Shown: in pieces, positions 1 to 64,000 of the stretch
How positions within the stretch are numbered: position 1 is the first letter of the stretch
Layout of the letters: every line of letters begins with the position of its first letter
NCBI RefSeq assembly: GCF_036267815.1
Contig: NZ_DATAVI010000065.1
Coordinates: forward strand, 20,383-84,382
Direction of reading: 5' to 3'
DNA: 64,000 bases
Source: Nocardioides sp.
GTDB lineage: Bacteria; Actinomycetota; Actinomycetes; Propionibacteriales; Nocardioidaceae
Made by a program: the position numbers and the translations under genes
The notes under the pieces: generated by a model
The model's input: the letters and a program-made list of their open reading frames with translations, nothing else
Told to the model about the DNA's origin: nothing
Databases searched by the model: none

Positions 1-534
1 CTCCCGCCGGTCCGGGTCGCCCTGGTCAGTCCGGGACCGCGGCGCAACCAGCGGTACGCCGCCAACCCGCGCTATGCGCGGGCCTTCGCGACCCGGCTGG
101 TCCCGGCGCTCGCCGACGCGGTGCCGCTGTCGCACCCGCCCGTGCTGATGGGGCAGAGCCTCGGCGCTCTGGCCGCCCTGCACGCGGTGTGGACGAGTCC
201 GCACCTCTTCTCGGGTGCCTTCCTCCAGTCGGGGTCGTTCTTCACCGCCTCGCTCGACCCGCAGGAGTCCGGCTTCGAGCACTGGCGCGAGGTCACCGGC
301 TTCGTGGCCTCGGTCAGGGCGGCCGAGCAGGCCCCGCCGGATGCGCCGCCGACGACGCTGGTCTGCGGCACCGCCGAGGAGAACCACGCCAACAACCTCG
401 CCATCCGCGACCATCTCGCCGCGATCGGGATCGAGACCGGCTGGGGCGAGGTCCGCGACGGCCACACGTGGACCTGCTGGCGCGACACCCTCGATCCGCA
501 TCTGACCGCGCTGCTGCTCCGGGTCTGGGCGTGA
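1..534 (+). CDS. Alpha/beta-hydrolase esterase (enterochelin-esterase-like), 5'-truncated by window edge
   Basis: Frame 1 is open from base 1; nucleophile elbow GQSLG; C-terminal GHTWTCWR His motif. Confidence 0.8.
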   Translation, partial: LPPVRVALVSPGPRRNQRYAANPRYARAFATRLVPALADAVPLSHPPVLMGQSLGALAALHAVWTSPHLFSGAFLQSGSFFTASLDPQESGFEHWREVTGFVASVRAAEQAPPDAPPTTLVCGTAEENHANNLAIRDHLAAIGIETGWGEVRDGHTWTCWRDTLDPHLTALLLRVWA

Positions 535-628
535 TCGGCTCGACCCGCGCCGCTCGGCGCCGTCTCAGCGGCCTGTCGCGACGCGAGGTCACCGGGCACC
601 GGTGAGAGGGCAAGGTTAGGTTCGTCCG

Positions 629-1191
629 GTGACCACGCGGAGCGCGCTCGTCGGCGAGGAGTCCACCCACACACCAGCCACCGGGAGCTCAACGCCGTCC
701 GAGCGCGGCTGGGCGCTGGCGACGTCCCGTTCCTCGCTGTGTGCGGCGGGCTTCAGTACGCCGTCGTCGAGTACGCCCGGCACGTGCTGGGGCAGGGCGA
801 CGCGTCCCACGCGGAGGCGGACGGCGTCGGCGGCTCCAACGTCGTGGTCCCGCTCGCGTGCAGCCTCCAGGGCCAGGAGCGGGTCGTGACACCGGTGCCC
901 GGCTCGCGGTTCGCGACCCTCGTCGACGAGCCCTTCGTCGGGATGCACTTCTGTGGCTACGGTCCGGCGCCGGCAGCTTTGGAGCGTCTCGTGGCCGATG
1001 GCATGGTGGTCGGAGCCATCGCGGACGACGCCCCGGTCGAGGTCCTCGAGCTGCCGGGCCACCCGTTCTTCGTGCTCTCCCTCTTCCAGCCGCACATCGG
1101 AGCCTCGTCCGGCGATCCCGTGCACCCGCTCCTCATGGCCTTCTTCGAGGCGGCGCACGCGCATGCCGGCGTGCGCTACGGGAGGCTCTGA
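629..1191 (+). pseudogene. Degenerate stand-alone class I glutamine amidotransferase (CTP-synthase C-terminal-like)
   Basis: CGGLQYAVVEYARH and FFVLSLFQPH motifs in frame 739; the N-terminus MTTRSALVGEEST (629) is in another frame and joins HTSHRELN through a shift at CACACA (668-673); the GSPY oxyanion segment appears absent. Confidence 0.55.
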
Positions 1192-1193
1192 GC

Positions 1194-1940
1194 ATGGAGC
1201 GTCACCAGGTCGAGCTCGAGGCCCCCGGCCTCGACCGCGCCGGCACCGTGATCCGCTACGGCCACTACGGCCGGCCGGTCGTCGTGTTCCCGAGCGAGGC
1301 CGGGCGAGCCTGGGACTACGAGAGCAACGGCATGGTCGGGGCGGTCGCCGACCTGATCGACGCGGGGCGGGTCAAGCTCTACTGCATCGACAGCTTCGAC
1401 CACGCCAGCTGGTCCGACCGTGGCCTGCCGATCGAGGAGCGCGCGCGACGGCAGCAGGCCTACCAGGCGTGGGTCACCGAGCAGGTCGCGGCGCACGTCG
1501 GAGCGGACAGCGCCGGCGCGGGAGACGCGATCGCGACCGGCTGCTCGATGGGCGCCTACCACGCCCTCCAGATGGCCATGCAGCGCGCCGACCTGTTCCC
1601 GGTCGCGATCTGCCAGTCGGGCAACTACGACCCGGCGACGTGGCACGGATGGGGCGAGCGCGGCGACGCGGCGTACTTCACGAACCCCACCGACTACGTC
1701 CCCAACCTGCACGGCGACCACCTCGACTGGCTGCGGTCGCGACTGCACGTCGTGCTGACCGTGGGCCAGGGCGCGTGGGAGACCCACCCCACCGGCTCGC
1801 TCCCCAGCGCCCGCCACATGGCTCATCTCCTCGGCGAGAAGGGGATCTCCCACGAGCTCGACCTGTGGGGCCACGACGTCTCCCACGACTGGCCATGGTG
1901 GCGCCGCCAGCTCGCCCATCACCTCCCACGGTTCTGCTGA
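1194..1940 (+). CDS. Putative esterase (alpha/beta hydrolase)
   Basis: ATG 1194 follows the upstream stop; GCSMG elbow; HDWPWW His motif. Confidence 0.85.
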   Translation: MERHQVELEAPGLDRAGTVIRYGHYGRPVVVFPSEAGRAWDYESNGMVGAVADLIDAGRVKLYCIDSFDHASWSDRGLPIEERARRQQAYQAWVTEQVAAHVGADSAGAGDAIATGCSMGAYHALQMAMQRADLFPVAICQSGNYDPATWHGWGERGDAAYFTNPTDYVPNLHGDHLDWLRSRLHVVLTVGQGAWETHPTGSLPSARHMAHLLGEKGISHELDLWGHDVSHDWPWWRRQLAHHLPRFC

Positions 1941-2010
1941 GGGCGACCATGCCGTGCGGCAGCCAAACGACACGGTTTCCGTGCCGGCGACCGGGAACTA
2001 GGGTCGCAGC

Positions 2011-3240
2011 ATGCCCGCGCAGAAGGACCACCTGATCGGACTCCTGCTCGGCGCGGAGGAGGACTGGCCGCAGGCCTTCGAGCAGATCCTGCGGTTCGTA
2101 GGGCCGCTTGACGCCGGCGGCACGCAGCACCGGATGGCCAGCGAGCGACTCACGATCGAGCCGTTCGACCTGACCGACCCGGTGCGCACCGACCTGGTCA
2201 TCGACCGCCTCGCCCACTGGTACTTCCATCCTCGCGAATGGTTGAAGAAGGCGGCGCTGGTCAACGGCACCTACCTGCTCAACAGTCCCTTCACCTTCCA
2301 GTCGATGGAGAAGCACTCGGCGTACTGCGCGATGATCCGGCTCGGGCTGAAGGTCCCGCCGACGATCCTGGTGCCGTACAAGAACCCCCTCGACAACGTC
2401 CGGTGGGCCTACACCGCGGCGACGTACAACAAGCCCTTCGACCTCGACGTCCTCGCGGCCGAGCTGGGCTACCCGCTCTACATGAAGCCGTTCGACGGCG
2501 GGGGCTGGCGTGGCGTGAGCCGCGTCGACGACCCGCAGGACCTGCACACGGCGTACGACGACTCCGGCGAGATGCTGATGCACCTTCAGGCGACCGTCGA
2601 GTACGAGCACTTCGCCAGGGCCCTGTCGATCGGCCCCGAGACGATGGTGATGGACTTCCGGCCCGAGGAGCCGATGCACCAGCGGTACCACGTCAGCCAC
2701 GGCTTCCTCGGCGAGTCGGCCGGCAAGCAGGCGGTGGCGGTCTCGCGGATCGTGAACGCCTTCTTCCACTGGGAGTTCAACTCCGCGGAGATGCTGGTCC
2801 AGGGCGACGAGGTCTACCCGATCGACTACGCCAACGCGTGTCCGGACGTCGCCCTCACCAGCCTGCACTACTACTTCCCGTGGGCGATCTCGGCCCTGGT
2901 GAAGTGGTCGGCGTACTGCCTGGTCACCGGTCGCAGGCCGAACGTCGACCTCGAGATGACGCGGTACTTCGAGGTCGCCGACTCCGACCGGACCTACGAC
3001 GAGAAGCTCGACGCCTACCTGGCTCTGGCCGACGAGCACTTCGAGACCGAGCGCTACCACGCGTGGTGCGCCGAGCACCTCGGCCATCTCGACGGACTCG
3101 TGCGCGAGTGGGTCAGCGGCGCTGACTTCGACCGGCTCCTGGTCGAGACCGTGCGCGCGACCTATCCCGTCCACGAGCAGGAGAGGTTCGTCGCCCACTT
3201 CCGCGGCCTGCTCGGCATGTGGGTCGCCGACCAGGGCTGA
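2011..3240 (+). CDS. ATP-grasp domain protein (RimK/glutathione-synthase-like amide ligase)
   Basis: YPLYMKPFDGGGWRGV ATP-binding loop; YPIDYANACPD metal-binding motif. Confidence 0.8.
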   Translation: MPAQKDHLIGLLLGAEEDWPQAFEQILRFVGPLDAGGTQHRMASERLTIEPFDLTDPVRTDLVIDRLAHWYFHPREWLKKAALVNGTYLLNSPFTFQSMEKHSAYCAMIRLGLKVPPTILVPYKNPLDNVRWAYTAATYNKPFDLDVLAAELGYPLYMKPFDGGGWRGVSRVDDPQDLHTAYDDSGEMLMHLQATVEYEHFARALSIGPETMVMDFRPEEPMHQRYHVSHGFLGESAGKQAVAVSRIVNAFFHWEFNSAEMLVQGDEVYPIDYANACPDVALTSLHYYFPWAISALVKWSAYCLVTGRRPNVDLEMTRYFEVADSDRTYDEKLDAYLALADEHFETERYHAWCAEHLGHLDGLVREWVSGADFDRLLVETVRATYPVHEQERFVAHFRGLLGMWVADQG

Positions 3241-3257
3241 CCGATCCACGGGGGACC

Positions 3258-3359
3258 GAGGTCGCACCGGCATGCTGGGCGCACCTCGAGCGGCTGCAAC
3301 GCAGCCGGCGTGCGCGCATCGCGGCGCGCAGCAGGCGGGATTGATCAGCGCTTCCCTAG
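3258..3359. mobile_element. Partial (right-half) copy of the 164-bp CTAG-ended MITE
   Basis: Aligns by eye with the right half of 40958-41121 and the reverse complement of 41949-42112; ends TTGATCAGCGCTTCCCTAG. Confidence 0.8.
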
Positions 3360-4267
3360 GGGTAGCGGATGCCGGTCGCTGCCTCGCTGAGCTCCCACAG
3401 GCGTCGCGCGGTCTCGGGGTCGCGCGCCAACGGCGTGCACCCCACGACGGCGGGTGGACCGTAGGCCTGGCCCGGCCCCGAGGGGCCGCAGTACGTCGAG
3501 CCGGGGAGGTCGGCGGTGGCGGCCATCAGGGTCGGCCACGCACCGGCCGCGGGGGACTGCGCGACCCGGCGGTTGACCGCATCCAGGATCGAGGCGACGC
3601 CGCCGCGGGGCCTGCCGAAGCGTCCGTTGGCGACCAGGTGCGTGCCGGCGTAGCCCGGGTGTGCGGCGAGCGCGGTCACCTCGATGCCGGCGGCCACGAG
3701 TCTGCGGTCGAGCTCGAACGTGAACAGCAGGTTGGCCAGCTTCGTGCGGGAGTAGGCAGGCCAGCGCCGGTAGCGCCGCGGCTGCTCCCGTGGGTCGCCG
3801 AGGGGGGCACTCCTGGCGAGCCGGTGCATCTGGCTGGACACGGTGACCACCCGCCCTCCCGCCCGGACCCGTGGCAGCAGCAGACCGGTGAGCAGGAAGG
3901 GGCCGAGATGGTTGGTCGCCAGCTGGCTCTCGAAGCCGTCCTCGGTGGCGGAGTACGGCGGAGCCATCACCCCGGCGTTGTTGACCAGGATGTCCAGCGG
4001 CTCGGCGAGCTCCTCGGCGGCGCGGCGTACCGAGCCCAGTGAGGCGAGGTCGACGACGAGCCGAGCCAGATCAGCGGAGGCCACCTGCTCGCGTACGGCG
4101 TCCTCGGCCTCGGCGAGCCGGTCCGGGTTGCGACCCGCCAGGACCACGCGGGCGCCGGCACGCGCGAGCTCCAGAGCCGTGTGATGTCCGATGCCGCCGA
4201 GGCTCACGCCGGTGACCAGAACCGTGCGCCCCGTCTGGGCCGGGATCTCCGAGACTGTCCAGGTCAC
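3356..4267 (-). CDS. Short-chain dehydrogenase/reductase (retinol-DH/protochlorophyllide-reductase-like)
   Basis: TGVSLGGIG Rossmann motif, NNAGVM, YSRTK catalytic YxxxK. Confidence 0.9.
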   Translation of the reverse strand: MTWTVSEIPAQTGRTVLVTGVSLGGIGHHTALELARAGARVVLAGRNPDRLAEAEDAVREQVASADLARLVVDLASLGSVRRAAEELAEPLDILVNNAGVMAPPYSATEDGFESQLATNHLGPFLLTGLLLPRVRAGGRVVTVSSQMHRLARSAPLGDPREQPRRYRRWPAYSRTKLANLLFTFELDRRLVAAGIEVTALAAHPGYAGTHLVANGRFGRPRGGVASILDAVNRRVAQSPAAGAWPTLMAATADLPGSTYCGPSGPGQAYGPPAVVGCTPLARDPETARRLWELSEAATGIRYP

Positions 4268-4277
4268 GCCGACGAGC

Positions 4278-4706
4278 CTACGTCGCGGTGAGCCTGTGAC
4301 GGCCGGAGGCGACGACGTTCCCGGCGTACGTCGTGGGCGGGCACCCTGGGCCGTCGGGCCGGTGCTTGGGGCGTGACCCCGGTCTGGCCGTCGAGGAGGA
4401 CGCGGCCTGCGCGCGTGGGGATCGTGACCCTCACGACCACCGGCGACGCGTCGTGAGCCGGCCGATCCCCACCGTGAACAGGCGCAGGCGATGCCGCAGG
4501 CTCAGACCCGTCCGGCAGGAGCCCGCCAGGCAGGCGCGCACGTCGAGCCTCGGCTCTGGGTGCGGGCGGGCGGACCGGTAGCAGACCTGGACACCGCTGA
4601 CCGACCCCACCAGCGAGCAGCTCCTGCCGCCCACCGAGGGCACGCGGCAGCCGAGCAGCAGGACCGACACCCCCGCCGGCCCCAGGAGCCGCCTGGGCGC
4701 AGCCAC
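4278..4706 (-). pseudogene. Probable frameshifted lipoprotein gene
   Basis: Lipobox-like LLLGC N-terminus, middle PVVVRVTIPT...GVTP and C-terminal PDGPGCPPTTYAG lie in three different frames (shifts near 4450 and 4355). Confidence 0.5.
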
Positions 4707-4834
4707 CTGCCCAATGTCCCAGGAGCGAGGTCGCCCAAGTCGGCAAACCGCCTCGGCGGGCCGGTCCACCGACGTACGATCGGCCGACTCTGCGGACGCG
4801 TCGAGTCCTCTCGGGACCGGGCAAGGAGGCCGAC

Positions 4835-6136
4835 ATGCGACGCTGGGTGGTCAGCGGCCTGTGGACCGCGGGCATCGTGGTCCTGCTGGTCGGTGGCTTC
4901 CTCGCGAACTCCCTGGTGAAGCCGCCACCGCCGGCGGCCTACACGGGCCGGGTGGCCTTGGACGAGCCCGGCTACTCCTCCAACGGCACCTTGGAGAAGC
5001 CCAGCCGCGCCGACCTGACCACGGTGCAGACGGCGCTGCGAACCCGTGCCCACGCGATCCTCGACGGCGACCGCGCGGCGTTCCTCGGTGTCGTGGACGG
5101 CGACCGGTCAGCCTTCGCCAAGGAGCAGCGCACGGTCTGGCAGAACACCCGCCAGCTGCACTTCCAGATGCTCAGCTACACCTACGACGGCCTGGTCGAG
5201 CCCGACGCGCCCCTGCACACGCCGTCGTTCCTGGCACAGGTGACGACGACCTACGAGCTGAAGGGCTTCGACACCGCCCCGATCCAGGTCGACGACGGCT
5301 TCACCTTCGTCAAGCAGGACGGCACCTGGAAGCTCGCCAGCGTCACCGACGCCGCGAGCCAGTTCAACGCCAAGACGCTGCCCGTCCCGTGGGAGGGCGC
5401 GCCGATCCGGGCCTACGGCGACGCCGACTACCTCGCGATCGTCGACCGCGGGCAGGGCGCACTCGCTCGGCATCTCGTGGCGCTGTGCCATGAGGCGAAC
5501 ACCGCCGCGGGCCTTCTGCTCGGGTCGCAGAACACCCGGCCGACCGTCGTGCTGGCCACCACCCACTCCCGCGGGTTCGCGAAGTTCTCCGGCCCCGACG
5601 CGTTGGCGGTGACCTATCGCCTGCCCACCGCCGACGGGCTGCTCTCGGGCTGGCGGCTCGTGCTCAATCCCGAGTACGTCGAGCGGGTGGCACGGGACCC
5701 CGTCGTCCTCACCCACGAGCTGACGCACCTGGCGACGCAGAGCTACCTGCCCTACCTCCCGGCCTGGCTCGCCGAGGGCACCGCGGAGTATGTCGGCTGG
5801 CACACCGCAGGCGGCCTGGCCGCACAGGCGCGGTGGCGCGGGTACACCTCGGCGCGCAGCCTGCCAGACCTGCTCCCGATCTCGGCGAACTTCTACCTCC
5901 AGCACGTCGAGCTCAACTACGTCCAGGGGATGGCGCTGGTGACCTGGATCGAGCAGCACCGCGGCAGCCACGCGGTACTGGCGCTGATGAAGGCCTACAC
6001 CGCCGAGGGGACGGGGAACCCGTCCTTCGACCCGGACGTGGCCACCGAGCACGTGCTCCGCTCGACCCTGGGGATGTCGAGCGCGGAGCTGGCACGCGAG
6101 GCGTACGCCGGGCTGAACGCGGTCGCCGGGACCTGA
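4835..6136 (+). CDS. Membrane-anchored/secreted protein with a gluzincin-like metallopeptidase motif
   Basis: N-terminal hydrophobic helix; HELTH followed by PAWLAEGTAEY. Confidence 0.7.
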   Translation: MRRWVVSGLWTAGIVVLLVGGFLANSLVKPPPPAAYTGRVALDEPGYSSNGTLEKPSRADLTTVQTALRTRAHAILDGDRAAFLGVVDGDRSAFAKEQRTVWQNTRQLHFQMLSYTYDGLVEPDAPLHTPSFLAQVTTTYELKGFDTAPIQVDDGFTFVKQDGTWKLASVTDAASQFNAKTLPVPWEGAPIRAYGDADYLAIVDRGQGALARHLVALCHEANTAAGLLLGSQNTRPTVVLATTHSRGFAKFSGPDALAVTYRLPTADGLLSGWRLVLNPEYVERVARDPVVLTHELTHLATQSYLPYLPAWLAEGTAEYVGWHTAGGLAAQARWRGYTSARSLPDLLPISANFYLQHVELNYVQGMALVTWIEQHRGSHAVLALMKAYTAEGTGNPSFDPDVATEHVLRSTLGMSSAELAREAYAGLNAVAGT

Positions 6137-6147
6137 CCCCCGGACTC

Positions 6148-6591
6148 TCAGGCCCCGGCCGCGTCCAGGTCGACGGGGTCGCCGACCTGGACCGTGCCTC
6201 CCTCCAGCACGCGACACAGGGAGCCGGCGCGCCCGCGCAGCACCTCCTTGACCCCGGGGCCGATCGCGTCGTCGAGTCGCTGGCACGGCTGGCGGATGCA
6301 CACGACCTCGAGCAGCACCGGCCCGACGCGGATCAGGCGACCCGGAGCAGTCGGGACCTCGCCCTCGTCGATCGTCAGGTTCCGCCGGGTGAGTCCGACC
6401 GGGACCGGCGCGCCGTACTCCGAGGCGGCGTGGGCCAGCGCCGCCGCGCTCTGCACCGTGACCTGGCGGAAGCCGGTGCCGTGGTAGCGGTCGCCGACGA
6501 TGCCCTTGCCCGTCTCGACCTCCACCGACGTGCGCTCCTGCATCGGCAGCCGGGCGGCCCTCGCGACGTAGATCCTCACCAGCCTCGACAC
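6148..6591 (-). CDS. MOSC domain protein
   Basis: GIVGDRY, RRNL, PCQRL and RAGSLCRVLEGG motifs; GTG start at 6591. Confidence 0.85.
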   Translation of the reverse strand: MSRLVRIYVARAARLPMQERTSVEVETGKGIVGDRYHGTGFRQVTVQSAAALAHAASEYGAPVPVGLTRRNLTIDEGEVPTAPGRLIRVGPVLLEVVCIRQPCQRLDDAIGPGVKEVLRGRAGSLCRVLEGGTVQVGDPVDLDAAGA

Positions 6592-6657
6592 GGTGGTGAG
6601 GGTACGGCGACGGGCCGGGGAGCGGAGGCGCTGTCCGAGCACCAGGCCTGTCGGCGA

Positions 6658-6801
6658 TTGGGCACAGGCGCGCGGGATCGGTACGATCATCGAGTCAGCG
6701 GCCCGCCGAAGGCGAGCCGCTTCTCTCATGCCCGGTGTGGCGCGGGAATCACCCGCAAGGCCAGTGATCGGGCGCCAACCCGATCGCAAGGAAGCCTTCG
6801 C
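6658..6801 (+). promoter_or_regulatory. Putative promoter (TTGGGC-N18-TACGAT) and structured 5' leader of the helicase gene
   Basis: Hairpin at 6698-6720; nested long stem at 6730-6773. Confidence 0.5.
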
Positions 6802-8109
6802 ATGTCCGCCTTCTCCGAGCTGCCCAGCGAGCTCGTCAACGCCCTGTCCGACCAGGGCATCGTCACGCCGACCGCCGTGCAGGACGCCGTCGTCCCCGAC
6901 GCACTGGCCGGCCACGACGTCCTCGGCCGAGCCCGGACCGGCTCCGGCAAGACGCTGGCCTTCGGCCTGCCGATCCTGACCCGCCTGGCCGGTCGGCGGT
7001 CCCGCCCGTGCCACCCGCGGGCGCTCATCATCGTGCCGACCCGCGAGCTGGCGAACCAGGTCGCGCGGGCCGTGCAGCCGCTGGCCGCGACCCTCGGCCT
7101 GAAGCTGACCACGGTCTACGGCGGCACGCCGTACGAGAAGCAGACCCGGCAGCTGCGTCAGCGCGCCGATCTGGTGGTCGCCACCCCCGGTCGGCTGGAG
7201 GACCTGTTCGAGAACGGCTACCTGTTCTTCGACGACATCGAGATCACCGTCCTCGACGAGGCCGACCACCTCTGCGACCTCGGCTTCTACCCCGCCGTCG
7301 ACAAGCTGGTCGGGCTCACCCCGACGGGCAGCCAGCGCCTCCTGCTGAGCGCCACGCTGGACGGCGACGTCGACCTGCTGGTGCGCACCCACCTGCGCGA
7401 GCCGCGGGTGCACGAGCTCGACCCGAGCTCCGGGTCGGTGACCACCATGGCCCACCACACGCTGACCGTCGGCGGCTTCCGCGACAAGGTCGAGGCGCTG
7501 ACCCGCCTCGTCGAGGCCAACGGGCGCACGATCGTCTTCACCCGCACCCGCGAGGGCGCGACCCAGATCGCGGAGGCCCTCACCGGAGCCGGAGTGCCGG
7601 CCGTCGACCTCCAGGGGAGCCTCTCCCAGCGCGTGCGCGAGCGGAACCTCGAGCGCTTCACCAACGGCGGGGCCCGCGTGGTCGTGGCCACCGACGTGGC
7701 CGCCCGCGGCATCCACGTCGACGACGTCGGCCTGGTCGTGCACTTCGACGCCGCCGGCGACGCCAAGTCCTACCTGCACCGCAGCGGCCGTACGGCGCGC
7801 GCCGGACAGGACGGCTGCGTCGTCACCCTGACCACCGCCCGCGCCGTCCACCAGGTCGTCCGGCTCCAGCAGAGCGCCGGGGTCGAGGTGCTCCACCACG
7901 ACCTGCGCACCGCCCCGCGCCCGATGACCGCCGAGGCACTCGCGGAGTCCGGACACCCCGGACCCGTCCACTCCGAGGACCGCGGGCGGCCGCAGTCCCG
8001 CCCTGCGGTACGCCGCGGTCCGCGGCCGCCGTACCGCGGTCAGAGCCGTCGTCCCAGTGGTCCGTCCGCCGGCCGTCGCGACCGCAGCAAGCTCCCGACA
8101 GCCCGGTAG
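6802..8109 (+). CDS. DEAD/DEAH-box RNA helicase
   Basis: GSGKT, PTRELA, DEAD, SAT, HRSGRTAR; basic C-terminal tail. Confidence 0.95.
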   Translation: MSAFSELPSELVNALSDQGIVTPTAVQDAVVPDALAGHDVLGRARTGSGKTLAFGLPILTRLAGRRSRPCHPRALIIVPTRELANQVARAVQPLAATLGLKLTTVYGGTPYEKQTRQLRQRADLVVATPGRLEDLFENGYLFFDDIEITVLDEADHLCDLGFYPAVDKLVGLTPTGSQRLLLSATLDGDVDLLVRTHLREPRVHELDPSSGSVTTMAHHTLTVGGFRDKVEALTRLVEANGRTIVFTRTREGATQIAEALTGAGVPAVDLQGSLSQRVRERNLERFTNGGARVVVATDVAARGIHVDDVGLVVHFDAAGDAKSYLHRSGRTARAGQDGCVVTLTTARAVHQVVRLQQSAGVEVLHHDLRTAPRPMTAEALAESGHPGPVHSEDRGRPQSRPAVRRGPRPPYRGQSRRPSGPSAGRRDRSKLPTAR

Positions 8110-8126
8110 CACGCCGGCTCGGCCCG

Positions 8127-8729
8127 TCAGCCTCGAGCGAGCTGGGAGGCGATCGTCAGCATCGTGAGCCCGATCAGTACGTCGAGCACCTGCCAGGCGC
8201 GCGGGCGGGCGAGCAGCGGGGCGGCCAGCCGCGCGCCGTACCCCAGCCCGGTGAACCACACGATGCTGCCGGCGGCCGCCCCCGCGGCGAACCACCACTT
8301 GCCGGTCGGTCCGTGGTGGGCCGCGATCGAGCCGAGCAGGAGCACGGTGTCGAGATAGACGTGCGGGTTGAGCCAGGTCAGGGCCACCGCCTGCCCGAGC
8401 GCTCCACGCAGCCGCGGCTCGGTCTGCGACGACGCGGAGAGGGCCTCGGCCCGCCGGGCCCGCCACAGTGACCGCACGCCGTACGCCGCGAGGAAGGCGA
8501 CGCCGAGCCAGCGGACGACGGTGAGAGCCGTCGGAGCGTGCTGCACGATCGCGCCGATGCCCGCCACCCCACCCGTGATCAGCACCAGGTCGGAGGCGGC
8601 GCAGACGGCGACCACCGGCCCGACGTACTGCCGGAGCAGGCCCTGCCGAAGCACGAACGCGTTCTGCGCGCCGATGGCCACGATCAAGGACAGTCCGGTC
8701 AGCAGACCGGCGACGAGGGCCGCGAGCAT
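8127..8729 (-). CDS. LysE/ArgO family amino acid exporter
   Basis: LIVAIGAQNAFVLRQGL and TWLNPHVYLDT motifs. Confidence 0.9.
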   Translation of the reverse strand: MLAALVAGLLTGLSLIVAIGAQNAFVLRQGLLRQYVGPVVAVCAASDLVLITGGVAGIGAIVQHAPTALTVVRWLGVAFLAAYGVRSLWRARRAEALSASSQTEPRLRGALGQAVALTWLNPHVYLDTVLLLGSIAAHHGPTGKWWFAAGAAAGSIVWFTGLGYGARLAAPLLARPRAWQVLDVLIGLTMLTIASQLARG

Positions 8730-8858
8730 CCCGTGAGACTAGTGACGCCTGTGCGTGGCAAACCGTTGGCCCTGGCGGCGTGAACGATCCAGGGGGTTGT
8801 CCGCGCGCCCCACTAGGGTGTGCCTGCGACGGGCTCACTTCTTGGGGAAAGGCAGCTC

Positions 8859-11800
8859 ATGAGACCCAGCTTCACCACGTCGGCACGCCGGGTGGCCGTG
8901 GCGCTGACCACGGCAGCAGCAGCCGCGGCAGCGGTGGCGTCGGTCCCGGCGCAGGCCTCCGTGCGACACGACGCGCCTGCGCGGCCGGCCTCGGCCGGGT
9001 TGGGCTCCGGGCTGGACACCACGGGTTCGGCGGCAGCGCGGGCGACCCGGCCACAGGTGGTGACACTGGTGACCGGCGACCGGGTGTCGATCCGCCACGA
9101 CGCGTCCGGCCGGACGATCGCCTCCCTGGTGCCCGGGTCGCCCCACTACGGCAAGCCCGTCGAGTTCGTGACCACTCCCACCCACACCTGGGTCGTGCCG
9201 AAGCTGAGGCCCTCGGTGCGCCGCCGGTTCGACACCTCGGTCTTCGACGTGGCGGCGCTCGCCCGCTCGGGCCGCGTCGCGCTGCGGGTGACGTTCGCCA
9301 AGGGGATGGCGCCACGCGGTCTGCCCGGGCTCGGGCTCCGGGCCGGCACGACCCGCCGCGCCGCCGGTGGCCGGACCACCGCCCTGGCGTCGTACGACGC
9401 ACGGCGGGCGCTCCCCGCGTCGTTCGCCGCGTCCCTGCACGGCGTGCGCCGGATCTCGCTCGCCGACCCCGTCGTGCCGCCCACGTCGGACTACGAGCTG
9501 CACACCTTGACCATCGACGCGACGACGCCGGGTGGCAAGCCGCTCCCCGAGGACGACGTGTACCTGCTGAACGCCGACGACTACCGGCTCTTCGACACCC
9601 TGGGTGGGATCGTCGACGGGCAGTGGAAGGTCTCGGTGCCGACGGGCAACTACTTCGTCGTGGTCAGCACCTTCGACCGCGTCGTCGTGCGCGAGGTCAG
9701 CGTCGCAGACGCCGACACGGAGACCTCCTTGTCCATGGCCGACGCCTCGGTGAAGCCGCGGATGCAGGCGCCGCCGGGCTTCAGGGCGGTCGACCCGGAG
9801 TTCACGATCGGCGGCTCCGACCAGCCCGGCGCCGGCAGCTTCGGGTTCGGGTTCTCCGGCATGTTCCCGAGAGTCAGCCCGGTCACCGACCTGGCCGCAG
9901 GCACGCTGTTCACCGAGGTCTCCGACATCTGGACTCCGAAGAGCTACCACCCGGTCACGTTCCCCCACGGGCAGCCCAAGACCCACGCCGTCAAGCGAAT
10001 CGTCGCGGCCAAGCAGGTGCGCACGGGGATCCCGCACAACCTGACCTTCGCCTACCACAAGAGGGCCTACGCCAACGTCACGGTCAAGCACTACTCCACG
10101 GGCGCCAAGCAGGCGTCGGTGGACAGCTGGCTCGCGTTCAGCCCGGTCGACCGGGGCGTCTTCGGCCTGTCGTTCGCCACCGTTCGGCCCGGCATCGTCC
10201 ACGCGTCGCTGCTGGCGAGCAAGGACCTCGTCTGGGACACCTCGACCGCGCTGAGCCCAGACCCCCGGACCTTCGGCGAGCTCGACCAGCTCGCCGTCTA
10301 CCACCGCGGCCAGCACCCGACGGTGCCGTTCTTCCGCGGGCCGGTCACGCCGGTGGCCGACCGGGGCGGAGAGTCCAGGCGGGTCACCTCGGCGTGTGAG
10401 CTCTGCGTCATCGACGGCACCCTGCTCGGCTCCCTGGCCATGGTCTCCAGCGCCGGCACCGACCAGTTCGGGATCAGCGACCACGGCAGGTTCAAGGTCA
10501 GCCACGGCGGTCGCGTGCTCAGCAAGGGCACCACCTTCCTCCAACCCGCCGTGAAGGGCGTGAGGCCGGGTCAGCATCTCCGGCTCGTGGCGAGCACGAG
10601 GCCACCGGACAAGGAGTACGCCCTGTCCAGCAGGGTCGACGACGCGTGGAAGCTCCCGGTCCCCTCCCGGCGTCGGGCGATCGTGCCGATCCTGCGCGCG
10701 TCGTACGTCCCGCCGGAGAGCATCAACGGCGTCGGCAAGGTGGGCAGGGTGGCCTACCCGGTCACCTTCGACAATCTCGGGCCGATCGACGCGCGGGTCG
10801 CCAAGGCGTCGGTGACGTGGTCGGTGGACGGCAAGCACTGGCATGCCGCGACCCTGAGGCGCACCAGCAGGAACACGTTCCGCGTCTCCTACCAGGACCC
10901 CTCCGCGAGCAAGGCTCACCCGTACCTCAGCCTCCGGGTGTCGGCCCGCGACGCCGCCGGCAGGTCGATCGCCGAGACGGTGCGGCATGCCTACGCGCTA
11001 CCGCACGGCTCGACGAGGCGCACGCTGGCCTCGACTCCCCAGCGCAAGCGCGATCGGTTCCACCCGGGCAGGCTCTGTCGCACCTCCGAGAAGCACCGCT
11101 ACTCCTGCTTCGTGAGGCTCGGGCGGCAGACCAGGGCGACCGGTCGCGCGACCACCGACCCGGCCGGCTGGGGAGCGACGGCGCTGCGCGACGCCTACGG
11201 CATCGGTGCCGACGACGGCACACCGGACACCATCGCGGTGATCGACGCCTTCGGCTACCCGCACGCCGAGCAGGACATGAACGCCTACCGCGCTCAGTAC
11301 GGGCTGCCCGCCTGCACCAAGGCCAGCGGATGCTTCGAGAAGCTCAACCAGAGCGGCTCCGCCGGCAACTACCCCCAGCAGGACTACGACTGGGGCGTCG
11401 AGACGGCGCTGGATCTTCAGATGGCCTCCACCGCGTGCCCGACCTGTCACATCGTCCTGGTGGAGGCCGACGACCCCTCGGACCGGTCGTTCTTCGCCTC
11501 CGAGCAGACGGCGGTGAACGCCGGGGCGACGGTGACCAGCCACTCCTTCGGGCGGATCGAGCTGACCGGTGCCGAGGCCGATGCGGCCCACTACGAGCAT
11601 GACGGTGTCACGGCCGTGGCCTCGACCGGAGACGCCGGCTACGGCCCGGCCAGCTTCCCGGCCAGCTCGCCGGACGTCGTGGCCGTCGGCGGCACCAGGC
11701 TGGCTCGTTCGAGCACCGACCCTCGCGGATGGACCGAGCAGGCGTGGTCCGGGGCGAGCTCGGGCTGCTCGGCGTACTTCGACAAGCCGGCCGGGCAGCC

Positions 11801-12152
11801 GGGCACGGCCTGCCACAACCGCTCGATCGCCGACGTCTCGGCAGTCGCCCGTGGGATCGCGGTCTACGACACCTCGCTGCCGAAGCCGTACCGCGGCTGG
11901 CTCAAGGTCAACGGCACCAGTGCCTCGGCCCCGCTCGTCGCGGGCATGATCGCCTCGGTCGACGGCGCCGGTGTCGGTCCGGAGGACCTCTACGCGGAGT
12001 ACGCCGGCAACGCCGCGTCGTTCAACGACGTGGTCGGCGGGTCCAACGGATTCTGCGAGCACAGCTACATCTGCACCGGCGTTCCGGGATACGACGGCCC
12101 GACCGGCCTGGGCAGCCCCAGCTCCCCCGCGGTATTCGCCCCACCCGCCTGA
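8859..12152 (+). CDS. Large secreted protein with C-terminal S53 (sedolisin-type) peptidase domain, paralog 1
   Basis: Signal peptide (AQA); VETALD (Glu/Asp), STGDAG, GTSASAP (Ser); RBS GAAAGG. Confidence 0.85.
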   Translation: MRPSFTTSARRVAVALTTAAAAAAAVASVPAQASVRHDAPARPASAGLGSGLDTTGSAAARATRPQVVTLVTGDRVSIRHDASGRTIASLVPGSPHYGKPVEFVTTPTHTWVVPKLRPSVRRRFDTSVFDVAALARSGRVALRVTFAKGMAPRGLPGLGLRAGTTRRAAGGRTTALASYDARRALPASFAASLHGVRRISLADPVVPPTSDYELHTLTIDATTPGGKPLPEDDVYLLNADDYRLFDTLGGIVDGQWKVSVPTGNYFVVVSTFDRVVVREVSVADADTETSLSMADASVKPRMQAPPGFRAVDPEFTIGGSDQPGAGSFGFGFSGMFPRVSPVTDLAAGTLFTEVSDIWTPKSYHPVTFPHGQPKTHAVKRIVAAKQVRTGIPHNLTFAYHKRAYANVTVKHYSTGAKQASVDSWLAFSPVDRGVFGLSFATVRPGIVHASLLASKDLVWDTSTALSPDPRTFGELDQLAVYHRGQHPTVPFFRGPVTPVADRGGESRRVTSACELCVIDGTLLGSLAMVSSAGTDQFGISDHGRFKVSHGGRVLSKGTTFLQPAVKGVRPGQHLRLVASTRPPDKEYALSSRVDDAWKLPVPSRRRAIVPILRASYVPPESINGVGKVGRVAYPVTFDNLGPIDARVAKASVTWSVDGKHWHAATLRRTSRNTFRVSYQDPSASKAHPYLSLRVSARDAAGRSIAETVRHAYALPHGSTRRTLASTPQRKRDRFHPGRLCRTSEKHRYSCFVRLGRQTRATGRATTDPAGWGATALRDAYGIGADDGTPDTIAVIDAFGYPHAEQDMNAYRAQYGLPACTKASGCFEKLNQSGSAGNYPQQDYDWGVETALDLQMASTACPTCHIVLVEADDPSDRSFFASEQTAVNAGATVTSHSFGRIELTGAEADAAHYEHDGVTAVASTGDAGYGPASFPASSPDVVAVGGTRLARSSTDPRGWTEQAWSGASSGCSAYFDKPAGQPGTACHNRSIADVSAVARGIAVYDTSLPKPYRGWLKVNGTSASAPLVAGMIASVDGAGVGPEDLYAEYAGNAASFNDVVGGSNGFCEHSYICTGVPGYDGPTGLGSPSSPAVFAPPA

Positions 12153-12297
12153 CGGACCCCACCGGCTCCGTCCCCCGCGGGTCAGCGTTGACTCGTCGGG
12201 GACGCAGCACCAAGAACTCTGGGGGTGTGACGAGGGACGCGGGCGTCTGTCGCGTGATCCACTACGCGTTGCGACGGGTCGTTCTTGAGAGGGTGTC

Positions 12298-15200
12298 ATG
12301 CGTCCTGGTTCCGCCGTGTTTCGATCCTGGTCCGGGTTGGCCATCGTCGCCGCCTTCGCGATGTGCCTCGCGGCGCTTGCCGTGCCGACAGCCCACGCCG
12401 GTACGGCCCCGCTGGTCCCGGCGTTGAAGTCGGAGGCCACGCGACCGAGCGCCACCGGGTCGGCCCAATCGGCCAGCAGGTCGGCCAGCAGGTCGACCAG
12501 CAGGTCGGCCAGCAGGTCGGCCACCTCGTCGAGGGTCGTCACGCTGATCACCGGTGACCGCGTGCGGATCGGCCACGGCCCGTCGGGCCGGGTGGTGACC
12601 TCGCTGACCCCGGGCTCACCCCACTACGGAGAACCGGTCCAGACGATCCGGACCCCAGGTCACATCTGGGTGATCCCGGCACTGGCCACCGGTGTTCGTG
12701 AGCGGCTGGATCCCGCAGTGTTCGACGTCACGGCGCTGGCCCGCACCCCGCAGGTCTCCCTGCGGCTCACGTTCGCCAGGAACGTGAGTCCGCGCAGCCT
12801 CCCGGGCCTCACGCTCGCCACCCACGGTGCGCGCACCCTGCCGAACGGCCGGACCACCGCGGTGGCGTCGTACGACGCTCGCCGTCCGCTCCCCGCGAGC
12901 CTGATCAGCTCACTGCGGGGCGTGGCGCGGGTCGCGCCTGCCCGGAGCCAGTCACCAGCCACCGCCGGATACCAGCTGCATCGGCTGACCATCCGGGTCA
13001 AGGGCGCGCACGGCACGCCCCTGCCCTTTGGGAGTGTGTTCCTCCTCAACACCCACGACGCCAGGCTGTTCGCCTACTTCGGGGCCGTGATCGACGGCCA
13101 GTGGAAGGTCCGGGTCCCCCAGGGTCACTACCTCGCCTTCGTCAACGACGCCCGCTTCCACTACGCGCTCGTCGGGCAGGCCAGGGTGTCCGACGGCGAC
13201 GCGCACATCCATCTCGCGGTGGCCCATGCCACGGTGCGGCCGAAGGTCGGTGCGCCGCCGGGCTTCGTCCGGTCGTTCGCCGACCTCGAGGTGCTCGGCT
13301 TCGACTCCAAGCACCACAGCGCGTCCTACAGCGTCGGACTGAGCGGCGCCGCACCCCGGCTGACCCCGTTGACCCATGCCGCGGGGCGGCTGACCACGGA
13401 GGTTTCGACGACCTGGACCCCCCGCGGGTTCGGGCCGAAGAGCCACCGTCCGGTGAGCAGGGTCGTCATGTCGAAGTTCCTGCGTCACGGCATCCCGCCG
13501 CACCTCGTTTTCCCCTACCAGCCGAGGCGATACGCCGACGTCACGATCGCGAGCCACGCGACCGGGACCAAGCGGCAGCGGCAGACGACCTCGATGTACG
13601 CCCTCGACCGCCGTGACAACGCCGTCGCGCCCACGCAGGTGACGACCGCCCGCCCCGGCATCCTGCATGCCCGCCTGCTCGGCGGCAAGAACCTCGGCTG
13701 GTTCGTCTCCAGCGCGTTCACGGCCGGGCGGAACCAGGTCGACATGGAGGCCATCAGGAAGTTCCGCCGCGGCCAGCACGCCGTCCTGCCGCTCTTCCGC
13801 GGACCGTTGGCGCCGTTCACCGATCGGACTGTGCACGACCCCAAGATGTTCGGTCCGAGGATCTGCCCCGTCTGTGTGGTCCACGGTGCCCTGACGGGAT
13901 TCTCGCCGCTCATCTCCAGCGCCGGCACCAGCCTGGGGGGCGACATCACCTCGGGCCGGTTCGCCGTGTTCTCGGGTCATCGGCGACTCGTCGCCGGCAT
14001 TGCCGCGATCCGTCCGGAGGTGGCGCACGTGGAGCCCGGTGAGCGGTTGCGGCTGGTGACGAGCACGACATCGCCAGGCAAGGACTACACGCTCTCGAGC
14101 CGTGTCCACGACGTCTTCCGCTTCCGCGTGCCGAAGACCGGACACGGTCCGGTGCCTGTCCTGCGCGCGTCGTACGTGCCGCCGGCGAACCTCAGCGGGG
14201 TGGGCCCGGCCGGCCCGGTGGCCTTCCCGATCACCTTCGACAACATCGGCCCGGCCGCGGCCAGGGTGAGCCACGCGAAGGTGCGGTGGTCCACCGACGG
14301 CAAGAGCTGGCATCGCGCCAGGCTCAGCCGTCTCGACAAGAACACCTTCCAGGTCCACGTCCGCAACCCGACGTCGACAGCGTCTCAGAAGTACGTCGAC
14401 CTCGAGGTCCAGGCCCGCGACGCGGCCGGCAGGTCGGTCTCCGAGAGCGTCACCCACGCCTACCTGCTGCCCGCGCGGGTTGGCCGCGCCACCGGTAGCG
14501 GCTCGGCGTCCGGGTCGACTCCACGCACGCTCCGGGTCGGCAACCTGTGCGGCAAGCCGACCCGACACCGTCACGCCTGCTTCGTACAGCTCGCGGCTCG
14601 CCCACCCGGGGTCTCCCGGGGCGCCGCGCGGCCGGACGGCTGGGGTGCCGGGGATCTCGCCGACGCCTATCGCATCGGTAGCCCGGCCGGCACTCCGGGA
14701 ACGATCGCCGTGATCGACGCCTACGGCTACCCGCATGCCGAGGCCGACATGAACGCCTACCGTGCTCACTACGGCCTTCCGGCGTGCACGACGAGCAACG
14801 GCTGCTTCCAGAAGCTGAACCAGAGGGGCGACCAGAGCGACTACCCCAAGCCGGACGCGGCCTGGGGGGTGGAGACCGCCCTCGACCTCCAGATGGTCTC
14901 TGCTGCATGTCGGTCCTGCCACATCATCCTGGTCGAGGCGAACAACGCCGGCCTCGCTCTCGACAGGGCGGAGAGGACAGCCGTGAACGCGGGAGCCACG
15001 GTGACAAGCCACTCCTTCGGCATCCTGGAGACCCACGGGGTCCGCAAGATGGCGGGCCTCTACGACCATCCCGGCGTGACCGCGGTCGCGTCGACCGGCG
15101 ACGACGGCTACGGACCACCGAACTTCCCCGCGAGCTCGCCCAAGGTCGTGGCCGTGGGCGGCACGGTGCTCGAGCGGTCGGACCCCAGTCGGCGGGATGC

Positions 15201-15618
15201 GTGGGCCGAGACCGCCTGGGCGTACTCCGCATCCGGCTGCTCGGCGTACTTCGCGAAGCCGAAGGGCCAGGCCGACACCAGGTGCTCGGGCCGCATGATC
15301 GCCGACATCTCCGCCGTCGCCGAGGACCTGGCCATCTACGACACGTCTGTGCCGAAGCCGGACCGAGGATGGCTCACCGTTGACGGCACGAGCGCCTCGG
15401 CTCCCCTCGTGGCGGGGATGATCGCGCTCGCCGGAGGCGGTGGCCTCCGGCCGTCCCTGTTGTACGCCGATCGCCCCCAGCAGGACTTCAACGACGTCAC
15501 GTCGGGGTCGAACGGCTTCTGCCGACGTAGTTACCTGTGCACCGGCGTACCCGGCTATGACGGTCCGACCGGTCTCGGCACCCCCAGCTCTCCAGCGGTC
15601 TTCGCTCCACCCGCCTAG
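12298..15618 (+). CDS. Large secreted protein with C-terminal S53 peptidase domain, paralog 2
   Basis: Same architecture; VETALD, STGDDG, GTSASAP; ends in the same PSSPAVFAPPA. Confidence 0.85.
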   Translation: MRPGSAVFRSWSGLAIVAAFAMCLAALAVPTAHAGTAPLVPALKSEATRPSATGSAQSASRSASRSTSRSASRSATSSRVVTLITGDRVRIGHGPSGRVVTSLTPGSPHYGEPVQTIRTPGHIWVIPALATGVRERLDPAVFDVTALARTPQVSLRLTFARNVSPRSLPGLTLATHGARTLPNGRTTAVASYDARRPLPASLISSLRGVARVAPARSQSPATAGYQLHRLTIRVKGAHGTPLPFGSVFLLNTHDARLFAYFGAVIDGQWKVRVPQGHYLAFVNDARFHYALVGQARVSDGDAHIHLAVAHATVRPKVGAPPGFVRSFADLEVLGFDSKHHSASYSVGLSGAAPRLTPLTHAAGRLTTEVSTTWTPRGFGPKSHRPVSRVVMSKFLRHGIPPHLVFPYQPRRYADVTIASHATGTKRQRQTTSMYALDRRDNAVAPTQVTTARPGILHARLLGGKNLGWFVSSAFTAGRNQVDMEAIRKFRRGQHAVLPLFRGPLAPFTDRTVHDPKMFGPRICPVCVVHGALTGFSPLISSAGTSLGGDITSGRFAVFSGHRRLVAGIAAIRPEVAHVEPGERLRLVTSTTSPGKDYTLSSRVHDVFRFRVPKTGHGPVPVLRASYVPPANLSGVGPAGPVAFPITFDNIGPAAARVSHAKVRWSTDGKSWHRARLSRLDKNTFQVHVRNPTSTASQKYVDLEVQARDAAGRSVSESVTHAYLLPARVGRATGSGSASGSTPRTLRVGNLCGKPTRHRHACFVQLAARPPGVSRGAARPDGWGAGDLADAYRIGSPAGTPGTIAVIDAYGYPHAEADMNAYRAHYGLPACTTSNGCFQKLNQRGDQSDYPKPDAAWGVETALDLQMVSAACRSCHIILVEANNAGLALDRAERTAVNAGATVTSHSFGILETHGVRKMAGLYDHPGVTAVASTGDDGYGPPNFPASSPKVVAVGGTVLERSDPSRRDAWAETAWAYSASGCSAYFAKPKGQADTRCSGRMIADISAVAEDLAIYDTSVPKPDRGWLTVDGTSASAPLVAGMIALAGGGGLRPSLLYADRPQQDFNDVTSGSNGFCRRSYLCTGVPGYDGPTGLGTPSSPAVFAPPA
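12469..12524 (+). repeat. In-frame 12-bp tandem repeat (TCGGCCAGCAGG x4 plus partial) encoding SASR-type units
   Basis: Read directly; lies just after the signal peptide and is absent from paralog 1. Confidence 0.9.
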
Positions 15619-15658
15619 CGCTGACCGGCCAGGAGCAACACCCAGAGTGCTGCCGGAC

Positions 15659-15733
15659 TTCCTGGCCTCTCTTGTCACTTCTTGGCCGCTGCATCCCCCA
15701 AGAAGTGCCAAATCCCCCGCTTCAGCGGGGGTT
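15659..15733. repeat. Double-hairpin dispersed repeat (family 2), intergenic copy
   Basis: TTCCTGGCCTCTC...CACTTCTTGG/CCAAGAAGTG...AATCCCCCGC-TTCA-GCGGGGG; second copy at 52320. Confidence 0.8.
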
Positions 15734-15779
15734 CCGACGAACACCCAGCAGCACAGCAGGCAAGGAGGGGGCGGTCGGG

Positions 15780-17657
15780 TCAGAAGGCAGACTCGGGCAG
15801 ATCCATGAGGGACAGGTCGGTGGCCTCGGCGATGCGACGCTCCGCGGCCAGGCGCGGCAGCGTGGTCTGGGCGAAGAACTGCGCGGCCGCGACCTTGCCC
15901 TCGTAGAACGCGTGGTCGCGGTCCGAGACCTCGCCGGCCAGGTTGTCGAGGGCGACCTGCGCGCCGCGGAGCATCAGCCAGGAGCAGACCAGGTCGCCGA
16001 GCACCATGAGGAGCCGGCTGGTGTTCAGGCCGACCTTGTAGATGTTGCGGACGTCGCCGCCCTCGGCCGACGGGTCGGCGCTCATGAGGTCGTCGATCAT
16101 GTGCCCGACGATGGCCTGGGCGTCCTCGAGCCCCTGCGCGAGCAGCCCGCGCTCGACCTTGAGCCGGCCGTTTCCGCCTTCGGTGTCGAGGAAGGCCTGG
16201 ATCTCGGCGGCGAGGTGGCCCAGCGCGCGGCCCTGGTCCTTCACGATCTTGCGGAAGAACAGGTCCTGGCCCTGGATCGCGGTCGTGCCCTCGTAGAGGG
16301 TGTCGATCTTCGCGTCGCGGACGTACTGCTCGATCGGGTAGTCGGTGAGGAAGCCGGAGCCGCCGAAGGTCTGGAGCGCCTCGGTGCCCAGCAGCACCCA
16401 CGACCGCTCGGAGCCGTAGCCCTTGACGATCGGCAGCAGCAGGTCGTTCACGGCCATCGCGAGCTCGTCCTTCTCGCCGCGATGCTCGGCGAGCGCGACC
16501 TGGTCCTGCCACGACGCGGTGTAGAGCACGAGCGCCCGCATCGCCTCCACGCACGCCTTCTGCGTCATCAGCGAGCGGCGTACGTCGGGATGGTGGGTGA
16601 TCCTCACGCGGGGAGCGGCCTTGTCCCCGGCCTGCGTCAGGTCGGCGCCCTGCACGCGCTCCTTGGCGAACTCCAGAGCGTTGAGGTACCCGGTGGAGAG
16701 GGTGGCGATGGCCTTGGTGCCGACCATCATCCGCGCGTTCTCGATCACCTGGAACATCTGCGCGATGCCGTGGTGCACCTCGCCCAGCAGCCAGCCCCGG
16801 GCCGGCTCGCCACCGCCGACTCCGGAGTCGCCGAAGGTCAGCTCGCAGGTGTTGGAGACCTTGATCCCCATCTTGTGCTCGACGCCGGTGACGTAGACGC
16901 CGTTGCGCTCGCCGGTCAGCTCACCGGTCTCGACGTCGAAGTGGAGCTTCGGCACGATGAACAGGCTCAGGCCCTTGGTGCCCGGGCCGCCGGCGCCCTC
17001 GACGCCCTGCGGGCGGGCGAGCACCATGTGGATGACGTTGTCGCTCAGGTCGCTCTCGGCCGAGGTGATGAAGCGCTTGACTCCGGCGACGTTCCAGGTG
17101 CCGTCGTCGTTCGGCGTGGCGACGGTCCGACCGGCGCCGACGTCGGAGCCGGCGTCCGGCTCGGTGAGCACCATCGTGGTGACCCAGCCCTTGTCGACGA
17201 TCAGCCTCGCGATCCTCTTGTCGCGCTCGTTGCCGTTGCGGTTCAGGACGCCCGCGAACATCGGGCCCGCGCCGTACATCCACACGGCGGGGTTGGCGCC
17301 GAGCACCATCTCGCCGAGAGCCCACTCCAGCGACGACGGTCCGGGCGTGCCACCGAGCTCGGCGTGGGTGCCCAGGCGCCAGTACTCCGCATCCATCCAC
17401 GCCCGGTAGCTCTTCTTGAACGCCGCCGGCACGGGCGCGGTGTGGGTCTCGGGGTCGAAGACCGGAGGGTTGCGGTCGGCCTCCTCGAACGACACCGCGA
17501 GCTCCTCGCGAGCCATCCGGTCGACCTCGGCCAGGATCTCGCGTGCCGTCTGGCCGTCGACCTCGGAGAAGGGGCCGGTCCCCAGGACGTCGTCGCGCCC
17601 GAGCACCTCGAAGAGGTTGAACTCGATGTCGCGAAGGTTGCTCTTGTAGTGACCCAT
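15780..17657 (-). CDS. Acyl-CoA dehydrogenase, FadE5-like long form
   Basis: [20 protein letters not shown]-terminus; [13 protein letters not shown]; YEGTTAIQ. Confidence 0.9.
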
Positions 17658-17716
17658 GACCTACCTGTTCACGTCGGCTGGATGTCGGCTGCGGCTCGGC
17701 GGCCTCCGGCCACCGG

Positions 17717-17733
17717 TACTACTCGTCAGTAAC
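17717..17733. promoter_or_regulatory. Possible palindromic operator TACT-N4-AGTA upstream of the acyl-CoA dehydrogenase
   Basis: AT-rich inverted repeat about 65 bp upstream of the start; cognate regulator not in view. Confidence 0.3.
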
Positions 17734-17872
17734 TTAATCGTGCCTCGTCGCGGGAGGAATGGCAACCGACTCCGGGCCACGGCGCTGCCCCGACAGCGTT
17801 CCTGCGCCTTCGATGTGAGCGAGACCACGCTCGAATTCCGAGTTCCGGGACGGGGTCTGCGAGACTGCGCGC

Positions 17873-18340
17873 ATGCGAGTGTCAGCCAAGGCCGACTACG
17901 CGCTACGCGCCCTGATCGAGATGGCCGCACGCGCGGATGACGAGGGGGCTCGGCCGGTGAGCGCCGAGGAGCTCGGTCGCCTCCAGGACATTCCGCACAA
18001 CTTCCTCCAGGCGATCCTCGCCGACCTGCGCAAGGCGGGCATCGTCCACGCCCAGCGTGGTCAGTCCGGAGGCTGGAAGCTGGCCAAGGCCGCCGGCGCC
18101 GTCTCCGTTGCCGACGTGATCCGAGCGGTCGACGGCCCCCTGGTGTCGGTCTACGGCCTGCGCCCCGAGGCGGTCTCGTACAACGAGCGCGCGGACGCGC
18201 TCCAGCGGGTGTGGATCGCGGCACGGCACTCCCTGCGCGACGTGTTCGAGCAGGTGAGCGTCGCCGATCTCGCGAGCGGCACGCTCCCGCCCGACGTCGC
18301 CGCCCTCACCGAGGACGAGGACGCCTGGCAGCCCCACTGA
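17873..18340 (+). CDS. Rrf2 family transcriptional regulator (no Fe-S cysteines)
   Basis: SAKADYALRAL, RGQSGG motifs. Confidence 0.9.
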   Translation: MRVSAKADYALRALIEMAARADDEGARPVSAEELGRLQDIPHNFLQAILADLRKAGIVHAQRGQSGGWKLAKAAGAVSVADVIRAVDGPLVSVYGLRPEAVSYNERADALQRVWIAARHSLRDVFEQVSVADLASGTLPPDVAALTEDEDAWQPH

Positions 18341-18359
18341 CCCGCCGGTCAACGATGGG

Positions 18360-18992
18360 TCACTCGGCGTCGGTGACCCATTCCACGAACGGGCGCAGGG
18401 TGCGCCAGTCGTCGCGCACGGCCTCGAGCAGCTCGGTGGTGTGGATGATCGGCTCGAAGCCGTAGTCGTGACCGATCGTCAGCGACTTGTGGCGCAACAG
18501 CCCGATCCGTGGGTGGCTGAGGTCGTAGCCGCGCGGCGCCGTCTTCAGCATGTGGCCGCCGATGACCCAGCCGTTGGCCTCCAGGCGCTTGATCATCAGG
18601 GCCAGGTCGTTGCCGAGCCGGTCGTCGTCGATGGCCGCCCGGATGGACGCGATCCGCTGGCCGCTCGCGTCGTAGAAGCCGGCGCCGGTGCGGACCCCGC
18701 GAGCGGAGATCTCGACGTACCACCCGGTAGCCGGGCCGACCTCGATGAACGCCCCCTGGGCGGTCTTGTAGGGCGTCTTGTCCTTGGCGAACCGCACGTC
18801 GCGGTAGGGGCGGAACACCTTGGCGTCGCCGAACTCCTCGGCGAGCCCTGCGCAGAGGGCCACCATGGGACGTCTCACGGAGTACTCGTAGGTGCCTTTG
18901 TGCTTCTCCCAGAACGACTTGGTGTTGTCGGCCTCGAGGTCGTCGTAGAAGTCGAGCGCCTGGCTGGGGAACCCGGTGAAGTCGGCAGGCAT
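18360..18992 (-). CDS. DUF2461 family protein
   Basis: FRPYRDVRFAKDKTPYK; LKTAPRGY. Confidence 0.85.
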   Translation of the reverse strand: MPADFTGFPSQALDFYDDLEADNTKSFWEKHKGTYEYSVRRPMVALCAGLAEEFGDAKVFRPYRDVRFAKDKTPYKTAQGAFIEVGPATGWYVEISARGVRTGAGFYDASGQRIASIRAAIDDDRLGNDLALMIKRLEANGWVIGGHMLKTAPRGYDLSHPRIGLLRHKSLTIGHDYGFEPIIHTTELLEAVRDDWRTLRPFVEWVTDAE

Positions 18993-19016
18993 GGCCACCA
19001 CCCTACGTGCCGGAGG

Positions 19017-20180
19017 TCACCCCAGCGGTGCCGTGACCTGCTCGTCACCGGCTTGTGAGTACGCCGTGACCGTCAGGTCGGTGCCGCCGCAGCGGGGTGG
19101 CGACAGGAAGGCGTTCCCGGTGGCCCTCGTGGCGAAAGCGACGCTGAGACTGGCGGCGCCGGGGTCCCAGCGCAGCAAGGTCGCAGGATCCGTGCGCGAC
19201 TGTGGGTCGCGGGTGAAGAACGCCGAGGCCGCGCAGGCGACCAGGGAGCCCGACGTGCCCGGGCCGAGGTCGTACCACCCGCCGGGGGTCTGGGCGTAGA
19301 AGTGCGCCGCGTCGATCCGGTGCTCGTTGGGGACCACCGACCAGATGCGGGTGCCGTCGAGCAGAGCGGAGTCCCAGCCCTTGCACGGGGTGACGCCGGC
19401 CAGCGGCCGCAGGCGTGCACCGTCGACGTCGTTCAGGACACGGCACGACGGGTGATGGTCGTCGAAGGTCATCATCGTGGTGCCGGCGTCGGTCACCACG
19501 GCGCCGCGGAACCCGTTCCTCGGTGCGGCGCACCAACCGGTGCTGCCGCTCCCGTCCGGGAGGTCGACCGTGGCCAGGCAGTAGCGGTGTCGGCTGCCGG
19601 ACGTCGCGTGCACGAGGGTGTGCGGTCCCAGCGCCCAGGTGCCGCCGACGACGGTCGGTGGTTCGGAGTCGGCATCCAGGATGGTGGTGTGCCCGGTCGC
19701 GAGGTCGACGACCGTGGCGCGGTCGGGGTCGTGGGCGAACCGGTCCTCGCTGACGACCAGCGCGTAGTCGTCGTCGAGGAGCGCGTCGGTGATCGAGGAG
19801 TGGTCTCCGGCGTTGATCGTCAGCGGGTGCGGGCCGGTCAGCCGCGCCGACGCGCCGCCGGGTAGGACGGTCAGCGTCGACCGGTCGCCGACGGTCACGA
19901 GGTCCTTGGTCGAGCCCGGGACGGGGCGCCACGACAGGATGGTCCGCGCCGGGGTGAGGACGACCGGATGCGAGGGGCTTCCGGTGGTCGGCGCGCCCGA
20001 CGGGCTGGTCGTGCTGGCGGGGCCGGTCGACCCTGACGTCGATCCTGACGACGTCTCTGACGCCGTCGTGGGCGGGGCCGAGTCGCCGGCTGTCGCCGTA
20101 TCCGAGGAGCCCGATCCGCACGAGGCGAGCAACGCTGCCGCCGCGACCGCCGCACCCCACCGCCACAGGGGGGCCGGCAT
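19017..20180 (-). CDS. Hypothetical lipoprotein with Ser/Thr linker and Cys-containing beta-rich domain
   Basis: Lipobox LASC; ATGA overlap with the upstream gene. Confidence 0.75.
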   Translation of the reverse strand: MPAPLWRWGAAVAAAALLASCGSGSSDTATAGDSAPPTTASETSSGSTSGSTGPASTTSPSGAPTTGSPSHPVVLTPARTILSWRPVPGSTKDLVTVGDRSTLTVLPGGASARLTGPHPLTINAGDHSSITDALLDDDYALVVSEDRFAHDPDRATVVDLATGHTTILDADSEPPTVVGGTWALGPHTLVHATSGSRHRYCLATVDLPDGSGSTGWCAAPRNGFRGAVVTDAGTTMMTFDDHHPSCRVLNDVDGARLRPLAGVTPCKGWDSALLDGTRIWSVVPNEHRIDAAHFYAQTPGGWYDLGPGTSGSLVACAASAFFTRDPQSRTDPATLLRWDPGAASLSVAFATRATGNAFLSPPRCGGTDLTVTAYSQAGDEQVTAPLG

Positions 20181-21406
20181 CAGACGCCGATGTCGTGCTG
20201 GAAGTGCGCCTCGTTCGCTCGGTACGACTGGTACGCCGCGCGCCACTGCACGCGGTCGATGAACGGTTCGTCGGGGTGGAAGCGCTGCTGGTTCCACGGC
20301 TCGAAGTACCCCAGCAGCGGCGTCTTGTCGGGACGCTTGCGGTAGCCGCGGCCGACCTGGAAGTGCCCGGAGCCGTCATGGTCGAGGTACGGGTAGAACC
20401 GCTGGAGCAGCACCGGGTGCAGCACCACCGGAGCGCGGTAGTCGACGACGTGTCGGGCGATCAGGAGCTTCCACTGGGCAAACGTCCAGTCGCCGATGTC
20501 GAGGGTGATGTACGGCCCGGCGTACGACGCTCGGTCGTAGCCCGTGTCCCGGTTGACGACGTCGACCATCGACGTGATCGAGGTGCCGTCGGTGGTCGTG
20601 CCGAGCCGACGTGCCCAGTGCTGCTGGGCCCGCCTCTTGTGGTGCCAGCCCCACGCGATCATCTGCATCGACGTCGGTCCGCACCAGTAGGTGCGGTGCT
20701 GCTGCGCGACCTCCTTCGGGTCCAGGACCGACGCGTGGCGCGGGTAGTCGCCCCAGTGCTTGACCTTGCTGCTCCCGCCGCCGCTCGAGCCGATGGTGGT
20801 GCGTGACTCTGCCAACCCGGCTCGGCGTACCTCCGGATGGCGGACGTAGAAGTCCTGCGGCAGCGGCAGTCCCTGGATCTGGTGCCGGAGCAGCCAGACC
20901 TTCGCGACCGACCGCGCAGCCTGCCTGAGCTCGGCGCGCTGGGCGGCGGCTCGTCGGGCCGGAGACATCCGTGCGTCCTGCCGCAGTGCGTCGTACGCCG
21001 AGAGGTCGCCGGTGCGCTCGGCGCTGGCGAGCTGCGGCTGTCGCAGCTGACGCATCGCCTGGGAGCGGACCTGGCTCTGGGTCCGGTCGGTCCAGCCGGT
21101 GCCGAGGCAGTAGCGCTGGCCCTCGAAGGTCGCGCAGCGCACCAGGTCGTCGACCAGCGCCCGGGGCGACGACCTCGCGGACAGCGCACGGCCGGCCGCG
21201 CGTCCGGCCACGACGATCTGGTCGATCGTGCGGCGGAACGCCGGGGTGACCCGGCCGTAGCCAGCGGTCAGCGGCAGCACCCGGGGCGCGGAGTGCGGGC
21301 TCGCCTCGCCCGCGGCGGCCGCGCTCGGCGCGCCCAGTGGGAGCAGCGCCAGAGGCAGCGCCACGAGCATGAGCAGAACGGATCCGGTCGTACGAGCGGG
21401 TGACAT
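20180..21406 (-). CDS. Secreted protein with C39-like (papain-fold) cysteine peptidase domain
   Basis: Signal peptide; QQHRTYWCGPTS (Gln/Cys), GHFQVGRGY (His), EPW. Confidence 0.7.
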   Translation of the reverse strand: MSPARTTGSVLLMLVALPLALLPLGAPSAAAAGEASPHSAPRVLPLTAGYGRVTPAFRRTIDQIVVAGRAAGRALSARSSPRALVDDLVRCATFEGQRYCLGTGWTDRTQSQVRSQAMRQLRQPQLASAERTGDLSAYDALRQDARMSPARRAAAQRAELRQAARSVAKVWLLRHQIQGLPLPQDFYVRHPEVRRAGLAESRTTIGSSGGGSSKVKHWGDYPRHASVLDPKEVAQQHRTYWCGPTSMQMIAWGWHHKRRAQQHWARRLGTTTDGTSITSMVDVVNRDTGYDRASYAGPYITLDIGDWTFAQWKLLIARHVVDYRAPVVLHPVLLQRFYPYLDHDGSGHFQVGRGYRKRPDKTPLLGYFEPWNQQRFHPDEPFIDRVQWRAAYQSYRANEAHFQHDIGV

Positions 21407-21523
21407 GGAAGAGGACCTCGAGACGGCAGACGTCACTTGCACACCACTGTCCCCAACCGCATCAGGATCGTCAAGGTCACGCCCGTGGACCGGCCGCGCG
21501 TCCGGACGGTGCTGAGCAGGCGG

Positions 21524-21991
21524 TCAGCCTGGCAGCTGCCTGGTCAGCGTGACCTCGTTCAGCACGTACCCGAGCCGGTCGTAGAAGGCGCGTGCTCCCG
21601 CGTTGCCGGCCCCGGTGCTGAGCCGCACGCGACCGAGGCCTCGTTCGACGGCCCAGCGCTCGGCCGAGGCGACCAGGCGGCGGGCCACCCCGTGCCGCTC
21701 GAACTCCTGCTCCACCACCAGCTCGCCGATCCACGCATCCTTCTCACCGCACCAGTGGTCCTCTTCCGAGACCGACACGAAGCCGACGACGACCCCGTCG
21801 ACGACGGCGACCCACCCGGCGTGTCCGTCCGAGCCCGCCCTGGTCACCGAGTCGTCCAGCCAGCCACGGACGGCTGCTTCGACCTGGGGGCCAGGTCTGG
21901 ACGGATCGACGCCGACGAGCAGTCGCGGCGCGAGGCGCCGGATGCTCTCGCGGTCGGTGAGCTCGACCGGCCTGATCCTGACGTCCATCAC
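21524..21991 (-). CDS. GNAT family acetyltransferase
   Basis: ERHGVARRLV acetyl-CoA loop; NAGARAFYDRLGY. Confidence 0.9.
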   Translation of the reverse strand: MMDVRIRPVELTDRESIRRLAPRLLVGVDPSRPGPQVEAAVRGWLDDSVTRAGSDGHAGWVAVVDGVVVGFVSVSEEDHWCGEKDAWIGELVVEQEFERHGVARRLVASAERWAVERGLGRVRLSTGAGNAGARAFYDRLGYVLNEVTLTRQLPG

Positions 21992-22060
21992 CGGAGCGTG
22001 CCACCGGCTCCGGCCTTGGAGAACGGCCCGACCCCACGAGCGCTCATCGGCCGAGGGCCA

Positions 22061-22345
22061 CTACAGCTGGAGGTGAAGGCGCAGTGCGTCGTCGATGTGC
22101 GCGATGACGTCGGCTGGCACTCGTCCTAGGACCGCGCCGAGCCGCTCGACTGCGATCGAACGGACCTGCTCGGCCTGGGCCTTTGCGGGCGCGTGCAGTC
22201 CGGTCGCGGCCGCGGGGAGCAGGGCCTGGAGTGGGAAGATCCGGTCGGTGTTGCTGGTGATCGGGACGACGGTGACCACTCCGCGTCCGAGTCGCGCCGC
22301 CGCCAGGTTCGCCCGGTCGTTGCTCGCCATCGTCGGGGTCCGGCC
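22061..22345 (-). pseudogene. mazF: N-terminally truncated MazF/PemK toxin
   Basis: SNDRAN...GVVTVVPITSN...KAQAEQVRSI...DDALRLHL; first ~25 residues not recognisable; no antitoxin upstream. Confidence 0.7.
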
Positions 22346-22454
22346 GGTAGTACTCCACGACCTCTGTCCACTCGCGCGCAGAGGCTGTGGGCACCGGTCA
22401 GCTTCGCAGGGCGCGTCGCGCAACCTTCACGAGACGCACAACGTCTCATCCCGC

Positions 22455-22994
22455 GTGAGACGTGTGACCCTGATGCTGGTCGCCTCGGCGCTCGCCTTGA
22501 GCGCCTGCCATCCCTCGGCGGACTCGACGGTGGCGACCGCACCTGGAGCGAGGTCCAGCATGAAGCCGGGACCGACCCCCACCATCAGGACGACGGCCCC
22601 CACGAAGGCGACGGCCACGCCGACATCTCCGACTCGGGCCCGAGTGCGCTACTGCGGGACGTGGTCGACGCCCACCAGTTCCACGGGGCGCGCCCTGGCC
22701 AGCCAGCACGGTGAGATCCGGAGTTGCCTCGGGGTCGACCAGAGGTGGCTCGTGTTCGAGCTGGGAGGCCCCCGCGCGCCCGGCGGCATTGACGAGTTCC
22801 GCTGCCTCGCCCCGGGATGCGCTCCCTCGAGCACCCACTTCCAGGCTCGGCGATGGAAGTACATCGCCCCGCCCGTCACGGGCGGAGTCACCCTCTTGGG
22901 ACCGGCCGGGCATGGCCAGTGGATCGTGGACAACGCAGGTGACCAACTGAGGTTCAACCCCAGGAGGGAGACGTTCTCATCCGGGTCAGGATGA
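22455..22994 (+). CDS. Hypothetical lipoprotein
   Basis: Lipobox LSAC, P/T linker, four Cys in the mature domain; start uncertain (22455 or 22464). Confidence 0.65.
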   Translation: MRRVTLMLVASALALSACHPSADSTVATAPGARSSMKPGPTPTIRTTAPTKATATPTSPTRARVRYCGTWSTPTSSTGRALASQHGEIRSCLGVDQRWLVFELGGPRAPGGIDEFRCLAPGCAPSSTHFQARRWKYIAPPVTGGVTLLGPAGHGQWIVDNAGDQLRFNPRRETFSSGSG

Positions 22995-23045
22995 GCGAGT
23001 GGCGCCCGGAGCTCCGGTGCCGCGCTCGGTCGTAGCCTTGCTCGG

Positions 23046-23339
23046 GTGACGGACTCGGTGCGTTGGTGGGACATGCGCCCGGCACAGGGCAGGCAGGCGA
23101 AGACGTACACCTGTCCGATCTGCCATGGCCTGTTGCTGGCGATGAACCCCAACACGCTGCTGTCTCCGGAGGGTGACCGTGAGCGTCGCCGTCACGCGCA
23201 CACCGAGTGCGTTGCCAGGCAGCGGGCGGCGGGCGGGTTGTTGACGAGGAGCGAGTGGGAACGGACTCGTCGACCGCCAGGAGCTCCCGAGCAGTCGTGG
23301 TGGCGCCGGCTCTTCGGCTCACGGACCGCAAGCGGGTGA
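23046..23339 (+). CDS. Small putative zinc-binding protein
   Basis: KTYTCPIC...RRHAHTEC (CxxC...HxHxxC). Confidence 0.65.
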   Translation: MTDSVRWWDMRPAQGRQAKTYTCPICHGLLLAMNPNTLLSPEGDRERRRHAHTECVARQRAAGGLLTRSEWERTRRPPGAPEQSWWRRLFGSRTASG

Positions 23340-23367
23340 AGGCATGGGCGCGAGCGCCGTCTGCGCG

Positions 23368-23967
23368 TCAGTGGGCCCAGCGATGCATGCTGGGGGCCGT
23401 GCCGACCAGGCACGTGACCGGCCTCGGGAAGCCGGCCAGCGCATAGGCGGTGAGCCGGAGATGACCCTCCAGACAGACCAGGAGGCGGTAGCCGACACCG
23501 ACCAGGATCAGTGGTGGGAGGGTGCGGCCATCGGCCACCAGCATGGCGGCGTGCTCGAAGCGTTCGTTGGGCACGTCGTACGCCCGGACGCCGGCTCGAA
23601 TCCTGGTCGCCGCATCCATCGGAAGCCGGCTTCCTCCGGAGAGCTCGTTCCAGTAGGGGTAGTCCATGTAGCGAACCCCGGCCAGCTCCTCCGAAGTCAG
23701 CACCGCCCGGACCCAGGTGACGACGCTGGGAAACGACTCGTCGAACAGCTCGACGCCCCGGCCGTATCCCCGGGTGTCGCCGAGGAGGTCGCGGCGCGCA
23801 GCGTTCGCGTCGGCGTCCTCGAGGTCGGGCTCGACCACGAGCTGCTCCGGCAGACCGGCCGCTCGGAGGGCGTCGTGCAGCCGGGCGCCGAAGCGAGGGC
23901 TGACGAGCTCACCACGAAGAAAGCACGCCACCATCTCGTCGTCACTGGACGGGCCGGCCACCTGCAT
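23368..23967 (-). CDS. Conserved hypothetical protein (possible ParB/Srx-like fold)
   Basis: Coding-like composition; LEGHLRLTA resembles the ParB-N DGHxR motif. Confidence 0.6.
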   Translation of the reverse strand: MQVAGPSSDDEMVACFLRGELVSPRFGARLHDALRAAGLPEQLVVEPDLEDADANAARRDLLGDTRGYGRGVELFDESFPSVVTWVRAVLTSEELAGVRYMDYPYWNELSGGSRLPMDAATRIRAGVRAYDVPNERFEHAAMLVADGRTLPPLILVGVGYRLLVCLEGHLRLTAYALAGFPRPVTCLVGTAPSMHRWAH

Positions 23968-24132
23968 GGCCTCCAGTAAAGCCGCCCGGGTCGAGCCGCG
24001 AAGTCGACAGGTCCGAGCCCGAAGCCGGCTATGCGGGGAACGACCGCATCGCTTCTGGACCTCGTGCGCTGTCTGCCAACCGGGGCCAGGTCGTCGACCA
24101 GGTCGTCGACCAGGTGGTCGAGACGTGCCGAC

Positions 24133-24564
24133 CTAGACGGTCGGCCGCCCCCGCTCCTGGGCGGTGTCGAGTCTTGCCACCAGAATGTCGACACGGCTCT
24201 TGATCGCGTCGCGCACGCCGCGCACCAGCTCGATCGGCAGGTCAGCCGGGTCGTCCAGCTCCCAGTCCTCGTAGCTCCTGCCGGGATAGAAGGGGCACTC
24301 GTCACCGCAGCCCATCGTGACGACGACGTCGGCTACCAGAACGGCGGAGTCCGTGAGCAGCTTCGGCTGTGCGGCACGGATGTCTATTCCGTCCTCGGCC
24401 ATCACCTCGACAGCGAGGTGGTTGATCTCGCGGGCCGGCTGCGACCCTGCCGAGAGAACGTCGACACGGTCTCCTGCGACATGCCGTAGGTAGCCGGCGG
24501 CCATCTGGGAGCGTCCGGCATTGTGAACGCAGGCGAAGAGCACGGTCGGTCGCTCGCCCATCAT
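24133..24564 (-). CDS. arsC: Arsenate reductase (LMW-PTP fold)
   Basis: CVHNAGRSQMA P-loop; MGCGDECP; DWELDDP. Confidence 0.9.
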   Translation of the reverse strand: MMGERPTVLFACVHNAGRSQMAAGYLRHVAGDRVDVLSAGSQPAREINHLAVEVMAEDGIDIRAAQPKLLTDSAVLVADVVVTMGCGDECPFYPGRSYEDWELDDPADLPIELVRGVRDAIKSRVDILVARLDTAQERGRPTV

Positions 24565-25238
24565 GGTGCTCCTTCTGTCACTTGGTATCCGGGGTACACG
24601 AGAAGCACCAGGCCCAGACCGGCGCCGCCTCCGATGAGCTGCATGAGAACGAAGGCAGGTGCCGACGCTGGGGCGATTCCCGCGAAGGTGTCCGTCAGGA
24701 CGCGCGCCACGGTCACGGCCGGGTTGGCGAAGCTCGTCGAGCTGGTGAACCAGTAGGCAGCCGCGATGTACCCACCCACGGCGAAGGCGACGGTCTCCGT
24801 TCGCCCCGCTCGGATGCTGCCGAAGACGATCATCACGAGACCTGCCGTCGCAACCGCCTCTGCGAGAAGGCTGCCGTGGTCGGCTCGGTGGTGGACGGAC
24901 ACGGAGACCGCGTGGAGGTCGAACATGAGGTTGGCCAGTACGGCGCCGACGATGCCGCCGACCACCTGCCCCGCCATCGACCACAGCATCTCGCGAGTCG
25001 TGACGAGGCTGAGCAACCGCTCGACCAGCGTGACCACCGGGTTGAAGCTGGCCGACACCGGCCGCAGGGCGAGGATCAGCGACATGAGCGCAGCCCCGGT
25101 CACCACGCTGTTCTCGAGAAGCTGGAGGCCAACATCTCGAGGGGAGAGCCGCTGCGCCGCGATGCCGGAGCCGATGACAGCCATCACGAGGAACGCCGTG
25201 CCCATCGCCTCTGCGATCGTTCGACGAGCAAGACTCAC
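24561..25238 (-). CDS. MIP/aquaglyceroporin channel in the ars operon
   Basis: NPV and NPA boxes, six hydrophobic segments; GTG start overlaps the arsR stop. Confidence 0.85.
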   Translation of the reverse strand: MSLARRTIAEAMGTAFLVMAVIGSGIAAQRLSPRDVGLQLLENSVVTGAALMSLILALRPVSASFNPVVTLVERLLSLVTTREMLWSMAGQVVGGIVGAVLANLMFDLHAVSVSVHHRADHGSLLAEAVATAGLVMIVFGSIRAGRTETVAFAVGGYIAAAYWFTSSTSFANPAVTVARVLTDTFAGIAPASAPAFVLMQLIGGGAGLGLVLLVYPGYQVTEGAP

Positions 25239-25594
25239 GTCGCTACGCCACCGATGAGCGCCCCAAGATCTGCGAGTGGCCCTGGCTCGACGCGGTAGTA
25301 GACCCACACCCCGCGCTTGCTCCTCCCCAGGAGCCCGCACTCGTGCAGCACCTTGAGGTGATGGCTGATCGTCGGCTGCGACAGATCGAAGGCGTCGTTG
25401 AGATCGCAGACACACGCCTCGCCACCGACGTGTGAGGCCACCAGCGAGAGCAGTCTGAGTCGAACCGGGTCGGCGAGTGCCTTCAGCAAGGGTGCGATCC
25501 TCTCGGCGGCCGCGGCCGGGAGGGGCTGCCTGCCCAGGGGTGCGCAGCACGCCACCGTCTCGACGGGGGTGAGCTCGACCAGAGACTTCGACAT
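25235..25594 (-). CDS. arsR: ArsR family repressor
   Basis: ALADPVRLRLL, CVCDL, SQPTISHHL; N-terminal CC pair. Confidence 0.9.
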   Translation of the reverse strand: MSKSLVELTPVETVACCAPLGRQPLPAAAAERIAPLLKALADPVRLRLLSLVASHVGGEACVCDLNDAFDLSQPTISHHLKVLHECGLLGRSKRGVWVYYRVEPGPLADLGALIGGVAT

Positions 25595-25602
25595 GCATCG
25601 AT

Positions 25603-25654
25603 ATTGACATCCGTCGATGTGTGGGTCAAGGTGAACGCATAGACGCATGTCTAT
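25603..25654. promoter_or_regulatory. Two ArsR-type operator palindromes in the divergent promoter
   Basis: ATTGAC-atcc-GTCGAT (25603-25618) and ATAGAC-gcat-GTCTAT (25639-25654). Confidence 0.65.
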
Positions 25655-25668
25655 CTCTAGGAGGCTCC

Positions 25669-26115
25669 ATGTCCCGGCTCCAGCTCGCCCTCAACGTCGA
25701 CGACCTCGACGAGTCCGTGGCGTTCTACTCCCGGCTGTTTGCCACCGAGCCCGCCAAGCTCCGCGCCGGCTACGCGAACTTCGCCGTCGCCGAACCCCCG
25801 TTGAAGCTGGTCCTGATCCAGAACCCGGGCAAGGGCGGCTCTCTCAACCATCTGGGCGTCGAGGTGGCAGACACCGACGCCGTCGATGCCGAGCAGGCCA
25901 GGCTCGCCGAGGCCGGCTTCGCCTCCGTCGACGAGCGCGACACAACCTGCTGCTACGCCAAGCAGGACAAGTTCTGGGTGTCAGGAGCTCCGAACGGGGA
26001 GGCCTGGGAGATCTACACCGTCCTGGCGGACAGCCTCACGCCCAACGGTGAGGCGGACGGACAAGAGTGCTGCACGACCGCCCTGGTCCAGCCCACCTCG
26101 GCGCAGGAGCCGTGA
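25669..26115 (+). CDS. arsI: ArsI/CadI family VOC protein (C-As lyase-like)
   Basis: MSRLQLALNV, NHLGVEV, TTCCYAKQDKFW; RBS AGGAGG. Confidence 0.85.
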   Translation: MSRLQLALNVDDLDESVAFYSRLFATEPAKLRAGYANFAVAEPPLKLVLIQNPGKGGSLNHLGVEVADTDAVDAEQARLAEAGFASVDERDTTCCYAKQDKFWVSGAPNGEAWEIYTVLADSLTPNGEADGQECCTTALVQPTSAQEP

Positions 26116-26151
26116 GAGCGCACCGGACAGCGGCGGCTGCGTGCGACTCAG

Positions 26152-26531
26152 TCAAGTCGACTGCACTACCTGGATGGGGTGCCCGTCAGGGTCTTCGGCC
26201 CACGCGATCAGGAGCCGGTCAAGCCACAGCTCGGGCTCCTTCACCGGCACGGTCCCGGGCTCTTGGATACGTGAGTACGCCGCGGGTGTGTCATCTGTCC
26301 ACCAGACGACGGCCGCGCGCTGGCCGCTTGCCACCGGGTCAAGGCCGTGATCGCGCCGCCTGGGGGCTCCCCTGACCAGACCGATCGGTATCCGTCAAGC
26401 ATCAGGTCGACGTGAGTCGGGGAGCCCTCCGCGGGAGTCCGGAAGACCTCCGTGAACCGGAGCTGTCGGTAGAAGCTCGATGTCCGGCCCAGGTCCTTGC
26501 ACAGCAGGCCGACCTGAGGCGTCTCGACCAC
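26152..26531 (-). pseudogene. Frameshifted glyoxalase/VOC family gene
   Basis: N-half (PQVGLL...FTEVFRTP...LDGY) and C-half (IGL...DHGLDP...WAEDPDGHPIQVV) are in different frames; one base appears missing near 26385. Confidence 0.7.
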
Positions 26532-26604
26532 GCCGCCAGGCTGGCAGACGCCGTTCGCCGCGCTCCCCGGCCGGCACCTGGCCGCCACGGCAGCATCCGG
26601 CTTG

Positions 26605-26680
26605 TGGAGCGGATGACGAGACTCGAACTCGCGACATCGACCTTGGGAAGGTCGCGCTCTACCAACTGAGCTACATCCGC
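26605..26680 (-). tRNA. tRNA-Gly(CCC)
   Basis: GCGGATG acceptor stem, anticodon loop TTCCCAA, GTTCGAG T-loop, encoded CCA; 76 nt. Confidence 0.97.
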
Positions 26681-26729
26681 AGTGCCGGCTGGCCGGCGTG
26701 CAGGATCGTACCCGACCACGCGCAGGGGG

Positions 26730-27500
26730 TCAGATCGGCTCCAGCGTCGGTCGTTTGGCCGTCGCGCCGTCTCCCGACGACTTCCCGGTGAGGCGCCGCT
26801 TGACCCACGGCGCGGCGTGGTGGACCACCCAGTCGAGGTCGGCGCGCTTGCCCGCGCGCAGGGGCGTCTCGCCGAGGGAGCCGGTGGGGTCGGAGAGGTC
26901 GAGGCCGTGGGTCACGCCGAGGGTGTTCAGGACCTCGATCGAGACGGCGCGATGGCCCAGCGGGCCGAGGTGGAGCCGGTCCTCGGACCACATCAGCTCG
27001 GGGTGCTCGGGTCGCATCCGCCAGGAGTCGAGGACGACGGCGCCGTGCCGGTCGGCGATCTCGCGGACGCGCTCGTTGTAGACGGCGAAGCGGCCACGCA
27101 GCCTCGCGAAGGGTCCGCCTCCGCCGGGGTCGAACGCCGTGAAGACGCCTACCGTCGCTCCGGTCGCCGCGAGCTTGCCGATCGCCTCGTCGTACGGCTC
27201 GGCGAGGCCGTCGACGTCGCACCGCGGCCGGATCAGGTCGTTGCCGCCGGCGTAGACGGTGATGAGGTCGGGTGCCAGCGCGACCGCGGGCTCGATCTGC
27301 TCGGCCAAGATCGGTCGCAGGGTGCGACCACGGACGGCGAGGTTGGCGTAGCCGAAGTCGTCGGCGCGGGCGGCCAGCACCTCGGCGACGCGATCGGCCC
27401 AGCCGCGGACGCCGTTGGGCCGGCTCGCGTCGCGGTCGCCGACGCCCTCGGTGAAGGAGTCCCCGATCGCGACGTACCGATGGAAGACGGGAGGAGTCAC
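26730..27500 (-). CDS. SGNH/GDSL hydrolase
   Basis: GDSFTEG, GGND, DRLH. Confidence 0.9.
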   Translation of the reverse strand: MTPPVFHRYVAIGDSFTEGVGDRDASRPNGVRGWADRVAEVLAARADDFGYANLAVRGRTLRPILAEQIEPAVALAPDLITVYAGGNDLIRPRCDVDGLAEPYDEAIGKLAATGATVGVFTAFDPGGGGPFARLRGRFAVYNERVREIADRHGAVVLDSWRMRPEHPELMWSEDRLHLGPLGHRAVSIEVLNTLGVTHGLDLSDPTGSLGETPLRAGKRADLDWVVHHAAPWVKRRLTGKSSGDGATAKRPTLEPI

Positions 27501-27553
27501 GGCGGCATGGTGCCAGATGGATCGGTGGTCGTGGAGCCCGGTAGCGTTCCGGT

Positions 27554-28129
27554 GTGCTGCTGAGCGACCGAGACATCCTGGCCGAGATCGACCTGGGCCG
27601 GATCCAGATGGAGCCCTGGGAGCCGGAGATGATGCAGCCGTCGTCGATCGACGTGCGGCTGGACCGGTTCTTCCGGGTGTTCGAGAACCATCGCTATCCC
27701 CACATCGACCCGGCCGCCGACCAGTCCGACCTGACCCGCGTGGTCGAGCCCGACGGGGACGAGCCGTTCATCCTGCACCCGGGTGAGTTCGTGCTGGGGT
27801 CGACCTACGAGGTCTGCACGCTTGCCGACGACATCGCGGCGCGCGTCGAGGGCAAGTCGTCGCTGGGCCGCCTCGGACTGCTCACCCACGCCACGGCCGG
27901 CTTCGTCGACCCCGGCTTCTCCGGCCACGTGACGCTGGAGCTGGCCAACGTCGCGACCCTGCCGATCAAGCTCTACCCCGGGATGAAGATCGGGCAGTTC
28001 TGCTTCTTCAAGCTCTCCTCGCCGTCCGAGCATCCCTACGGCTCGGCGAAGTACGGGTCGCGCTACCAGGGCCAGCGCGGGCCGACCCCGTCGCGGTCGT
28101 TCCAGAACTTCCACCGGACCTCGATCTGA
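27554..28129 (+). CDS. dcd: dCTP deaminase
   Basis: [29 protein letters not shown]. Confidence 0.95.
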
Positions 28130-28812
28130 TGGCCGACCTGGGCGCCGCCCTCCAGGGCATCACGGTCGCGGTCCTCGGTGGCACCGGACCGCAGGGCCGA
28201 GGGCTGGGACGCCGTTGGGCGGCCGCCGGCATCCCACTCGTGATCGGCAGCCGGGACGCCGCGCGGGCGGCCGAGGCAGCCGAGGAGCTGGCGGGCGCAA
28301 CGGGCGGGGACGTCCGCGGACTCGCCAACGCCGACGCAGCCGCGGCCGCAGACGTCGCCCTGGTCGCGGTGCCCTACGACGGGCATGCCGATCTGCTGCG
28401 GTCGCTGGCCGAGCCGCTCGCGGGCAAGGTCGTCGTCGACTGCGTCAACCCGCTCGGCTTCGACAAGCAAGGCGCCTACCCGCTGGCCGTGGCCGACGGC
28501 TCGGCCGCCCAGGAGGCCGCCGCCCTGCTGCCGCGCTCGGTCGTGGTCGCGGCGTTCCACCACGTCAGTGCCCAGCTGCTCAACGACCCCGAGACGGTCT
28601 CCGTCGACACCGACGTGATGGTGCTCGGCGAGGGTGAGCATCGCGAGGCCACCGATCTGGTGATGGCACTGGCCGACGCGATCCCGGGCATGCGGGGCAT
28701 CTACGCCGGCCGGCTGCGCAACGCCGCTCAGGTCGAGGCCCTGACGGCGAACCTGATCGCGGTCAACCGGCGGTACCAGGCCCACGCCGGGGTGCGGGTC
28801 ACCGGCGTCTGA
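28129..28812 (+). CDS. npdG: F420-dependent NADP oxidoreductase
   Basis: GGTGPQGRG, DCVNP, AAFHHVSA, EALTANLIAVN. Confidence 0.9.
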   Translation: MADLGAALQGITVAVLGGTGPQGRGLGRRWAAAGIPLVIGSRDAARAAEAAEELAGATGGDVRGLANADAAAAADVALVAVPYDGHADLLRSLAEPLAGKVVVDCVNPLGFDKQGAYPLAVADGSAAQEAAALLPRSVVVAAFHHVSAQLLNDPETVSVDTDVMVLGEGEHREATDLVMALADAIPGMRGIYAGRLRNAAQVEALTANLIAVNRRYQAHAGVRVTGV

Positions 28813-29087
28813 ACGACGAGGGGCGCTTGTCCGAGAGGTCGCGCACTGGGGGCCAGTGGTGGCGGTCCGTCGACCGAGAGCTGGCGAAGGCCGGCGCTCA
28901 ACGAGCACGAGCTCTTGCTCTTGCTCTTGCCAGGATGAGCTAGCGCGCGAAGTCTCCGAGAACGCGGGGTTGCCGACTCTCTGGCATCCAGCCAGGAGCC
29001 TACGAGCCGGCATGAGTGAGATGGCGTCGCGCACGATCATGTCGCCGCTCCGTCGGGCCGGGAGGATCGATGCGTGACAAGGACGAA

Positions 29088-29115
29088 GGAGCCGGCCCCG
29101 TGAGGGGCCGGCTCC
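29088..29115 (-). terminator. Perfect 12-bp hairpin terminator
   Basis: GGAGCCGGCCCC-GTGA-GGGGCCGGCTCC just after the 29128 sORF stop. Confidence 0.75.
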
Positions 29116-29127
29116 TGTTCGCGGGCG

Positions 29128-29256
29128 TCACAGCCAGCTGAGGCGACGGATCCGACGGTGGCGGCGGCGTACGCCGGTGGGCTGTGCCTGGTGGGTGGGG
29201 TGGACCCGGTCCTCGATGAGGTAGCGGGCCTGGGCCTCGATCACGGTCTCGTTCAT
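29128..29256 (-). CDS. 42-aa small protein MNETVIEAQARYLIEDRVHPTHQAQPTGVRRRHRRIRRLSWL (not in the ORF track)
   Basis: Strong RBS AAGGAG with 7-nt spacing; followed by the terminator; similar to the sORF at 54915. Confidence 0.65.
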   Translation of the reverse strand: MNETVIEAQARYLIEDRVHPTHQAQPTGVRRRHRRIRRLSWL

Positions 29257-29358
29257 GGTGGTGCTCCTTGGTGTGGTTGCTTCGAGCGTGCGGGTTCGCA
29301 CTGCTGTGGTGCTGGACTGGGCTTGCTCTCCTGGCCTGGCTCCTGGTGGTGCTGCCGG

Positions 29359-30183
29359 TCAGACCTGGGCGAGGGTGATGTCGCCGCTGACCGTGCGGGC
29401 CTGGAGCTCGATGTGGTCCTGGCCCTCCTGCGGGGCTCCGACGCTCTCGAGGTTGGAGCGGATGGAGCCGGTGACGGTGTTGATGTCGGTCCAGACCGGG
29501 GTGCCGGCCGGGATGCCGACGCGGACGTCGCTGCTCGCGCCCTTCAGCGTGAGCCGGCCTCGCCGGGCGGTGCCGATGCTGAGGTCGCCGCTGCCGGTGG
29601 ACATCGACACGTCGTCGTTCGCCGTGACGACCTTGAGGTCGCCCGACCCGGTCTTGACCACGGCCTTGGCGTTGGTGCTGCCGACCTCGACGTCGCCCGA
29701 GCCGGTGGAGACGTTGAGGTTGCCGACGCAGGTGCCGATCGAGATGTCGCCCGAACCGCTCTTGACCTGAAGCTCGTCGTGTGCCTCGGAGACCGCGACG
29801 TCGCCCGAGCCGGTGGCGAGACGGGCGGAGCCGGTGAAGGTGTCGCAGGTGACGTCGCCGGACCCGGTCTTGAGGTCGACGTCGTGGATCTGGCCGTCGA
29901 CGCGGATGTCGGCGCTGCCGGTGCGCACCGCGAGGTCGCTGCCGGTGGGGAGGGTGACCCGGACGTCGAGCTCGCGGTCCTTGCCACCGAACCAGCCACC
30001 GCTCTCCTTGGGCGCGACCACCGAGAGCCGGTTGTCCTCGAAGGTCACCGTGACCTCGTCGGCGTGCTGGCCGCGGATGTCGAGCTCGGTCGTGTCGGTC
30101 TCGACAGCCTTGACCTCGACCGAGCCCCTGCCGATCTCGACGTACAGCTCGATCGGCTGGGGGGTCTCGAACTGGCGGTTCAT
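29359..30183 (-). CDS. DUF4097 beta-strand-repeat (putative adhesin/Toast-rack) protein
   Basis: Repeated TGSGD(V/I/L) units. Confidence 0.9.
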   Translation of the reverse strand: MNRQFETPQPIELYVEIGRGSVEVKAVETDTTELDIRGQHADEVTVTFEDNRLSVVAPKESGGWFGGKDRELDVRVTLPTGSDLAVRTGSADIRVDGQIHDVDLKTGSGDVTCDTFTGSARLATGSGDVAVSEAHDELQVKSGSGDISIGTCVGNLNVSTGSGDVEVGSTNAKAVVKTGSGDLKVVTANDDVSMSTGSGDLSIGTARRGRLTLKGASSDVRVGIPAGTPVWTDINTVTGSIRSNLESVGAPQEGQDHIELQARTVSGDITLAQV

Positions 30184-30290
30184 CTGGTGCCTCCTGATGG
30201 CGGGTGGTGCAGGGTGTGGGGATCCGCGGGAGCGGCAGGCTGCCGTCCCTCGTGGTGATGGGTGTGGGGTCTCTGGGTGGTGCCGGCCGG

Positions 30291-30833
30291 TCAGAGCCAG
30301 CCGCTCATCCGCTTGCCGCCGCCGGTGCGACGTCCGCGGCTGTCGAACGGGTCGCCGGCGCCACCGAAGAACGGGATGCTGGACAGGTCGACGTCGATGT
30401 TGATGGCGCCGTCGCGGGTGGCCGCCCGGACGACGCTGACGAGCCAGGTGTTCAGCGACTGGCCGGCGTCGGCGGCGCGCTCCTCGGCCTTGGTCTTGAC
30501 ACTCTCGGGGATGCGCAGGGTGATCCGGGACATCCCGCCCTCTTCGAGCTCCTCCGGCGCCGGGGGCGGCGGGGGAGTCGGCGGGGTCGGCGTCGCGACG
30601 TGCACGAGGAAGTCGAGGTCGCGGCCGCTGAGGCGGACGTCGACGCCGCCGTCGGGCATCTCGGCGGTGATCTCGGCGGCGGCCTGCGAGACGGCCTCCA
30701 TGATCGCCAGCCGGGCGCTGGAGTCGAGGGCGAAGCCGAGCCGCTCGGCGGCCTGGCGGGCCTCGTCCCCGGCGGAGTCGGCCGCGGCGACCATCGAGGA
30801 CCGGAGGCTCTCGACGTAGGGGGTGATGTCCAT
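30291..30833 (-). CDS. Ribbon-helix-helix (HicB-like/Arc) DNA-binding protein
   Basis: RITLRIPESVK...GQSLNTWLV; usual partner of DUF4097 genes in actinobacteria. Confidence 0.8.
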   Translation of the reverse strand: MDITPYVESLRSSMVAAADSAGDEARQAAERLGFALDSSARLAIMEAVSQAAAEITAEMPDGGVDVRLSGRDLDFLVHVATPTPPTPPPPPAPEELEEGGMSRITLRIPESVKTKAEERAADAGQSLNTWLVSVVRAATRDGAINIDVDLSSIPFFGGAGDPFDSRGRRTGGGKRMSGWL

Positions 30834-30844
30834 GTGCATCACTA

Positions 30845-30895
30845 TGACTTCACAGTGACGTCATGTCAAGGAACGCGTGACATCAAATGGTGTCA
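30845..30895. promoter_or_regulatory. Phased array of TGACNTCA boxes
   Basis: TGACTTCA 30845, TGACGTCA 30856, TGACATCA 30878, TGGTGTCA 30888. Confidence 0.6.
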
Positions 30896-31021
30896 TCGCA
30901 GCGTCACGGGTCCCCTACGCCGACGAGCCGCGGGACGTCAGACGAGGTGTTGGCTATCGGCACCAGTTCGTCTGACGTTGCTAGACCTCGGCTCCTGCGG
31001 CCGCCACCTCGGACCGGCTGC

Positions 31022-34000
31022 TCAGAGGTCGAACAGGGAGGTGGACTCGTCGAGGTCGACGGTGCGCGAGGGCGCCGGCTTCGGCTCTTCGGTCTCAGGG
31101 GGTTCGGCGGCGGAAGGCGTCGTAGGAGCGCCGGCGTCGGACGAGGAGGCGTCGCCGACGTCGAACAGGGAGACGTGGTCGGGGAGCCGGGTCGCCTGCC
31201 CGGGCCGCGGCGCGCCCTGCACCTCTTCCGGAGGCTGCTCCGGGGCCGCCGGCTCCTCGCTCCGGCGCACCGGGGCGGGTGGTGCCGGGTCTGTCCTCGA
31301 CTCGGGCAGGTCGAAGAGGGAACCCTCGGGGATCTGGGCTGCGGGCTCGGCCCCGGCCGTGGGCTCAGCGGACTCAGCCGACCGCGGTGCGGGGTTCGCC
31401 TCGGGTCGGGTCTCGGTCTGGCTGGCCGGCAGGTCGAACAACGACCCACGGGTGACGGGCGTACTCGCCTCGACCTGCGGTGTCGCCTCTGGCGCCGTCG
31501 TGGACGCCTCGGAGGCGGGGCTGGTCCCGGCGACGTCGAACAGCGACCCGCCGTCGGAGACCTGCCCGTCGTCAGCGCGACCCTCGGAAGCGGACGGGAC
31601 GTCGGCCGCGCTGGCGGTCTCACCGAGGTCGAACAGCGACTCCGACGCGGCGGCCCCGGGCTCGGAGGCCCTCTCCTCGGGCTCCGCCCCGGTCGCGGGC
31701 TCGGCGAGGTCGAACAGCGACGCACCGGACGGCGCACCGGACGGCGCACCGGACGACGCGGCGGCGGCCGGCCCGACGTCCTCGGTCGCGGTCACCGTGT
31801 CGGCGGTCTCGGTGACGTCGTCGGGCTCCGGCTCGGCCCTGGTCTCGACGCTGCGGGCAGCCGGTGCCGACGGGGCGGCCGGGGTCCTGGTGGCCGACTC
31901 GCCCCGCACCGAGGCCAGCAGCATCTGGGCCACGTCGAGCACCTCGACGTCCTCGCGGGCGTGGCCGTCGGTCTGCTCGGAGGTGAGTCCGTCGGACAGC
32001 ATGACCCGGCAGAAGGGGCAGCCGACGGCGATCTGGTCGGCACCGGTCGCGACGGCCTCGCGGGTGCGGTTGACGTTGATCCGCTCCCCGATCGTCTCCT
32101 CCATCCACATCCGGGCACCCCCCGCGCCGCAGCAGAACGAGCGTTCGGCGGACCGCTCCATCTCGACGTACGACGCGCCGGGCAGCACCTGGAGCAGCTC
32201 GCGCGGCGGGGCGTAGACCTGGTTGTGCCGGCCGAGGTAGCACGGGTCGTGGTAGGTGATCGACCGTTTGGCCGCGCCGGCGCCGTCCTGCACCGGGGTC
32301 AGCCTGCCCTCGCGCACCAGGCGGTTGAGCAGCTGCGTGTGGTGGACGACGTCGAGCTCGATGCCCAGGTCGCGGTACTCGTTCTTGAGGGTGTTGAGGC
32401 AGTGCGGGCAGGTGGTGACGACCTGCTTGACGCGGTACTCCTGGAACGTCTCGACGTTCTGGGCGGCCAGGCCCTGGTAGACGAACTCGTTGCCGGCGCG
32501 GCGCGCGGGGTCGCCGGTGCACGTCTCGCCGTTGCCGAGCACCCCGAAGGAGACGTCGGCGAGGTGTAGCAGCTCGGCCACCGCGCGCACCGTCTTCTTG
32601 GCGCGGTCCTCGTAGGCGCCCGCACAGCCGATCCAGAACAGCCAGTCCACCGACTCCAGCGACTCCAGGTCCTCCCCGACCACCGGCACGTCGAAGTCGA
32701 GTCCCTTGGCCCAGTCCATGCGGGCCTGGGCCGACATGCTCCACGGGTTGCCCTTGCTCTCGAGCCCGCGGAAGAGCTGGTTGAGCTCGCTCGGGAAGTT
32801 GTTCTCGACCAGCACCTGGTAGCGGCGCATGTCGACGATGTGGTCGACGTGCTCGATGTCGACGGGGCACTGGTTCACGCACGCCCCGCACGACGTGCAC
32901 GACCAGAGAACGTCGGGGTCGATCACGCCGTACGCCGACCCGTCCATGATCTCGGGACCGACCAGGGGCCGCTCGAGCTCCTTGACGGCGCTCTCGGGCG
33001 CGCCCCCGGAGTCGCCGGCGAGCAGAGCCGGGGCCGCGGCCATGGCGTGGTCGCGGAGGTTCATGATCAGCAGCTTGGGCGACAGCGGCTTCTCGGTGTT
33101 CCACGCCGGGCACTGCGACTGGCAGCGACCGCACTCGGTGCAGGTCGCGAAGTCGAGCAGGCCCTTCCACGTGAAGTCAGAGATCGCCCCGACGCCGAGG
33201 CGGGCGCTCTCGTCGAGCTCCTCGATGTCGGCCAGGGTGACCGCCTTGCCGGCCGTGACCAGCGGCTTGACGGCCCCGAGCGCGACCGGACGGCGTCCGA
33301 AGAGCACGTTCAGCGGGGCCACGAAGATGTGGAGGTGCTTGGAGTTCAGCACGAAGACCAAGAACGCCAGCATCACGCCGATGTGGAGCAGCAGGCCGAT
33401 CCCGATCAGCGCGGTGCTGTCGGGCAGCACCTTGCCGAGCAGGTAGGAGACGAACGCCGCCCTGCCGTAGCCATGGCCCGTGCCCGCGTCGCGCGCCTCG
33501 ACCGCGCCCCGGAAGAGGAACAGCGTCCAGACGACGTTGAAGATCATGAAGAGCGTGAAGTACGCCGGGCCCAGGTGCGACCCGAAGAACCGTGACCTGC
33601 GGCCGAGCTGCTTGGGCTGGTTGCGCAGCCGGATCGCCCAGAACACCGCGATCCCGGCCAGGGCCATGACCGCGATGAAGTCCTGAACGAAGCCGAGCAC
33701 GGACCAGCTGCCGAAGGCGAACCAGTGCCACTCGGGGTCGCGCGTCAGCAGGATGACGTAGGCCTCGAGGTAGACCGTCCCCAGGATCAGGAACGCCCAG
33801 AACACGAAGAAGTGCGCGGCCCCCGGGACCGACCACTTCAGCAGCTTCCTCTGCCCGAACACCTCCACGACCTGCCGCTTCAGCGCAGCGCCGAGCCGCC
33901 CGGTCACCCCGGCGATGCGGTCGGGCGCCGGCTGGCCGCTGGTGATCAACCGGTAGAGGAACAGCACCCGGCGCGCGGCGATCGGCAGCGCGATCGCGTT

Positions 34001-34039
34001 CAGCAGCAGCCCGAGGATCAGAACGGCGGTCAAGGTCAC
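31022..34039 (-). CDS. Membrane Fe-S oxidoreductase (FadF/heterodisulfide-reductase-like, CCG domains) with long acidic tail
   Basis: CTECGRCQSQCP and CTSCGACVNQCP ferredoxin motifs; CCGAGG; N-terminal TM helices. Confidence 0.9.
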   Translation of the reverse strand: MTLTAVLILGLLLNAIALPIAARRVLFLYRLITSGQPAPDRIAGVTGRLGAALKRQVVEVFGQRKLLKWSVPGAAHFFVFWAFLILGTVYLEAYVILLTRDPEWHWFAFGSWSVLGFVQDFIAVMALAGIAVFWAIRLRNQPKQLGRRSRFFGSHLGPAYFTLFMIFNVVWTLFLFRGAVEARDAGTGHGYGRAAFVSYLLGKVLPDSTALIGIGLLLHIGVMLAFLVFVLNSKHLHIFVAPLNVLFGRRPVALGAVKPLVTAGKAVTLADIEELDESARLGVGAISDFTWKGLLDFATCTECGRCQSQCPAWNTEKPLSPKLLIMNLRDHAMAAAPALLAGDSGGAPESAVKELERPLVGPEIMDGSAYGVIDPDVLWSCTSCGACVNQCPVDIEHVDHIVDMRRYQVLVENNFPSELNQLFRGLESKGNPWSMSAQARMDWAKGLDFDVPVVGEDLESLESVDWLFWIGCAGAYEDRAKKTVRAVAELLHLADVSFGVLGNGETCTGDPARRAGNEFVYQGLAAQNVETFQEYRVKQVVTTCPHCLNTLKNEYRDLGIELDVVHHTQLLNRLVREGRLTPVQDGAGAAKRSITYHDPCYLGRHNQVYAPPRELLQVLPGASYVEMERSAERSFCCGAGGARMWMEETIGERINVNRTREAVATGADQIAVGCPFCRVMLSDGLTSEQTDGHAREDVEVLDVAQMLLASVRGESATRTPAAPSAPAARSVETRAEPEPDDVTETADTVTATEDVGPAAAASSGAPSGAPSGASLFDLAEPATGAEPEERASEPGAAASESLFDLGETASAADVPSASEGRADDGQVSDGGSLFDVAGTSPASEASTTAPEATPQVEASTPVTRGSLFDLPASQTETRPEANPAPRSAESAEPTAGAEPAAQIPEGSLFDLPESRTDPAPPAPVRRSEEPAAPEQPPEEVQGAPRPGQATRLPDHVSLFDVGDASSSDAGAPTTPSAAEPPETEEPKPAPSRTVDLDESTSLFDL

Positions 34040-34073
34040 TCCCAGCGGGTACGGGCAGGGGACTCAGCGGATC

Positions 34074-34898
34074 CTACGGTGAGCGGCGCGGTCCGTGGGC
34101 GGGGGCGCTCTCCGGGTGGCCGGGTGCGCCACCCACGCGGGTCGTCAGGGTCGCGGCGGCGCGCCGTATCTCGGTGGCGAGATCGGTCGCCTCGGCGTGC
34201 CCGACCTCGCTCTCGGAGCCGGGCTCGCGGACCTGATAGGTGACCGCGATGCCGGCGACGGGATGGGCGTTGTGGTCGAGCACGGGCGCGGCGACGCTGG
34301 CCAGGCCGGGGGTCACCTCGCCGTGCTCGGTCGCGTACCCGCGCCTGCGGGTCTCCGACAGCACCGCGCGGAGGGCGCTGAGGGTGCGCGGCCCCGTGCC
34401 GTGCCGGTCGACGAAGGCCGACGTGTCGGGATAGAGAGCGCGCACCTGAGCCGCCGGCAGGGCCGACAGGATCGCCCGCCCACTGGCGGTCAGGTGGGCC
34501 GGGAGCCGGACGCCGACGTCGGTGACCAGCGGTGGCCGGCCGGGGGCCCGCTCCTCGACGACGTAGAGCACGTCGCGCCCGTGCAGCACCGCGAGATGCG
34601 CGGTCCGCCCGGTCCGGTCGACGAGGTCGGTCAGCGTCCGCCGGCTGATCCGCTGCAACGGCTCCTGACGGCTGAACCCGCTGCCGACCTCGAACGCCGC
34701 GATCCCCAGCCCGAACCGATGCTCGTCGGCGAGGTGGACCACGAAGCCCTCCTCGACCATCGCCGTCAGCAGGTGGTACGCCGTGGAGCGAGGCAGCGCA
34801 CAGGTGCGGGCGATCCGCTCGAGCGCCACCGGCTCGGGCTGGCTGGCCAGGAAGCGGAGCACGCGCAGCGTTCGCGTCGCCGCCGGCACCTGTCCCAC
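34074..34898 (-). CDS. IclR family regulator (probable hut regulator)
   Basis: N-terminal HTH LPRSTAYHLL; HLTASGRAIL; divergent from hutH. Confidence 0.85.
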   Translation of the reverse strand: MGQVPAATRTLRVLRFLASQPEPVALERIARTCALPRSTAYHLLTAMVEEGFVVHLADEHRFGLGIAAFEVGSGFSRQEPLQRISRRTLTDLVDRTGRTAHLAVLHGRDVLYVVEERAPGRPPLVTDVGVRLPAHLTASGRAILSALPAAQVRALYPDTSAFVDRHGTGPRTLSALRAVLSETRRRGYATEHGEVTPGLASVAAPVLDHNAHPVAGIAVTYQVREPGSESEVGHAEATDLATEIRRAAATLTTRVGGAPGHPESAPAHGPRRSP

Positions 34899-34962
34899 AG
34901 CCGGGATCGTCCCACGCCGCGTCGCCGGACCGGCCGGCCGGGCGAGCGAGCTCCGAGACTTC

Positions 34963-35412
34963 TCAGTCGGTACGGCGAGCGGGGGTGTCGGCCGCGTGGC
35001 GTGCGGACCCCGACGCCGCGTCCGTGCCCGTCCCGGCGTCGGTGCTGTCGTCGTGCCACACGTCGGGCTGGTAGTCCTTCGCCCGGGTGTCCACGTCGGG
35101 GTCGAGGCGGTCGGCCTCCCGCAGGGTGTCCTCGTAGGCGGCCTGCTCGACCTGATGGCCCTGTTCGGCGGCCTCCGCGCTCTCCTCGGCCCGGTCCGCC
35201 TCGGCCTTCGACAGGTCTGCCTTGGCTCGCAGCTCCTCGGCGTGGCGGTGCGACTCGGTCAGACCGGCGCCCTTCAGCTCGCCCTGCTGGCGCAGCTCCT
35301 GGGCGCGCACCCGGTGTGTCGACGTACGCCGCTTGCGGGTCATGGTCAGGGCCAGGGCGACCACCAGCACCACGACGACGATCACGATCGTCCAGATCAG
35401 CCAGGTAGGCAT
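34963..35412 (-). CDS. Single-TM hypothetical protein with coiled-coil
   Basis: RBS AAGGAGG; N-terminal hydrophobic run followed by RKRR. Confidence 0.75.
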   Translation of the reverse strand: MPTWLIWTIVIVVVVLVVALALTMTRKRRTSTHRVRAQELRQQGELKGAGLTESHRHAEELRAKADLSKAEADRAEESAEAAEQGHQVEQAAYEDTLREADRLDPDVDTRAKDYQPDVWHDDSTDAGTGTDAASGSARHAADTPARRTD

Positions 35413-35437
35413 GACGACCTCCTTCTCCCGCGTCTTC

Positions 35438-35462
35438 GTACCCAAAGCGGCGACCCTCACAC
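35438..35462 (-). promoter_or_regulatory. Possible SigB/SigF-type promoter GTGT-N15-GGGTAC
   Basis: Matches the actinobacterial GNNT-N14-16-GGGTA consensus about 25 bp upstream of the start. Confidence 0.4.
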
Positions 35463-35664
35463 GGCAGGCATCAGGAAGTAGCCCGGCCCGCCCGTCGTAC
35501 GTCCCCCCGAGGGACGCGGTGACGGGCGGGCCGGACCCCCCGAGTCGTGCAGCCGGCTCTCCAACATGCTGCGACTGTGGAGGGAACGAGCGGGCGACGG
35601 GCTTCCATGGGGGGTGGATGGGGGTGGAGCCCGTCGCCCGCTCGAGGGATGGGTCAGCAGGGAG

Positions 35665-36921
35665 TCAGGAGAGTCGTCCGATCTTCAGGCTTGCCTCGCC
35701 GAAGTCCACGACGGCACCCGTGCCGTCGAGCAAGGTCACGCGCAGCCCGATCACCGCGATGCCGTTGTGGGTCCGGGTCACCACCGAGCGTTCGAACTTG
35801 GCCACGCCCGGGATCTCCAGCACTCCGGTCTTCGGGAAGGTCTGCTTCTGGCCCGCCACGGTGACGGTGCCCAGCTGCGTGCCCGTGGTCGACTTGGTGA
35901 CCTTCTTGCCGTGCCGGGTGACGGAGACCTTGCCGACAACGCCCTTGATCACCACCTGGCCACCCAGGCTCACCCGCCCGACCGACGCCCGGGACATGCC
36001 GTGGGCAGAGTCCGTGCCCTGGTTGCCGCGCTCGCTGGAGTTCGCGTTCTGGAAGAGCAGCTGGTCGGCAAGGGAGCCGTTCGCCAGGGACTTCTTCTTG
36101 AGCTTCCCGTTGGTGCCCTGGCACGGCATGTGGGTGAGCGGGTTCGGACCGCTCTCCAGGGTCCCGTCGAGAGCCGAGACGACGTGGGTCGCCGCGGCAT
36201 GTCCGCCGAAGAGTCCGCCCGTCATCCCCGAGTTCAGCTCGGCGTGGGAGTGCGCGACCTTCAGACGCGAGCCGGTCGGGATGACGTCGATGCGCAGTGC
36301 GTACGCATCGGCCAAGGACCCGGTGGCCGACTGCCGAGTCGTGTGCTGGCCGGCGTAGATCGTCGCCACGCCCGGGATCGTGAGGGGCTGGTCGGGCGTC
36401 GGCAGGGGGAAGCTCTCGGCGGGACCGATGGGCGGGGTGAAGGACAGGCCACCGACGTGGGTGGTGGTGGCGGCGTGGAAGCCTGACGCGTCGTGGGAGG
36501 CGGTCGCGCGGGAGGTGATCGCGGTCAACGCCAGCGAGCCGAGCCCGGTCTGCACCAGGTCGATCCGGCCGATCCGGTGCAGCGAGTGCGCCGCGACGAC
36601 GCCGTTCCGCGCGGACGTCCAGAGATGCGTCTTGATGTCCGACGCGGTGCCGAGACCCGGGAGGGTCGCCGTGCCGACGTCGTTCGTACGGTCGCGTCCC
36701 GCCTGGTTCGTGCAGCCGATCGCCCGCCAGCCGGAGGTGGACGACCCGCCCGGGAGCTGGCCACCGTTCAGGTGGGTGCCGTAGCCCGAGCTCTTGAACG
36801 CGAAGCTGGTGCTCCGGGACTGGCCTCCGTGGTGGGTGCCGGCGTAGGTGGGCGCGCTCGCGAGCGTGAGTCCCACGAGGGCCGGGACGACCGCCATGAC
36901 GAGGGTTCTGGGGGGTTTCAT
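35665..36921 (-). CDS. Secreted beta-rich protein with internal duplication (choice-of-anchor P-like)
   Basis: Signal peptide (TYA); two related halves each containing C(T/Q)xxxG and T(I/L)PG(V/L). Confidence 0.75.
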   Translation of the reverse strand: MKPPRTLVMAVVPALVGLTLASAPTYAGTHHGGQSRSTSFAFKSSGYGTHLNGGQLPGGSSTSGWRAIGCTNQAGRDRTNDVGTATLPGLGTASDIKTHLWTSARNGVVAAHSLHRIGRIDLVQTGLGSLALTAITSRATASHDASGFHAATTTHVGGLSFTPPIGPAESFPLPTPDQPLTIPGVATIYAGQHTTRQSATGSLADAYALRIDVIPTGSRLKVAHSHAELNSGMTGGLFGGHAAATHVVSALDGTLESGPNPLTHMPCQGTNGKLKKKSLANGSLADQLLFQNANSSERGNQGTDSAHGMSRASVGRVSLGGQVVIKGVVGKVSVTRHGKKVTKSTTGTQLGTVTVAGQKQTFPKTGVLEIPGVAKFERSVVTRTHNGIAVIGLRVTLLDGTGAVVDFGEASLKIGRLS

Positions 36922-37007
36922 GACGTACTCCTTCCCTGTTGCTTGATATGCGGTTAACGGGGTGGGGGCGGGTCTGTCACGCGTCCGGCGCCAGGTTTTA
37001 CTTAATA

Positions 37008-37025
37008 TTGACGATGCATCGTCAA
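37008..37025. promoter_or_regulatory. Perfect 18-bp palindrome TTGACGATGCATCGTCAA in an AT-rich patch
   Basis: Read directly. Confidence 0.6.
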
Positions 37026-37112
37026 GAGGTTGACTTATTGCTTCCTTAATACTGCCGCAGCGTCCGGGCCACGTCCCTGGAACGTCGCAGGTGCGGCCGC
37101 CGTCGCCGAGGT

Positions 37113-37128
37113 GTCTGGTATCCGAGAC
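37113..37128. promoter_or_regulatory. Putative IclR/HutR operator GTCTGGTATCCGAGAC
   Basis: GTCT...AGAC dyad about 55 bp upstream of hutH. Confidence 0.55.
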
Positions 37129-37184
37129 GTCATCTGTGGTCCGCGCTCTGGCGGTGTCGTCCGCGCCGGGAGTTGGATGACGAC

Positions 37185-38747
37185 ATGCAGACCGTGACCG
37201 TGGGCGTGGGCCCGGTGTCCTTCGAGGACGTCGTGGCGGTGGCCAGAGGCGGGGCAGGCGTCGAGGTGGGGCTCGACGCTCTGGTCGCCATCGACCGGGC
37301 CCGGGCGGTGGTCGAGGAGCTGGCCGCGGCGCCCGTGCCGGCGTACGGCATCTCGACCGGGTTCGGCGCGCTCGCCACCCGGCACATCCCGGCAGAGCTG
37401 CGCGAGCAGCTCCAGCGCTCGCTGATCCGGTCGCACGCCGCGGGCTCGGGCCCCGAGGTCGAGCGCGAGGTCGTGCGCGGGCTGATGCTGCTGCGGCTCT
37501 CGACACTCGCGACCGGCCACACCGGCGTGCGCCGGGAGACGGCGCAGCTGATGGCGGCGCTGCTCACGGCCCAGATCACGCCGGTGGTCCGCGAGTACGG
37601 CTCGCTCGGCTGCTCCGGCGACCTCGCACCGCTCGCGCACTGCGCGCTGGCGTTGATGGGCGAGGGCGAGGTCCGCGACGGGTCAGCACGGCTCATGCCC
37701 ACGGCCGACGCGCTGGCCGCGGCCGGCCTCGCGCCGGTGCGGCTCGGCGCCAAGGAGGGGCTCGCCCTGATCAACGGGACCGACGGGATGCTGGCGATGT
37801 TGGTGCTCGCGATCACCGACCTCCGCAGGCTCCTGCGCACGGCCGACATCGCGGCGGCGATCAGCGTCGAGGCCCAGCTGGGCACCGACCGGGTGTTCGC
37901 CGCCGAGCTCCAGGCGCTGAGACCCCAGGTGGGGCAAGGGCTCTCGGCGGCCAACCTCACCCGCGTGCTCGCGGGCTCGGGCGTGATGGCACATCATCGC
38001 GACGACAGGTTCCATCGGGTGCAGGACGCCTACTCGCTGCGCTGTACGCCGCAGGTCCACGGCGCGGCTCGCGACACGGTGGAGCATGCCGCCGTCGTCG
38101 CCGGTCGCGAGCTCCGGGCCGCGGTCGACAACCCGGTCGTCCTGGCCGAGGAGGGCCGCGTCGAGTCCAACGGCAACTTCCACGGCGCACCGGTGGCCTA
38201 TGTCCTGGACTTCCTGGCGATCGTGGCCGCGGACGTCGCCTCGATCTCCGAACGACGCAGCGACCGGTTCCTCGACCGCTCGCGCAACCACGACCTCCCG
38301 CCGTTCCTCGCCGACGACCCCGGCGTCGACAGCGGCCTGATGATCGCCCAGTACACCCAGGCGGCGATCGTCTCCGAGCTCAAACGGCTGGCCGTGCCGG
38401 CGAGCGTCGACTCGATCCCCTCCAGTGCGATGCAGGAGGACCACGTCTCCATGGGGTGGAGCGCCGCCCGCAAGCTGCGCCGCTCGGTCGACGGGCTCAC
38501 CCGGGTGGTGGCCATCGAGCTGATGACGGCGGCCCGCGGCCTCCAGCTGCGCACGACGGCCGGCGACACCGCGGGCACCAGTCCCGCACCCGCCACGGGG
38601 GCCGTCGTACGCCTGCTTCGTGAGCACGGCGTCGGAGCGCCCGGCCCCGACCGCTTCCTCTCGCCCGAGATCGAGACAGCCGTCGCGCTGGTCGACTCGG
38701 GCGCCGTCCTGACCGCCGTCGACGATGTGATCGGAGAGCTGAGCTGA
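37185..38747 (+). CDS. hutH: Histidine ammonia-lyase
   Basis: [17 protein letters not shown] (MIO), [20 protein letters not shown]. Confidence 0.95.
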
Positions 38748-40420
38748 TGGTCTCGACAAGCTCGACCAACGACAGACTGCCCATCCATGCCCCGCATGGC
38801 ACCGAGCTGTCCGCCAAGTCCTGGCAGACCGAGGCGCCGCTGCGGATGCTGATGAACAACCTCGACCCCGAGGTGGCCGAGCGGCCGGAGGACCTCGTGG
38901 TCTACGGCGGCACCGGGAAGGCCGCCCGCACCTGGCCGGCGTACGACGCGATCCTGGCCAGCCTGCGCGACCTGGAGGACGACGAGACGCTGCTCGTGCA
39001 GTCTGGCAAGCCGGTCGGGATCATGCGGACCAACGAGTGGGCGCCCCGGGTGCTGATCGCGAACTCCAACCTGGTCGGCGACTGGGCCAACTGGGAGGAG
39101 TTCCGCAAGCTCGACGAGATGGGCCTGATCATGTACGGCCAGATGACGGCCGGGTCGTGGATCTACATCGGCACCCAGGGGATCCTCCAGGGCACGTTCG
39201 AGACGTTCGCCGCCGTGGCCGACAAGCGCTTCGGCGGCACGCTGGCCGGCACGATCACGGTCACCGCGGGGCTCGGCGGCATGGGCGGGGCGCAGCCGCT
39301 CGCGGTCACCATGAACGACGGCGTCGCGATCTGCATCGACGTCGACCAGTCGCGGATCACCCGGCGCATCGAGCACCGCTACCTCGACGAGCAGGCCGAC
39401 TCGCTGGCGGACGCGGTACGCCGCGCGGTCGAGGCCCGCGACGCCAGGCGGCCACTCTCGATCGGCGTGCTCGGCAACGCCGCGGAGCTGCTGCCCGCGC
39501 TGCTGGAGATGAAGGCGCCGATCGACATCGCCACCGACCAGACCTCCGCCCACGACCCGCTGTCGTACCTGCCGGTCGGCGTTCCCTTCGAGGACTGGCA
39601 CGACGCCGCCGACAAGGACCCGAAGGGGTTCACCAAGGACGCCCAGGCCTCGATGGCCGCCCACGTGCGGGCGATGGTGGAGCTCCAGGACGCCGGCGCC
39701 GAGGTCTTCGACTACGGCAACTCGATCCGCGACGAGGCCCGCAAGGGCGGCTACGACCGGGCCTTCGAGTTCCCCGGCTTCGTGCCGGCCTACATCCGGC
39801 CGCTCTTCTGCGAGGGCAAGGGCCCGTTCCGCTGGGCGGCCCTCTCGGGCGACCCCGCCGACATCGCGGCCACGGACCGCGCGATCCTCGAGCTCTTCCC
39901 CGACAACGACCGGCTCCGGAAGTGGATCACCATGGCCGGGGAGCGGGTCCACTACCAGGGCCTGCCCGCGCGGATCTGCTGGCTGGGCTACGGCGAGCGC
40001 CACCTCGCGGGTCTGAAGTTCAACGAGATGGTCCGCTCCGGTGAGCTGAGGGCGCCGATCGTGATCGGTCGCGACCATCTCGACTGCGGGTCGGTCGCCT
40101 CGCCGTACCGCGAGACCGAGGCGATGCTCGACGGCTCGGACGCGATCGCCGACTGGGCGGTCCTCAACGCCCTGGTCAACACCGCCTCCGGAGCGTCGTG
40201 GGTCTCGTTCCACCACGGCGGCGGGGTCGGGATGGGCCGCTCGCTGCACGCCGGCCAGGTCTGCGTCGCCGACGGCACCGACCTGGCGGCGGCGAAGATC
40301 GAGCGGGTCCTGACCAACGACCCCGGGATGGGCGTCATCCGGCACGTCGACGCCGGCTACGACCGGGCGGTCGAGGTCGCCGAGCAGCGCGGCGTTCGCA
40401 TCCCGATGGCCGACGCCTGA
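38747..40420 (+). CDS. hutU: Urocanate hydratase
   Basis: [32 protein letters not shown]. Confidence 0.97.
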
Positions 40421-40550
40421 GCCGGTCCAGGTCCAGGCGGACCCGCCGGTTCGCGGGCGACTGTCAGGTGCCAGACAGCCAGGAGCGCTCGATGCGGGGC
40501 AGGCTCCTGCTCTCGCCGCGCCGCGGCGTCCACCGAGCCGAGGAGTAGCC

Positions 40551-40961
40551 ATGAGCCGCATCGCCCGCCGCATCGTCGGAACCGTTGTCGCCGTTGTCGC
40601 CGTTGTCGCCGTCGTCGCCGGGACGGTGGCGCTCGGGGCGCCGGCCCAGGCCGACGTGTCGGCATCGATCGCGTGGTACGACGGTCCCGACTACGCGGTC
40701 ATCCAACTGGACCAGGCTGCGCTCGAAGGGGTCCTCAACTACTCCGACGGCCTGGAGTACGGCGTCGACGACCTCGCCAACCAGATCACCGACTACATCA
40801 ACGGGAAGCGCCTGGACCGCCACTACGACACCGGCCTCGCGCACGGCGACTTCCTCCGGTTCGAGATCGACTGCGTGCACCACCGCACGCGCAATCCCGT
40901 CCAGATCATGGTGTACGCCGACCTCAGCTACGGCTGCGGCACCTACGGGCCCGAGGTCTAG
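40551..40961 (+). CDS. Small secreted protein of unknown family, paralog A
   Basis: RBS GAGGAG; Sec signal ending AQA; GVDDL and VYADLSYGC motifs shared with B and C. Confidence 0.85.
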   Translation: MSRIARRIVGTVVAVVAVVAVVAGTVALGAPAQADVSASIAWYDGPDYAVIQLDQAALEGVLNYSDGLEYGVDDLANQITDYINGKRLDRHYDTGLAHGDFLRFEIDCVHHRTRNPVQIMVYADLSYGCGTYGPEV

Positions 40962-41121
40962 GGAAGTGCTGATCAATATCGCCGTCGCGAGCGTCGCGAC
41001 GCCTGTGCGATGGCAAGCCGCGGTCGCGACGGCAGGCTGGGTGCACGTCGAGCGGCTGCCACGCAGCCGGCGTCCGCGCATCGCGGCGCGCAGCAGGCCG
41101 GACTGGTCAGGGCTCCCCTGG
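40958..41121. mobile_element. 164-bp MITE with ~19-bp terminal inverted repeats CTAGGGAAGTGCTGATCA
   Basis: Left TIR intact, right TIR decayed (ACTGGTCAGGGCTCCCCTGG); the CTAG supplies the stop of paralog A. Confidence 0.85.
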
Positions 41122-41395
41122 TGCCGCGGGCACCGAGTCATCGAACGGTTGCGCGACGCCGAGCCGCGCACGTCGCTGCGTCGACATCGCCTGGATGCCG
41201 GGGTCGCCCGTGCACTCCCGCGCACCCCAGGGTGTGCGCCGACCTCGCCTGCGGCCGCGGAACCGCTGGCTGGTGCTGCCCAGCAAACGGAGACGGTCGA
41301 CCCGCTGTGTCAGGAGCGCGACGGCGACCCGACTGCCGGCGGGGCAGGCTCGTGCTCGTGCCGCAGAGAGTGGCCCGTAGAGCCGAGGAGAGTCC

Positions 41396-41794
41396 ATGAA
41401 CCGCATCGCCTGCCGGATCGCCACCATCACGGTCACCGCGGTCTCTGCCCTGGCCGCCGTGCTGGCCTTCGGGTCGCCGGCCCACGCTGACCCGACGGCA
41501 ACTGCCACCTTCACCTGGATGGGAGACGGCGCCGACTACGCCGTCGTCCAGCTGAACGAGGAGGCCGTGAGGTCGGCCACCGACTACGACGCCGGCCTCG
41601 GATGGGCCGTCGACGACCTCTGTGGCCAGATCACCGACGTCCTCAACGGGCATCGTCAGTCCAGGGGCTACACGGTCGGACTCGCGACGAGCGACTGCAT
41701 CGCGATCTGGCGCCACTGCGTGGCGATCCGTTCGAACAACCGCGTGCAGTTCAGCGTGTTCGCCGACCTCACCTACCGGTGCGGCCAGTACTAG
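41396..41794 (+). CDS. Small secreted protein of unknown family, paralog B
   Basis: RBS GAGGAG; signal ending AHA; four Cys in the mature part. Confidence 0.85.
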   Translation: MNRIACRIATITVTAVSALAAVLAFGSPAHADPTATATFTWMGDGADYAVVQLNEEAVRSATDYDAGLGWAVDDLCGQITDVLNGHRQSRGYTVGLATSDCIAIWRHCVAIRSNNRVQFSVFADLTYRCGQY

Positions 41795-41952
41795 TGCGTC
41801 TCCCGATCGCGCGCGCCTGCTGCCCGGGATCTCCCATCGGAGCTGGCTGCGGTGTCAGCGCTCGTCGGCCTCCAGCCCGCCTTCGCGCCGCCGCCTTGCC
41901 AGATCGGCGCGAAGTCCCGCTCGCTACGGCGCCGAGACGGTCGCGCAACTAG
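41791..41952. mobile_element. Decayed MITE copy abutting the next copy through a shared CTAG
   Basis: Shares GCTGGCTGCG, GCCTTGCC and CGCTCGCtACGGCGCCG with 41949-42112; bounded by CTAG at both ends. Confidence 0.65.
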
Positions 41953-42112
41953 GGAAGCGCTGATCAGTCCCGTCTGCTGCGCGCCGCGATGCGGGCACGC
42001 TGGCTGCGTTGCAGCCGCTCGACGTGCGCCCGGCATGGCGTCGCGACCGCGCCTTGCCGTCGCACACCCGTCGCGGCGCTCGCGACGGCGCCGTTGATCA
42101 GCACTTCCCTAG
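41949..42112. mobile_element. Intact 164-bp MITE, inverted relative to the 40958 copy
   Basis: CTAGGGAAGCGCTGATCA ... TGATCAGCACTTCCCTAG. Confidence 0.9.
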
Positions 42113-42300
42113 CGTCCGCGCCCGTCCACTCGCGCTCTCCCGCCCAGACGCAGAGGGGCAGCACCAGGGCCTCGGGGGGATCGCCCCGCGGCCAGGTTCG
42201 TGGTGACTGTCAGGCGGAGGACAGCGGCAGACCCCGGGTGCCGGGCAGGCTCCTACCGACGCCGTACCTGCGGCGCCGACACAGAACCCGAGGAGGAGCC

Positions 42301-42693
42301 ATGAGCCGCATCGCCCGCCGCATCGCCGGCACCGTCGTCCCCGTCGTCGCCGCCGTTGCCGCGCTCGTGGCGTTCGGGGCACCCGCGCAGGCCGCGGCCA
42401 CCGCGTCGCTCGCCTGGCAGGACGGCCCGGACTTCGCGATCATCCAGCTGAACCCGGAGGCCGTGGACGCCGTCGCCTGGTACAACGTCGTCGGCCAGCC
42501 TGGCGTCGACGACCTGTGCAACCAGATCGACGGCGTGGTCAACGCCAAGCGGTTCGACAAGGGGTACGCCACCGGCCTCGACCTGGGGATGTGCGTCGGG
42601 TTCATGAAGGACTGCGTGGCCAAGAGGAGCAACGATCGGGTCCAGATCGACGTGTACGCCGACCTGACCTACCGGTGCAGCACCTACGCCTGA
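42301..42693 (+). CDS. Small secreted protein of unknown family, paralog C
   Basis: RBS GAGGAGG; signal ending AQA; four Cys; VYADLTYRC. Confidence 0.85.
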   Translation: MSRIARRIAGTVVPVVAAVAALVAFGAPAQAAATASLAWQDGPDFAIIQLNPEAVDAVAWYNVVGQPGVDDLCNQIDGVVNAKRFDKGYATGLDLGMCVGFMKDCVAKRSNDRVQIDVYADLTYRCSTYA

Positions 42694-42811
42694 GACCGGC
42701 CCCGAGCCCGGGGCTGTGGCCTCGCCGACTGTCTCGTGGGGCCTCCTGCCACAAGCCCGTTGACCCTGCCAGGCAGGGGGTTCGGCGCCGACCGGTGGCG
42801 CGAGGCCCGAC

Positions 42812-44554
42812 TCAGGCCAGTGGCAGCAGGGCGTGGACGGCGAAGCCCTGCTCGCCACCGAGGACCGTGACCGCGCCGCCGACCTCGGCGGCGCGTTCGC
42901 GCATCGAGCTGATGCCGACGCCCGGCGTCCATGGCTGACCGTGCAGGCCCGGGTCGCGGACCGCGACCGACAGCCGCCCGTCGTCCACGCCGATGCACAG
43001 GTCGGCCTCGTCGGCGCCACTGTGCCGAGCCGCGTTGGCGAGCGCCTCCGTCGCGATCCGGTACGCCGCGGTCTCGACCGCCGCCGGCAGCTCGGGCAGG
43101 GCATCGGGCACCTCGACCGAGACCCGCATCGAGCGCCCGTCGTCGGTGCGCATCGAGGCGGCCCGCTGGCGAAGCGCCGGCACGAGGCCGAGCTCGTCGA
43201 GGGCCGGCGGTCGCATGTCGTAGACGAGCCGCCGGATCTCCCCGACCGCGGTCACCGCGTCGGCACGGAGTCCTCGCAGCAGCTCGTCGGCCGAGTCGGG
43301 CTGGTCGCGCAGCGTGTTGCGCGCCGCGTCCGCGGTGAAGGCGATCCCGGACAGGGTGGGCCCGAGTCCGTCGTGCAGGTCGCGTCGCAGGCGGCGGCGT
43401 TCCTCCTCGATGGCCGCGATCGCCTGGCCGCGCGAGGTCTGGAGGTCCGCGGCGAGCGCGCGGGCGCGCAGGGTCTGGGCCAGCAGCGGCGCCACGATCC
43501 GCAGCACGTGCTCGTCACCGGCCGACAGGCTCAGGTCGCCCTGACGCAGCCCGACGACGATCTCGCCCAGGTCGTCGCTACCCAGCTGGAGGGCGAGCCG
43601 GCGCAGATGGGTGACGGCGGTGCCTGAGGAGGCCAGCTCGACCCCACCGGACCAGACGCTGGCATAGGGCAGCACCAGCGCCTCGCGGATCGCCCGCAGC
43701 GCCAGCACCGGGTCGTCGCCGATCCGGTCGACGACGCGGGCCGCCGCGTCGAGCGGGTCGGGGCGGTCCCCGAACAACAGCTCGTCGATGACACCGCGCA
43801 GCATCACCCGCAGCGGATGGAACGTCGTGGCGGCCAGCGCGCCGATCGCGGCCAGGACGCCGACGGAGGGCTCGTGCTGCCCGGCGAGGTCGAGGACCGA
43901 CACCGCCCCGATGAACAGGGACAGGTACACCGACACCACGATCACGACGACGACCACCGAGACGATGAGCCCACGGACGTCGACCAGGCGCGGCCGGAGG
44001 ACACCCACGGCCAGGCCCGGCCCCACCGTGGCGATCAGCACTGAGCCGACCACGAGGGCGACCCGGGTCGTGGTCAGGAACACCAGCTGCCCGGTGACGA
44101 GCCCGGACGTGACACTGACCAGGCTCACCCACAGCACCGCGAGCCGGTCGTCCTCGTCGGCCGCCTCGAAGCGCCACCACAGGTGCCCGAAGAGGCCGAG
44201 GAGGCTCATCAGGCCCATGGTCGAGAGCACCGACCAGTCAGGCCGGGTGGTCGCGATCACCCCGGCCCCGAGGACGACGACGTAGGCGCAGAAGTCCACG
44301 CCGTGCCAGCCGCGCGGTGAGGGATAGGTCAGCAGGGCCAGGGCTCCTGGCAGCATCAGCGACGCGGTGAGGGCGACGGCACCCACGTGCGGATGGCCGG
44401 TCCCCCACGCCGTCAGCGCCGCAAGGGTGCCGACCCCGCAGACGACGGCCCAGACACCGGCGACCCGCGCCCGGGTCGGCCACAGGGACACGCCTCCGGC
44501 GACCAGCGTCGCCACCGGCAGCACCGCGGCGGCGAGCGGCAGTCCGTCGTTCAC
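42812..44554 (-). CDS. Membrane sensor histidine kinase (HisKA_3/NarX type)
   Basis: ERRRLRRDLHDG H-box; EALANAARH; GVGISSMRER. Confidence 0.9.
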   Translation of the reverse strand: MNDGLPLAAAVLPVATLVAGGVSLWPTRARVAGVWAVVCGVGTLAALTAWGTGHPHVGAVALTASLMLPGALALLTYPSPRGWHGVDFCAYVVVLGAGVIATTRPDWSVLSTMGLMSLLGLFGHLWWRFEAADEDDRLAVLWVSLVSVTSGLVTGQLVFLTTTRVALVVGSVLIATVGPGLAVGVLRPRLVDVRGLIVSVVVVVIVVSVYLSLFIGAVSVLDLAGQHEPSVGVLAAIGALAATTFHPLRVMLRGVIDELLFGDRPDPLDAAARVVDRIGDDPVLALRAIREALVLPYASVWSGGVELASSGTAVTHLRRLALQLGSDDLGEIVVGLRQGDLSLSAGDEHVLRIVAPLLAQTLRARALAADLQTSRGQAIAAIEEERRRLRRDLHDGLGPTLSGIAFTADAARNTLRDQPDSADELLRGLRADAVTAVGEIRRLVYDMRPPALDELGLVPALRQRAASMRTDDGRSMRVSVEVPDALPELPAAVETAAYRIATEALANAARHSGADEADLCIGVDDGRLSVAVRDPGLHGQPWTPGVGISSMRERAAEVGGAVTVLGGEQGFAVHALLPLA

Positions 44555-45216
44555 CCGGCGCCCCCGACGCCACCCTGGTGGGCGCGCACGATGGCCTCGG
44601 CGCGTCCGGAGACCTGGAGCTTGGCGAAGATCGTGGTCAGGTTGTTGGCCACGGTCTTGGGCGAGAGGAAGAGGTCGGTGCCGATCTCGGAGGTACGTCG
44701 TCCCCGCGCCAGCCGCTCCAGGATCTCGCGCTCGCGCGCAGTGAGCTCGGGGAACGGGTAGGCCGCGGCGGCCGGCCGGGGCGGCCCGGCGAAGTGGCCG
44801 AGGACGCGCTCGGCGACGCCGGGACCGAAGATGGCCTCGCCGGCGACGACCCCGCGGATGGCGCGGACGATGTCCGCCTGCTCCGCCTCCTTGAGCAGGT
44901 ACCCCTGGGCGCCGGCCTGCATCGCGGTGAAGACCGTCGCGTCGTCGTCGTACATCGTGAGCATCAGGACCCGTGTGGACGGCGCCGCCGCCCGGATGCG
45001 CCGAGTCGCCTCGACCCCGTCGAGCCCGGGCATCCGCACGTCCATCAGGACGACGTCGGGTCGGGTGAGCTGGGCCTCGCGCACGGCGGCCTCCCCGTCG
45101 GCCGCCTCGCCGACGACCTCGAGCCCGTCGATGGTGCGCAGCAGGGCGACGAGCCCGCCCCGCACAACGGGGTGGTCGTCGGCCACGACGATCCGGATCG
45201 TCGCGCTGGGCTCCAT
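44551..45216 (-). CDS. NarL/LuxR family response regulator
   Basis: ADDH, LMDVRMP, GYLLK; C-terminal HTH. Confidence 0.95.
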   Translation of the reverse strand: MEPSATIRIVVADDHPVVRGGLVALLRTIDGLEVVGEAADGEAAVREAQLTRPDVVLMDVRMPGLDGVEATRRIRAAAPSTRVLMLTMYDDDATVFTAMQAGAQGYLLKEAEQADIVRAIRGVVAGEAIFGPGVAERVLGHFAGPPRPAAAAYPFPELTAREREILERLARGRRTSEIGTDLFLSPKTVANNLTTIFAKLQVSGRAEAIVRAHQGGVGGAG

Positions 45217-45380
45217 GCGCCCATGATGGCCGCGCGGGGCCGGGTTTGACCCGGGAAGAACGTCCCGATCACCGGGACCCGCACGGGAGTGCGGCGAGGA
45301 AGGCACGCCCTGGGAGTGGGAGCGCCGACGGGGTGACGCTGGCGCACATCCAGTCCAGAATGCCTCCCAGAGGAGTCACC

Positions 45381-45779
45381 ATGACCACCGTCACCACCGC
45401 TCCACACCCCGTCGCCACCAGCGCCTTCCGCGCGGGTCTGGCCAGCTCGGCACTCGTCGGTGTGGCCAACATGCTGTTCACCCTCGTCCCGACACCGTCT
45501 GGGCAGGACGGCCCGCCCGTCGCCGTCGTCGTCGTCAGCGCGGGGCTGGGCCTGCTGTCGATCGTGTGCGCGGTCGCCGCCTGGAGCTCGGCCAACCGGC
45601 TCGCGGTCCGCCTCAACGCCGCGGCGCTGATCATCGAGGCGCTGCTGACGATGCCGGGCTTCTTCGTCGACATCGACGCCTGGATCAAGATCGTGGGCGC
45701 ACTGGCGATCATCCTCACCGTCGTCGCCCTGGTGCTGACCCTGCGCCGCGAGCGCACGCCGTACACCGTGACCGACTGA
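45381..45779 (+). CDS. Small 4-TM membrane protein, probable target of the two-component system
   Basis: RBS AGGAG; four hydrophobic segments; divergent from the response regulator. Confidence 0.75.
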   Translation: MTTVTTAPHPVATSAFRAGLASSALVGVANMLFTLVPTPSGQDGPPVAVVVVSAGLGLLSIVCAVAAWSSANRLAVRLNAAALIIEALLTMPGFFVDIDAWIKIVGALAIILTVVALVLTLRRERTPYTVTD

Positions 45780-45820
45780 GGCGTGCCACGACGTGGTTCT
45801 TGCGGCGTACGCTTCGAGCC

Positions 45821-46855
45821 ATGTCGGAGTCCAACGAGTCTCGCCCCGCGCGCTCGCGGGTGGTTCTGCGCAACATCAGCTCCCGCACCTGGGAGCATCC
45901 GGCCGACCGCGGCGCCCTGGTGGCGCTGCGCCGGCTCAAGGGGTTCGACACCGTCGTCAAGCTGCTGAACAGCCTGTTCCGGGAGCGCACGTACCGGCTG
46001 TTCTTCCTCGGCTCGATGGTCCGCGTCGACGAGCGTCAGTTCCCCGTGCTCCACCGCGCGCTCAATGACGCCGCAGGCATCCTCGACGCCGAGGTGGTCC
46101 CCGAGCTGTACGTCCAGGCCGAGCCGGGCTTCAACTCCTACTGCGTCGGCATGGACCGTCCGGTGATCGTGATCAACTCCGGCCTGGTCGACCTGCTCGA
46201 CGAGGACGAGCTGCGATGGGTGCTGGCCCACGAGCTCGGCCACGCCCTCAGCGGCCATGCCGTCTACCGCACGATCCTCGACCGGCTACGCCGGATGAGC
46301 GGGGCCTTCGGTGCCATCCCCGTCGGCGGGCTCGGGGTGCGGATGATCGAGGCGGGGCTGATGGAGTGGCAGCGCAAGTCCGAGCTCTCGGCCGACCGTG
46401 CGGGGCTGCTCGCCACCCAGGACCCCGCGGTGGCCTACCGCGCGCTGATGAAGATCGCCAGCGGCGGACACCTCGCCGACCTCGACCAGACCTCGTTCTT
46501 CGGCCAGGGCTCGGAGTACGAGGCGACCGACCTGCGCGACTCCGTCCTGAAGATGCTGCTGATCGAGCGGCGCTCCCACCCCATGCCGGTCTCGCGCGCC
46601 AGCGAGCTGCGGGGGTGGGTCGACAGCGGTGCCTACACGACGATCCTGGCCGGTGACTACCCCACCCGCGACACCGACGACGAGGCGAAGGTCAGCGAGG
46701 CCGCCCAGGACGCCGCCCGCAGCTACTCCGAGGCCTTCCGGGAGACGCAGGACACCCTGGGCCGCCTGGTGCACGACACCGCCGGCTGGATGGGCAGCGC
46801 CAAGACCTGGTGGGACGAGCAGTGGCGGCGCGGCGGCGAGGAAGACGCGTCGTAA
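45821..46855 (+). CDS. M48 family zinc metallopeptidase
   Basis: HELGH, ELSADRAG, SHP. Confidence 0.9.
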   Translation: MSESNESRPARSRVVLRNISSRTWEHPADRGALVALRRLKGFDTVVKLLNSLFRERTYRLFFLGSMVRVDERQFPVLHRALNDAAGILDAEVVPELYVQAEPGFNSYCVGMDRPVIVINSGLVDLLDEDELRWVLAHELGHALSGHAVYRTILDRLRRMSGAFGAIPVGGLGVRMIEAGLMEWQRKSELSADRAGLLATQDPAVAYRALMKIASGGHLADLDQTSFFGQGSEYEATDLRDSVLKMLLIERRSHPMPVSRASELRGWVDSGAYTTILAGDYPTRDTDDEAKVSEAAQDAARSYSEAFRETQDTLGRLVHDTAGWMGSAKTWWDEQWRRGGEEDAS

Positions 46856-46892
46856 CGCCACCGAAGCCGGCTCGCGGCTGACCGGGCCGGCC

Positions 46893-47756
46893 TCAGCGCG
46901 CGGTGATCGCCTCGTGCATGGCCAGGGTCCGGCGCGCCGACTCCACGTGCAGGCTCTCGACCATCCGGCCCTGGTAGGTCACGACGCCGGCTCCGCGACC
47001 GTCCTCCCAGGCCTGGACCAGACCTTGGGCATCCTCGATGTCGCGGTCGCTGGGGGAGTACGCCGCGTTGGCGCCGTCCACCTGTCCGGGATGGATCAGC
47101 GTCTTGCCGTCGAAGCCCATCTCGCGCCCCTGCCGGCACTCCGCCTCGAAGCCCGTCGCGTCGCGCACGTCGTTGTAGACGCCGTCGAGGATGACCTTGC
47201 CCGTGGCGCGGGCCGCGAGGAGCGCCAGCCCGAGTCCGGGCAGCAGGGGATGACGATCCGGGACGTGGGCGGCGTGGAGCTCCTTGGCCAGGTCGTTGGT
47301 GCCCAGCACCAGCACGGTCAGGCGTTCGCTGGCGGCCGCGATCTCCTCGCAGTGCAGCATCGCGACCGGGGACTCGACCATCGCCCACAGCTGGGTGTGG
47401 TCGGGCGCGTCGAACCCGGCCATCGCCTCGGCCAGCGCGAGCACGGCGTCCGCGCTGTTCACCTTGGGGACCAGGATCGCGTCCGGCCCCGCGGCACAGA
47501 CGGCCGCGAGGTCGTCGAGGTGCCACTCGGTGCCGGCGCCGTTGACGCGGACGGCCACCTCGCGCGCGCCGTACTCGCCACCGGCCGCGGCAGCGCACGC
47601 CGACTCGCGGGCCGCCGGCTTGGCATCCGGGGCGACGGCGTCCTCGAGGTCGAGGATGAGCCCGTCGCAGGGGATGCCCCGGGCCTTCTCGAGCGCTCGC
47701 TGGTTGGACGCCGGGAGGTAGAGGACCGAGCGTCGTGGGCGGAAGGTCTCGCTCAC
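46893..47756 (-). CDS. CitE/HpcH family CoA-ester lyase (malyl-CoA thioesterase Mcl2-like)
   Basis: RRSVLYLP, DLEDAV, GTNDL, GKTLIHP. Confidence 0.85.
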   Translation of the reverse strand: MSETFRPRRSVLYLPASNQRALEKARGIPCDGLILDLEDAVAPDAKPAARESACAAAAGGEYGAREVAVRVNGAGTEWHLDDLAAVCAAGPDAILVPKVNSADAVLALAEAMAGFDAPDHTQLWAMVESPVAMLHCEEIAAASERLTVLVLGTNDLAKELHAAHVPDRHPLLPGLGLALLAARATGKVILDGVYNDVRDATGFEAECRQGREMGFDGKTLIHPGQVDGANAAYSPSDRDIEDAQGLVQAWEDGRGAGVVTYQGRMVESLHVESARRTLAMHEAITAR

Positions 47757-48865
47757 CGGGCGTCCTCGGCGCCGGCGATGGCGTCGTAGGCCTTCCGCAG
47801 CTCGGGGTCGCGGGCGGCAAGCTGCTCGGCGAGCTCGACCAGCACGAGGCACTGCTTGAGAGAGGCGTCGTCCTCCATCTTCCCCTCGAGCAGCACCGCG
47901 CCGGTCCCGTCGCCGCTGTGCCGGCTCATGGCGGCGACGACCCGGCGGGCGTGGGCGATGTCCTCGACGCTGGGCGAGAAGACCCGCTGGGCGATCTCGA
48001 TCTGGACCGGGTGCAGGCTCCACGCGCCGACGCAGCCGAGCAGGTAGGCGTTGCGGAACTGGTCCTCGCACGCGACGACATCGGCGATGTCGCCGAAGGG
48101 TCCGTAGTAGGGGTAGACGCCGTACGCCACGCAGGCGTCGACCATCCGCGAGATCGTGTAGTGCCAGAGGTCCTGCTGGTACGTCGGACGCTCTCCCTCG
48201 ACATCGACGCCGTCAGAGGTCTTGCGCGGGTCTCGGCGTACGACGTACCCGGGGTGGCCCCCACCGACGCGGGTGGTCTTCATCCGGCGATCCGCGGCGA
48301 GGTCGGCGGGGCCGAGGCTGAGGCCCTGCATCCGGGGGCTCGCGGCACAGATCTCCTCGACGCCGGCGACCCCGCGCGCGGTCTCGAGGATCGCGTGCAC
48401 CAGCAGCGGGCGGGTGAGCCCGGCCCTGGCCTCGAGCTGGGCCAGGAGCCTGTCGACGTAGGCGATGTCCTCCGCGCCCTGGACCTTGGGCACCATCACC
48501 ACGTCGAGCCGGTCGCCGATCTCGCTGACCAGGGTCGTCAGGTCGTCGAGGACCCAGGGGCTGTCGAGGGCGTTGACCCGCACCCACAGCTGGGAGCCGG
48601 CATCGGGACCGCCCAGACCCTCGGTCTCGCGGGCGATCCGCACGAGCCCGGCACGCGCGGCCTCCTTGCGGTCGGCCCTGACGCCGTCCTCGAGGTTGCC
48701 GAGCAGCACGTCGACGGTGCCGGCCAGCTGGGGCACCTTGGCGGCCATCTTCTCGTTCGAGGGATCGAAGAAGTGGATGGCACGGCTCGGGCGGGCCGGT
48801 ATCTCGCGGAGCGGCTCCGGTGCACCGACGGCGAGCGGCCGGAAGAAGTCCTTCGGCGGGCGCAT
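47753..48865 (-). CDS. Malyl-CoA/beta-methylmalyl-CoA lyase-like CoA-ester lyase (Mcl1-like)
   Basis: GNLEDG, GPADLAA, YGPFGD, WSLHP, MEDDA. Confidence 0.8.
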   Translation of the reverse strand: MRPPKDFFRPLAVGAPEPLREIPARPSRAIHFFDPSNEKMAAKVPQLAGTVDVLLGNLEDGVRADRKEAARAGLVRIARETEGLGGPDAGSQLWVRVNALDSPWVLDDLTTLVSEIGDRLDVVMVPKVQGAEDIAYVDRLLAQLEARAGLTRPLLVHAILETARGVAGVEEICAASPRMQGLSLGPADLAADRRMKTTRVGGGHPGYVVRRDPRKTSDGVDVEGERPTYQQDLWHYTISRMVDACVAYGVYPYYGPFGDIADVVACEDQFRNAYLLGCVGAWSLHPVQIEIAQRVFSPSVEDIAHARRVVAAMSRHSGDGTGAVLLEGKMEDDASLKQCLVLVELAEQLAARDPELRKAYDAIAGAEDAR

Positions 48866-48933
48866 GCGCGGACGCTACCGCCGTACGCCGGGGGCCGGTA
48901 TGACGAACTCCACTCGGGCACGCCTCGCGACGC

Positions 48934-49221
48934 TCAGAGGCCGGCGAGTGCGTCGTGGCGCGTCACGGGGCTCCACTCGTGGATCGCCACCGTGACGCCG
49001 GGGGCGGAGTAGTACGGGTCCGCGGACATGATGTCGTCGAGCTCGTCACGCGTGGCGGTCAGGAAGACCAGGAGCGCTCCGGTGTCGTCGCTCCACGGCC
49101 CGGCCGCCAGCAGGCGCCCCTCGGTGACGTGGGCGGCCAGCCGGTCGCGGTGTCCGGGCCGTAGCTCGAGTCGGGCGGGGTCGGCGGAGAAGCTCAGGAG
49201 GACGGCGTACATGCGACTCAT
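48934..49221 (-). CDS. YciI family protein
   Basis: RPGHR, AAGP, DPY motifs. Confidence 0.85.
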   Translation of the reverse strand: MSRMYAVLLSFSADPARLELRPGHRDRLAAHVTEGRLLAAGPWSDDTGALLVFLTATRDELDDIMSADPYYSAPGVTVAIHEWSPVTRHDALAGL

Positions 49222-49304
49222 CGTAGGCACGGGTGGCTTCGGCGGGTGCCTGAGCCCGCGCCATGGCGCCGGCTCAGGCGCACAACCCGTTCGGGTTGGC
49301 GGTG

Positions 49305-49997
49305 TCAGCCGCGGCGGCGGTGCCACCAGCGCCGGCGACGTGGCGACCCCGACGACCCCGACGACGTCGGCGGCGTGCGCTGGGCGGCGGCACGGCGGGT
49401 GGCCGCCTCGCGGCGTCGGGCCATCCGGCGCTCGCGCCAGGCGTCGACCTCGGACTCGACGTCGCGCGGCATGGTGACCAGAGGCGGACCGTCGACGGGG
49501 GTGTACCGCGCCCTGATGACGCGGTCGTTGAACTCCTCGACGATCCGGCGCACCTCCGACTCCGCGGTGTGGTGGTCGAGCCGGTCGTCGAGCTCCGCGT
49601 CGTCCTTGCGGAGCTGGAGCGCGGGCGGGAGGACGCCGGTGATCTTCTCGCGCTCGATCAGCTGCTTGACCCACCAGTCGGGGTCGTGCTGGGTGCCGAG
49701 GCTCTTGATGGGCTTGCCCGCGCCCGGCAGGTCGTCGAAGTCGCCGCGCGCCATCGCCTCCTTGATCTGGAGGTCGACCCACTGGTGCTGGCGCTGGATC
49801 CGCTGGGAGGCGGCGGCGCGGCCGGTGCGCTCGTCCCGCTCGGTCGGGCTCGGAGCTGCCCGGTCGGGCCCGGGGTCTGCGTCAGGCTCCCTTGCCGGCC
49901 GGCCGTCAGCACTGCGGCCAGATCCGCGGTCAGCTCCGCGGTCAGCTCTGTGGTCGTTGGCGTCCCGATCCCGGCCGGGCGTCTGCGAGGTGCCCAT
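49305..49997 (-). CDS. DUF1992 domain protein
   Basis: QIKEAMARGDFDDLPGAGKP, DPDWW. Confidence 0.85.
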   Translation of the reverse strand: MGTSQTPGRDRDANDHRADRGADRGSGRSADGRPAREPDADPGPDRAAPSPTERDERTGRAAASQRIQRQHQWVDLQIKEAMARGDFDDLPGAGKPIKSLGTQHDPDWWVKQLIEREKITGVLPPALQLRKDDAELDDRLDHHTAESEVRRIVEEFNDRVIRARYTPVDGPPLVTMPRDVESEVDAWRERRMARRREAATRRAAAQRTPPTSSGSSGSPRRRRWWHRRRG

Positions 49998-50021
49998 GCA
50001 GGATTCTCCCACGATCGCGGG

Positions 50022-50206
50022 CTAGGCCCGACGGGCGGGGCCGGGCGACACCAGCAGCGCCAGGGCGGCCAGGCGGCAGCCACCGCGCACACCGACCAGA
50101 CGACGAGACAGCCGTGGAGCGGCGCGTGACCCCGGACCGGGTCGCGGTCGGACAGGGTGGGGATGCGGACCAGCGCTTGGAGCCTCGCGACGGCCCGGTC
50201 GGTCAT
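50022..50206 (-). pseudogene. Remnant of an M20-family peptidase gene (first ~24 codons)
   Basis: MTDRAVARLQALVRIPTLSDRDP resembles M20 N-termini; similarity stops abruptly. Confidence 0.45.
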
Positions 50207-50380
50207 GACTGCAACCTAGGGCGTGTCTCCCCGTCGATGGGCGACCAGCGGCATTCACGTCGGCGCGGAGCTTGGCGACCGGCGAACGACGACCTGGCGC
50301 CTTGCGTCTCGGATCCAAGACAGGTCACCGGGTGCGTCGCGTTGACCCGGCGCCGTCGTACCGGTGGACTGGCAGCTGTG

Positions 50381-50989
50381 TCAGGACGTCCAGCGGCCCC
50401 GGTGTACGACGTCCACCTGAGGCTTGCGCACACGCTTGGTGGGGGAGCCGGAGGCCGCCTCCTCGGGCCGGCGGTGCCCCAGGGTGATCGCGCCGACGGG
50501 GTCGAAGTCGTCGGGGACGCCGAACGCCGAGCGCGTCGCCGCGTCGTACTCCGGCGGGATGCCGAAGAAGCACGCGCCGAGTCCCTCGTCGACGGCCGTC
50601 AGCAGGACGAGCAGGCTGGCCATCGCGGCGTCCATGTGCCAGAAGGGCACCGGCCAGCGAGCCTCGTCGAGGTCGGTCCAGCCCTTGTCGGGCTCGGCGT
50701 AGCGGTCGAGGTACGCCGCCTTGCTGGAGCACGGGATGATCACGACCGGCGCCGTCCGCATGCCGCTCAGCCAGCTGTCGGGCAGCTCGCCGGGCGTCGT
50801 GGTCACGTCCCAGAACGTCTCGATGTCAGCCGGCTGGTCGAGGACCAGGAACGCCCAGCCCTGGCTGAAGCCCGCGCTCGGTGCGCGGACGGCGTTGGCC
50901 AGCGCTCGCTCGACGAACGCCGGGTCGACCGGCTGGTCGGCGTACTCACGGATCATGCGGCGGCGGCGGACGACGTCCTGGAACTCCAT
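50381..50989 (-). CDS. Nitroreductase family protein
   Basis: VRRRRMIREY, RAPSAGFSQGW, GLGACFFG. Confidence 0.9.
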   Translation of the reverse strand: MEFQDVVRRRRMIREYADQPVDPAFVERALANAVRAPSAGFSQGWAFLVLDQPADIETFWDVTTTPGELPDSWLSGMRTAPVVIIPCSSKAAYLDRYAEPDKGWTDLDEARWPVPFWHMDAAMASLLVLLTAVDEGLGACFFGIPPEYDAATRSAFGVPDDFDPVGAITLGHRRPEEAASGSPTKRVRKPQVDVVHRGRWTS

Positions 50990-50999
50990 GGGGGCGAGT

Positions 51000-52208
51000 G
51001 TGCCTGATCACTTCGAGGAGATGTGGCGCGCGATCGCGCCGGTCGGCCGGTCCCAGCGCAGCGGCGGCTACTTCCGGCAGCCCTTGACTGACGCGGAACG
51101 GGAGCTCGACAGCTGGTTCGTCGAGCAGGCCGGGGCGCGTGGCCTGCGCCTGGAGTCCGACCCGTTCGGCAACCGGATCGCCTGGTGGGACAGCGGCTCC
51201 GGGCCTGGCGTCGTCACCGGCTCGCACCTCGACTCCGTCCTCGACGGTGGGGCCTACGACGGACCGCTGGGTGTCGTGACGGCACTGGCGGCCGTCGAGG
51301 TGCTGCGCGAGCGCGGGTTCCGTCCGGCGCGGCCGATCGGCGTCTCGGTGTTCGTCGAGGAGGAGGGCTCCCGCTTCGGTCTGGCCTGCCTCGGGTCTCG
51401 GCTGGCGACCGGCACGATCGCCTGGGAGAACGCCCGCGACCTCAGCGACCGGGACGGCGTACGACTGGACGATGCGATGGCGGCAGCCGGGCTCGACCTG
51501 GAGAATCCCCAGCCCTGGCTGGGATCTGGGGCTATCGGGTGGTTCGTGGAGCTCCACGTCGAGCAGGGGCGCGACCTGGTCGACCGGGGCGCGGCGATCG
51601 GCGTCGCGAGCCGGATCTGGCCGCACGGGAGGTACCGCGTCGAGATCTCCGGGGAGCCCAACCACGCGGGAACGACGCGGATGGAGGACCGCCGCGACCC
51701 CATGCTCACCTACGCGATGACCGCCCTCGCGGCGAACAAGCACGCGCGGCTCGCGGGGCAGCGCGCGACGTTCGGACGAGTCGAGACGACGCCGAACTCC
51801 ACCAACTCCGTGCCGTCGCAGGTGACGGCGTGGCTCGATGCCCGATGCGAGTCGGACGAGGCGCTGGCGGCGCTGGTCGGGACGATCACGCGGCAGGGCG
51901 CCGAGCGCGCGGCGCGGGACGGGACGACGCTGACGGTAACGGCGGAGTCGGTGTCGGGGGCCGTGGACTTCGACCCCGACCTCGCGAGGCGGATCGCCGT
52001 CGACCACGAGTCCGGAGACTGGCCGGTGCTGCCCACCCAGGCCGGCCACGATGCCGGCATCCTGTCCGCGCGCGGGATCCCCAGCGCGATGCTGTTCGTC
52101 CGCAACCCGAGCGGGATCTCCCACTCGCCGGCCGAGCATGCCGAGGTGCCGGACTGCCTGGCGGGGGTCGACGCCCTTGCCGAGACCCTCGCGAGGCTGG
52201 CGTCGTGA
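51000..52208 (+). CDS. M20 amidohydrolase (allantoate-amidohydrolase family), probable N-formylglutamate hydrolase of the hut pathway
   Basis: GSHLDSV, GAYDGPLG, EEEGSRF, ELHVEQG, GHDA; coupled to hutF. Confidence 0.85.
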   Translation: MPDHFEEMWRAIAPVGRSQRSGGYFRQPLTDAERELDSWFVEQAGARGLRLESDPFGNRIAWWDSGSGPGVVTGSHLDSVLDGGAYDGPLGVVTALAAVEVLRERGFRPARPIGVSVFVEEEGSRFGLACLGSRLATGTIAWENARDLSDRDGVRLDDAMAAAGLDLENPQPWLGSGAIGWFVELHVEQGRDLVDRGAAIGVASRIWPHGRYRVEISGEPNHAGTTRMEDRRDPMLTYAMTALAANKHARLAGQRATFGRVETTPNSTNSVPSQVTAWLDARCESDEALAALVGTITRQGAERAARDGTTLTVTAESVSGAVDFDPDLARRIAVDHESGDWPVLPTQAGHDAGILSARGIPSAMLFVRNPSGISHSPAEHAEVPDCLAGVDALAETLARLAS

Positions 52209-53614
52209 CCCGCCACGGTGACCGCGCGTCGTACCTCCTGGAGCGGGCGTGGGTGGGCGGGGCCGTCCGGGACGACGTACTGGTGGAGATCGCGGACGGA
52301 CGTTTCACTTCTGTCACAGTTCCTGGCCTCTCCTCGCACTTCCCGGGGGTTGCAGCGGCCAGTAAGCGCCAAATCCCCCGCTTCAGCGGGGGATTTGACG
52401 GCGGCGGCAGCGGCGGCGAGAGGGGAGACGCGCCCACGCGGCTCGGGGGGCTCACGGTGCCCGGGCTGGCGAACTGTCACAGCCACGCGTTCCACCGCGC
52501 ACTGCGGGGGAGGACGCAGCGCGACCGGGGGACCTTCTGGACCTGGCGCCAGCAGATGTACGACGTCGCGGCGCGGCTCGACCCGGACTCCTACCACGCG
52601 CTGGCGACCGTCACCTATCGCGAGATGGTGGCCGCCGGCATCACGTCGGTCGGCGAGTTCCACTACCTGCACCACCAGCCCGACGGCACGCCGTACGCCG
52701 AGCCGAACGCGATGGGGCTGGCTCTCGTCGAGGCGGCCGGGGCGGCGGGCCTGCGGATCACCCTGCTCGACACCTGCTATCTCAGCTCCGGCTTCGGGGC
52801 CCCGCCCGAGGGCGCGCAGGTGCGCTACGACGACGGGAGCGCGGAGGGCTGGGCCGAGCGCGTGCGCGGTCTGAGCGAGGACGACGGCAGCCGGATCGGC
52901 GCGGCGGTCCACTCGGTGCGCGCCGTACCCCGTGACCAGCTCCCCAAGGTCGTCGAGGCGGCGTCGGGTCGCCCGCTGCACGTCCACCTCTCCGAGCAGG
53001 TCGCCGAGAACGACGCGTGTGTCAGGGAGTACGGCGCCTCGCCGACGCGCGTCCTCGCCGAGGCGGGAGCCCTGGGTGCGCTCACCACGGCCGTGCACGC
53101 GACCCACCTGACTCCCGACGACGTCCGGCTCCTGGGCGACAGCGCCACCTTCTCCTGCTTCTGCCCGACCACCGAGCGCGACCTCGGCGACGGGATCGGT
53201 CCCAGCCGCGCCCTCCATGACGCCGGCAGCCCGCTGACGCTGGGCAGCGACAGCCAGGCGGTGATCGACCCGTTCGAGGAGATGCGCGCGGTCGAGCTCG
53301 ACGAGCGTCTGGCCAGTCAGCGGCGCGGCCACTGGACGGCGTCGGAGCTGCTCGCCGCGGCGACCCGCCACGACTCCCTCGGCTGGGACGACGCCGGCGA
53401 GATCGCGGTCGGACGCCGGGCGGACCTGGTCACCGTCGCGACCGATCGCGTGCGGACCGCCGGCACCGGGGCCGACGAACAGACCTTGGTGTTCGCCGCG
53501 ACCGCCGAGGACGTCACCCACGTGATCGCCGACGGCCGGGTGGTCTTCGTCGAGGATGACCGCGAGCGCCTCGGTCGCGACCTCGACCGGGTCGTCGGCA
53601 GGATCTGGGCATGA
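52205..53614 (+). CDS. hutF: Formimidoylglutamate deiminase
   Basis: [30 protein letters not shown]. Confidence 0.9.
52320..52397. repeat. Family-2 double-hairpin repeat inserted in-frame in hutF
   Basis: Shares both flanks with 15659-15733; perfect 12-bp stem CAAATCCCCCGC-TTCA-GCGGGGGATTTG. Confidence 0.8.
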
Positions 53615-54768
53615 CCGCGACGCTCATCACCAACATCGGCGAGCTGGTCACCAACGACCCCGACGCCGACGACCTGCTCGGCGTCGTCAACGACGCGGCG
53701 GTCGTCGTCGACGGAGCGACGGTCGCCTGGGTGGGCCGCGCGTCCGGTGCGCCGTCCGCCGATGCGCAGGTGGACGCCGGCGGGCGGGCGGTGCTCCCCG
53801 GCTTCGTCGACTCCCACTCCCACCTGGTCTTCGCCGGAGACCGCTCCGCAGAGTTCGCGGCCCGGATGGCGGGTGAGTCCTACGCGGCGGGTGGGATCCG
53901 CACGACGGTGGCCGCGACCCGCGCGGCCAGCGACGATCAGCTCACCAGCCATGTCGCCCGCCTCGTCCAGGAGATGCTCCGGCAAGGCACCACGACCGTC
54001 GAGATCAAGAGCGGCTACGGCCTGACCGTCTCCGACGAGGCACGCAGCCTCGCGGTGGCCCGGCAGTTCACCGAGGAGACGACGTTCCTCGGGGCGCACG
54101 TCGTCCCGGCAGACACCACGCCGGAGGAGTACGTCGCGCTGGTCACCGGCCCGATGCTGGAGGCCTGCGCCCCCCACGCCCGGTGGGTCGACGCGTTCTG
54201 CGAGCGGGGCGCCTTCGACGCCGACCAGTCCCGGGCCGTCCTCCAGGCCGGTGCGGCGGCGGGGCTGCGCGGACGCCTGCACGCCAACCAGCTCGGGCCC
54301 GGCCCCGGCGTGCGCCTGGCCTGCGAGCTGGGGCTGACCGCCGTCGACCACTGCACCTACCTGACCGACGACGACGTCGCGGCGCTGGCCGAGACGGGCA
54401 CGGTCGCGACGTTGCTGCCGGGCGTGGAGTTCTCGACGCGCCAGCCCTACCCGGACGCCAGGCGTCTGCTCGACGCCGGAGCCAGGGTCGCGATCGCCTC
54501 GGACTGCAACCCCGGGTCATGCTTCACCAGCTCGGTGCCGCTGTGCGTCGCGCTGGCGGTGCGGGAGATGGGCATGACCCCGGCGGAGGCGGTCCACGCC
54601 GCGACGGCCGGCGGCGCCCTCGCGCTGGACCGGCGCGACGTCGGCGCGCTGGTCCCCGGCCGGCGGGCCGACCTGGTCCTCCTGGACGCTCCGACGTACG
54701 TCCACCTCGCCTACCGTCCGGGGGTCCCGCTGGTCAGCGGTGTCTGGGTGGCAGGTCGCCCCGTCTGA
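53611..54768 (+). CDS. hutI: Imidazolonepropionase
   Basis: [25 protein letters not shown]. Confidence 0.95.
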
Positions 54769-54874
54769 GGCTCGCGGAGCCCGTCTGAGGTAGCTCGATC
54801 CATGGTCCCCGGATCGTCTGAGGTAGGCCGTCGCCGGAGATAGGGAACGGTGCCGATGTGTGGCCCTACCTCAG
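54762..54874. promoter_or_regulatory. Repeated CTGAGGTAG boxes upstream of the sORF/LAL regulator
   Basis: CGTCTGAGG(TAG) at 54762, 54782 and 54815; inverted CTACCTCAG at 54866. Confidence 0.55.
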
Positions 54875-54914
54875 GGAGGGAGTCTCTACTCATCAGCCAG
54901 CACGACCAGAAGGG

Positions 54915-55076
54915 ATGAGTGGGATGAACGACCTTTTCCTCCTCGAGCCGGAGTACCACTACCACGCCGACCGCACGCGCGGTGAGCTCCAGCCGGTGCG
55001 ACACCGCAAGTGGCGCCGTCGGCTGAAGTGGGACGGCCCCAGTGGGGCCACCGACGAGAAGAACTGGATCAACTGA
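54915..55076 (+). CDS. Small basic-tailed protein (M)SGMNDLFLLEPEYHYHADRTRGELQPVRHRKWRRRLKW...
   Basis: ORF immediately upstream of the LAL gene; similar to the 29128 sORF. Confidence 0.6.
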   Translation: MSGMNDLFLLEPEYHYHADRTRGELQPVRHRKWRRRLKWDGPSGATDEKNWIN

Positions 55077-55113
55077 GATGCCGGTGTCCGTGGTCCCCGC
55101 CAAGATGGACCAC

Positions 55114-58053
55114 ATGACATCGGAGTTGGTCGGACGAGATGCCGAGCTGGAGCAGCTGTGCTCCACGCTCGGCATCTCTGCGTCCACCGTCCCGGCCGAG
55201 CGGGCCGCTGTCCTGCTCGCGGGCGACGCCGGTGTCGGCAAGACCCGCCTGCTGACCGAGCTCCGCGACCGTGCGGTCGAGCAGGGCTGGCTGGTGCTGG
55301 CCGGTCACTGCCTCGACTTCGCCGACAGCGCCCTTCCCTACCTCCCCTTCTCCGAGATCACCGGCCGTATCTCCCGTGTGCTGCCCGACCTCTTCGACGA
55401 GGTTGCCGAGCGCCACCCCGCCCTGCTCCGTCTGCTGCCCGGCCAGCGGATGTTGAGCAAGGCCACCGACCCCGAGTCGGTCCCCGCCGACCAGGCGGCC
55501 CTCTTCGACGCCGTCCACGCCCTGGCCGAGTGCGTGGGCGAGCGCCAGCGCCTGCTGCTCGTGGTCGAGGACCTCCACTGGGCCGACCACTCGACGCGCG
55601 ACCTGATGAGCTTCCTGTTCGCCCGGGGCTTCGAGTCCCAGGTCGCCCTGGTCGGCTCCTACCGCACCGACGACCTCCACCGCCGCCATCCACTCCGGCG
55701 CCAGGTGTCCACCTGGGTCCGGATGACCGGAGTCGAGCGGGTCCAGCTCGAGCCCCTGCGTCGCGCCGACGTACGTCGGCTCGTCGAGCAGCTCAGCCCC
55801 GAGCCGCTGTCGCAGGAGCGGCTCCGCGACATCGTCGGCCGCGCCGAGGGCAACGCGTTCTTCGCCGAGGAGCTGGTCGGTGCCACGCACGTGCGCACCG
55901 GCCGGATCCCCGAAGACCTCGCCGAGCTGCTCCTGGTCCGGCTCGAGACCCTCGACGACGCCGCGGTGACGGCGGTCCGCGCCGCCGCCGTGGCCGGCCG
56001 CCGGGTCTCGCACGCCGCGCTGACCTCGGTGGTCGGCCTCGAGTCCGGCGACCTCGACCGGGCCCTCCGCGACGCCGTGGACGCGCACGTGCTCGTGCCG
56101 ACCAGTGACGACTTCTACCGCTTCCGTCACGCCCTGCTGGCCGAGGCGGTCTACGACGACCTCCTGCCCGGAGAGCGGGCCTCTCTCCACGCGGCGTACG
56201 TCCGCGTGCTGCTCGACGGTCGAGCCGCCGGCACGGCGGCCGAGCTGGCCCGCCATGCGCGCTTGGCCAAGGACTTCCCGACGGCGCTGACCGCCAGCCT
56301 CCGCGCCGGTGACGACGCGCGCGGTGTCGGCGGCGCGGAGGAGGCGGCCCAGCACTACCTCCAGGCGCTCGATCTGTGGTCCGACGCGCGGCTCCTGGAC
56401 CCGGCGCAGGAGGCCGGCCTCGACTACCCCCGCCTGGTCGGCCTGGTCTCCGAGGCGCTGATCGCGGCCGGTCACCCGGCCCGAGCCCTCGGCGTGGCCC
56501 GTGAGCAGCTCGAGCACCTCCCGGCCGACACCGAGCCGTCGGTGCGGGGGCAGATCCTGGGCGTCGTCGCTAGCTCGCTCTACATGACCGAGACGCTGGA
56601 GGATCCGCTCGCGCTGACCACCGAGGCGCTGTCCTTGGTCCCCGACGAGCCCACCCGTGCCCGGGTGAAGGTGCTGGCGATCCACGCACTGATGCTGGGC
56701 CGCGCGAGCCGCTACGCGGAGGGCCGCGAGGTCGCGATGACCGCCGCGGCCCTGGCCGAGCGGCTCGACCTGCCCCGCCTGGCCAGCGACATCCAGACCA
56801 CCCTGGTGAGTCTCCAGCGCATGGACGGCTCCACCGAGTCGCTGGTCGAGGCCTTCCGGTCCGCGATCGCCGGAGCCGTCGAGGCGGGTGCGTCCAACAC
56901 CGAGCTGCGCGCGCTCCTCCTGCTCGGCAACCATCTCCTCGACAGCGGCGAGTTCGCCGAGGCCGAGGAGACCCTGAGCCGGGCCGTGACCCGCGCGAAG
57001 GCCGAGGGCACGCCCTGGGTGCCCTACGCCGCGGAGGCGCGGTGGCTGCACGCCGTCTCGCTGCGGATGCAGGGCCGGTGGGACGACGCGCTGCGCGTGC
57101 TCGACACCTCCATGGAGGTCGTCCCGCCGATCTACGAGGCCGTGCTGGGCGCGACCAGGGCGCAGATCCTCGTGGGACGGGGAGATCCCGCGGGTGTGGC
57201 GCTGGCGCGCGAGCTGCGCCCGTTCTGGCGCGAGGAGGGGATCGTCGCGACCACCGGCGGCACCGCGGAGCTCGAGGCCGCCGAGCTCGCCGGAGACCAG
57301 GACACCGCCGCCGAGCTGTACCAGCTGATCTGCGAGATGCTCACCAAGATCTGGCACCCGCTCTTCCAGGCCCGGGTGCGACTTGCCTCGGTCACGCTCT
57401 CGGCGTTCGCCCAGGGAGCGGCTCGTCGCAGCGCCGGCGAGCGGCTCGCCGACGCACCGTTCGTCGCGGGGGTCGCCGACGACGCGCACGCCGTCTACGA
57501 CCGCCGCCAGACCCACGCCGGGAGCTCGTGGGGGCCCGAGAGCATGGCCTGGGTCGCCAGGGTCGACGCCGAGCTGCTGCGCTGGCGCTGGGTGGCCGAC
57601 GTCGAGCCGCCGTCCCAGCGCGAGCTCGTGGCGGCCTGGCGCGGCGTCGAGGCCCGGTTCGAGACGTTCGGCTCGCCCTACGAGCTGGCCTCGGTCCGAG
57701 CCACCCTCGCCGAGGTCCTGGCCGCGACCGGCGACACCGCCGGGGCCGACGTCGTCGCCGAGGCTGCGGTCGCGGCGGCCGAGTCGCTCGGGGCCAAGCC
57801 GTTGCTCGCCCGGCTCGGCAGGCCGGGTGCGGCGCCGAGACCGGTCGCCGGGCACGGCGTCAGCCTCACGCCGCGTGAGTCGGAGATCCTCGCCCTGGTC
57901 GCCCAGGGCCGCAGCAACGGCGAGATCGGCAGACAGCTCTTCATCAGCACCAAGACGGTCTCGGTCCACGTCTCCAACATCCTCGGCAAGCTCGGTGCCT
58001 CCGGTCGCACCGAGGCGGCGGCGATCGCCCGACGCGACGGGCTGCTCGGCTGA
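55114..58053 (+). CDS. Large ATP-binding LuxR (LAL/STAND AAA + HTH) regulator
   Basis: LVGRDAE, GDAGVGKT, VEDLHWAD, GNAFFAEEL; C-terminal LuxR HTH. Confidence 0.92.
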   Translation: MTSELVGRDAELEQLCSTLGISASTVPAERAAVLLAGDAGVGKTRLLTELRDRAVEQGWLVLAGHCLDFADSALPYLPFSEITGRISRVLPDLFDEVAERHPALLRLLPGQRMLSKATDPESVPADQAALFDAVHALAECVGERQRLLLVVEDLHWADHSTRDLMSFLFARGFESQVALVGSYRTDDLHRRHPLRRQVSTWVRMTGVERVQLEPLRRADVRRLVEQLSPEPLSQERLRDIVGRAEGNAFFAEELVGATHVRTGRIPEDLAELLLVRLETLDDAAVTAVRAAAVAGRRVSHAALTSVVGLESGDLDRALRDAVDAHVLVPTSDDFYRFRHALLAEAVYDDLLPGERASLHAAYVRVLLDGRAAGTAAELARHARLAKDFPTALTASLRAGDDARGVGGAEEAAQHYLQALDLWSDARLLDPAQEAGLDYPRLVGLVSEALIAAGHPARALGVAREQLEHLPADTEPSVRGQILGVVASSLYMTETLEDPLALTTEALSLVPDEPTRARVKVLAIHALMLGRASRYAEGREVAMTAAALAERLDLPRLASDIQTTLVSLQRMDGSTESLVEAFRSAIAGAVEAGASNTELRALLLLGNHLLDSGEFAEAEETLSRAVTRAKAEGTPWVPYAAEARWLHAVSLRMQGRWDDALRVLDTSMEVVPPIYEAVLGATRAQILVGRGDPAGVALARELRPFWREEGIVATTGGTAELEAAELAGDQDTAAELYQLICEMLTKIWHPLFQARVRLASVTLSAFAQGAARRSAGERLADAPFVAGVADDAHAVYDRRQTHAGSSWGPESMAWVARVDAELLRWRWVADVEPPSQRELVAAWRGVEARFETFGSPYELASVRATLAEVLAATGDTAGADVVAEAAVAAAESLGAKPLLARLGRPGAAPRPVAGHGVSLTPRESEILALVAQGRSNGEIGRQLFISTKTVSVHVSNILGKLGASGRTEAAAIARRDGLLG

Positions 58054-58076
58054 GCCTCATCGGCCAGGATGGTCAG

Positions 58077-58102
58077 GCGTGACAGCGCGAGGGTTGGGGT
58101 AC
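58077..58102 (+). promoter_or_regulatory. Possible SigB/SigF-type promoter GCGT-N16-GGGTAC
   Basis: About 50 bp upstream of the repeat-peptide start. Confidence 0.35.
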
Positions 58103-58155
58103 GACCTCCTCGAGGGCGCGTTCGTCCTCGCCCTACCCCTCGAAGGAGACCACCC

Positions 58156-58398
58156 ATGACGACCACCCCTGAGGAGCCCGCAGGCGGGCTCAGCGACGAC
58201 GACATCACGGCCGGTGGCACCGGCGTCGACGAGCCGACCACCGGCGACGCGGACGGCACCGACGGCACCGATGGCGACGGCACGGACGGTGACGGCACCG
58301 ACGGCACCGACGGAACGGACACCGACGGCACGGACGGCACTGACGGCGACGGGACCGACGGTGACGGCACCGACGGCACCGACGGGAGCGGGTCCTGA
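58156..58398 (+). CDS. 80-aa Asp/Gly/Thr repeat peptide (candidate modified precursor)
   Basis: RBS GAAGGAG; unique N-terminal segment (LSDDDI) followed by 16 DG dipeptides; stop overlaps the next gene. Confidence 0.85.
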   Translation: MTTTPEEPAGGLSDDDITAGGTGVDEPTTGDADGTDGTDGDGTDGDGTDGTDGTDTDGTDGTDGDGTDGDGTDGTDGSGS

Positions 58399-59549
58399 GC
58401 TCCTCGCTCGACCTGCTCAGCGGCGACGCCCAGACCTTCGCCACGAAGGTCTGGGCGTCGCGGGTGCTCATCCACCAGACCGAGCCCGAGCTGCTGACCG
58501 CCCTGCTCGCACTGGCCGACGTCGACCACCTCCTGACCGAGACCGCCATTCGGGTCCCGGCCGTCCGCGTCGCCCGTGACGGGAGCGTCCTCGCCGAGTC
58601 CGCGTTCGTCCGCAGCGGCGTCACGGTGGCCGGCAAGCCGCTGACCGGCCTGGTCGACCCGCGCAAGGTGCTGGCGCTCTACGACGCCGGGGCGACCGTG
58701 GTGCTCCAGGCCCTCCAGCGGTACTGGCCGCCGTTGACCGGCCTCGTGTCCCGGCTCGAGCTCGAGCTCGGACACCCCTGCCAGGCCAATGCCTACCTCA
58801 CCCCGCCCGGGTCGCAGGGGTTCGCGGTGCACGAGGACCCCCACGACGTGTTCGTGTTCCAGACCCACGGCACCAAGCTGTGGGAGATCCACCACGCCGA
58901 CGGCGACCGCCTCTGCGATCAGCATGCCGGCTGCCGGGTCGACGACGTCTTGATGCGTCCCGGGGTCTCGATGTACCTGCCGACCGGCACCCCGCACGCC
59001 GCCAGGGCCCAAGACACCGCCAGCCTCCACGTCACCGTCGGGATCAACCAGCGCACCTGGTCCGACCTTCTGCGGCAGGTGGTCGAGCCGCTGGTCGAGG
59101 AGCTGGCTACGGTGCACCTGCCGGCCGGAGTCCTGGGCAGCCCCGACGAGCTGGCCGCCGGTCTCGCCGAGCGGCTCGAGGCCTTCGCCGACGCCGTACG
59201 CCGGGTCGACACCCACGACGCGGTCGCCCGCGACGCCGAGCGGTTCCTGTGCAGCCGCAACCCGCGCTCGTCCGGGGGCCTGCTGGCCCGCTCCGCGGCT
59301 CGCGAGCTGACTCCCGAGAGTGCGCTGCGCCGCCGACCGGGCGTGCCGTGCGTCGTACGGCAGCGGGGAGATCGCCTGCTCCTCCTCCTCGGCGACCGGA
59401 GCCTCGACGTCCCGGCCTGGCTGGGTCCAGCCGTCTCCGAGCTCCGGCCCGGAGCCGTCCTCCGCCCGCGCGACCTGCCCCTCACCGAAGAGAGCGCGGT
59501 CGTGCTGTGCAGACGCCTGCTGCGCGAAGGGCTGCTCGAGCCGGCATGA
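58395..59549 (+). CDS. JmjC/cupin_4 (ROX/YcfD-like) Fe(II)/2OG oxygenase
   Basis: ANAYLTPPGSQGFAVHEDPHDVF (HxD), GTKLW, PTGTPH; C-terminal winged-helix-like domain; likely CTG start at 58395. Confidence 0.88.
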   Translation: MSSSLDLLSGDAQTFATKVWASRVLIHQTEPELLTALLALADVDHLLTETAIRVPAVRVARDGSVLAESAFVRSGVTVAGKPLTGLVDPRKVLALYDAGATVVLQALQRYWPPLTGLVSRLELELGHPCQANAYLTPPGSQGFAVHEDPHDVFVFQTHGTKLWEIHHADGDRLCDQHAGCRVDDVLMRPGVSMYLPTGTPHAARAQDTASLHVTVGINQRTWSDLLRQVVEPLVEELATVHLPAGVLGSPDELAAGLAERLEAFADAVRRVDTHDAVARDAERFLCSRNPRSSGGLLARSAARELTPESALRRRPGVPCVVRQRGDRLLLLLGDRSLDVPAWLGPAVSELRPGAVLRPRDLPLTEESAVVLCRRLLREGLLEPA

Positions 59550-60427
59550 GCGAGCGGTGCAGCGTCGCGGCTCGCGCGCGCGGTGACGAGCTGGCCGGGA
59601 CGGCCACCCGGGTGAGCTCGTTCCTGCTGGTCGAGGACGCCGGCCCGTGGGGCGAGGTCGCGCTGCGGGACTCGCGGCTGCCCGACGACGTGGCCGCCTG
59701 GCTCCGTGCCCAGGCGGAGGCCACCCGGGTGCGGATCCTGTTGATACGTCGCCCGGGACGCACCACCCGCACCCGGCCGCGGGTGTTCGCCGTTCGCTCA
59801 GGGCAGTGGTGCGAGCGCGCCGAGCTCGACCGGATCGACGACGTGACGACCCTCGACGTCGCGGCGCTCGCGGCCGGGAGGTCGGTGGGCCTGGAACCTT
59901 GGGGCGAGCCGCTGGTCCTGGTGTGCACGCACGGTCGCCACGATGCCTGCTGTGCCGAACGCGGTCGGCCGCTGGCGGCCGAGCTGGGTCAGATCGAGCC
60001 GGGCCGGGTCTGGGAGTGCTCCCACCTGGGCGGTGACCGGTTCGCCGGCAACGTCCTGGTCCTTCCCGAGGGCCTCGGCTTCGGGCGCGTCGACGTCGCC
60101 GCGGCCGCCCGCCTGCTCGCCGACCTCGACCGGGGCGAGCTCGACCTCGACCTGCTGCGTGGTCGGTGCACCCTGCCGATGGCAGCGCAGTACGCCGAGG
60201 TGCAGCTGCGCCGCGAGCTCGCCGAGGTCCGCGACGATGCGCTGCGCTGCACCTCCCTACGACGGGTCGACGGACTCATGCGGGTGGCGTTCGAGCGCGA
60301 GGGCACGACGTACGACGTGTCGGTGCGCACCGTCCCCGGCCCGCCCGCGACCCTGACCTGCCGGGCCGCCGGCACCAACCCGGTGCCGCGTCACGAGATC
60401 ATGTCGGTCACCACACCCGCGGGCTGA
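59546..60427 (+). CDS. Sucrase/ferredoxin-like (thioredoxin-fold 2Fe-2S) protein
   Basis: ERCS, LLVEDAGPWG, VCTHGRHDACCA, WECSHLGGDRFA; ATGA overlap. Confidence 0.88.
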   Translation: MSERCSVAARARGDELAGTATRVSSFLLVEDAGPWGEVALRDSRLPDDVAAWLRAQAEATRVRILLIRRPGRTTRTRPRVFAVRSGQWCERAELDRIDDVTTLDVAALAAGRSVGLEPWGEPLVLVCTHGRHDACCAERGRPLAAELGQIEPGRVWECSHLGGDRFAGNVLVLPEGLGFGRVDVAAAARLLADLDRGELDLDLLRGRCTLPMAAQYAEVQLRRELAEVRDDALRCTSLRRVDGLMRVAFEREGTTYDVSVRTVPGPPATLTCRAAGTNPVPRHEIMSVTTPAG

Positions 60428-60435
60428 GCCGCACA

Positions 60436-60471
60436 CATACTCCTAGTATGGCGACGGATCGGAGTCGCCAT
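60436..60471 (+). promoter_or_regulatory. Inverted repeat CATACT-N3-AGTATG with embedded TAGTAT -10, and an RBS/start-occluding hairpin
   Basis: ATGGCGAC (60448-60455) pairs with GTCGCCAT (60464-60471). Confidence 0.5.
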
Positions 60472-61882
60472 GACCACGCTCGACAACACCCCTGGCCAGC
60501 CCAGCACCGCGGCCCTGACCGCGCGCCGGTTCGAGCGGATGCGCCCGTTCGGCGGGCAGGAGGCACCGCGGTTCGCGACCCGCGGGCTGCCGCCAGGTCC
60601 TCGGTGGCCGGTCTGGCTTCAGAGCGTGGCCCTGCTGCGCTTCCGCCACCAGTTCGTGCCCCGCATGTGGCGGCGGTACGGCGACGTCTTCACCGTCCGG
60701 GTGATCCCGGGCGGGCGGCCGCTGGTGCTCTTCACGCGGCCCGAGCATGCCAAGGAGATCTTCGCCGGCGATCCCGAGGTGTTCCACGCGGGGAAGGGCA
60801 ACGCCATCCTCGGGCCGATCATGGGTGAGCACTCCCTACTGCTCCAGGACGGTCGCGAGCACCAGCGTGCCCGCGCGCTGCTGATGCCGGCGTTCAACGG
60901 ACACGCGCTGCGGGGGTACCGCGGCCTGGTGGAGGAGGTCGCGCGCGCCGAGGTGGCGCGGTGGCACTCCGGCGAGGAGTTCCGCAGCCTCGACCGGATG
61001 AACGCGCTGACCCTGGAGGTGATCCTGCGCGTCGTCTTCGGGGTCACCGAGGAGGCGCGGCTCGCGCCGCTGCGACCCTGCGTCACCCGCACGGTCGCCA
61101 TCAGGCCGGCCGTGCTGCTGGGCTGGGGCTACCCGGTCCTCCAGCGGTTCGGGCCCTGGCGCAGGACGGTCCAGAACGCCTACCGCCTCGACGAGCTCAT
61201 CTACGCCGAGATCCGCGAACGGCGCTCGGCGCCGGACCTGCCGCGGCGCGGCGACGTCCTCTCGCGGCTGATCCTGGCCGGCTCGGGTCACGAGGACGGC
61301 GCGCAGACGGAGCGGCTCACCGACGAGGAGCTGCGCGACCAGCTGGTCACCCTGCTGCTCGCCGGGCACGAGACCACCGCCTCGGCGCTGTCGTGGGCCC
61401 TGTACGAGCTCGGCCGCGACGCCGGAGAGCTCGCCCGGGCGCGCGCGGCCGCCCGGTCGGGCGACGACGCCCACCTCGAGGCCGTCCTGAAGGAGGCGAT
61501 GCGGCTCCACCCGGTCATCCCCATGGTCGTGCGAACCCTGATGCGGCCGGCGACCGTGGGCGGCTGGGACCTGCCCGCTGGTGCCACGGTCGGACCCTCG
61601 ATCCTGGTCGCCCACGCCCGTGCCGACAACCACCCCGACCCCGGGCGGTTCGCGCCCGACCGGTTCCTCGGCGCCAACCCGCCGGTCAACACCTGGATCC
61701 CCTTCGGAGGCGGCGTACGCCGGTGCATCGGCGCCGGGTTCTCGCTGATGGAGGGCGTGGAGGTGCTGCGCCAGGTTCTTGCGACGTACGCCGTGACAGC
61801 CGTGGGGACCGACCGGCCACGGGTCCGCAACATCACCAGCGTCCCCCACCGAGGCTCGCGGGTCCGGATCACGAGGGCATGA
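60470..61882 (+). CDS. Cytochrome P450
   Basis: AGHETT I-helix, EAMR, FGGGVRRCIG heme Cys. Confidence 0.95.
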   Translation: MTTLDNTPGQPSTAALTARRFERMRPFGGQEAPRFATRGLPPGPRWPVWLQSVALLRFRHQFVPRMWRRYGDVFTVRVIPGGRPLVLFTRPEHAKEIFAGDPEVFHAGKGNAILGPIMGEHSLLLQDGREHQRARALLMPAFNGHALRGYRGLVEEVARAEVARWHSGEEFRSLDRMNALTLEVILRVVFGVTEEARLAPLRPCVTRTVAIRPAVLLGWGYPVLQRFGPWRRTVQNAYRLDELIYAEIRERRSAPDLPRRGDVLSRLILAGSGHEDGAQTERLTDEELRDQLVTLLLAGHETTASALSWALYELGRDAGELARARAAARSGDDAHLEAVLKEAMRLHPVIPMVVRTLMRPATVGGWDLPAGATVGPSILVAHARADNHPDPGRFAPDRFLGANPPVNTWIPFGGGVRRCIGAGFSLMEGVEVLRQVLATYAVTAVGTDRPRVRNITSVPHRGSRVRITRA

Positions 61883-61946
61883 AAGTGGTCACGGGTTGCC
61901 CCATTTCCGACTCATGTCCCCGTCAGGACCGTCACAATCAGGTGTT

Positions 61947-63245
61947 ATGGCATGGGGGGCTCGTCTTCGTGCGCTCCGGATGGATCTCGGGCCGTTCCGA
62001 GAGCACCGGGACTTCCGCCTGCTCCTGACCGCCGGGACGGTCTTCTATCTCGGCGGGATGATGACCTACGTCGCGATCCCGTTCCAGATCTACCAGCTCA
62101 CGCACTCCAACTTCGCGGTCGGCGCGGTCGGCCTGGTCGAGCTCGTGCCCCTGGTCGTCTTCGGCCTGTACGGCGGCGCCCTGGCCGATCACGTCGACCG
62201 CCGGCTGCTGCTGATCTGGACCGGCATCGCGCAGGCGGCGTTCACGGCCTGGCTCTGCATCAACGCCTTCTCGTCGCACCCCGCGCTGTGGGAGATCTTC
62301 GTGGTCTCGGGCCTGCTGTCCTCCGCCTCGGCCCTTCAGCGGCCCTCGCGCGAGGCGCTGCTGCCGCGCACGGTGCGCCACGACGAGCTCACCGCCGCCA
62401 ACGCGCTCTCGAGCTTCGGCATGCAGGCCGGAGTGCTGGTCGGGCCCACGATCGGCGGACTCATCGTCGCCTCGGCCGGGCCCGGCTGGTGCTTCCTGGT
62501 CGACATCGTGGGGCTCTTCGCCGCCTCGATGATGTACGCCGCGATGCGCCGCTACCCCCATGTCGGCGAGACCGAGGCGCCCAGCCTGGCCGGCATCGGC
62601 GAGGGCCTGCGGTACGCGCTGAGCCGGCGTGACCTCCTCGGCACCTACGTCGTCGACCTCGCCGCGATGCTGCTGGCGATGCCGGTGGTGCTCTTCCCGG
62701 CGCTGGCGCAGAAGGTCTTCGGCGACCCGCACCTGCTCGGGCTGCTCTACTCCGCCGAGACCGTCGGGGCGCTGCTCGCGACGGCGTCGTCGGGCTGGAC
62801 CCGCCGCGTGCACCACCACGGCCGCGCCATCGTGCTGGCCGCGGTGACCTACGGCGCCTTCATCGCCCTGGCCGGCTGGGCGCCGTCCATCTGGCTGGCG
62901 GTGCTGTTCTTCACCCTGGCCGGTGCGGCCGACATGATCTCCGCTGTCTTCCGCGGCACCATCTGGGCCCAGACCATCCCCGACACGCTGCGGGGACGCC
63001 TGGCCGGCATCGAGATGCTGAGCTACTCCGTCGGCCCGCTCGGCGGCCAGGTCCGCGCCGGCGTCGTGGCCGACCGCTGGACCGTCCGCGGCTCGATCGT
63101 CAGCGGCGGCGTCTCCTGCGTGGCCGGCGTGGCGCTCACCGCCGTCTGGCTGCACGACTTCTGGCGGTACGACGAGCGCACCGACGAGTTCGCCCAGGCG
63201 CAGCGTGCGGCCCGGGTGGCGGTGGCGGAGACCGCCGGCCCCTGA
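61947..63245 (+). CDS. MFS exporter (DHA3/EntS-like)
   Basis: GALADHVDRR motif A; about 12 TM segments; LRGRLAG. Confidence 0.88.
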   Translation: MAWGARLRALRMDLGPFREHRDFRLLLTAGTVFYLGGMMTYVAIPFQIYQLTHSNFAVGAVGLVELVPLVVFGLYGGALADHVDRRLLLIWTGIAQAAFTAWLCINAFSSHPALWEIFVVSGLLSSASALQRPSREALLPRTVRHDELTAANALSSFGMQAGVLVGPTIGGLIVASAGPGWCFLVDIVGLFAASMMYAAMRRYPHVGETEAPSLAGIGEGLRYALSRRDLLGTYVVDLAAMLLAMPVVLFPALAQKVFGDPHLLGLLYSAETVGALLATASSGWTRRVHHHGRAIVLAAVTYGAFIALAGWAPSIWLAVLFFTLAGAADMISAVFRGTIWAQTIPDTLRGRLAGIEMLSYSVGPLGGQVRAGVVADRWTVRGSIVSGGVSCVAGVALTAVWLHDFWRYDERTDEFAQAQRAARVAVAETAGP

Positions 63246-63391
63246 GCGGCGACGTTCACGGGCCGCGGAGCGCTGCCCGGACACCGCGGCGAGCGGGGCA
63301 GCGAACCTGCTCGCAAGCCCCCGGCACCCCGGCGTTTGGGTCTGGGCGCGCAGTCCGAGACAATGGCGACCTCGAAGGAGGTGGCGGCACC

Positions 63392-63949
63392 GTGTCGGCT
63401 GATGAGAACCGCCCCGTGCTCGCCGGGCTCGCCGCGCTGGTCGGAGTCGCGCTGGCCGTGGGCCTGATCGCGTCCGTCGCGGTCGTGGCGGGGGCGCACG
63501 TGCTCGGGCTCGGCGGCGGTCACGCGGCCGCGGTCGGTGCCAACGACGGGGCGACGATGATCGTCCCCAGGCCGGGCAAGACCCAGTCCGCCGACGGCCC
63601 GTCGATCACCCTCGGCTCCAGCCCGACGACGTCGACCACCGATGGCGGCAAGGCGCCGACGATCAAGAAGCCGAAGAAGCAGATCTCGCTCCAGGCGGGC
63701 GAGACGTCGGTGGCGCCGATGGGCCGCATCGATCTGAGCGGCACCTACCCGGGCGGCGAGGGCGAGGTCCTCAACGTCCAGAAGTTCAGCAACGGCTCCT
63801 GGCAGGACTTCTACTCCATCTCCACCGCGGTCACCAACGGCACCTTCTCGACGTACATCCAGACCGGCACGCCGGGGATGAACCGCCTCCGGGTCATCGA
63901 CAGCGACACCAAGCTCGCCTCCAACGAGGTCCGCGTCCAGATTCGCTAG
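63392..63949 (+). CDS. Membrane-anchored hypothetical protein with C-terminal Ig-like beta domain
   Basis: N-terminal TM helix, S/T linker, beta-rich C-terminus. Confidence 0.75.
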   Translation: MSADENRPVLAGLAALVGVALAVGLIASVAVVAGAHVLGLGGGHAAAVGANDGATMIVPRPGKTQSADGPSITLGSSPTTSTTDGGKAPTIKKPKKQISLQAGETSVAPMGRIDLSGTYPGGEGEVLNVQKFSNGSWQDFYSISTAVTNGTFSTYIQTGTPGMNRLRVIDSDTKLASNEVRVQIR

Positions 63950-64000
63950 CGCCGCCACCGATAGTACGGATCAGGAGACTGGTCTTGGGCGACCTGCGAC

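What the first reader, a model, noticed from the sequence alone, without database searches (positions are those of the whole stretch)
8859..15618. Two tandem ~1100-aa proteases with an apparent catalytic-domain swap: S8 scaffold without S8 core, fused to a C-terminal S53 enzyme
Seen: after the signal peptide comes VTL(V/I)TGDRV...(F/L)DVxALAR, then directly 'Y(E/Q)LH.LTI', and later CxxC and 'xSxDGKxW...LxVxARDAAGRS(I/V).E(T/S)V.HAY'. From recall, these are the pro-region and the post-catalytic domains of large Streptomyces-type S8 proteases, but no S8 Asp/His/Ser motifs lie between them. The last ~370 aa is a complete small actinobacterial S53 (Glu-Asp-Ser) protease with its own Cys-bracketed pro-segment. 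Inference: an ancestral S8 lost its catalytic core and acquired an acid-active S53 at the opposite end, and the gene then duplicated. I do not recognise this architecture.
Basis: partly seen in the sequence, partly recalled or inferred. Interest (0 to 1): 0.68.

Follow-up and report, generated by a model that had tools for sequence, protein, structure and literature searches.

The report
Subtilase-derived scaffold fused to S53 protease
Two neighbouring genes of a Nocardioides-type soil bacterium each encode a secreted protease in which a 650-residue non-catalytic scaffold, related to the accessory domains of big actinobacterial subtilases but lacking their catalytic core, is fused to a small sedolisin (S53) enzyme; in other actinobacteria the same two parts are separate adjacent genes, so this is a fused operon rather than a one-off oddity.

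Summary
Two co-oriented ORFs (8859-12152 and 12298-15618; 1097 and 1106 aa; 52% identical) carry every quoted motif. Their last ~330 aa are an intact S53 catalytic domain (kumamolisin E=2e-22; Glu/Asp/Asp/Ser kept), preceded by a Cys-bracketed segment identical in kind to that of ~400-aa standalone actinobacterial S53 enzymes. The first ~650 aa have no Pfam, NCBIfam or PDB match. They align in three collinear pieces with the flanks of 1260-1380-aa actinobacterial subtilases, which carry a Peptidase_S8 domain and usually a PA domain exactly where the window's proteins have short linkers. So the recalled 'S8 scaffold without S8 core' is real.

The S8-less scaffold is a large family of its own, named only 'hypothetical protein'. 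In 8 of 14 contexts examined it is followed within 1-90 nt by a separate small S53 gene with its own signal peptide. The window's genes are the fused form of that two-gene unit; databases call them 'S53 family peptidase'. Eleven of 150 other species in the genus carry one copy; only this genome has two. The two copies are old paralogs, each with closer relatives elsewhere. Polarity (S8 loss), scaffold function and acid activity remain inferred. Verdict: a new variant of a known kind, moderately interesting.

The parts
8859..12152 (+). Gene A: 1097-aa secreted scaffold-S53 fusion protein (P0001)
   Evidence: ORF and translation; RBS-like GGGGAAAGG upstream; full-length homologs at 50-66% identity
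8859..8957 (+). Gene A signal peptide (aa 1-33, ...VPAQA; contains SARRV, so Sec or possibly Tat)
   Evidence: Read from the sequence; the cleavage site is inferred
9045..9485 (+). Gene A scaffold domain 1 (aa 63-209): five-strand beta unit followed by a beta-beta-beta-alpha-beta subdomain. It occupies the position just before the S8 domain in subtilase relatives
   Evidence: AlphaFold2 model pLDDT 94, pTM 0.86; matches S8-type ORFs at E=2e-15; no PDB fold match
9465..9494 (+). Gene A junction (aa ~203-212, SLADPVVPPTSDY) where S8-type relatives carry ~415 extra residues including Peptidase_S8
   Evidence: Collinear HMM pieces 6-142 / 151-288 / 327-651 in S8-type ORFs; Pfam Peptidase_S8 at 265-531 of L033
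9486..11006 (+). Gene A remaining scaffold (aa 210-716): all-beta sandwich domains, CxxC at aa 513-516, ends HAYALP. The PA domain of S8-type relatives is absent around aa 350-390
11007..11156 (+). Gene A linker with Cys-bracketed segment (aa 717-766; C740...C750), homologous to the N-terminal segment of small standalone S53 enzymes
   Evidence: Alignment A2 invariant C24/C34; the same segment follows the signal peptide in standalone and partner S53 genes
11157..12149 (+). Gene A S53 (sedolisin-type) catalytic domain (aa 767-1097): Glu848, Asp852, Asp925 (oxyanion), Ser1021
   Evidence: Profile against PDB: kumamolisin E=1.8e-22 over chain residues 3-352, sedolisin E=6e-18; motif positions; Pfam PF00082 weak hit typical of S53
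12298..15618 (+). Gene B: 1106-aa paralog (P0002), same architecture, 52% identical to A
   Evidence: RBS-like GAGAGGG upstream; closest relatives P0043/P0044 at 65%
12523..12963 (+). Gene B scaffold domain 1 (aa 76-222)
   Evidence: Alignment A3 row 2
12964..14475 (+). Gene B remaining scaffold (aa 223-726; CxxC at 523-526; ends HAYLLPA)
14476..14628 (+). Gene B linker with Cys-bracketed segment (aa 727-777; C751...C761)
14629..15615 (+). Gene B S53 catalytic domain (aa 778-1106): Glu859, Asp863, Asp935, Ser1032

Best explanation
Genes A and B encode exported, catalytically competent S53 (sedolisin-type, Glu-Asp-Ser) endopeptidases. Each is tethered to a ~650-residue all-beta, non-catalytic scaffold. 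The scaffold belongs to a family that shares ancestry with the accessory regions of large actinobacterial PA-domain subtilases: a domain that precedes the S8 catalytic domain, a beta-sandwich after it, and C-terminal beta-sandwich domains. The scaffold has neither the S8 nor the PA domain. In many actinobacteria it is a separate secreted protein encoded immediately upstream of a small, prodomain-less S53 gene. In the window's lineage the stop codon and the S53 signal peptide were lost, so the pair became one polypeptide. Two old paralogs of the fused gene now sit side by side. Shown: the homologies, the intact catalytic motifs, the operon and fusion alternatives, and the phylogenetic pattern. 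Inferred: that the subtilase-type form is ancestral (S8 and PA lost once); that the scaffold serves to bind or position polymeric substrate or a surface for its S53 partner, with fusion enforcing 1:1 co-localisation; and that the S53 may be released by cleavage in the Cys-bracketed linker.
For: S53 identity and catalytic residues. The scaffold has no Pfam, NCBIfam or PDB sequence match, yet 2987 representatives match it at E<1e-3. Of the best 148, 26 carry the S53 and about 100 end exactly at the scaffold's end. Homology to subtilase flanks: split collinear matches in ORFs of 1100-1450 aa across the class, with E=2e-15, 4e-11 and 3e-25 for the three pieces in L033; Pfam shows Peptidase_S8 (E~1e-60) in the first gap in 6 of 6 and PA in the second gap in 4 of 6. 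Operon form: a separate S53 gene with its own signal peptide lies 1-90 nt downstream of the scaffold gene in L069, L070, L077/78, L079 (Streptomyces griseorubiginosus), L080, L081, L083 and L084. In the S53 tree, fused and operon-partner S53s are intermixed, while 7 unpartnered small S53s form a separate group with support 95. In the scaffold tree, S8-type rows lie on one side of a branch (18/19, support 92-96), and the AU test does not reject that (p=0.93). Binding-module reading: the whole-scaffold model matches only Ig/FnIII/macroglobulin-type beta-sandwich arrays, and the same S53 unit is elsewhere fused to CarboxypepD_reg and Kelch domains.
Against: The middle of the scaffold model is poor (pLDDT <50 for residues ~250-450), so the fold of that part is unknown. 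The trees are unrooted, so loss of S8 versus insertion of S8 is not decided. Four same-genus standalone scaffolds, plus one on a short metagenome contig, have no S53 next to them, so the partnership is not obligatory. Unpartnered small S53 enzymes exist, so the S53 does not strictly need a scaffold. Nothing shows a physical scaffold-S53 interaction or a binding target.
Confidence: 0.72

Rival explanations
1. The scaffold is a prodomain surrogate. This small S53 lineage lacks the classical ~190-aa sedolisin prodomain. The retained pre-catalytic domain 1 of the former subtilase, or the scaffold as a whole, would act as a folding chaperone and temporary inhibitor of the S53, in cis in the fusion and in trans in the operon form. 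It would then be removed by autoprocessing.
For: There is no Pro-kuma_activ hit in A or B, and only about 50 residues lie between scaffold and catalytic domain. In S8-type relatives, domain 1 sits exactly where subtilase propeptides sit and runs into the mature N-terminus. Its second half has a beta-beta-beta-alpha-beta topology. Tight operon coupling and co-inheritance of scaffold and S53 fit this reading.
Against: The confident domain-1 model found no subtilase or sedolisin propeptide in PDB; the best hit had E=0.11. About 15 of 148 scaffold representatives, including three S53-fused ones, lack the alpha/beta half of domain 1. Unpartnered small S53 enzymes with the same short N-terminal segment exist, so this S53 type can apparently mature without a scaffold.
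Confidence: 0.18
2. Reverse polarity. The protease-free scaffold is the ancestral form, and the large subtilases arose when an S8 catalytic domain and a PA domain were inserted into it. The window's proteins would then never have had an S8 core to lose.
For: The trees cannot be rooted, and S8-type and S8-less forms are simply the two sides of one branch. Two insertions are formally as parsimonious as two deletions.
Against: The S8-type form is far more widespread: about 48 of the 52 matching genomes in the class-wide sample, spread over many families, against 4 with S8-less forms. Domain 1 abuts the mature S8 N-terminus as a propeptide would. A PA domain is a usual companion of subtilases.
Confidence: 0.2
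3. One reading: within this gene lineage an S8 enzyme lost its core, acquired an unrelated S53 at the far end, and then duplicated in tandem recently.
For: The architecture and the tandem position fit it.
Against: Protease-free scaffolds with separate S53 partners are the common state. A and B are only 52% identical, and each is closer to proteins from other organisms. A syntenic metagenome locus (helicase, fusion gene, LysE) carries a single B-type copy.
Confidence: 0.05
4. The proteins are inactive relics (pseudo-enzymes or decaying genes).
For: None beyond the lack of experimental data.
Against: Both are open frames of ~1100 codons. All four catalytic positions and five Cys pairs of the S53 part are invariant across relatives that are 44-74% identical over the S53 part, and orthologs are kept in many species.
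Confidence: 0.03

Closest known systems
Kumamolisin / sedolisin (MEROPS S53; PDB 1GT9, 1T1E, 1GA6)
   Same: The catalytic domain aligns over the entire mature enzyme (E=1.8e-22 and 6e-18). The Glu-Asp-Ser triad, the oxyanion Asp and the D-x-x-x-G-x-N-G stretch near the C-terminus are conserved.
   Different: There is no Pro-kuma_activ prodomain, only a ~50-aa Cys-bracketed segment. Five predicted disulfides are present. A 650-aa scaffold lies upstream. Sequence identity to the solved enzymes is low, and pH optimum and specificity are unknown.
Small (~400 aa) actinobacterial S53 peptidases (signal peptide, Cys-bracketed segment, catalytic domain), unpartnered or encoded downstream of a scaffold gene
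   Same: The last ~380 aa of A and B match them end to end (E=1e-90 to 1e-136), including the Cys pair. Partner and fused S53s are intermixed in the tree.
   Different: In A and B the signal peptide is gone and the unit is joined to the scaffold's C-terminus.
Large actinobacterial PA-domain subtilases (S8, 1260-1380 aa; for example the ORFs in L033-L037 and L039). Streptomyces SAM-P45 may be of this kind, but that is from memory only and was not tested
   Same: Domain 1, the post-catalytic beta-sandwich and the ~325-aa C-terminal region are homologous and collinear.
   Different: Those proteins carry Peptidase_S8 (about 415 extra residues) between scaffold positions 142 and 151, and usually a PA domain between 288 and 327. 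Most lack the CxxC, and they have no S53.
Standalone scaffold proteins ('hypothetical protein', for example Streptomyces griseorubiginosus AQJ54_40330 / UniRef A0A101RP95)
   Same: The same ~650-aa module from end to end, with the CxxC.
   Different: They end at the scaffold's last domain. The S53 is a separate downstream gene in 8 of 14 contexts examined.
S53-CarboxypepD_reg-Kelch proteins (~1400 aa) of the same genus
   Same: They carry a related small S53 unit (45-47% identical) joined to beta-rich accessory domains.
   Different: The S53 is N-terminal and the accessory domains are unrelated to the subtilase-type scaffold.

Membership tests
Peptidase family S53 (sedolisins) | Catalytic domain homologous to sedolisin/kumamolisin over its full length | tested here: met
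   Profile A2 against PDB: kumamolisin 1.8e-22 (chain 3-352), sedolisin 6e-18, TPP1 3e-10
Peptidase family S53 (sedolisins) | Glu-Asp-Ser catalytic triad in the E-x-x-x-D and G-T-S motifs | tested here: met
   A: E848, D852, S1021. B: E859, D863, S1032. Aligned to kumamolisin E78/D82/S278 and invariant in 10 relatives
Peptidase family S53 (sedolisins) | Oxyanion-hole Asp in the (S/T)GD motif | tested here: met
   D925 in A and D935 in B, invariant
Peptidase family S53 (sedolisins) | N-terminal activation prodomain (Pro-kuma_activ, PF09286) | tested here: not met
   No Pfam hit at E<=1. Profile positions 1-45 do not align to the pro-kumamolisin prodomain. This is a feature of the whole small actinobacterial S53 lineage
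Peptidase family S53 (sedolisins) | Peptidase activity with acidic pH optimum | not testable with these tools
   Needs enzyme assays
Peptidase family S8 (subtilases) | Asp-His-Ser catalytic domain (Peptidase_S8 full-length match) | tested here: not met
   The only PF00082 hit is the partial, weak match of the S53 domain (profile 104-253). A local HMM of the relatives' S8 domains finds nothing in A or B. A Glu stands where subtilases have His
Large actinobacterial PA-domain subtilases | Pre-catalytic domain 1 (VTLxTGDxV ... LFDVxxL) | tested here: met
   HMM positions 6-142 match S8-type ORFs at E=2e-15 to 8e-14
Large actinobacterial PA-domain subtilases | S8 catalytic domain between domain 1 and the next beta-sandwich | tested here: not met
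   A and B have a ~9-residue linker where relatives have ~415 residues
Large actinobacterial PA-domain subtilases | PA domain | tested here: not met
   No PF02225 hit in A or B; present in 4 of 6 S8-type relatives
Large actinobacterial PA-domain subtilases | C-terminal ~325-aa beta-sandwich region | tested here: met
   HMM positions 327-651 match at E=1e-21 to 7e-27
S8-less scaffold family with S53 partner (unnamed) | Complete ~650-aa scaffold without S8 or PA, with CxxC | tested here: met
S8-less scaffold family with S53 partner (unnamed) | Small S53 encoded directly downstream or fused at the C-terminus | tested here: met
   Fused in A and B. Separate gene in 8 of 14 standalone contexts examined

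The most novel reading that the evidence does not exclude
The scaffold is a 'de-catalysed' subtilase that has become a dedicated partner of a protease from a different family: a cross-family foldase, inhibitor or substrate-delivery subunit for a prodomain-less S53. It would work in trans in the operon form and in cis here. The conserved unit would then be a two-component protease system not yet described.
Probability: 0.2. Interest if true: 0.7.

Novelty: new variant of a known kind. Interest (0 to 1): 0.5.

Why it matters
It defines an unannotated, widespread actinobacterial protein family. The scaffold has no Pfam, NCBIfam or PDB counterpart, although about 3000 50%-identity representatives match it, counting subtilase-type relatives. 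It also links that family, by both gene fusion and operon adjacency, to a little-studied lineage of small sedolisins that lack the classical prodomain. It is a clear natural case in which the accessory architecture of one serine protease family (S8) is kept while the catalytic unit is supplied by another (S53). The fusion and operon pairs give a ready-made experimental handle: express the parts together, apart or fused. This makes it possible to ask what such accessory domains do, and how prodomain-less sedolisins mature. Secreted S53 enzymes are also of applied interest, for example as acid-stable or gluten-degrading proteases.

Tried and rejected
(1) Pfam and NCBIfam scans of the full proteins at E<=1 annotated nothing in the first 716 aa.

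(2) A PDB sequence search with the scaffold profile found nothing; the best hit had E=0.7.

(3) Foldseek with the whole-scaffold model (pLDDT 62) found only generic multi-Ig/FnIII/macroglobulin arrays with TM about 0.1, which is uninformative beyond 'beta-sandwich array'.

(4) I tested the idea that the second half of domain 1 is an I9-type subtilase propeptide. A very confident model (pLDDT 94) gave no propeptide hit in PDB, best E=0.11. I keep the idea only as a positional and topological resemblance.

(5) A search of the window's own genome for an S8-type paralog of the scaffold found none; only the two copies are present.

(6) A tandem partner next to copy B's closest relative: the syntenic contig holds a single copy.

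(8) The first genus-wide search failed on the server and was repeated.

(9) Three literature searches for the architecture, including one using SAM-P45 (recalled from memory) as a term, found no description of it. The possible SAM-P45 link was not tested.

Full report
**What is there.** The window is high-GC DNA (about 70-74% G+C). On the + strand it holds two long ORFs, at 8859-12152 (gene A, 1097 aa, P0001) and 12298-15618 (gene B, 1106 aa, P0002). Each has an ATG start behind a purine-rich ribosome-binding-like stretch. The two proteins are 52% identical over 1044 residues. The flanking genes are unrelated: a DEAD-box helicase and a LysE exporter upstream, and an acyl-CoA dehydrogenase and an Rrf2 regulator downstream.

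**The C-terminal part is an intact S53 enzyme.** Pfam finds only a weak, partial Peptidase_S8 hit at the C-terminus, which is the usual signature of a sedolisin. A profile of the last ~380 residues of ten family members (A2) matches the whole mature chain of kumamolisin (E=1.8e-22, residues 3-352), sedolisin (6e-18) and human TPP1 (3e-10). In those alignments the E-x-x-x-D pair, the (S/T)GD oxyanion Asp and the GTS serine are conserved. They are invariant in the family: Glu848, Asp852, Asp925 and Ser1021 in A, and Glu859, Asp863, Asp935 and Ser1032 in B. There is no Pro-kuma_activ prodomain. Between the scaffold and the catalytic domain lie about 50 residues holding a conserved Cys...Cys loop.

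Relatives carry closely related small S53 genes of roughly 400 codons. These consist of a signal peptide, the same Cys-bracketed segment and the catalytic domain.

**The N-terminal part is a subtilase-type scaffold without the subtilase.** Residues ~62-716 have no Pfam, NCBIfam or PDB sequence match. I built a profile of this region (A1) and searched it exhaustively against 1.84 billion representatives. It finds 2987 proteins at E<1e-3 and 388 at E<1e-30.

A class-wide scan of 301 genomes found matches in 52. Most were split, collinear matches inside ORFs of 1100-1450 aa. In six such ORFs that I fetched, Pfam finds a full Peptidase_S8 domain (E about 1e-60), and in four of them a PA domain as well. 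The scaffold profile matches them in three pieces, for example in L033:
- positions 6-142, before the S8 domain (E=2e-15)
- positions 151-288, after it (4e-11)
- positions 327-651, at the C-terminus behind the PA domain (3e-25)

A and B therefore have a ~9-residue linker (…SLADPVVPPTSD/YELHTLTI…) where these subtilases have about 415 residues of catalytic domain. They also lack the PA insert.

One detail of the recall is wrong. The CxxC is a mark of the S8-less scaffold (79/82 fused, 86/109 standalone) and is rare in the S8-type relatives (2/22).

**Structure.** With a shallow alignment, the whole scaffold models as an all-beta protein of moderate confidence (pLDDT 62, poor between residues ~250 and 450). 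Foldseek finds only generic arrays of Ig/FnIII/macroglobulin-type beta-sandwiches. Domain 1 alone, with 57 diverse sequences, gives a very confident model (pLDDT 94, pTM 0.86): a five-strand beta unit, short helices, then a beta-beta-beta-alpha-beta subdomain. It has no significant match in PDB; the best E is 0.11.

I had suspected that the second subdomain is an I9-like propeptide. In the S8-type proteins it runs straight into the mature S8 N-terminus. The fold search does not confirm this, so it remains only a positional resemblance. About 15 of 148 scaffold representatives, three of them S53-fused, lack that subdomain altogether.

**The scaffold is a family of its own, and S53 is its usual partner.** Among the best 148 representatives, 26 carry the C-terminal S53. 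About 100 are proteins of 640-810 aa that end exactly where the scaffold ends. Public sources call these 'hypothetical protein', for example Streptomyces griseorubiginosus AQJ54_40330, and they call the fusions 'S53 family peptidase'.

I examined the surroundings of 14 standalone scaffold genes. In eight (L069, L070, L077/78, L079, L080, L081, L083, L084), a separate small S53 gene follows on the same strand after 1-90 nt. It has its own start codon, signal peptide and Cys-bracketed segment (E=1e-116 to 1e-136 against the S53 profile). In a ninth (L076) the S53 is broken into fragments. Five have none: four from the window's genus and one on a short contig.

A tree of the S53 domains puts seven unpartnered small S53s on one side of a well-supported branch (95). 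Fused and operon-partner S53s are intermixed on the other side. Scaffold and S53 have therefore been inherited together as a unit. That unit is encoded either as two genes or as one, and the switch between the two forms happened more than once. The window's genes are the fused form.

**S8-type against S8-less.** In a tree of the shared C-terminal scaffold region (202 rows), 18 of 19 S8-type rows lie on one side of a branch with support 92-96. On a reduced set, the tree that holds all 19 together is better than the free quick tree and is not rejected (p-AU 0.93). One transition therefore suffices.

Its direction cannot be read from an unrooted tree. I favour loss of S8 and PA for two reasons. 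The S8-type form is much more widely spread: about 48 of the 52 matching genomes in the class sample, over many families, against four with S8-less forms. Domain 1 also sits in the propeptide position. I give the reverse, insertion of S8 and PA into an older scaffold, about one chance in five.

**The duplication.** The window's own genome holds only these two copies of the scaffold, plus one more distant S53 elsewhere. In a sample of 150 other species of the genus, 11 have a full-length fusion, always as a single copy. A is closest to P0003/P0004 (66%) and B to P0043/P0044 (65%), whereas A and B share 52%. In both scaffold trees B groups with P0043/P0044 at 100% support, inside the same nearly all-fused clade as A. 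A metagenome contig carrying P0044 has the same neighbours (DEAD-box helicase, LysE) but a single, B-type copy. The pair is thus an old duplication, or a reunion of two old lineages, and not a recent tandem copy.

**How it most likely works.**
- Shown: two exported proteins with an intact sedolisin active site, joined to a conserved non-catalytic beta scaffold of subtilase-accessory ancestry.
- Inferred: after export and signal-peptide removal, the S53 domain (nucleophile Ser1021/1032, general base Glu848/859 helped by Asp852/863, oxyanion Asp925/935, five likely disulfides) cleaves proteins. The scaffold binds or positions polymeric substrate or a surface. Fusion guarantees the 1:1 co-localisation that the operon form must achieve by association.

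The binding-module reading rests on the beta-sandwich nature of the scaffold, on the role such domains have next to S8 enzymes (established knowledge, not tested here), and on the fact that the same S53 unit is elsewhere fused to CarboxypepD_reg and Kelch domains. The main functional rival is that the scaffold replaces the missing sedolisin prodomain as foldase and inhibitor. It is not excluded, but three findings weaken it: the negative fold search, scaffold variants that lack the propeptide-position subdomain, and unpartnered small S53s. Whether the enzyme is acid-active is unknown.

**Novelty and verdict.** The S53 catalytic unit and multi-domain secreted proteases are known kinds, and the fused proteins are already in databases under a generic S53 name. 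Three things appear undescribed, judging from three literature searches and the absence of any family model: (i) the scaffold family itself; (ii) its descent from, or common origin with, the accessory regions of large actinobacterial subtilases with the catalytic core cleanly absent; and (iii) its conserved pairing with a prodomain-less S53 as operon or fusion.

I rate this a new variant of a known kind with moderate interest (0.5). It is a tidy evolutionary and annotation result with a clear experimental follow-up, but it is not a new mechanism.

Noticed in passing
L085:863-5068 (-), a same-genus genome (G349:C4); similar ORFs in G442, G459, G462 and G377: Proteins of about 1400 aa with an N-terminal small S53 (45-47% identical to the window's S53 part), followed by three CarboxypepD_reg domains and a Kelch beta-propeller. 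This is a third architecture for this S53 lineage.
   Followed up: partly
Own genome, G000:C88:9662-10771 (-), outside the window: A third, more distant S53 homolog (E=2e-48 to the S53 profile) in a 531-codon open frame, with no scaffold gene in the genome besides A and B.
   Followed up: no
window 15652-15666, within the repeat noted earlier at 15620-15740: A terminator-like hairpin directly after gene B's stop. It lies inside a repeat element that another first-stage note describes (copy also at ~52345).
   Followed up: no
window 12460-12534 (gene B aa 55-79): A low-complexity Ser/Ala/Arg-rich linker (SAQSASRSASRSTSRSASRSATSS) between signal peptide and scaffold in copy B only.
   Followed up: no
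L076:7187-8394: Downstream of the standalone scaffold P0115, the S53 partner is present only as two short fragments in different frames. This is either a decayed partner or an assembly error.
   Followed up: partly
L084:7463-10142 (-): A scaffold-S53 operon is followed by a further large (>1100 aa) Peptidase_S8 gene on the opposite strand. That gene matches neither the scaffold profile nor the local S8 HMM.
   Followed up: no
L075 (G135:C4:707500-727000): An S8-type scaffold gene appears split over two reading frames (domain 1 in one, S8 domain in another). The same genome also has a standalone scaffold plus S53 operon (L070).
   Followed up: no
window 8859-8957: Copy A's signal peptide contains S-A-R-R-V-A-V, a possible twin-arginine (Tat) motif. 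Copy B's has no RR.
   Followed up: no

Follow-up and report, generated by a model that had tools for sequence, protein, structure and literature searches.

A tandem triplet of diverged, probably secreted proteins of an orphan family downstream of hutU in Nocardioides sp.

Layout of the locus

The stretch of Nocardioides DNA that was analysed (64,000 nucleotides, called the window below) contains three tandem genes, A, B and C, directly after hutU, which is the conserved left anchor of the array (Table 1). The three products align over their full length with 47-57% identity and 47 invariant columns, among which are the shared motifs listed in the initial annotation. Profile E-values among the three range from 1e-69 to 1e-72, far beyond chance, and A, B and C are true paralogs in tandem, as that annotation had claimed. 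On the right side, C is convergent with a gene pair coding for a membrane histidine kinase and its response regulator; this linkage is also present in the close relative used below for comparison.

The annotation also placed miniature inverted-repeat elements (MITE) between the gene copies. Two such elements are indeed present, one after A and one after B. They measure 164-165 bp, are bounded by 18-bp terminal inverted repeats (CTAGGGAAGYGCTGATCA, 94% complementary) and form a strong hairpin (z = -7). The genome itself contains 36 matches to this element, about 14 of them full length. The TAG stop codon of gene A falls within a MITE terminal repeat, and neither the flanks of the two copies nor the empty site of the relative show a clear duplicated target. 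These elements resemble the Correia, ERIC and REP-like families in their size, terminal inverted repeats, high copy number, strong hairpin, non-coding nature and position just after genes, but differ in having no Rfam family match; an Rfam search of positions 40300-42900 gave no match at all. A possible decayed 3' end of a further family gene lies between A and B, on weak evidence (a repeat of 75% nucleotide identity, tblastn E = 0.011), and the same candidate is found upstream of B', the ortholog of B in the relative contig L072.

Table 1. Features of the array and its surroundings (positions in the window)
Feature	Position	Strand	Remarks
hutH	37173-38747		Lyase_aromatic Pfam label on identical genes in contigs L075 and L072
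hutU (urocanase)	38747-40420	+	ORF; Urocanase Pfam label on identical genes in contigs L075 and L072
Operator-like site of A, TGTCAGGTGCCAGACA (TGTCA-N6-nGACA)	40462-40477	+	
GGGCAGGCT of A	40497-40505	+	Putative -10 CAGGCT at 40500-40505, starting 38 nt past operator start
Ribosome-binding site of A, CCGAGGAG	40538-40545	+	
Gene A	40551-40961	+	ORF; 136 aa
MITE copy 1	40958-41122	-	87% identical to copy 2; site empty in relative L072
Candidate remnant of a family gene (decayed 3' end)	41205-41270	+	RPCTPAHPRVCADLACGRGTAG versus RTRNPVQIMVYADLSYGCGTYG; weak evidence
Operator-like site of B, TGTCAGGAGCGCGACG	41308-41323	+	
GGGCAGGCT of B	41342-41350	+	Putative -10 CAGGCT at 41345-41350, starting 37 nt past operator start
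Ribosome-binding site of B, CCGAGGAG	41383-41390	+	
Gene B	41396-41794	+	ORF; 132 aa; four Cys in mature part
MITE copy 2	41949-42112	+	18-bp terminal inverted repeat; long hairpin, -103.9 kcal/mol
Operator-like site of C, TGTCAGGCGGAGGACA	42208-42223	+	
GGGCAGGCT of C	42243-42251	+	Putative -10 CAGGCT at 42246-42251, starting 38 nt past operator start
Ribosome-binding site of C, CCGAGGAG	42288-42295	+	
Gene C	42301-42693	+	ORF; 130 aa; four Cys in mature part; used for modelling
Histidine kinase HisKA_3, multi-pass membrane	42812-44554	-	Convergent with C
NarL/GerE-type response regulator	44551-45216	-	Partner of the kinase

Upstream modules and candidate regulator

Every copy carries its own upstream module of about 110 nt, in agreement with the earlier proposal that gene and promoter were duplicated jointly. 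The two elements described as common to the three genes, GGGCAGGCT and CCGAGGAG, occur once each before every gene at fixed distances. A third element had been attributed to A and C only: it does precede these two genes, but TGTCAG... precedes B too.

The operator-like sites were compared with the 16-bp site TGTCA-N6-(C/T)GACA, established by SELEX and footprinting for the mycobacterial regulator Cmr (Rv1675c) (PMC4705688). Measured against this mycobacterial SELEX consensus, TGTCANNNNNN(C/T)GACA (PMC4705688), the operator of A agrees at 9 of the 10 specified bases, the one exception being an A in place of C or T at the start of the right half. The operator of C also agrees with the mycobacterial consensus at 9 of 10 bases, and its right half starts with G. 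The sites of B (CGACG) and of P0005, a family member at the rodA locus (CGTCA...CGACA), have a (C/T)GAC right half with one other mismatch each. The operator is found upstream of nearly all genes of the family, even at about 25% protein identity, the distant members being preceded by close variants. In the genome the perfect palindrome TGTCA-N6-TGACA occurs 11 times, compared to about 0.6 expected from base composition. A hexamer nAnnnT lies 37-38 nt downstream of the operator in all five family genes considered, against a background of 3.8%. Scans with sigma-70 promoter and terminator consensus sequences found nothing. A direct repeat of the PHO-box, MtrA or GlnR type was considered and dropped, because the genome-wide sites are perfect palindromes.

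The upstream module thus looks like a class-II promoter of the CRP/FNR type with a Cmr-like operator. The family of the regulator is suggested by the identity of the motif with that of a mycobacterial protein, and the genome encodes two cNMP-binding CRP-family proteins, one at about 167.9-168.6 kb of contig C39 and one at 19257-19934 of contig C81. As in Cmr regulon promoters, the same 16-bp motif stands before the family genes and at the 11 perfect sites; the organism is a different one, however, and the family genes have a degenerate right half-site (nGACA or CGACG). Each gene would be driven by its own activator-dependent promoter, with the operator centred about 41.5 nt upstream of the putative start, followed by the CAGGCT -10 element, a leader of about 40 nt and a GAGGAG ribosome-binding site. 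This places the predicted transcription starts near 40512, 41357 and 42258. About ten other promoters, mostly those of secreted proteins, bear the same site, and A, B and C would apparently be activated along with them.

Export signals, cysteines and charge

Sec signals had been assigned to the three proteins, and the sequences bear this out: read by eye, each N-terminus shows a basic n-region (RR), a hydrophobic stretch of 15-20 residues and an AxA site. The same Sec-type features were read in the sequences of all 24 members, RR being nearly invariant, and the N-terminus of the family profile aligns only to signal peptides of PDB proteins. In gene A the signal peptide carries a (GTTGTCGCC)x3 repeat. 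An N-terminal signal peptide thus probably exports each protein. Pfam and NCBIfam profile searches for a Tat signal gave no PF10518 or TIGR01409 match, and the h-region is strongly hydrophobic. A faint resemblance of the signal peptides to two Tat leaders, those of MelC1 and methyl parathion hydrolase, leaves a small doubt. None of the member sequences has a lipobox Cys near the AxA site, a C-terminal LPXTG motif or visible wall-binding repeats.

The alignment confirms four cysteines in the mature regions of B and C. The statement that A keeps the outer pair is wrong: A retains Cys3 and Cys4 (C108 and C129), and the positions of Cys1 and Cys2 are occupied by Ala and Phe. Over 18 members, Cys3, Cys4 and one Arg are invariant, and only A lacks Cys1 and Cys2; P0027, the ortholog of A, shows the same double loss. 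Since Cys1 and Cys2 were lost together in A and P0027, the disulfides are probably Cys1-Cys2 and Cys3-Cys4. All 24 mature proteins have a pI of 4.1-5.3. Acidic pI values are common in actinobacterial exoproteins.

An orphan family with a predicted alpha/beta fold

Searches of A, B and C against Pfam, NCBIfam, PHROG, PADLOC and PDB sequences revealed no credible relative, all matches being weak or restricted to the signal peptide. Known bacteriocin, defence and phage families (Pfam, NCBIfam, PADLOC, PHROGs) gave noise-level matches only, with E-values of at least 0.046. A profile search of 1.84 billion representative proteins retrieved 17 members, and only about 25 sequences of the family are known. 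Only two sources carry an organism name, N. agariphilus and a Nocardioides metagenome-assembled genome.

An AlphaFold2 model of C, with an alignment of 18 sequences as input, has pLDDT values of 85-97 across residues 31-130 and of about 94 for the mature part. The predicted topology is β-β-α-α-α-β-β (β2-α3-β2). In the model, Cys1-Cys2 would join helices 2 and 3, and Cys3-Cys4 would join helix 3 to the last strand. Foldseek comparison of such models, which had been suggested as a check, was run with two models against 350,542 PDB chains (best E = 0.56, TM below 0.25) and against BFVD (best E = 0.31), and nothing fell below E = 0.3 in either. No relative was found in any of the libraries tried, by sequence or by Foldseek; the description "no recognisable family" therefore holds, and no housekeeping family was matched.

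Several small inhibitors of actinobacteria offer a working analogy for function. SSI (PF00720, MEROPS I16), tendamistat, BLIP and SMPI are exported by a signal peptide, contain two disulfides and act as stand-alone extracellular binders, with mature parts of about 75-165 residues. The likeness in origin, export, size and disulfide number is not accompanied by a match in Pfam, NCBIfam or PDB structures. PF00720 does not appear among the Pfam matches of A, B and C even at E <= 1, and NCBIfam has no match either. The SSI fold is a five-stranded sheet with two helices, unlike the β2-α3-β2 topology predicted here, and it was not matched by the model of C in the PDB search described above. Furthermore, those inhibitors are widespread, whereas the present family has about 25 sequences; an inhibitor role would be by analogy.

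Distribution and genomic positions

Members of the family occupy two conserved positions, after hutU and beside rodA. N. agariphilus has two copies after hutU. In five organisms a member lies adjacent to rodA or in the neighbouring MFS/BenE slot, in the surroundings of the cell-wall elongation genes rodA, PBP2 and mreBCD; a sixth contig (L089) shares this gene order, though the genes next to the member bear no Pfam label. Applied to 150 genomes of the genus, the 18-sequence profile gave mostly matches limited to the signal peptide and one real match (G102). The same profile found no member in 400 genomes sampled from the taxonomic family, and 80 hutU loci contained none. A three-sequence profile applied to 60 relatives missed all distant members, and pattern scans of the genome and metagenome contig collections with the family alignments found no relative. 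That relatives might have orthologs at their rodA and hutU loci, hidden by extreme divergence, was also considered and rejected, as no small ORF with a signal peptide and four cysteines is present there. Single-copy orthologs conserved across the genus, which would have spoken against the initial annotation, are thus not what is observed: most of the genus has no ortholog.

The neighbourhoods bear on two alternative functions. The proteins might be bacteriocin-like toxins secreted against related bacteria and diversifying to escape target immunity, in keeping with their small size, export, stabilisation by disulfides, fast evolution, several copies and patchy distribution. We consider this improbable: at neither conserved position does a copy have an immunity gene, a dedicated ABC exporter or a lysis gene as its neighbour, no known bacteriocin family or fold was matched, and the acidity of all members is unlike most membrane-active bacteriocins. 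Acidic mature proteins and the lack of immunity, transporter or phage genes nearby together speak against both a bacteriocin of the classical cationic type and a gene of prophage origin. Alternatively, the proteins could be decoys or shields at the cell surface against attachment of phages or predators, diversifying in step with receptor-binding proteins. A conserved leader followed by a hypervariable mature domain would fit such a role, as would the locus adjoining rodA, PBP2 and mreBCD. We judge it a little more improbable still, as the members lack the anchoring motifs looked for above, PADLOC and PHROG gave no match, and the neighbourhood of A-C is neither a prophage nor a defence island. 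A diversity-generating retroelement was ruled out as the source of variation: no template-like repeat was found, and the genome has no reverse transcriptase (no RVT_1 match anywhere, with matches in the control genomes).

Divergence from a close relative

The presumed orthologs were taken from metagenome contigs of different samples (L072, L008) representing a close relative. The HutH, HutU, kinase and response regulator proteins of this relative are 96-98% identical to those of the window (98% for HutU), whereas A, B and C share only 56%, 83% and 62% amino acid identity with their orthologs. Bootstrap values for the pairs A/A', B/B' and C/C' are 95-100. Since A, B and C each have their own ortholog in the relative, the triplication is not recent.

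In the alignments, conservation extends over the promoters and signal peptides and, within the proteins, over the cysteines and the core; the mature parts are hypervariable and carry indels. The acceleration is confined to the mature part. Maximum likelihood (ML) estimates of dN/dS for the mature parts are 0.41/0.57 for A, 0.069/0.28 for B and 0.39/0.92 for C, compared with a dN of 0.008-0.016 and a dS of 0.23-0.34 for the flanking genes. Non-synonymous divergence of the mature parts is 25-50 times that of the flanks, and the difference in the non-synonymous to synonymous ratio is significant (p between 1e-8 and 1e-26). The strong diversification proposed by the initial annotation is therefore clear. 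Nei-Gojobori omega values for the mature parts are 1.9, 1.1 and 1.8 (pooled p = 0.012) and ML values are 0.25-0.71; an omega above 1 depends on the method, and pairwise data of this kind may be compatible with relaxed constraint as well. ML estimates put the dS of A and C at 2-3 times the flanking values, so some of the divergence may reflect imported alleles instead of selection in place.

These values are central to an alternative that we regard as unlikely, though less so than the toxin or decoy roles. The genes would code for dispensable exported proteins drifting under relaxed constraint, with a high near-neutral dN and a patchiness due to ongoing loss; they might be minor envelope or matrix proteins needing only a folded, disulfide-braced core. 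ML omega below 1 in the mature parts is consistent with drift, and so are the absence of the family from about 149 of the 150 genus genomes, the 400 family genomes and the 80 hutU loci, the loss of one disulfide in A, the possible decayed copy between A and B, and the MITEs and IS elements that surround the genes. On the other hand, in all organisms all copies keep open frames, intact signal peptides, promoter architecture and the invariant Arg. They also keep their cysteines, only Cys3 and Cys4 in the A lineage and all four elsewhere. This holds even where identity falls to about 25%. Each of the three paralogs was already present before the relative split off and has been kept. The average omega includes the constrained core, so that surface sites must have higher values, and the Nei-Gojobori estimates exceed 1.

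The comparison also bears on the proximity of C to the kinase-regulator pair, in the window and in the relative, which could indicate signalling ligands sensed, in a pherotype-like manner, by the adjacent HisKA_3/NarL-type two-component system. This is the least probable of the functions considered. The kinase is 96% identical between the two organisms while the C proteins are only 62% identical, and its 21 substitutions are conservative and scattered; co-evolution of kinase and C is not seen. Moreover, the linkage is found in one lineage only; the N. agariphilus copies and the rodA-locus members have no such neighbour.

Discussion

The observation made in the initial annotation is confirmed as a whole, and its interpretation as a diversifying arsenal is partly supported. 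A, B and C are old paralogs belonging to a very rare orphan family centred on Nocardioides. Our best reading, which we hold tentatively, takes them to be diversifying proteins that act outside the cell as binders or inhibitors. Such a role is suggested by the evolutionary pattern, the charge and the analogy with known inhibitors. According to this reading, the signal peptide would export each protein and release an acidic domain of about 95-105 residues, braced by two disulfides of which the A lineage has lost the first. The released domains would be stable, and a fast-changing external partner would exert diversifying pressure on their exposed surfaces; such a partner might be secreted enzymes or toxins of competitors, or phage proteins. 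No partner gene stands out. With three diverged copies in place, a wider range of partners would be covered.

The same evolutionary signature is known from eukaryotic families such as MgCRP-I, described as having a leader and a cysteine framework that are both conserved, mature parts that are hypervariable, paralogs in tandem and a raised dN (PMC4558851). These families show no homology to A, B and C; they are mostly shorter peptides with three or more disulfides, whereas A, B and C are bacterial and would form a folded α/β domain of about 100 residues. A bolder proposal, which we find doubtful, is that the family is a group of bacterial "effector-like" extracellular proteins with a fold not seen before, their surfaces driven by positive selection to neutralise proteins of competitors or phages. 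It would be deployed as a multi-allele set, together with other secreted proteins of no assigned role, under a cAMP- or redox-sensing Cmr-like regulator, and would be a prokaryotic counterpart of venom families and of fungal and oomycete effector families.

Protein identity drops to about 60% within a region whose DNA is 95-97% identical, which is among the sharpest local rate accelerations between near-identical genomes, and the rate pattern of the exported parts is that expected of molecules in conflict with other organisms. The compact domain of about 100 residues is confidently modelled and has no structural relative. The common operator would outline a small regulon of secreted proteins, together with a candidate regulator, in a genus whose regulation is little studied. 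Even if the function proved trivial, the locus would be a record of a variable hotspot, next to a housekeeping operon, that MITEs, IS elements and gene duplication have shaped. Soil actinobacteria secrete small proteins that have long provided enzyme inhibitors and tools for the study of microbial interaction, and this locus may serve as a test case for what drives hypervariable exoproteins in free-living bacteria.

Family membership and rarity

The three small proteins encoded in tandem 3' of hutU (A, B and C) belong to a rare, lineage-restricted family of acidic proteins of ~100 residues, predicted to be exported and disulfide-braced. They share 47-57% pairwise identity over a full-length alignment with 47 invariant columns, and a profile built from them retrieved each copy in the window's own genome with E = 1e-69 to 1e-72. 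Searches of Pfam, NCBIfam, PHROGs and PADLOC with A, B and C gave noise-level matches only. Among 5.8 billion proteins, word-indexed searching returned one homolog, of C, and a six-sequence profile compared with all 1.84 billion cluster representatives retrieved 17 proteins. Their length is 125-152 aa in nearly all cases, the exceptions being two fragments and a weak match on a 1347-aa protein. The full-length matches share an invariant Arg and four cysteines in addition to a signal peptide. The only named sources among the family matches are Nocardioides agariphilus and a Nocardioides MAG.

The N-termini of A, B and C (M-x-R-I-A-R-R, then a hydrophobic stretch, then an AxA site) were read as Sec-type signal peptides; compared with PDB sequences, the N-terminus of the family profile matches signal peptides only. 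All mature family proteins are acidic (pI 4.1-5.3). Four mature cysteines are present in B and in C. A had been thought to keep the outer pair, which the alignment corrects: it retains the third and fourth, the Cys1 and Cys2 columns being occupied by Ala and Phe. Copy number of a 9-nt unit is polymorphic within the hydrophobic core of the A signal peptide: GTTGTCGCC occurs three times in a row at 40585-40611 (VVA x3), and twice in the metagenome contig L075, otherwise 100% identical to the window (protein P0007). At 41205-41270, ~130-190 nt 5' of B, a weak match (tblastn E = 0.011), also kept in the relative's contig L072, may be what is left of the 3' end of a fourth, decayed family gene.

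On another contig of the same genome, rodA is adjoined by a tandem pair of more distant paralogs, 128 and 125 aa long (C64:29852-30866, or L004:828-1863, minus strand). Their four cysteines are spaced as in the family, near-identical signal peptides are joined to diverged mature parts, and an operator and -10 module precedes each gene. About 22 kb beyond the window end, C65:106290-107159 encodes a 289-aa secreted protein whose N-terminal part is family-like (local E = 6e-8). The likeness covers the signal peptide and the first ~45 mature residues, to the first Cys; the remainder shows no relationship to the family and no Pfam match, and a perfect palindrome lies 78 nt upstream.

Positions of the array, its promoter elements and related features (plain numbers, window; Cnn, contig and coordinate in the window's own genome)
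Feature	Position	Strand	Remark
hutU	38747-40420		array of A, B, C lies 3' of it
Gene A	40551-40961	+	ORF, 136 aa
Gene B	41396-41794	+	ORF, 132 aa
Gene C	42301-42693	+	ORF, 130 aa
TGTCA-N6-nGACA site	40462, 41308, 42208		before A, B, C respectively
CAGGCT hexamer in GGGCAGGCT			begins 37-38 nt after start of TGTCA-N6-nGACA site
CCGAGGAG	5 nt 5' of ATG		before A, B, C
MITE copy	40958-41122	-	
MITE copy	41949-42112		
Perfect palindrome (examples)	C23:23768, C39:9767, C56:13126, C65:106196, C78:912, C86:85110, C94:3078		11 sites in total

Promoter module and palindrome

The upstream motifs pointed out in the initial annotation are real and form a fixed architecture before the three genes. The rodA-locus paralogs, and distant members in one genus genome (G102) and the MAG, likewise have a TGTCA-type element upstream, and the CAGGCT hexamer was seen again 5' of the second N. 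agariphilus gene. Base composition predicts ~0.6 copies of the perfect palindrome TGTCA-N6-TGACA in the window's own genome; there are 11, a ~20-fold excess. The palindrome mostly precedes genes for uncharacterised secreted proteins or lipoproteins, for a GH6 hydrolase and for a DUF6518 membrane protein; it was also observed in the upstream regions of lepA, rpsA and hemW. A hexamer nAnnnT stands at +37/+38 in 5/5 family genes and usually follows the perfect palindrome at that distance, in 10 of the 22 palindrome orientations (background 3.8%). We infer a class-II type activator-dependent promoter, the site being centred ~41.5 nt upstream of the predicted start.

The motif equals the consensus TGTCANNNNNN(C/T)GACA, established by SELEX and footprinting for Cmr, a mycobacterial regulator of the CRP/FNR family (PMC4705688). 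Together, the palindrome sites appear to mark out a regulon under a CRP/FNR regulator resembling Cmr. CRP-family proteins of the genome comprise a canonical CRP (C81:19257-19934) and a second, cNMP-binding one (C39:~167920-168595). The latter (cNMP_binding and HTH_Crp_2) is a candidate palindrome binder; the palindrome in front of lepA lies 1.5 kb from its gene.

Genomic positions and mobile elements

Family members occupy two recurrent positions. The first, directly 3' of hutH-hutU, is found in the window, its near-identical metagenome counterpart L075, the relative L072 and the distant N. agariphilus, where two members with ~25% identity to A-C lie. The second, beside rodA or in an adjoining MFS/BenE slot, is found in the window's own genome (two copies), G102, the MAG and the metagenome contig L088; L089 has the gene order of the rodA loci, with neighbours lacking a Pfam label. 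The family is missing from most relatives. A profile search of 150 genus genomes gave one real match (G102), the others being to the signal peptide only, and no member was found in 400 sampled family-level genomes or, for 80 named genomes, in the 3 kb around hutU. Downstream of rodA, 29 other genus genomes have no small signal-peptide four-cysteine ORF.

The window's hutU is nearest to Marmoricola and Nocardioides genomes (85-87% identity). In close relatives varied genes follow hutU, then an M48 peptidase; an unrelated ~320-370-aa ORF (motif 'VWPVEADPTGRTGPTPGAARGP...') replaces A-B-C in L046, L051, L052 and L068. In the window, C is followed by a convergent HisKA_3 histidine kinase and GerE-type response regulator, a small membrane protein, then the M48 peptidase. 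A-B-C and the two-component system thus occupy a general variable hotspot bounded by hutU and the M48 peptidase gene. 5' of hutH, a divergent gene (35665-36897, minus strand), kept in L075 and L072, encodes a 410-aa secreted protein without Pfam match.

The MITEs reported between the gene copies were borne out: they measure 164-165 bp, have terminal inverted repeat CTAGGGAAGYGCTGATCA, give 36 matches in the genome (~14 full length) and form a long hairpin (-103.9 kcal/mol, z = -7). The stop codon of A lies in a MITE terminal repeat, and this MITE adds GPEV to A relative to B and C; L072 has an empty site there and its A counterpart (A') a different C-terminus. IS elements (rve integrase, Transposase_mut; L072:7499-8659, L073:716-2974) follow the B counterpart (B') in the relative, replacing MITE and gene C. 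Mobile DNA is reshaping the hotspot.

Divergence from a close relative

Pairwise rate tests used two metagenome contigs from different samples, L072 (hutH-hutU-A'-B') and L008 (C'-kinase-regulator), both assigned to a close relative.

Divergence between window and relative (NG86, whole gene; ML, mature part for A-C and whole gene for others)
Gene	aa identity	NG86 dN/dS	ML dN	ML dS
hutH	98%	0.07	0.008	0.29
hutU	98%	0.09	0.008	0.28
A	56%	1.3	0.41	0.57
B	83%	0.85	0.069	0.28
C	62%	1.3	0.39	0.92
kinase	96%	0.15	0.016	0.23
regulator	98%	0.07	0.009	0.34

For A and C, omega is raised 10- to 25-fold and dN 25- to 50-fold over the flanks, and both increases are robust; the ratio of non-synonymous to synonymous change in A-C differs from that of the flanks with p between 1e-8 and 1e-26. 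Mature parts alone give Nei-Gojobori ratios of 1.9 (A), 1.1 (B) and 1.8 (C), and a pooled test of N versus S sites p = 0.012. An omega above 1 is not robust. That A-C are dispensable exoproteins in near-neutral drift is a somewhat unlikely reading. The extreme acceleration is limited to the mature part: identity is ~90% across the ~110 nt upstream and the codons of the signal peptide, and beyond a sharp boundary substitutions and indels break up the sequence, leaving the cysteines and core as conserved islands. In A and C, dS reaches 2-3 times the flank values, so recombination may contribute by importing alleles. A diversity-generating retroelement was excluded because the genome has no reverse transcriptase.

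In an ML tree, A, B and C each group with their counterpart A', B' or C' (support 95-100%). Triplication predates the split from the relative, and every copy was retained. All three paralogs are old and have a conserved promoter that is predicted to be regulated.

Predicted fold and possible function

An AlphaFold2 model of C (18-sequence alignment; pLDDT 85-97 over residues 31-130) has strands 35-40 and 45-50, helices 52-64, 67-86 and 95-107, and strands 114-119 and 124-127. Foldseek gave a best E of 0.56 (TM < 0.25) among 350,542 PDB chains, and the best BFVD match, to an uncharacterised podovirus protein, was weak (E = 0.31); the predicted fold is unmatched in these two collections. Cys1 and Cys2 are missing jointly in A and its ortholog P0027, which argues for predicted pairings Cys1-Cys2 (helix 2 to helix 3) and Cys3-Cys4 (helix 3 to the last strand). 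The most variable stretches are loop 87-94, helix 3 and loop 108-113.

Bacteriocin-like toxins are improbable, being weakened by the acidity of the mature proteins and the absence of immunity or export genes, and anti-phage decoys quite improbable. That A-C are ligands of the adjoining two-component system is highly improbable: the kinase is still 96% identical to the relative's, with scattered, conservative changes. The likeliest of the readings, put forward tentatively, is that A, B and C are extracellular binding or inhibitor proteins, which would diversify in response to a fast-changing external partner. Its analogies are small secreted actinobacterial inhibitors for function and, for evolution, families whose leader is conserved and whose mature part is hypervariable.

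What the first reader, a model, noticed from the sequence alone, without database searches (positions are those of the whole stretch)
40958..42112. New 164-bp MITE whose CTAG ends coincide with stop codons and which inserts into its own ends
Seen: four copies (3258-3359 partial, 40958-41121, 41791-41952 decayed, 41949-42112 intact) with the TIR CTAGGGAAG(T/C)GCTGATCA. In three cases the terminal CTAG is the TAG stop of the adjacent gene (SDR at 3356, paralog A at 40961, paralog B at 41794). Two copies share one CTAG. Established: several IS families (e.g. some IS5/IS701 members) target CTAG/TA, and CTAG is rare in GC-rich genomes. Inference: a non-autonomous element that is harmless because it lands at gene ends. 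Its internal hairpins could act as 3' stabilisers or terminators, and recombination between copies could have driven the gene triplication.
Basis: partly seen in the sequence, partly recalled or inferred. Interest (0 to 1): 0.66.

Follow-up and report, generated by a model that had tools for sequence, protein, structure and literature searches.

The report
IS5-type MITE with conserved hairpin core
The repeat is a real 164-bp gene-less jumping element that uses the ends of an IS5 insertion sequence and lands in the rare word CTAG, often exactly on TAG stop codons, which it regenerates; it also carries a folded, strand-specific core of unknown role that similar elements with unrelated ends share in many bacteria.

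Summary
The finding is real, but partly misread.

**What it is.** The window lies in a Nocardioides draft genome (71% GC). The 164-bp element has about 14 full-length copies, 3 truncated copies and about 11 deletion-derived minis of 49-87 bp. Its ends (GGAAGYGCTGATCA) and its 4-bp duplication match an autonomous IS5-family element found in another Nocardioides genome. The duplication is CTAG, once TTAA/TTAA, and TTAG/TTAG in a related derivative. This genome has no such transposase.

**Stop codons.** All three stop-codon coincidences are confirmed. Genome-wide, 10 of 17 full or truncated copies touch a stop, against roughly 23% expected for non-genic CTAG sites.

**The "decayed copy".** It belongs to a sister MITE family with different IS5-type ends. 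The intact copy landed in that element's duplicated CTAG.

**Gene triplication.** MITE-driven triplication is not supported.

**The main surprise.** The central ~85-115 nt is a conserved hairpin with compensatory changes and strand-specific G·U and G·A pairs. It occurs in 85 of 151 Nocardioides species, inside many unrelated inverted repeats, and in many other phyla. It is absent from Rfam, and I found no description of it. Its function is unknown.

The parts
41949..42112 (.). Intact type-1 MITE, 164 bp including both CTAG duplications (41949-41952 and 42109-42112). TIRs are at 41953-41966 and 42095-42108.
   Evidence: It is 94.5% identical to the family consensus. It folds as a long hairpin: -103.9 and -109.7 kcal/mol on the two strands, z about -7.
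41986..42070 (-). Conserved core module of the intact copy. The core-sense strand reads GCUGGC-AA-GGCG...CAA-CGCC-GCCAGC.
   Evidence: Covariance model R1, 54.4 bits (this copy was in the seed). Strand asymmetry is shown.
41791..41952 (.). Older copy of a sister MITE family (type-2, GGCCGTGTCTCCC-like ends, now decayed) with the same core. Its left CTAG (41791-41794) holds the TAG stop of paralog B. Its right CTAG is the one shared with the type-1 copy.
   Evidence: R1 hit at 41829-41912 (-), 34.9 bits, E=4.7e-6; this copy was not in the seed.
40958..41121 (.). Type-1 MITE copy, inverted relative to 41949-42112. Its left CTAG (40958-40961) holds the TAG stop of paralog A. Its right TIR and duplication have decayed (TGGTCAGGGCTCCC|CTGG).
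   Evidence: (inverted repeat I1: 184 nt, 84% complementary). R1 hit at 41000-41084 (+), 34 bits.
3257..3359 (.). Truncated type-1 copy (103 nt). It keeps one TIR (3342-3355) and the CTAG at 3356-3359, whose CTA is the stop codon of the SDR gene on the minus strand.
3356..4267 (-). Short-chain dehydrogenase/reductase-like ORF (303 aa; TGxxxGxG, NNAG and YxxxK motifs). Its stop codon lies in the MITE's flanking CTAG.
   Evidence: ORF and motifs read from the translation. No family search was run on it.
40551..40961 (+). Paralog A, a small secreted protein of no recognised family. Its stop codon is in the CTAG of the type-1 copy.
41396..41794 (+). Paralog B. Its stop codon is in the CTAG of the type-2 copy.
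42301..42693 (+). Paralog C. No MITE follows it.

Best explanation
[quoted passage not shown] An IS5-family, IS5-group DDE transposase mobilises it in trans.

How it works:
- The enzyme recognises the outer ~14-20 bp (GGAAGYGCTGATCAA...).
- It inserts at YTAR sites, almost always CTAG, and duplicates those 4 bp.

Why it sits on stop codons (inferred from the counts):
- CTAG is about 9-fold depleted in this 71% GC genome and is nearly excluded from reading frames, so a large share of usable targets are NNC-TAG stop codons.
- The duplication restores the stop, so such insertions do not change the protein and are tolerated.
- Each insertion adds a new CTAG, so elements pile up side by side. Here a type-1 copy sits in the CTAG made by an older type-2 copy.

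Activity (inferred):
- The family is probably no longer active in this genome. No cognate transposase is present and copies are 4-13% diverged from the consensus.

The core:
- The centre of the element does not come from the IS. It is a conserved, strand-specific hairpin module that MITEs with many different IS-type ends share.
- The minis that lack most of the core still multiplied, so it is not needed for mobilisation.
- My best guess, held weakly, is that it acts as a structured RNA or single-stranded DNA module affecting how the element persists or what it does to neighbouring transcripts, rather than serving the transposase.
For: Copy number and ends:
- About 14 full-length, 3 truncated and about 11 mini copies are dispersed over many contigs.
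- The flanks vary together: CTAG/CTAG in most copies, TTAA/TTAA at C88, and TTAG/TTAG on an 808-bp derivative in G009.

Autonomous partner:
- G112 contig C104 encodes a complete 326-aa transposase (NF033581 transpos_IS5_4, 312 bits against a cut-off of 140), followed by ...GTTGATCAGCGCTTCC|CTAG.
- G009 holds a truncated copy and two internally deleted derivatives with the same ends.

Minis:
- Minis with identical deletion junctions occur 2-4 times each, so they transposed after the deletion.

CTAG and stop codons:
- The genome has 1221 CTAG against 10,847 expected from base composition.
- Of 1184 CTAG outside MITEs, 210 are stops, 266 lie in gene bodies and 708 are elsewhere.
- MITE flanks are stops in 10 of 17 full or truncated copies, and in 16 of 32 when minis and sister copies are included (p about 1e-3 against 0.23).
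- Orthologues of two flanking genes stop at the same codon position.

Core:
- The 115-nt core is shared while the ends differ, both in relatives and in this genome.
- On a 48-sequence alignment, 82% of cells are paired against 63% in shuffles, and the covariation score is 0.47 against 0.14.
- G·T outnumbers A·C 90 to 38, and G·A outnumbers C·T 90 to 26.
- The covariance model hits 85 of 151 Nocardioides species, whereas the type-1 end occurs in 11 of 151.
- The model finds no match in the IS5 copies or their deletion derivatives.
Against: - No IS5_4 transposase and no full-length IS with these ends exists in this 98-contig draft.
- The left end of the G112 IS is lost at a contig edge.
- No true empty site could be shown. 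All available relatives are at least 13% diverged in the flanks.
- The IS and the MITE share only about 14-20 terminal bases, so the MITE is not a simple deletion derivative.
- How the same core acquired many different end pairs is unexplained.
- The stop-codon statistics rest on a crude GC3-based gene caller (2996 calls).
- Transposition itself was not observed.
Confidence: 0.85

Rival explanations
1. It is an IS630/Tc1-mariner-type MITE that targets CTAG but duplicates only the central TA, so the outer C and G belong to the element.
For: IS630 itself inserts at CTAG and duplicates TA (established knowledge). Most copies are flanked by the palindrome CTAG, which cannot separate a 2-bp from a 4-bp duplication.
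Against: The C88 copy has TTAA on both sides and the G009 derivative has TTAG on both sides. A TA-only model would need matched changes in both element tips. The protein next to the same end sequence is an IS5-family transposase, not IS630.
Confidence: 0.04
2. The copies are REP/REPIN-like palindromes spread by a RAYT (Y1/HUH) transposase, or IS200/IS605-type palindrome-associated elements.
For: The element is a long hairpin with a conserved tetranucleotide at its foot and a strand-asymmetric structure.
Against: This genome has no Y1 transposase (PF01797), while the same search found it in 6 control genomes. The flanking 4-mers vary together like a duplication. The ends equal those of a DDE IS5 element.
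Confidence: 0.01
3. Stop-codon landing is adaptive rather than passive. Copies are kept at gene 3' ends because the hairpin or core serves the host as a terminator, a 3'-end stabiliser or an RNase processing site.
For: - Enrichment at stops is about 2-fold over other non-genic CTAG sites.
- The fold is very stable.
- RNase III cleaves Correia hairpins, and ERIC elements at 3' ends change mRNA decay (review PMC10969869).
- The core is conserved well beyond what the transposase needs.
Against: - There is no T-tract terminator.
- Purifying selection against promoter-side insertions would produce the same enrichment.
- The core-sense strand is mostly antisense to the gene whose 3' end it abuts: 13:4 in this genome and 8:4 in four other genomes. 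That is the opposite of what a read-through 3'-UTR function of that strand predicts.
- No expression data could be obtained.
Confidence: 0.2
4. The shared core reflects only common descent of one MITE lineage, with inverted-repeat symmetry maintained at the DNA level. It has no function of its own.
For: Any inverted repeat shows apparent 'covariation'. The minis that lack the core still multiplied. The distribution is patchy, as expected for a mobile element: 14 of 300 other Actinomycetota genomes.
Against: - The core is better conserved than the transposase-binding ends, which are completely replaced between families.
- The asymmetric bulges (AA and CAA) are conserved.
- The excess of G·T and G·A on one strand is not expected from a symmetric DNA palindrome, and 50 of 57 representatives fold better on the same strand.
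Confidence: 0.3

Closest known systems
IS5 of E. coli and IS5-group insertion sequences (NCBIfam NF033581), and MITEs derived from them
   Same: The termini start with GGAAG. The target is YTAR (mostly CTAG) with a 4-bp duplication. A 326-aa DDE transposase lies next to the same end sequence in Nocardioides G112.
   Different: The MITE shares only about 14-20 terminal bases with the IS. Its interior is not IS sequence but a conserved hairpin module. No autonomous copy is present in this genome.
Correia repeat-enclosed element (CREE/NEMIS) of Neisseria
   Same: It is also a ~150-bp long-hairpin MITE, often at gene boundaries, whose transcripts are RNase III substrates. A Correia copy fetched here contains the short words GGCGTTGCC and CGCCTT(T/G)TCC, which resemble the two core blocks.
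   Different: The TIR is different (TATAGTGGATTAA...) and the duplication is TA. The two words lie about 100 nt apart rather than 30-60 nt. The covariance model of the core found no match in the Correia copy at E<=1. Homology is therefore not shown.
ERIC/IRU and other enterobacterial hairpin MITEs
   Same: They are non-coding imperfect palindromes of 120-170 bp that are co-transcribed at gene ends and affect mRNA decay (PMC10969869).
   Different: There is no sequence similarity. ERIC duplicates TA, and no conserved core shared across different end families has been reported.
REP/REPIN elements with RAYT transposases
   Same: They are intergenic hairpins with a conserved tetranucleotide at the foot, and they persist for a long time.
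   Different: REPs are 20-40 nt, carry GTAG or CGTC tags and depend on a Y1 transposase, which this genome lacks. They make no target duplication.

Membership tests
MITE mobilised by an IS5-family (IS5-group) transposase | Short, non-coding and multicopy | tested here: met
   The element is 164 bp. There are about 14 full-length, 3 truncated and about 11 mini copies on many contigs. No conserved ORF was seen.
MITE mobilised by an IS5-family (IS5-group) transposase | Terminal inverted repeats identical to those of an autonomous IS | tested here: met
   In G112 C104, a 326-aa NF033581 transposase is followed by GTTGATCAGCGCTTCC|CTAG. Only one IS end is visible because the contig starts at the gene. 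G009 remnants carry the same ends.
MITE mobilised by an IS5-family (IS5-group) transposase | 4-bp YTAR (CTAG) target-site duplication | tested here: met
   Most copies have CTAG/CTAG. Variant flanks that change together are TTAA/TTAA (C88) and TTAG/TTAG (G009).
MITE mobilised by an IS5-family (IS5-group) transposase | Filled versus empty sites showing insertion | tested here: inconclusive
   Relatives are at least 13% diverged. Only conservation of the stop position could be shown at two loci.
MITE mobilised by an IS5-family (IS5-group) transposase | Mobilisation by the transposase in trans | not testable with these tools
   This needs a transposition assay. The only indirect evidence is that deletion derivatives with identical junctions were amplified.
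Correia/CREE | TIR TATAGTGGATTAA... and TA duplication | tested here: not met
   The ends are GGAAGYGCTGATCA and the duplication is 4 bp.
Correia/CREE | Homologous interior | tested here: not met
   Model R1 finds no match in Correia copy L153 at E<=1. Only two 8-9-nt words are shared.
REP/REPIN-RAYT | A cognate Y1 (RAYT) transposase gene in the genome | tested here: not met
   PF01797 has 0 matches in this genome, while the same search found it in 6 of the 14 control genomes.
Any Rfam RNA family | Match to a curated covariance model | tested here: not met
   There is no match at E<=1 in window 40500-42800. There is none at the motif in 18 loci from other phyla at gathering scores.
Cross-phylum 'conserved-core' hairpin MITE group (unnamed; seen repeatedly in this scan) | A central module GCUGGC-AA-GGCG-[variable stems]-CAA-CGCC-GCCAGC inside long inverted repeats next to CTAG/YTAR | tested here: met
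   Pattern scan, flank inspection, model R1 hits in the window, and structure counts.

The most novel reading that the evidence does not exclude
The unit under selection may be the ~85-nt core rather than the transposon. It would be an undescribed, strand-specific structured RNA (or single-stranded DNA) module with two conserved bulges (AA and CAA), G·U and tandem G·A pairs. MITEs with the ends of many different CTAG-targeting insertion sequences, across bacterial phyla, would have kept or re-acquired it repeatedly. It would then have a molecular function of its own, such as binding a universal host factor, acting as a processing signal, or catalysis. Because it is mostly oriented antisense to the abutting gene, the active strand may be harmful when it lies inside an mRNA.
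Probability: 0.35. Interest if true: 0.85.

Novelty: new variant of a known kind. Interest (0 to 1): 0.6.

Why it matters
As an IS5-derived MITE the element is ordinary, although the family is undescribed in Actinomycetota and a 2024 review of prokaryotic MITEs does not mention Actinobacteria.

Two points go further:

- **A simple rule for harmless insertion.** A transposon that duplicates the palindrome CTAG can sit exactly on a TAG stop codon, on either strand or on both at once, without changing any protein. In GC-rich genomes this makes stop codons its natural habitat and builds arrays of elements that share CTAGs.
- **A conserved core that the transposase does not need.** The same folded, strand-specific core lies inside MITEs with many unrelated ends, in 56% of the Nocardioides species sampled and in distant phyla. 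Ends that the transposase needs are exchangeable, yet the part it does not need is conserved. That points to an undescribed functional nucleic-acid module, or to an unknown mechanism of MITE formation. Both can be tested directly.

Tried and rejected
1. **Core inserted into a mini-MITE.** Rejected. The 49-87-bp minis keep the first 12 nt and the last bases of the core, so they are deletion products at short GCGCC-type microhomologies.
2. **Core taken from the parent IS.** Rejected. Model R1 finds nothing in the G112 IS5, the G009 remnant or the 709- and 808-bp derivatives.
3. **Snap-back copying of an adjacent IS end by the hairpin.** Not supported. The linkers between TIR and core are not complementary.
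4. **Sigma-54 promoter, integron attC site, 5S rRNA or SRP RNA resemblance of the conserved blocks.** Spacing or sequence does not fit when read by eye, and Rfam gives no match.
5. **Strict empty sites.** Searching 14 flank pairs in 10 related genomes gave only diverged orthologues.
6. **Literature searches** by keywords and by the core sequence. They returned nothing relevant; hits to CGCCTTGCCAGC were sequencing-adaptor primers.
7. **The degenerate transposase on contig C68.** No sign that it is the partner: I saw no GGAAG-type end in the printed sequence around it. The remnant at C95:124-780 belongs to the type-2 end family, not type 1.

Full report

The window is contig C65:20383-84382 of a 4.16-Mb, 98-contig genome with 71.4% GC.

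The 18-nt end CTAGGGAAG(Y)GCTGATCA occurs 4 times in the window, against 0.02 expected. The copies at 40958-41121 and 41949-42112 are 84% complementary over 184 nt, so they are inverted relative to each other.

Whole-genome BLAST and end searches give about 14 full-length copies, 3 truncated copies (83-105 nt) and about 11 minis of 49-87 bp. Full copies are 87-96% identical to a 164-bp consensus. The element folds into one long hairpin: -104 and -110 kcal/mol on the two strands, z about -7.

- SDR-like ORF 3356-4267 (-)
- paralog A, 40551-40961
- paralog B, 41396-41794

**2. What kind of element is it?**

The four flanking bases are a target duplication, not part of the element. Most copies have CTAG on both sides. 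The C88 copy has TTAA on both sides, and an 808-bp relative in genome G009 has TTAG on both sides.

Termini that begin GGAAG, together with a 4-bp YTAR duplication, are the signature of IS5 (established knowledge).

The type-1 end occurs in 11 of 151 sampled Nocardioides species, with many copies only here and in G052.

An autonomous partner exists:
- G112 contig C104 starts with a complete 326-aa transposase (NF033581 transpos_IS5_4, 312 bits against a cut-off of 140). It is followed by ...GTTGATCAGCGCTTCC|CTAG.
- G009 has a truncated copy and two internally deleted derivatives with the same ends.
- In the 709-bp derivative, the two duplicated CTAGs are the stop codons of two convergent genes.

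This genome has no such transposase and no Y1/RAYT gene.

The minis are deletion derivatives. Identical junctions recur in 2-4 copies, so they moved after the deletion. The ends alone are therefore enough for mobility.

**3. Stop codons**

The genome has 1221 CTAG, against 10,847 expected from base composition.

I used a crude GC3-based gene caller (2996 calls). It classifies the 1184 CTAG outside MITEs as 210 stop codons, 266 in gene bodies and 708 elsewhere.

A flanking CTAG is a stop codon in 10 of 17 full or truncated type-1 copies, and in 16 of 32 when minis and sister copies are included. Against a background of 0.23 this gives p about 1e-3.

Most of the effect is passive. C-TAG cannot occur in frame, and the other two frames need rare codons, so stop codons make up a large share of available targets. 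The duplication also restores the stop. The remaining ~2-fold excess could come from selection against promoter-side insertions or from a benefit at 3' ends. These data cannot separate the two.

At two loci the orthologous genes of other species stop at the same codon position (TGA or TAG), so the insertion did not change protein length. True empty sites could not be obtained, because all relatives are at least 13% diverged.

**4. The "decayed copy" and the shared CTAG**

The stretch 41791-41952 is a real element. It aligns much better with own-genome copies in C59 and C39, which carry GGCCGTGTCTCCC-type ends, than with type 1.

That end type is the terminus of an IS5-family element of another subgroup (NF033580). 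A remnant of it lies at C95:124-780.

The likely order of events is:
- A type-2 element inserted on the stop codon of paralog B.
- A type-1 element later landed in the second CTAG that this insertion had created.

**5. Gene triplication**

The three paralogs are 47-57% identical as proteins and were not found in 40 relatives. They are far more diverged than the MITE copies. The two type-1 copies around paralog B are inverted relative to each other. MITE-mediated recombination therefore does not explain the triplet.

**6. The core**

In related genomes, BLAST matched only positions 26-141 of the element. The flanks there are different inverted repeats. The same is true within this genome and within single other genomes. 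Those hold many end types around the same core, mostly at a total length of 160-168 bp.

Copy numbers per genome run from 6 to 91 in the five genomes checked. The module nearly always lies inside long inverted repeats next to CTAG-like words.

Structure of the core:
- On the strand reading GCUGGC-AA-GGCG...CAA-CGCC-GCCAGC, 50 of 57 representatives fold more stably than on the other strand.
- On a 48-sequence alignment, 82% of cells pair, against 63% in shuffles and 31-50% with slid partners. The covariation score is 0.47 against 0.14.
- In pairs not fixed by the search pattern, G·T outnumbers A·C 90 to 38, and G·A outnumbers C·T 90 to 26.

A covariance model built from this alignment gives these results:
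- It finds all copies in the window, including the type-2 copy that was not in the seed.
- It hits 85 of 151 Nocardioides species.
- It hits 14 of 300 other Actinomycetota genomes.
- It does not hit the IS5 copies or a Correia element.

Rfam has no match, and I found no description in the literature.

The core-sense strand tends to be antisense to the gene whose 3' end it abuts: 13:4 in this genome and 8:4 in four other genomes. This is suggestive only.

**7. Verdict**

The element is an IS5-mobilised MITE (confidence 0.85). It is a new family of a known kind.

Earlier notes of this scan describe the same core in other genomes. I reached it independently and tested one of their leads, the Correia link, with a negative result.

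No canonical promoter or terminator was found in 40400-42800.

Noticed in passing
window 41205-41264: The spacer between paralogs A and B holds a 60-nt stretch that is 75% identical to the 3' coding end of paralog A (...GTGTGCGCCGACCTCGCCTGCGGCCGCGG...). It looks like the remnant of a fourth, decayed paralog.
   Followed up: no
window 40583-40611: The signal-peptide region of paralog A contains a 9-nt tandem repeat (GTTGTCGCC x3, encoding VVA repeats) that paralogs B and C lack.
   Followed up: no
L003 (G000 contig C95:1-2214): A nest of insertion sequences. An IstB-like (IS21 helper) gene end is interrupted at CTAG by an IS5-family element (NF033580; end GGCGTGTCTCCC). That element is in turn cut by an IS30-like transposase gene at about position 800.
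   Followed up: partly
L147 (G009 C2:212568-213276): A 709-bp internally deleted IS5 derivative with type-1 ends sits between two convergent genes. Both duplicated CTAGs serve as their stop codons, so the original site was a single CTAG shared by two overlapping stops.
   Followed up: partly
L030, L035, L039, L066 and about a dozen other Burkholderiales loci: In Comamonadaceae-type genomes the same central module lies in a conserved ~170-nt context (GGTGAGAGCGCTACGCACCCGAT ... CTCGGGCGCGTCCAACTGCGGTTTCTAGG) with no obvious terminal inverted repeat. Ottowia caeni has 8 copies.
   Followed up: no
L153 (G276 C1:412001-412160): A single Correia-type element lies in a 2.9-Mb Burkholderiales-order genome. 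It carries GGCGTTGCC and CGCCTTTTCC about 100 nt apart, but the core covariance model does not match it.
   Followed up: partly
window 40551-42693: The three small secreted paralogs have no Pfam family above threshold and no homologue in 40 related genomes. They appear to be a lineage-specific, cysteine-containing secreted protein family downstream of hutU.
   Followed up: partly
L169-L208 (G109, G148, G097, G085): Single Nocardioides genomes hold ten or more different inverted-repeat end types around the same core. Total length is nearly constant at about 160-168 bp, which suggests a constraint on overall hairpin length.
   Followed up: partly

Follow-up and report, generated by a model that had tools for sequence, protein, structure and literature searches.

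The hutF gene of Nocardioides sp., which encodes formimidoylglutamate deiminase, was found to carry an in-frame copy of a dispersed palindromic repeat. The gene lies in a stretch of 64,000 nucleotides, here called the window. Our analysis also showed that the same loop of HutF is occupied across the genus by genome-specific variants of such repeats, with replacement in place, and we found no description of such a case in the literature searched. That palindromic repeats can lie in frame within genes is already known, so one more example matters little; what is new is the sharing of the site across lineages.

The repeat copy and its host gene

The first-pass annotation, made from the letters of the window, had proposed a palindromic repeat in frame inside hutF that matches an intergenic repeat at 15659-15733, has atypical codons and adds roughly 30 residues. 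All of this was confirmed. The copy belongs to a family with about 60 loci in the genome, and its reading frame is open throughout. The intergenic copy at 15659-15738 can be aligned with 52320-52399, and a 23-mer that the two share, CAAATCCCCCGCTTCAGCGGGGG, did not occur in any of 100 shuffled versions of the window. Codons 39-65 have a GC3 of 0.70, versus 0.93 in the rest of hutF. The inserted peptide follows GRFTSVT, and the element supplies 27 residues of a loop that has 44 in total. Part of the left arm of hairpin 1 seems to be duplicated in the 5′ extension of the element. What is left of the loop, 3′ of the element, is the counterpart of a 17-residue loop (TPGGGDPGSHGEPAPLP) in close relatives that lack the element (L062 and P0018). 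Compared with the metagenomic relative L191, this remainder has 72% nucleotide identity with one indel, while the rest of the gene has 95%.

Table 1. Coordinates of the hutF repeat copy, its parts and its surroundings in the window.
Feature	Position	Strand	Remarks
Upstream operon gene, M20 Zn-amidohydrolase	51000..52208	+	NF006770, 556 bits (cut-off 372)
hutF, formimidoylglutamate deiminase	52205..53614	+	469 codons, intact; GTG start
Codons 1-38 of hutF	52205..52318	+	three N-terminal beta strands of a small beta-sandwich domain, 5′ of the insert
hutF repeat copy	52320..52399	+	80 bp; limits from BLAST coverage against the genome; with base 52319 makes up codons 39-65
5′ extension of the element, TTCCTGGCCTCTCCTC	52320..52335	+	common to 27 to 33 copies in the genome
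Hairpin 1: GCACTTCCCGG, core GGGTTGCAGCGG, CCAGTAAGCGC	52336..52369	+	stem partly decayed
Hairpin 2: CAAATCCCCCGC TTCA GCGGGGGATTTG	52370..52397	+	perfect 12-bp stem
Low-complexity loop remainder	52400..52438	+	13 residues; fast-evolving
HxH metal-binding motif, H92-S93-H94	52478..52486	+	follows the element by 27 codons; no variation among the 52 orthologues aligned
hutI, imidazolonepropionase	53611..54768	+	TIGR01224, 376 bits (cut-off 298); start overlaps the hutF stop
Second copy of the family in the window	15656..15738	+	intergenic; hairpin-1 core in the opposite orientation

Against NCBIfam NF006681 the host ORF reached 617 bits (cut-off 362), against TIGR02022 it reached 430 bits (cut-off 413), and its product matched the HutF of Pseudomonas aeruginosa (PDB 3MDU) in sequence at E 1e-63. 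The hut context was confirmed as well: hutI lies directly downstream and the M20 amidohydrolase gene upstream, with overlapping starts and stops. The TGA stop of the M20 gene, whose true start is near 50990, overlaps the GTG start of hutF (GTGA). NCBIfam names the M20 protein allantoate amidohydrolase (NF006770); it is probably a formylglutamate-side hydrolase. The M20-hutF gene order is the same on the L191 contig. The scores above cut-off, the amidohydrolase fold with its metal ligands and the hut gene context identify the product as HutF.

An AlphaFold2 model of HutF was built from 52 orthologues and had a mean pLDDT of 89, with 4RDV and 3MDU as the best structural matches (TM 0.83-0.87). 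The strands encoded by codons 1-38 (residues 8-17, 20-30 and 33-38) were modelled with pLDDT of about 97 and are conserved in orthologues. Residues 39-77 were predicted as coil, with pLDDT below 50 for residues 45-71, and this loop was placed between the confident strands 33-38 and 78-86 of the N-terminal sandwich. Alignment of the 52 orthologues showed H92, H94, H259, H261, H298 and D349 to be invariant. With the Pseudomonas aeruginosa enzyme (3MDU, 3MDW and 4RDV), HutF shares family and fold and the HxH motif. The counterpart loop there is presumably one of 13 residues, RPDANADGAERLG (the alignment with 3MDU shows only its ADGAERLG end), as against the 44 residues here. On this model, the insert probably forms a disordered stretch on the protein surface, joining strands 3 and 4, and would be tolerated by the enzyme; in the predicted structure it leaves the catalytic barrel unaffected. 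Preservation of the frame in more than 100 alleles and the place of the N-terminal strands within the fold suggest that HutF is translated through the insert.

An assembly chimera, a pseudogene or a hutF start downstream of the insert could also give such a picture, given that the genome (4.16 Mb, 71% GC, 99.96% complete) is a 98-contig draft with 3.9% contamination and that 5 of 109 orthologous loci are frameshifted exactly in the HutF loop. Three of these five come from the MFD MAG series, and we suspect that they are indel errors. However, the same insert was also met on a metagenome contig of independent origin and in dozens of further assemblies, and every filled allele retains its frame. 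GC3 is normal in the 38 codons 5′ of the element, which encode confident strands of the fold, and all catalytic motifs are invariant. An artefact or a dead gene is thus extremely improbable. A selfish-looking repeat read through in a permissive loop is well supported. When the annotation spoke of a selfish repeat creating new protein sequence in an essential enzyme, the repeat and the surface loop were borne out, but the essentiality of the catabolic hutF found no support.

The repeat family in the genome

The repeat core gave 54 forward and 51 reverse matches genome-wide with up to 2 mismatches, and a control pattern gave none. The family consensus is GACTTCCTGGCCTCTCTTG GCACTTCTTGG GGGTTGCAGCGG CCAAGAAGTGC CAAATCCCCCGC TTCA GCGGGGGATTTG GC, that is, a short 5′ extension, hairpin 1, and hairpin 2 with its 12-bp stem. 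About half of the units have these parts in the consensus order, while the others form a longer palindrome of hairpin 2, hairpin 1 and inverted hairpin 2. The 12-nt core of hairpin 1 was found in both orientations (42 versus 24 units). The hutF copy is 88% identical to the consensus, within a family range of 87-96%, and 89-95% identical to single copies in its own genome (15 scored matches). Among the family loci, hutF alone combines an open frame with coding signal on both sides.

The second copy in the window lies between convergent genes, a 1106-aa ORF ending at 15618 and a minus-strand acyl-CoA dehydrogenase-like ORF ending at 15780. No copy was found at its orthologous site in G010, the closest relative searched (89% aa identity), and positional conservation of the intergenic copies was rejected. 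In other species, the site holds unrelated terminator-like hairpins.

We searched for an enzyme that could move the family. RAYT (PF01797) gave no match in this genome but did so in six control genomes; RAYT was therefore rejected as the mobiliser. DUF559 (PF04480) gave one weak match (21.3 bits), on contig C23, which carries no family copy, so a DUF559/Vsr-like nuclease bracketed by repeats was rejected too. Neither terminal inverted repeats nor a target-site duplication was seen on inspection of 64 copies with their flanks (an inspection rather than a formal search), nor on inspection of one pair of filled and empty hutF alleles. By inspection, the GTAG or CGTC end tag is absent from the ends of both hairpins in the consensus GACTTCCTGGCCTCTCTTGGCACTTCTTGGGGGTTGCAGCGGCCAAGAAGTGCCAAATCCCCCGCTTCAGCGGGGGATTTGGC. 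One motif, CTTCCTGGCC, is common to the 5′ end of the element and to the gene, where it lies in the LPGL codons of hutF. Of its 143 occurrences genome-wide, 108 lie outside repeats; most of the 143 are ordinary Phe-Leu-Ala codons, and the motif was rejected as a specific target mimic.

The HutF loop across Nocardioides

The HutF loop has 10-15 residues in 70 of the 102 usable species genomes, 16-24 in 10 and 25-44 in 22, and a two-hairpin element was found in the loop in 22 of the 102. Among the 119 nearest metagenomic homologues, loops of at least 25 residues are found in 85, of 16-24 in 10 and of 15 or fewer in 24. All long loops are open and in frame, and their DNA forms two hairpins with species-specific stems. 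In an alignment of 18 elements from 9 genomes, both from hutF and intergenic, 92% of the cells are paired; when the partners were slid, only 33-53% were. Across species, two-sided changes were found in 15 of 22 pairs (8 of 11 in hairpin 1, 7 of 11 in hairpin 2). A covariance model built from this alignment found the superfamily in 47 of 60 Nocardioides genomes. In 347 kb of hutF neighbourhoods, the model matched at 20 of 83 loci, and all matches except one fall within the HutF loop. Their orientation is forward in 15 and reversed in 1, with 2-3 ambiguous three-hairpin forms.

The element in hutF matches the repeat variant of its own genome in all eight genomes tested. The hutF hairpin of G014 was matched 19 times in its own genome but not at all in three further ones, and that of G006 occurs at 5 places (3 forward, 2 reverse) in G006 only. 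The hutF elements of G041-G045, which include N. szechwanensis, N. endophyticus and N. speluncae, have 6-74 own-genome matches, with 85-94% identity at full length; exact element boundaries in these genomes were taken from alignment with the own-genome copies. None of 60 further Nocardioides genomes contains the variant of the genome studied here (G000). The entire ancestral loop of G014 has given way to an 81-bp element; in the N. endophyticus group, the loop holds a three-hairpin form; and in N. speluncae, the whole element is reversed, its non-palindromic tail included.

Such own-genome matching would also be expected if the hutF copy were a vertically kept master, shielded from deletion inside the gene, from which the intergenic copies descend. 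However, the hutF loop is empty in many genomes rich in the family (20-60 copies), among them all of a 13-member clade. Superfamily matches in such genomes number 45 in G008, 32 in G018, 60 in G020, 42 in G022 and 36 in G023, and these counts from the covariance model contradict a master copy as a general rule. Conversely, G016 and G021 have loops of 29 and 25 residues with decayed hairpins, while they hold only 1 and 0 family copies, respectively. The hutF copy of our genome is, moreover, among the more diverged members of its family. A master copy in hutF is thus very improbable.

The annotation had taken the insert for a single event in this genome, which proved wrong. The relative L191, whose HutF is 92% identical, has an orthologous copy, with 95.1% identity in the element versus 94.8% in the rest of the gene, and most close relatives carry their own variant there. 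The annotation's refuting case, close orthologues having the segment without the repeat, does not arise: wherever the segment exists, it is a copy of the repeat.

Alleles with different states of the loop were found side by side. In one filled-empty pair, about 96% identical over 1.9 kb, an element of 81-85 nt replaces 27-31 nt of the empty allele, which has an ancestral-type loop, EVGGAAEGADPLP. Two other alleles, also about 96% identical over 1.9 kb and both with 35-residue loops, hold different variants. In this pair, the sequences diverge over a sharply bounded tract of about 110 nt, 12 nt of which are strand codons proper to hutF. When the 119 homologues were placed on a tree from which the loop had been left out, at least 27 changes between presence and absence of the element were needed, and element-free alleles with the ancestral-type 13-residue loop adjoin filled ones. 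So many changes, with empty alleles beside filled ones, call for frequent exchange between alleles or else for numerous new insertions. At equal identity of the reference segment, two filled alleles agree in their 60-nt flanks by about 5 points more than a filled and an empty allele do, in an exploratory comparison confounded by relatedness. The far-upstream flank of hutF (−114 to −60) has N-terminal indels among alleles.

Many fresh insertions would be the explanation if the current variant of each species inserted recurrently, in a site- and orientation-specific way, with the hutF loop as its preferred target. This would agree with the confinement of nearly all matches in the neighbourhoods to the loop, with their mostly forward orientation, with the filled alleles beside ancestral-type ones at about 96% identity and with the own-genome matches. 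The reversed N. speluncae copy, which carries the non-palindromic tail of the family and so is a separate event, likewise speaks for it. However, no RAYT is present, the weak DUF559 match is unlinked to the repeats, the marks of insertion were not seen in the copies inspected, and CTTCCTGGCC is too frequent to be a specific target. Many genomes with 20-60 copies have left the loop empty. Furthermore, a new element replaces the old loop instead of adding to it, and the replaced tract takes in hutF-specific codons. We therefore regard targeted insertion as possible but rather unlikely. To much the same tentative degree, the HutF loop may be a genuine preferred site of landing or exchange, served by an orientation-specific process, perhaps enzyme-driven or perhaps a hairpin-templated switching of replication, that would time and again install the current variant of each genome there.

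The hairpins might instead be kept because they serve the hut operon, signalling pausing, processing or stability of the polycistronic mRNA from a place some 115 nt into hutF, with selection favouring occupied alleles. The RNA fold of 52317-52402 is stable (−41.9 kcal/mol, z −2.8), occupancy is high in the nearest relatives (85 of 119), compensatory change keeps the stems in the 15 pairs noted above, and the start-to-stop overlaps of the M20 gene, hutF and hutI suggest coupled expression. However, the covariation belongs to the whole, mostly intergenic family and not to the hutF copies, and hairpin 1 is already degraded in the hutF copy of this genome. No terminator-like or promoter-like site was found by scanning the region of the element, and the Rfam scan of it gave sub-threshold chance matches only, with no family at threshold. 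The insert is also lacking in 70 of the 102 species. In G016 and G021, the hutF hairpins have decayed where the family is gone, while the length of the peptide has stayed. This decay makes a regulatory role of the hairpins unlikely and argues that there is no selection for hairpin structure at hutF; we consider a function in the operon improbable.

Origin of the insert and relation to known repeats

The explanation that we prefer, as somewhat more probable than improbable, is an old insert in a permissive HutF loop that has been repeatedly rewritten by homologous recombination. A copy of a non-coding, two-hairpin dispersed repeat would have landed in a permissive surface loop of HutF and been read through as a disordered loop of 27 residues, which the enzyme would tolerate. 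Since hutF is a working gene, only in-frame, stop-free changes survive in it, and the site would thus stay occupied for long. The insert would be old in a large part of Nocardioides. Gene conversion from the dispersed copies of the genome might then keep the hutF copy like the local variant, and short-patch exchange might take place between hutF alleles of related lineages. Recombination is favoured by the L191 copy, which has diverged as the rest of its gene has, by the replaced tracts in the two allele pairs of about 96% identity and, with the confounding noted, by the likeness of the flanks of filled alleles. Loops of intermediate or short length would stem from in-frame deletions, and an element would have been inserted at least once more. 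Where the family is lost from a genome, the insert in hutF would persist as a decaying peptide loop. What the data show directly is the structure of the insert, its open frame, its distribution, its likeness to the own-genome variant and the sharply bounded replacements; translation, tolerance by the enzyme and recombination as the cause are what we infer. No conversion tract was traced from a named intergenic donor copy to hutF, and the reversed element of N. speluncae and the three-hairpin form of the N. endophyticus group need events beyond plain conversion.

Our literature search returned no paper on palindromic repeats of Nocardioides. Intergenic repeats are hard to trace because their surroundings do not stay alignable, a limit named by the REPORTH preprint (10.1101/2024.10.14.618302). 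In the conserved HutF loop, the surroundings remain alignable, so that a REP-like repeat can be traced at one fixed point through an entire genus. The own-variant matches, the sharp tracts, the relics and the reversed copy bear on the uniformity of repeat families within genomes and on their turnover between species. The site further illustrates the amount of foreign, disordered sequence that can persist for long in a metabolic enzyme. If the loop is indeed a preferred site, it would be a natural trap for the mobility mechanism of RAYT-less REP-like elements.

Small non-autonomous repeats of the MITE type (ERIC, Coxiella QMITE1 (PMC5896051) and Correia-type) resemble the hutF family in that they occasionally form in-frame fusions with ORFs. 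They differ from it in that terminal inverted repeats and a target-site duplication were not seen on inspection of the hutF family and no parent insertion sequence was identified.

REP and REPIN elements, which occur with RAYT transposases (PMC3686654, Nunvar et al. 2013; PMC3733652, Di Nocera et al. 2013; REPORTH, cited above), are closer. Like these, the hutF family consists of short GC-rich hairpins that number from tens to hundreds in a genome, lie mainly between genes and often directly follow a stop codon, and related strains have different variants. Larger inverted doublets are formed by some of the copies, in this family as hairpin 2, hairpin 1 and inverted hairpin 2; this arrangement, found in about half of the units, is one long palindrome and not two simple REPs. 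However, the family is without RAYT (PF01797), its ends showed neither GTAG nor CGTC tag, and its unit is a fixed pair of two different hairpins with a non-palindromic extension.

Rickettsia palindromic elements (RPEs; Ogata et al. 2000, 2002) are, as summarised in PMC10969869, gene-less palindromic repeats that lie in frame in genes and encode surface-loop peptides. A loop occupied genus-wide by genome-specific variants was not found described in the RPE literature searched. RPEs are about 100-150 bp long and lie in dozens of genes; the hutF element has 80 bp, and only one of about 60 loci is intragenic here. In-frame copies in many unrelated genes, a trait of RPEs, are thus not seen in this family, whose only such copy is that in hutF. 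RPEs belong to reduced intracellular genomes, whereas the present host is a free-living actinobacterium of 71% GC. No sequence relation to RPEs (families RPE-1 to RPE-10) was noticed, and the likeness that we describe is one of behaviour. Both are multi-copy dispersed palindromes with an in-frame, stop-free copy in a surface loop, whose exposure in HutF comes from the model only. As with the RPEs and the Wolbachia elements, a dispersed palindromic repeat lies in frame in the gene of an enzyme and adds a surface-loop peptide to it, and the fold is left unbroken.

Orientation and assembly of the hairpins

Analysis of hairpin 1 across the whole genome to which the window belongs (G000) revealed that its 12-nt core occurs in both orientations among copies of the 80-bp element that are otherwise co-oriented, with 42 cores of the GGTTGCAGCGG type vs 24 of the CCGCTGCAACCC type. 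The two window copies, one intergenic and one in hutF, differ in this respect. Hairpin 1 therefore inverts as one unit inside the element. In about half of the units of this genome, hairpin 2, hairpin 1 and an inverted hairpin 2 together form a perfect-looking palindrome of ~95 bp. Many of these begin 10–40 nt 3′ of a stop codon, a terminator-like placement.

Positions of element features in the window and in G000 contigs (C)
Feature	Sequence	Position
Hairpin-1 core	window	15684-15699
Hairpin-1 core, opposite orientation	window	52345-52360
~95-bp palindromic unit (example)	C2	13235-13324
~95-bp palindromic unit (example)	C1	5877-5966
~95-bp palindromic unit (example)	C59	12342-12431
Copy with common upstream flank	C10	~850-935
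Copy with common upstream flank	C24	~1750-1825
Copy with common upstream flank	C47	~55930-56010
Gly-rich tail 3′ of hutF element	window	52400-52438
(GGCAA)n 3′ of intergenic copy	C29	42900

Changes within the hutF loop

The reading frame shifts exactly within the loop in 5 of the 109 orthologous hutF genes (L034 in genome G012, L042 in G013, L075, L092 and L098); in L075, the loop contains an element in which the frame read from upstream meets a stop codon. Because three of the five come from the MFD MAG series, we suspect indel errors; it is possible that the out-of-frame changes truly inactivate hutF. In the metagenomic HutF protein P0101, the loop measures 54 residues and contains the hairpin-2-encoded segment three times (RRFTGDPNGAV RSTGDADRGV RSTGDPDRGV), the result of tandem amplification of hairpin 2 inside the gene.

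Sequences adjoining the element

The Gly-rich 13-residue tail shows 72% identity and an indel against the metagenomic relative L191 (HutF 92% identical), compared with 95% for the remainder of hutF. Short tandem repeats likewise lie 3′ of several intergenic copies.

Directly 5′ of the element, at codons 35–38, the rare-codon string TTC ACT TCY GTC ACN was found in the alleles of G000, L063, L064, L033, L034 and P0017, whose HutF C-terminal parts belong to different clades. In alleles that lack the element, the codons are instead ACG or ACC and TCG or TCC. The string may mark a common filled haplotype.

Three G000 copies have a longer upstream flank, CTCGG..C.CTCGACGACGCGGAC, in common; the element may thus be part of a larger composite repeat, or may adjoin a gene end that is itself repeated.

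Other repeats after the acyl-CoA dehydrogenase gene

In three other species (L145 in G019, L148 in G005 and L150 in G047), the corresponding site 3′ of the acyl-CoA dehydrogenase stop codon is taken up by a long palindrome of another kind, CTACTGGTGTGTACGACGCG...CGTCGTACACACCAGTAG, and genome G061 has a further hairpin pair there. They appear to belong to additional repeat families within the genus.
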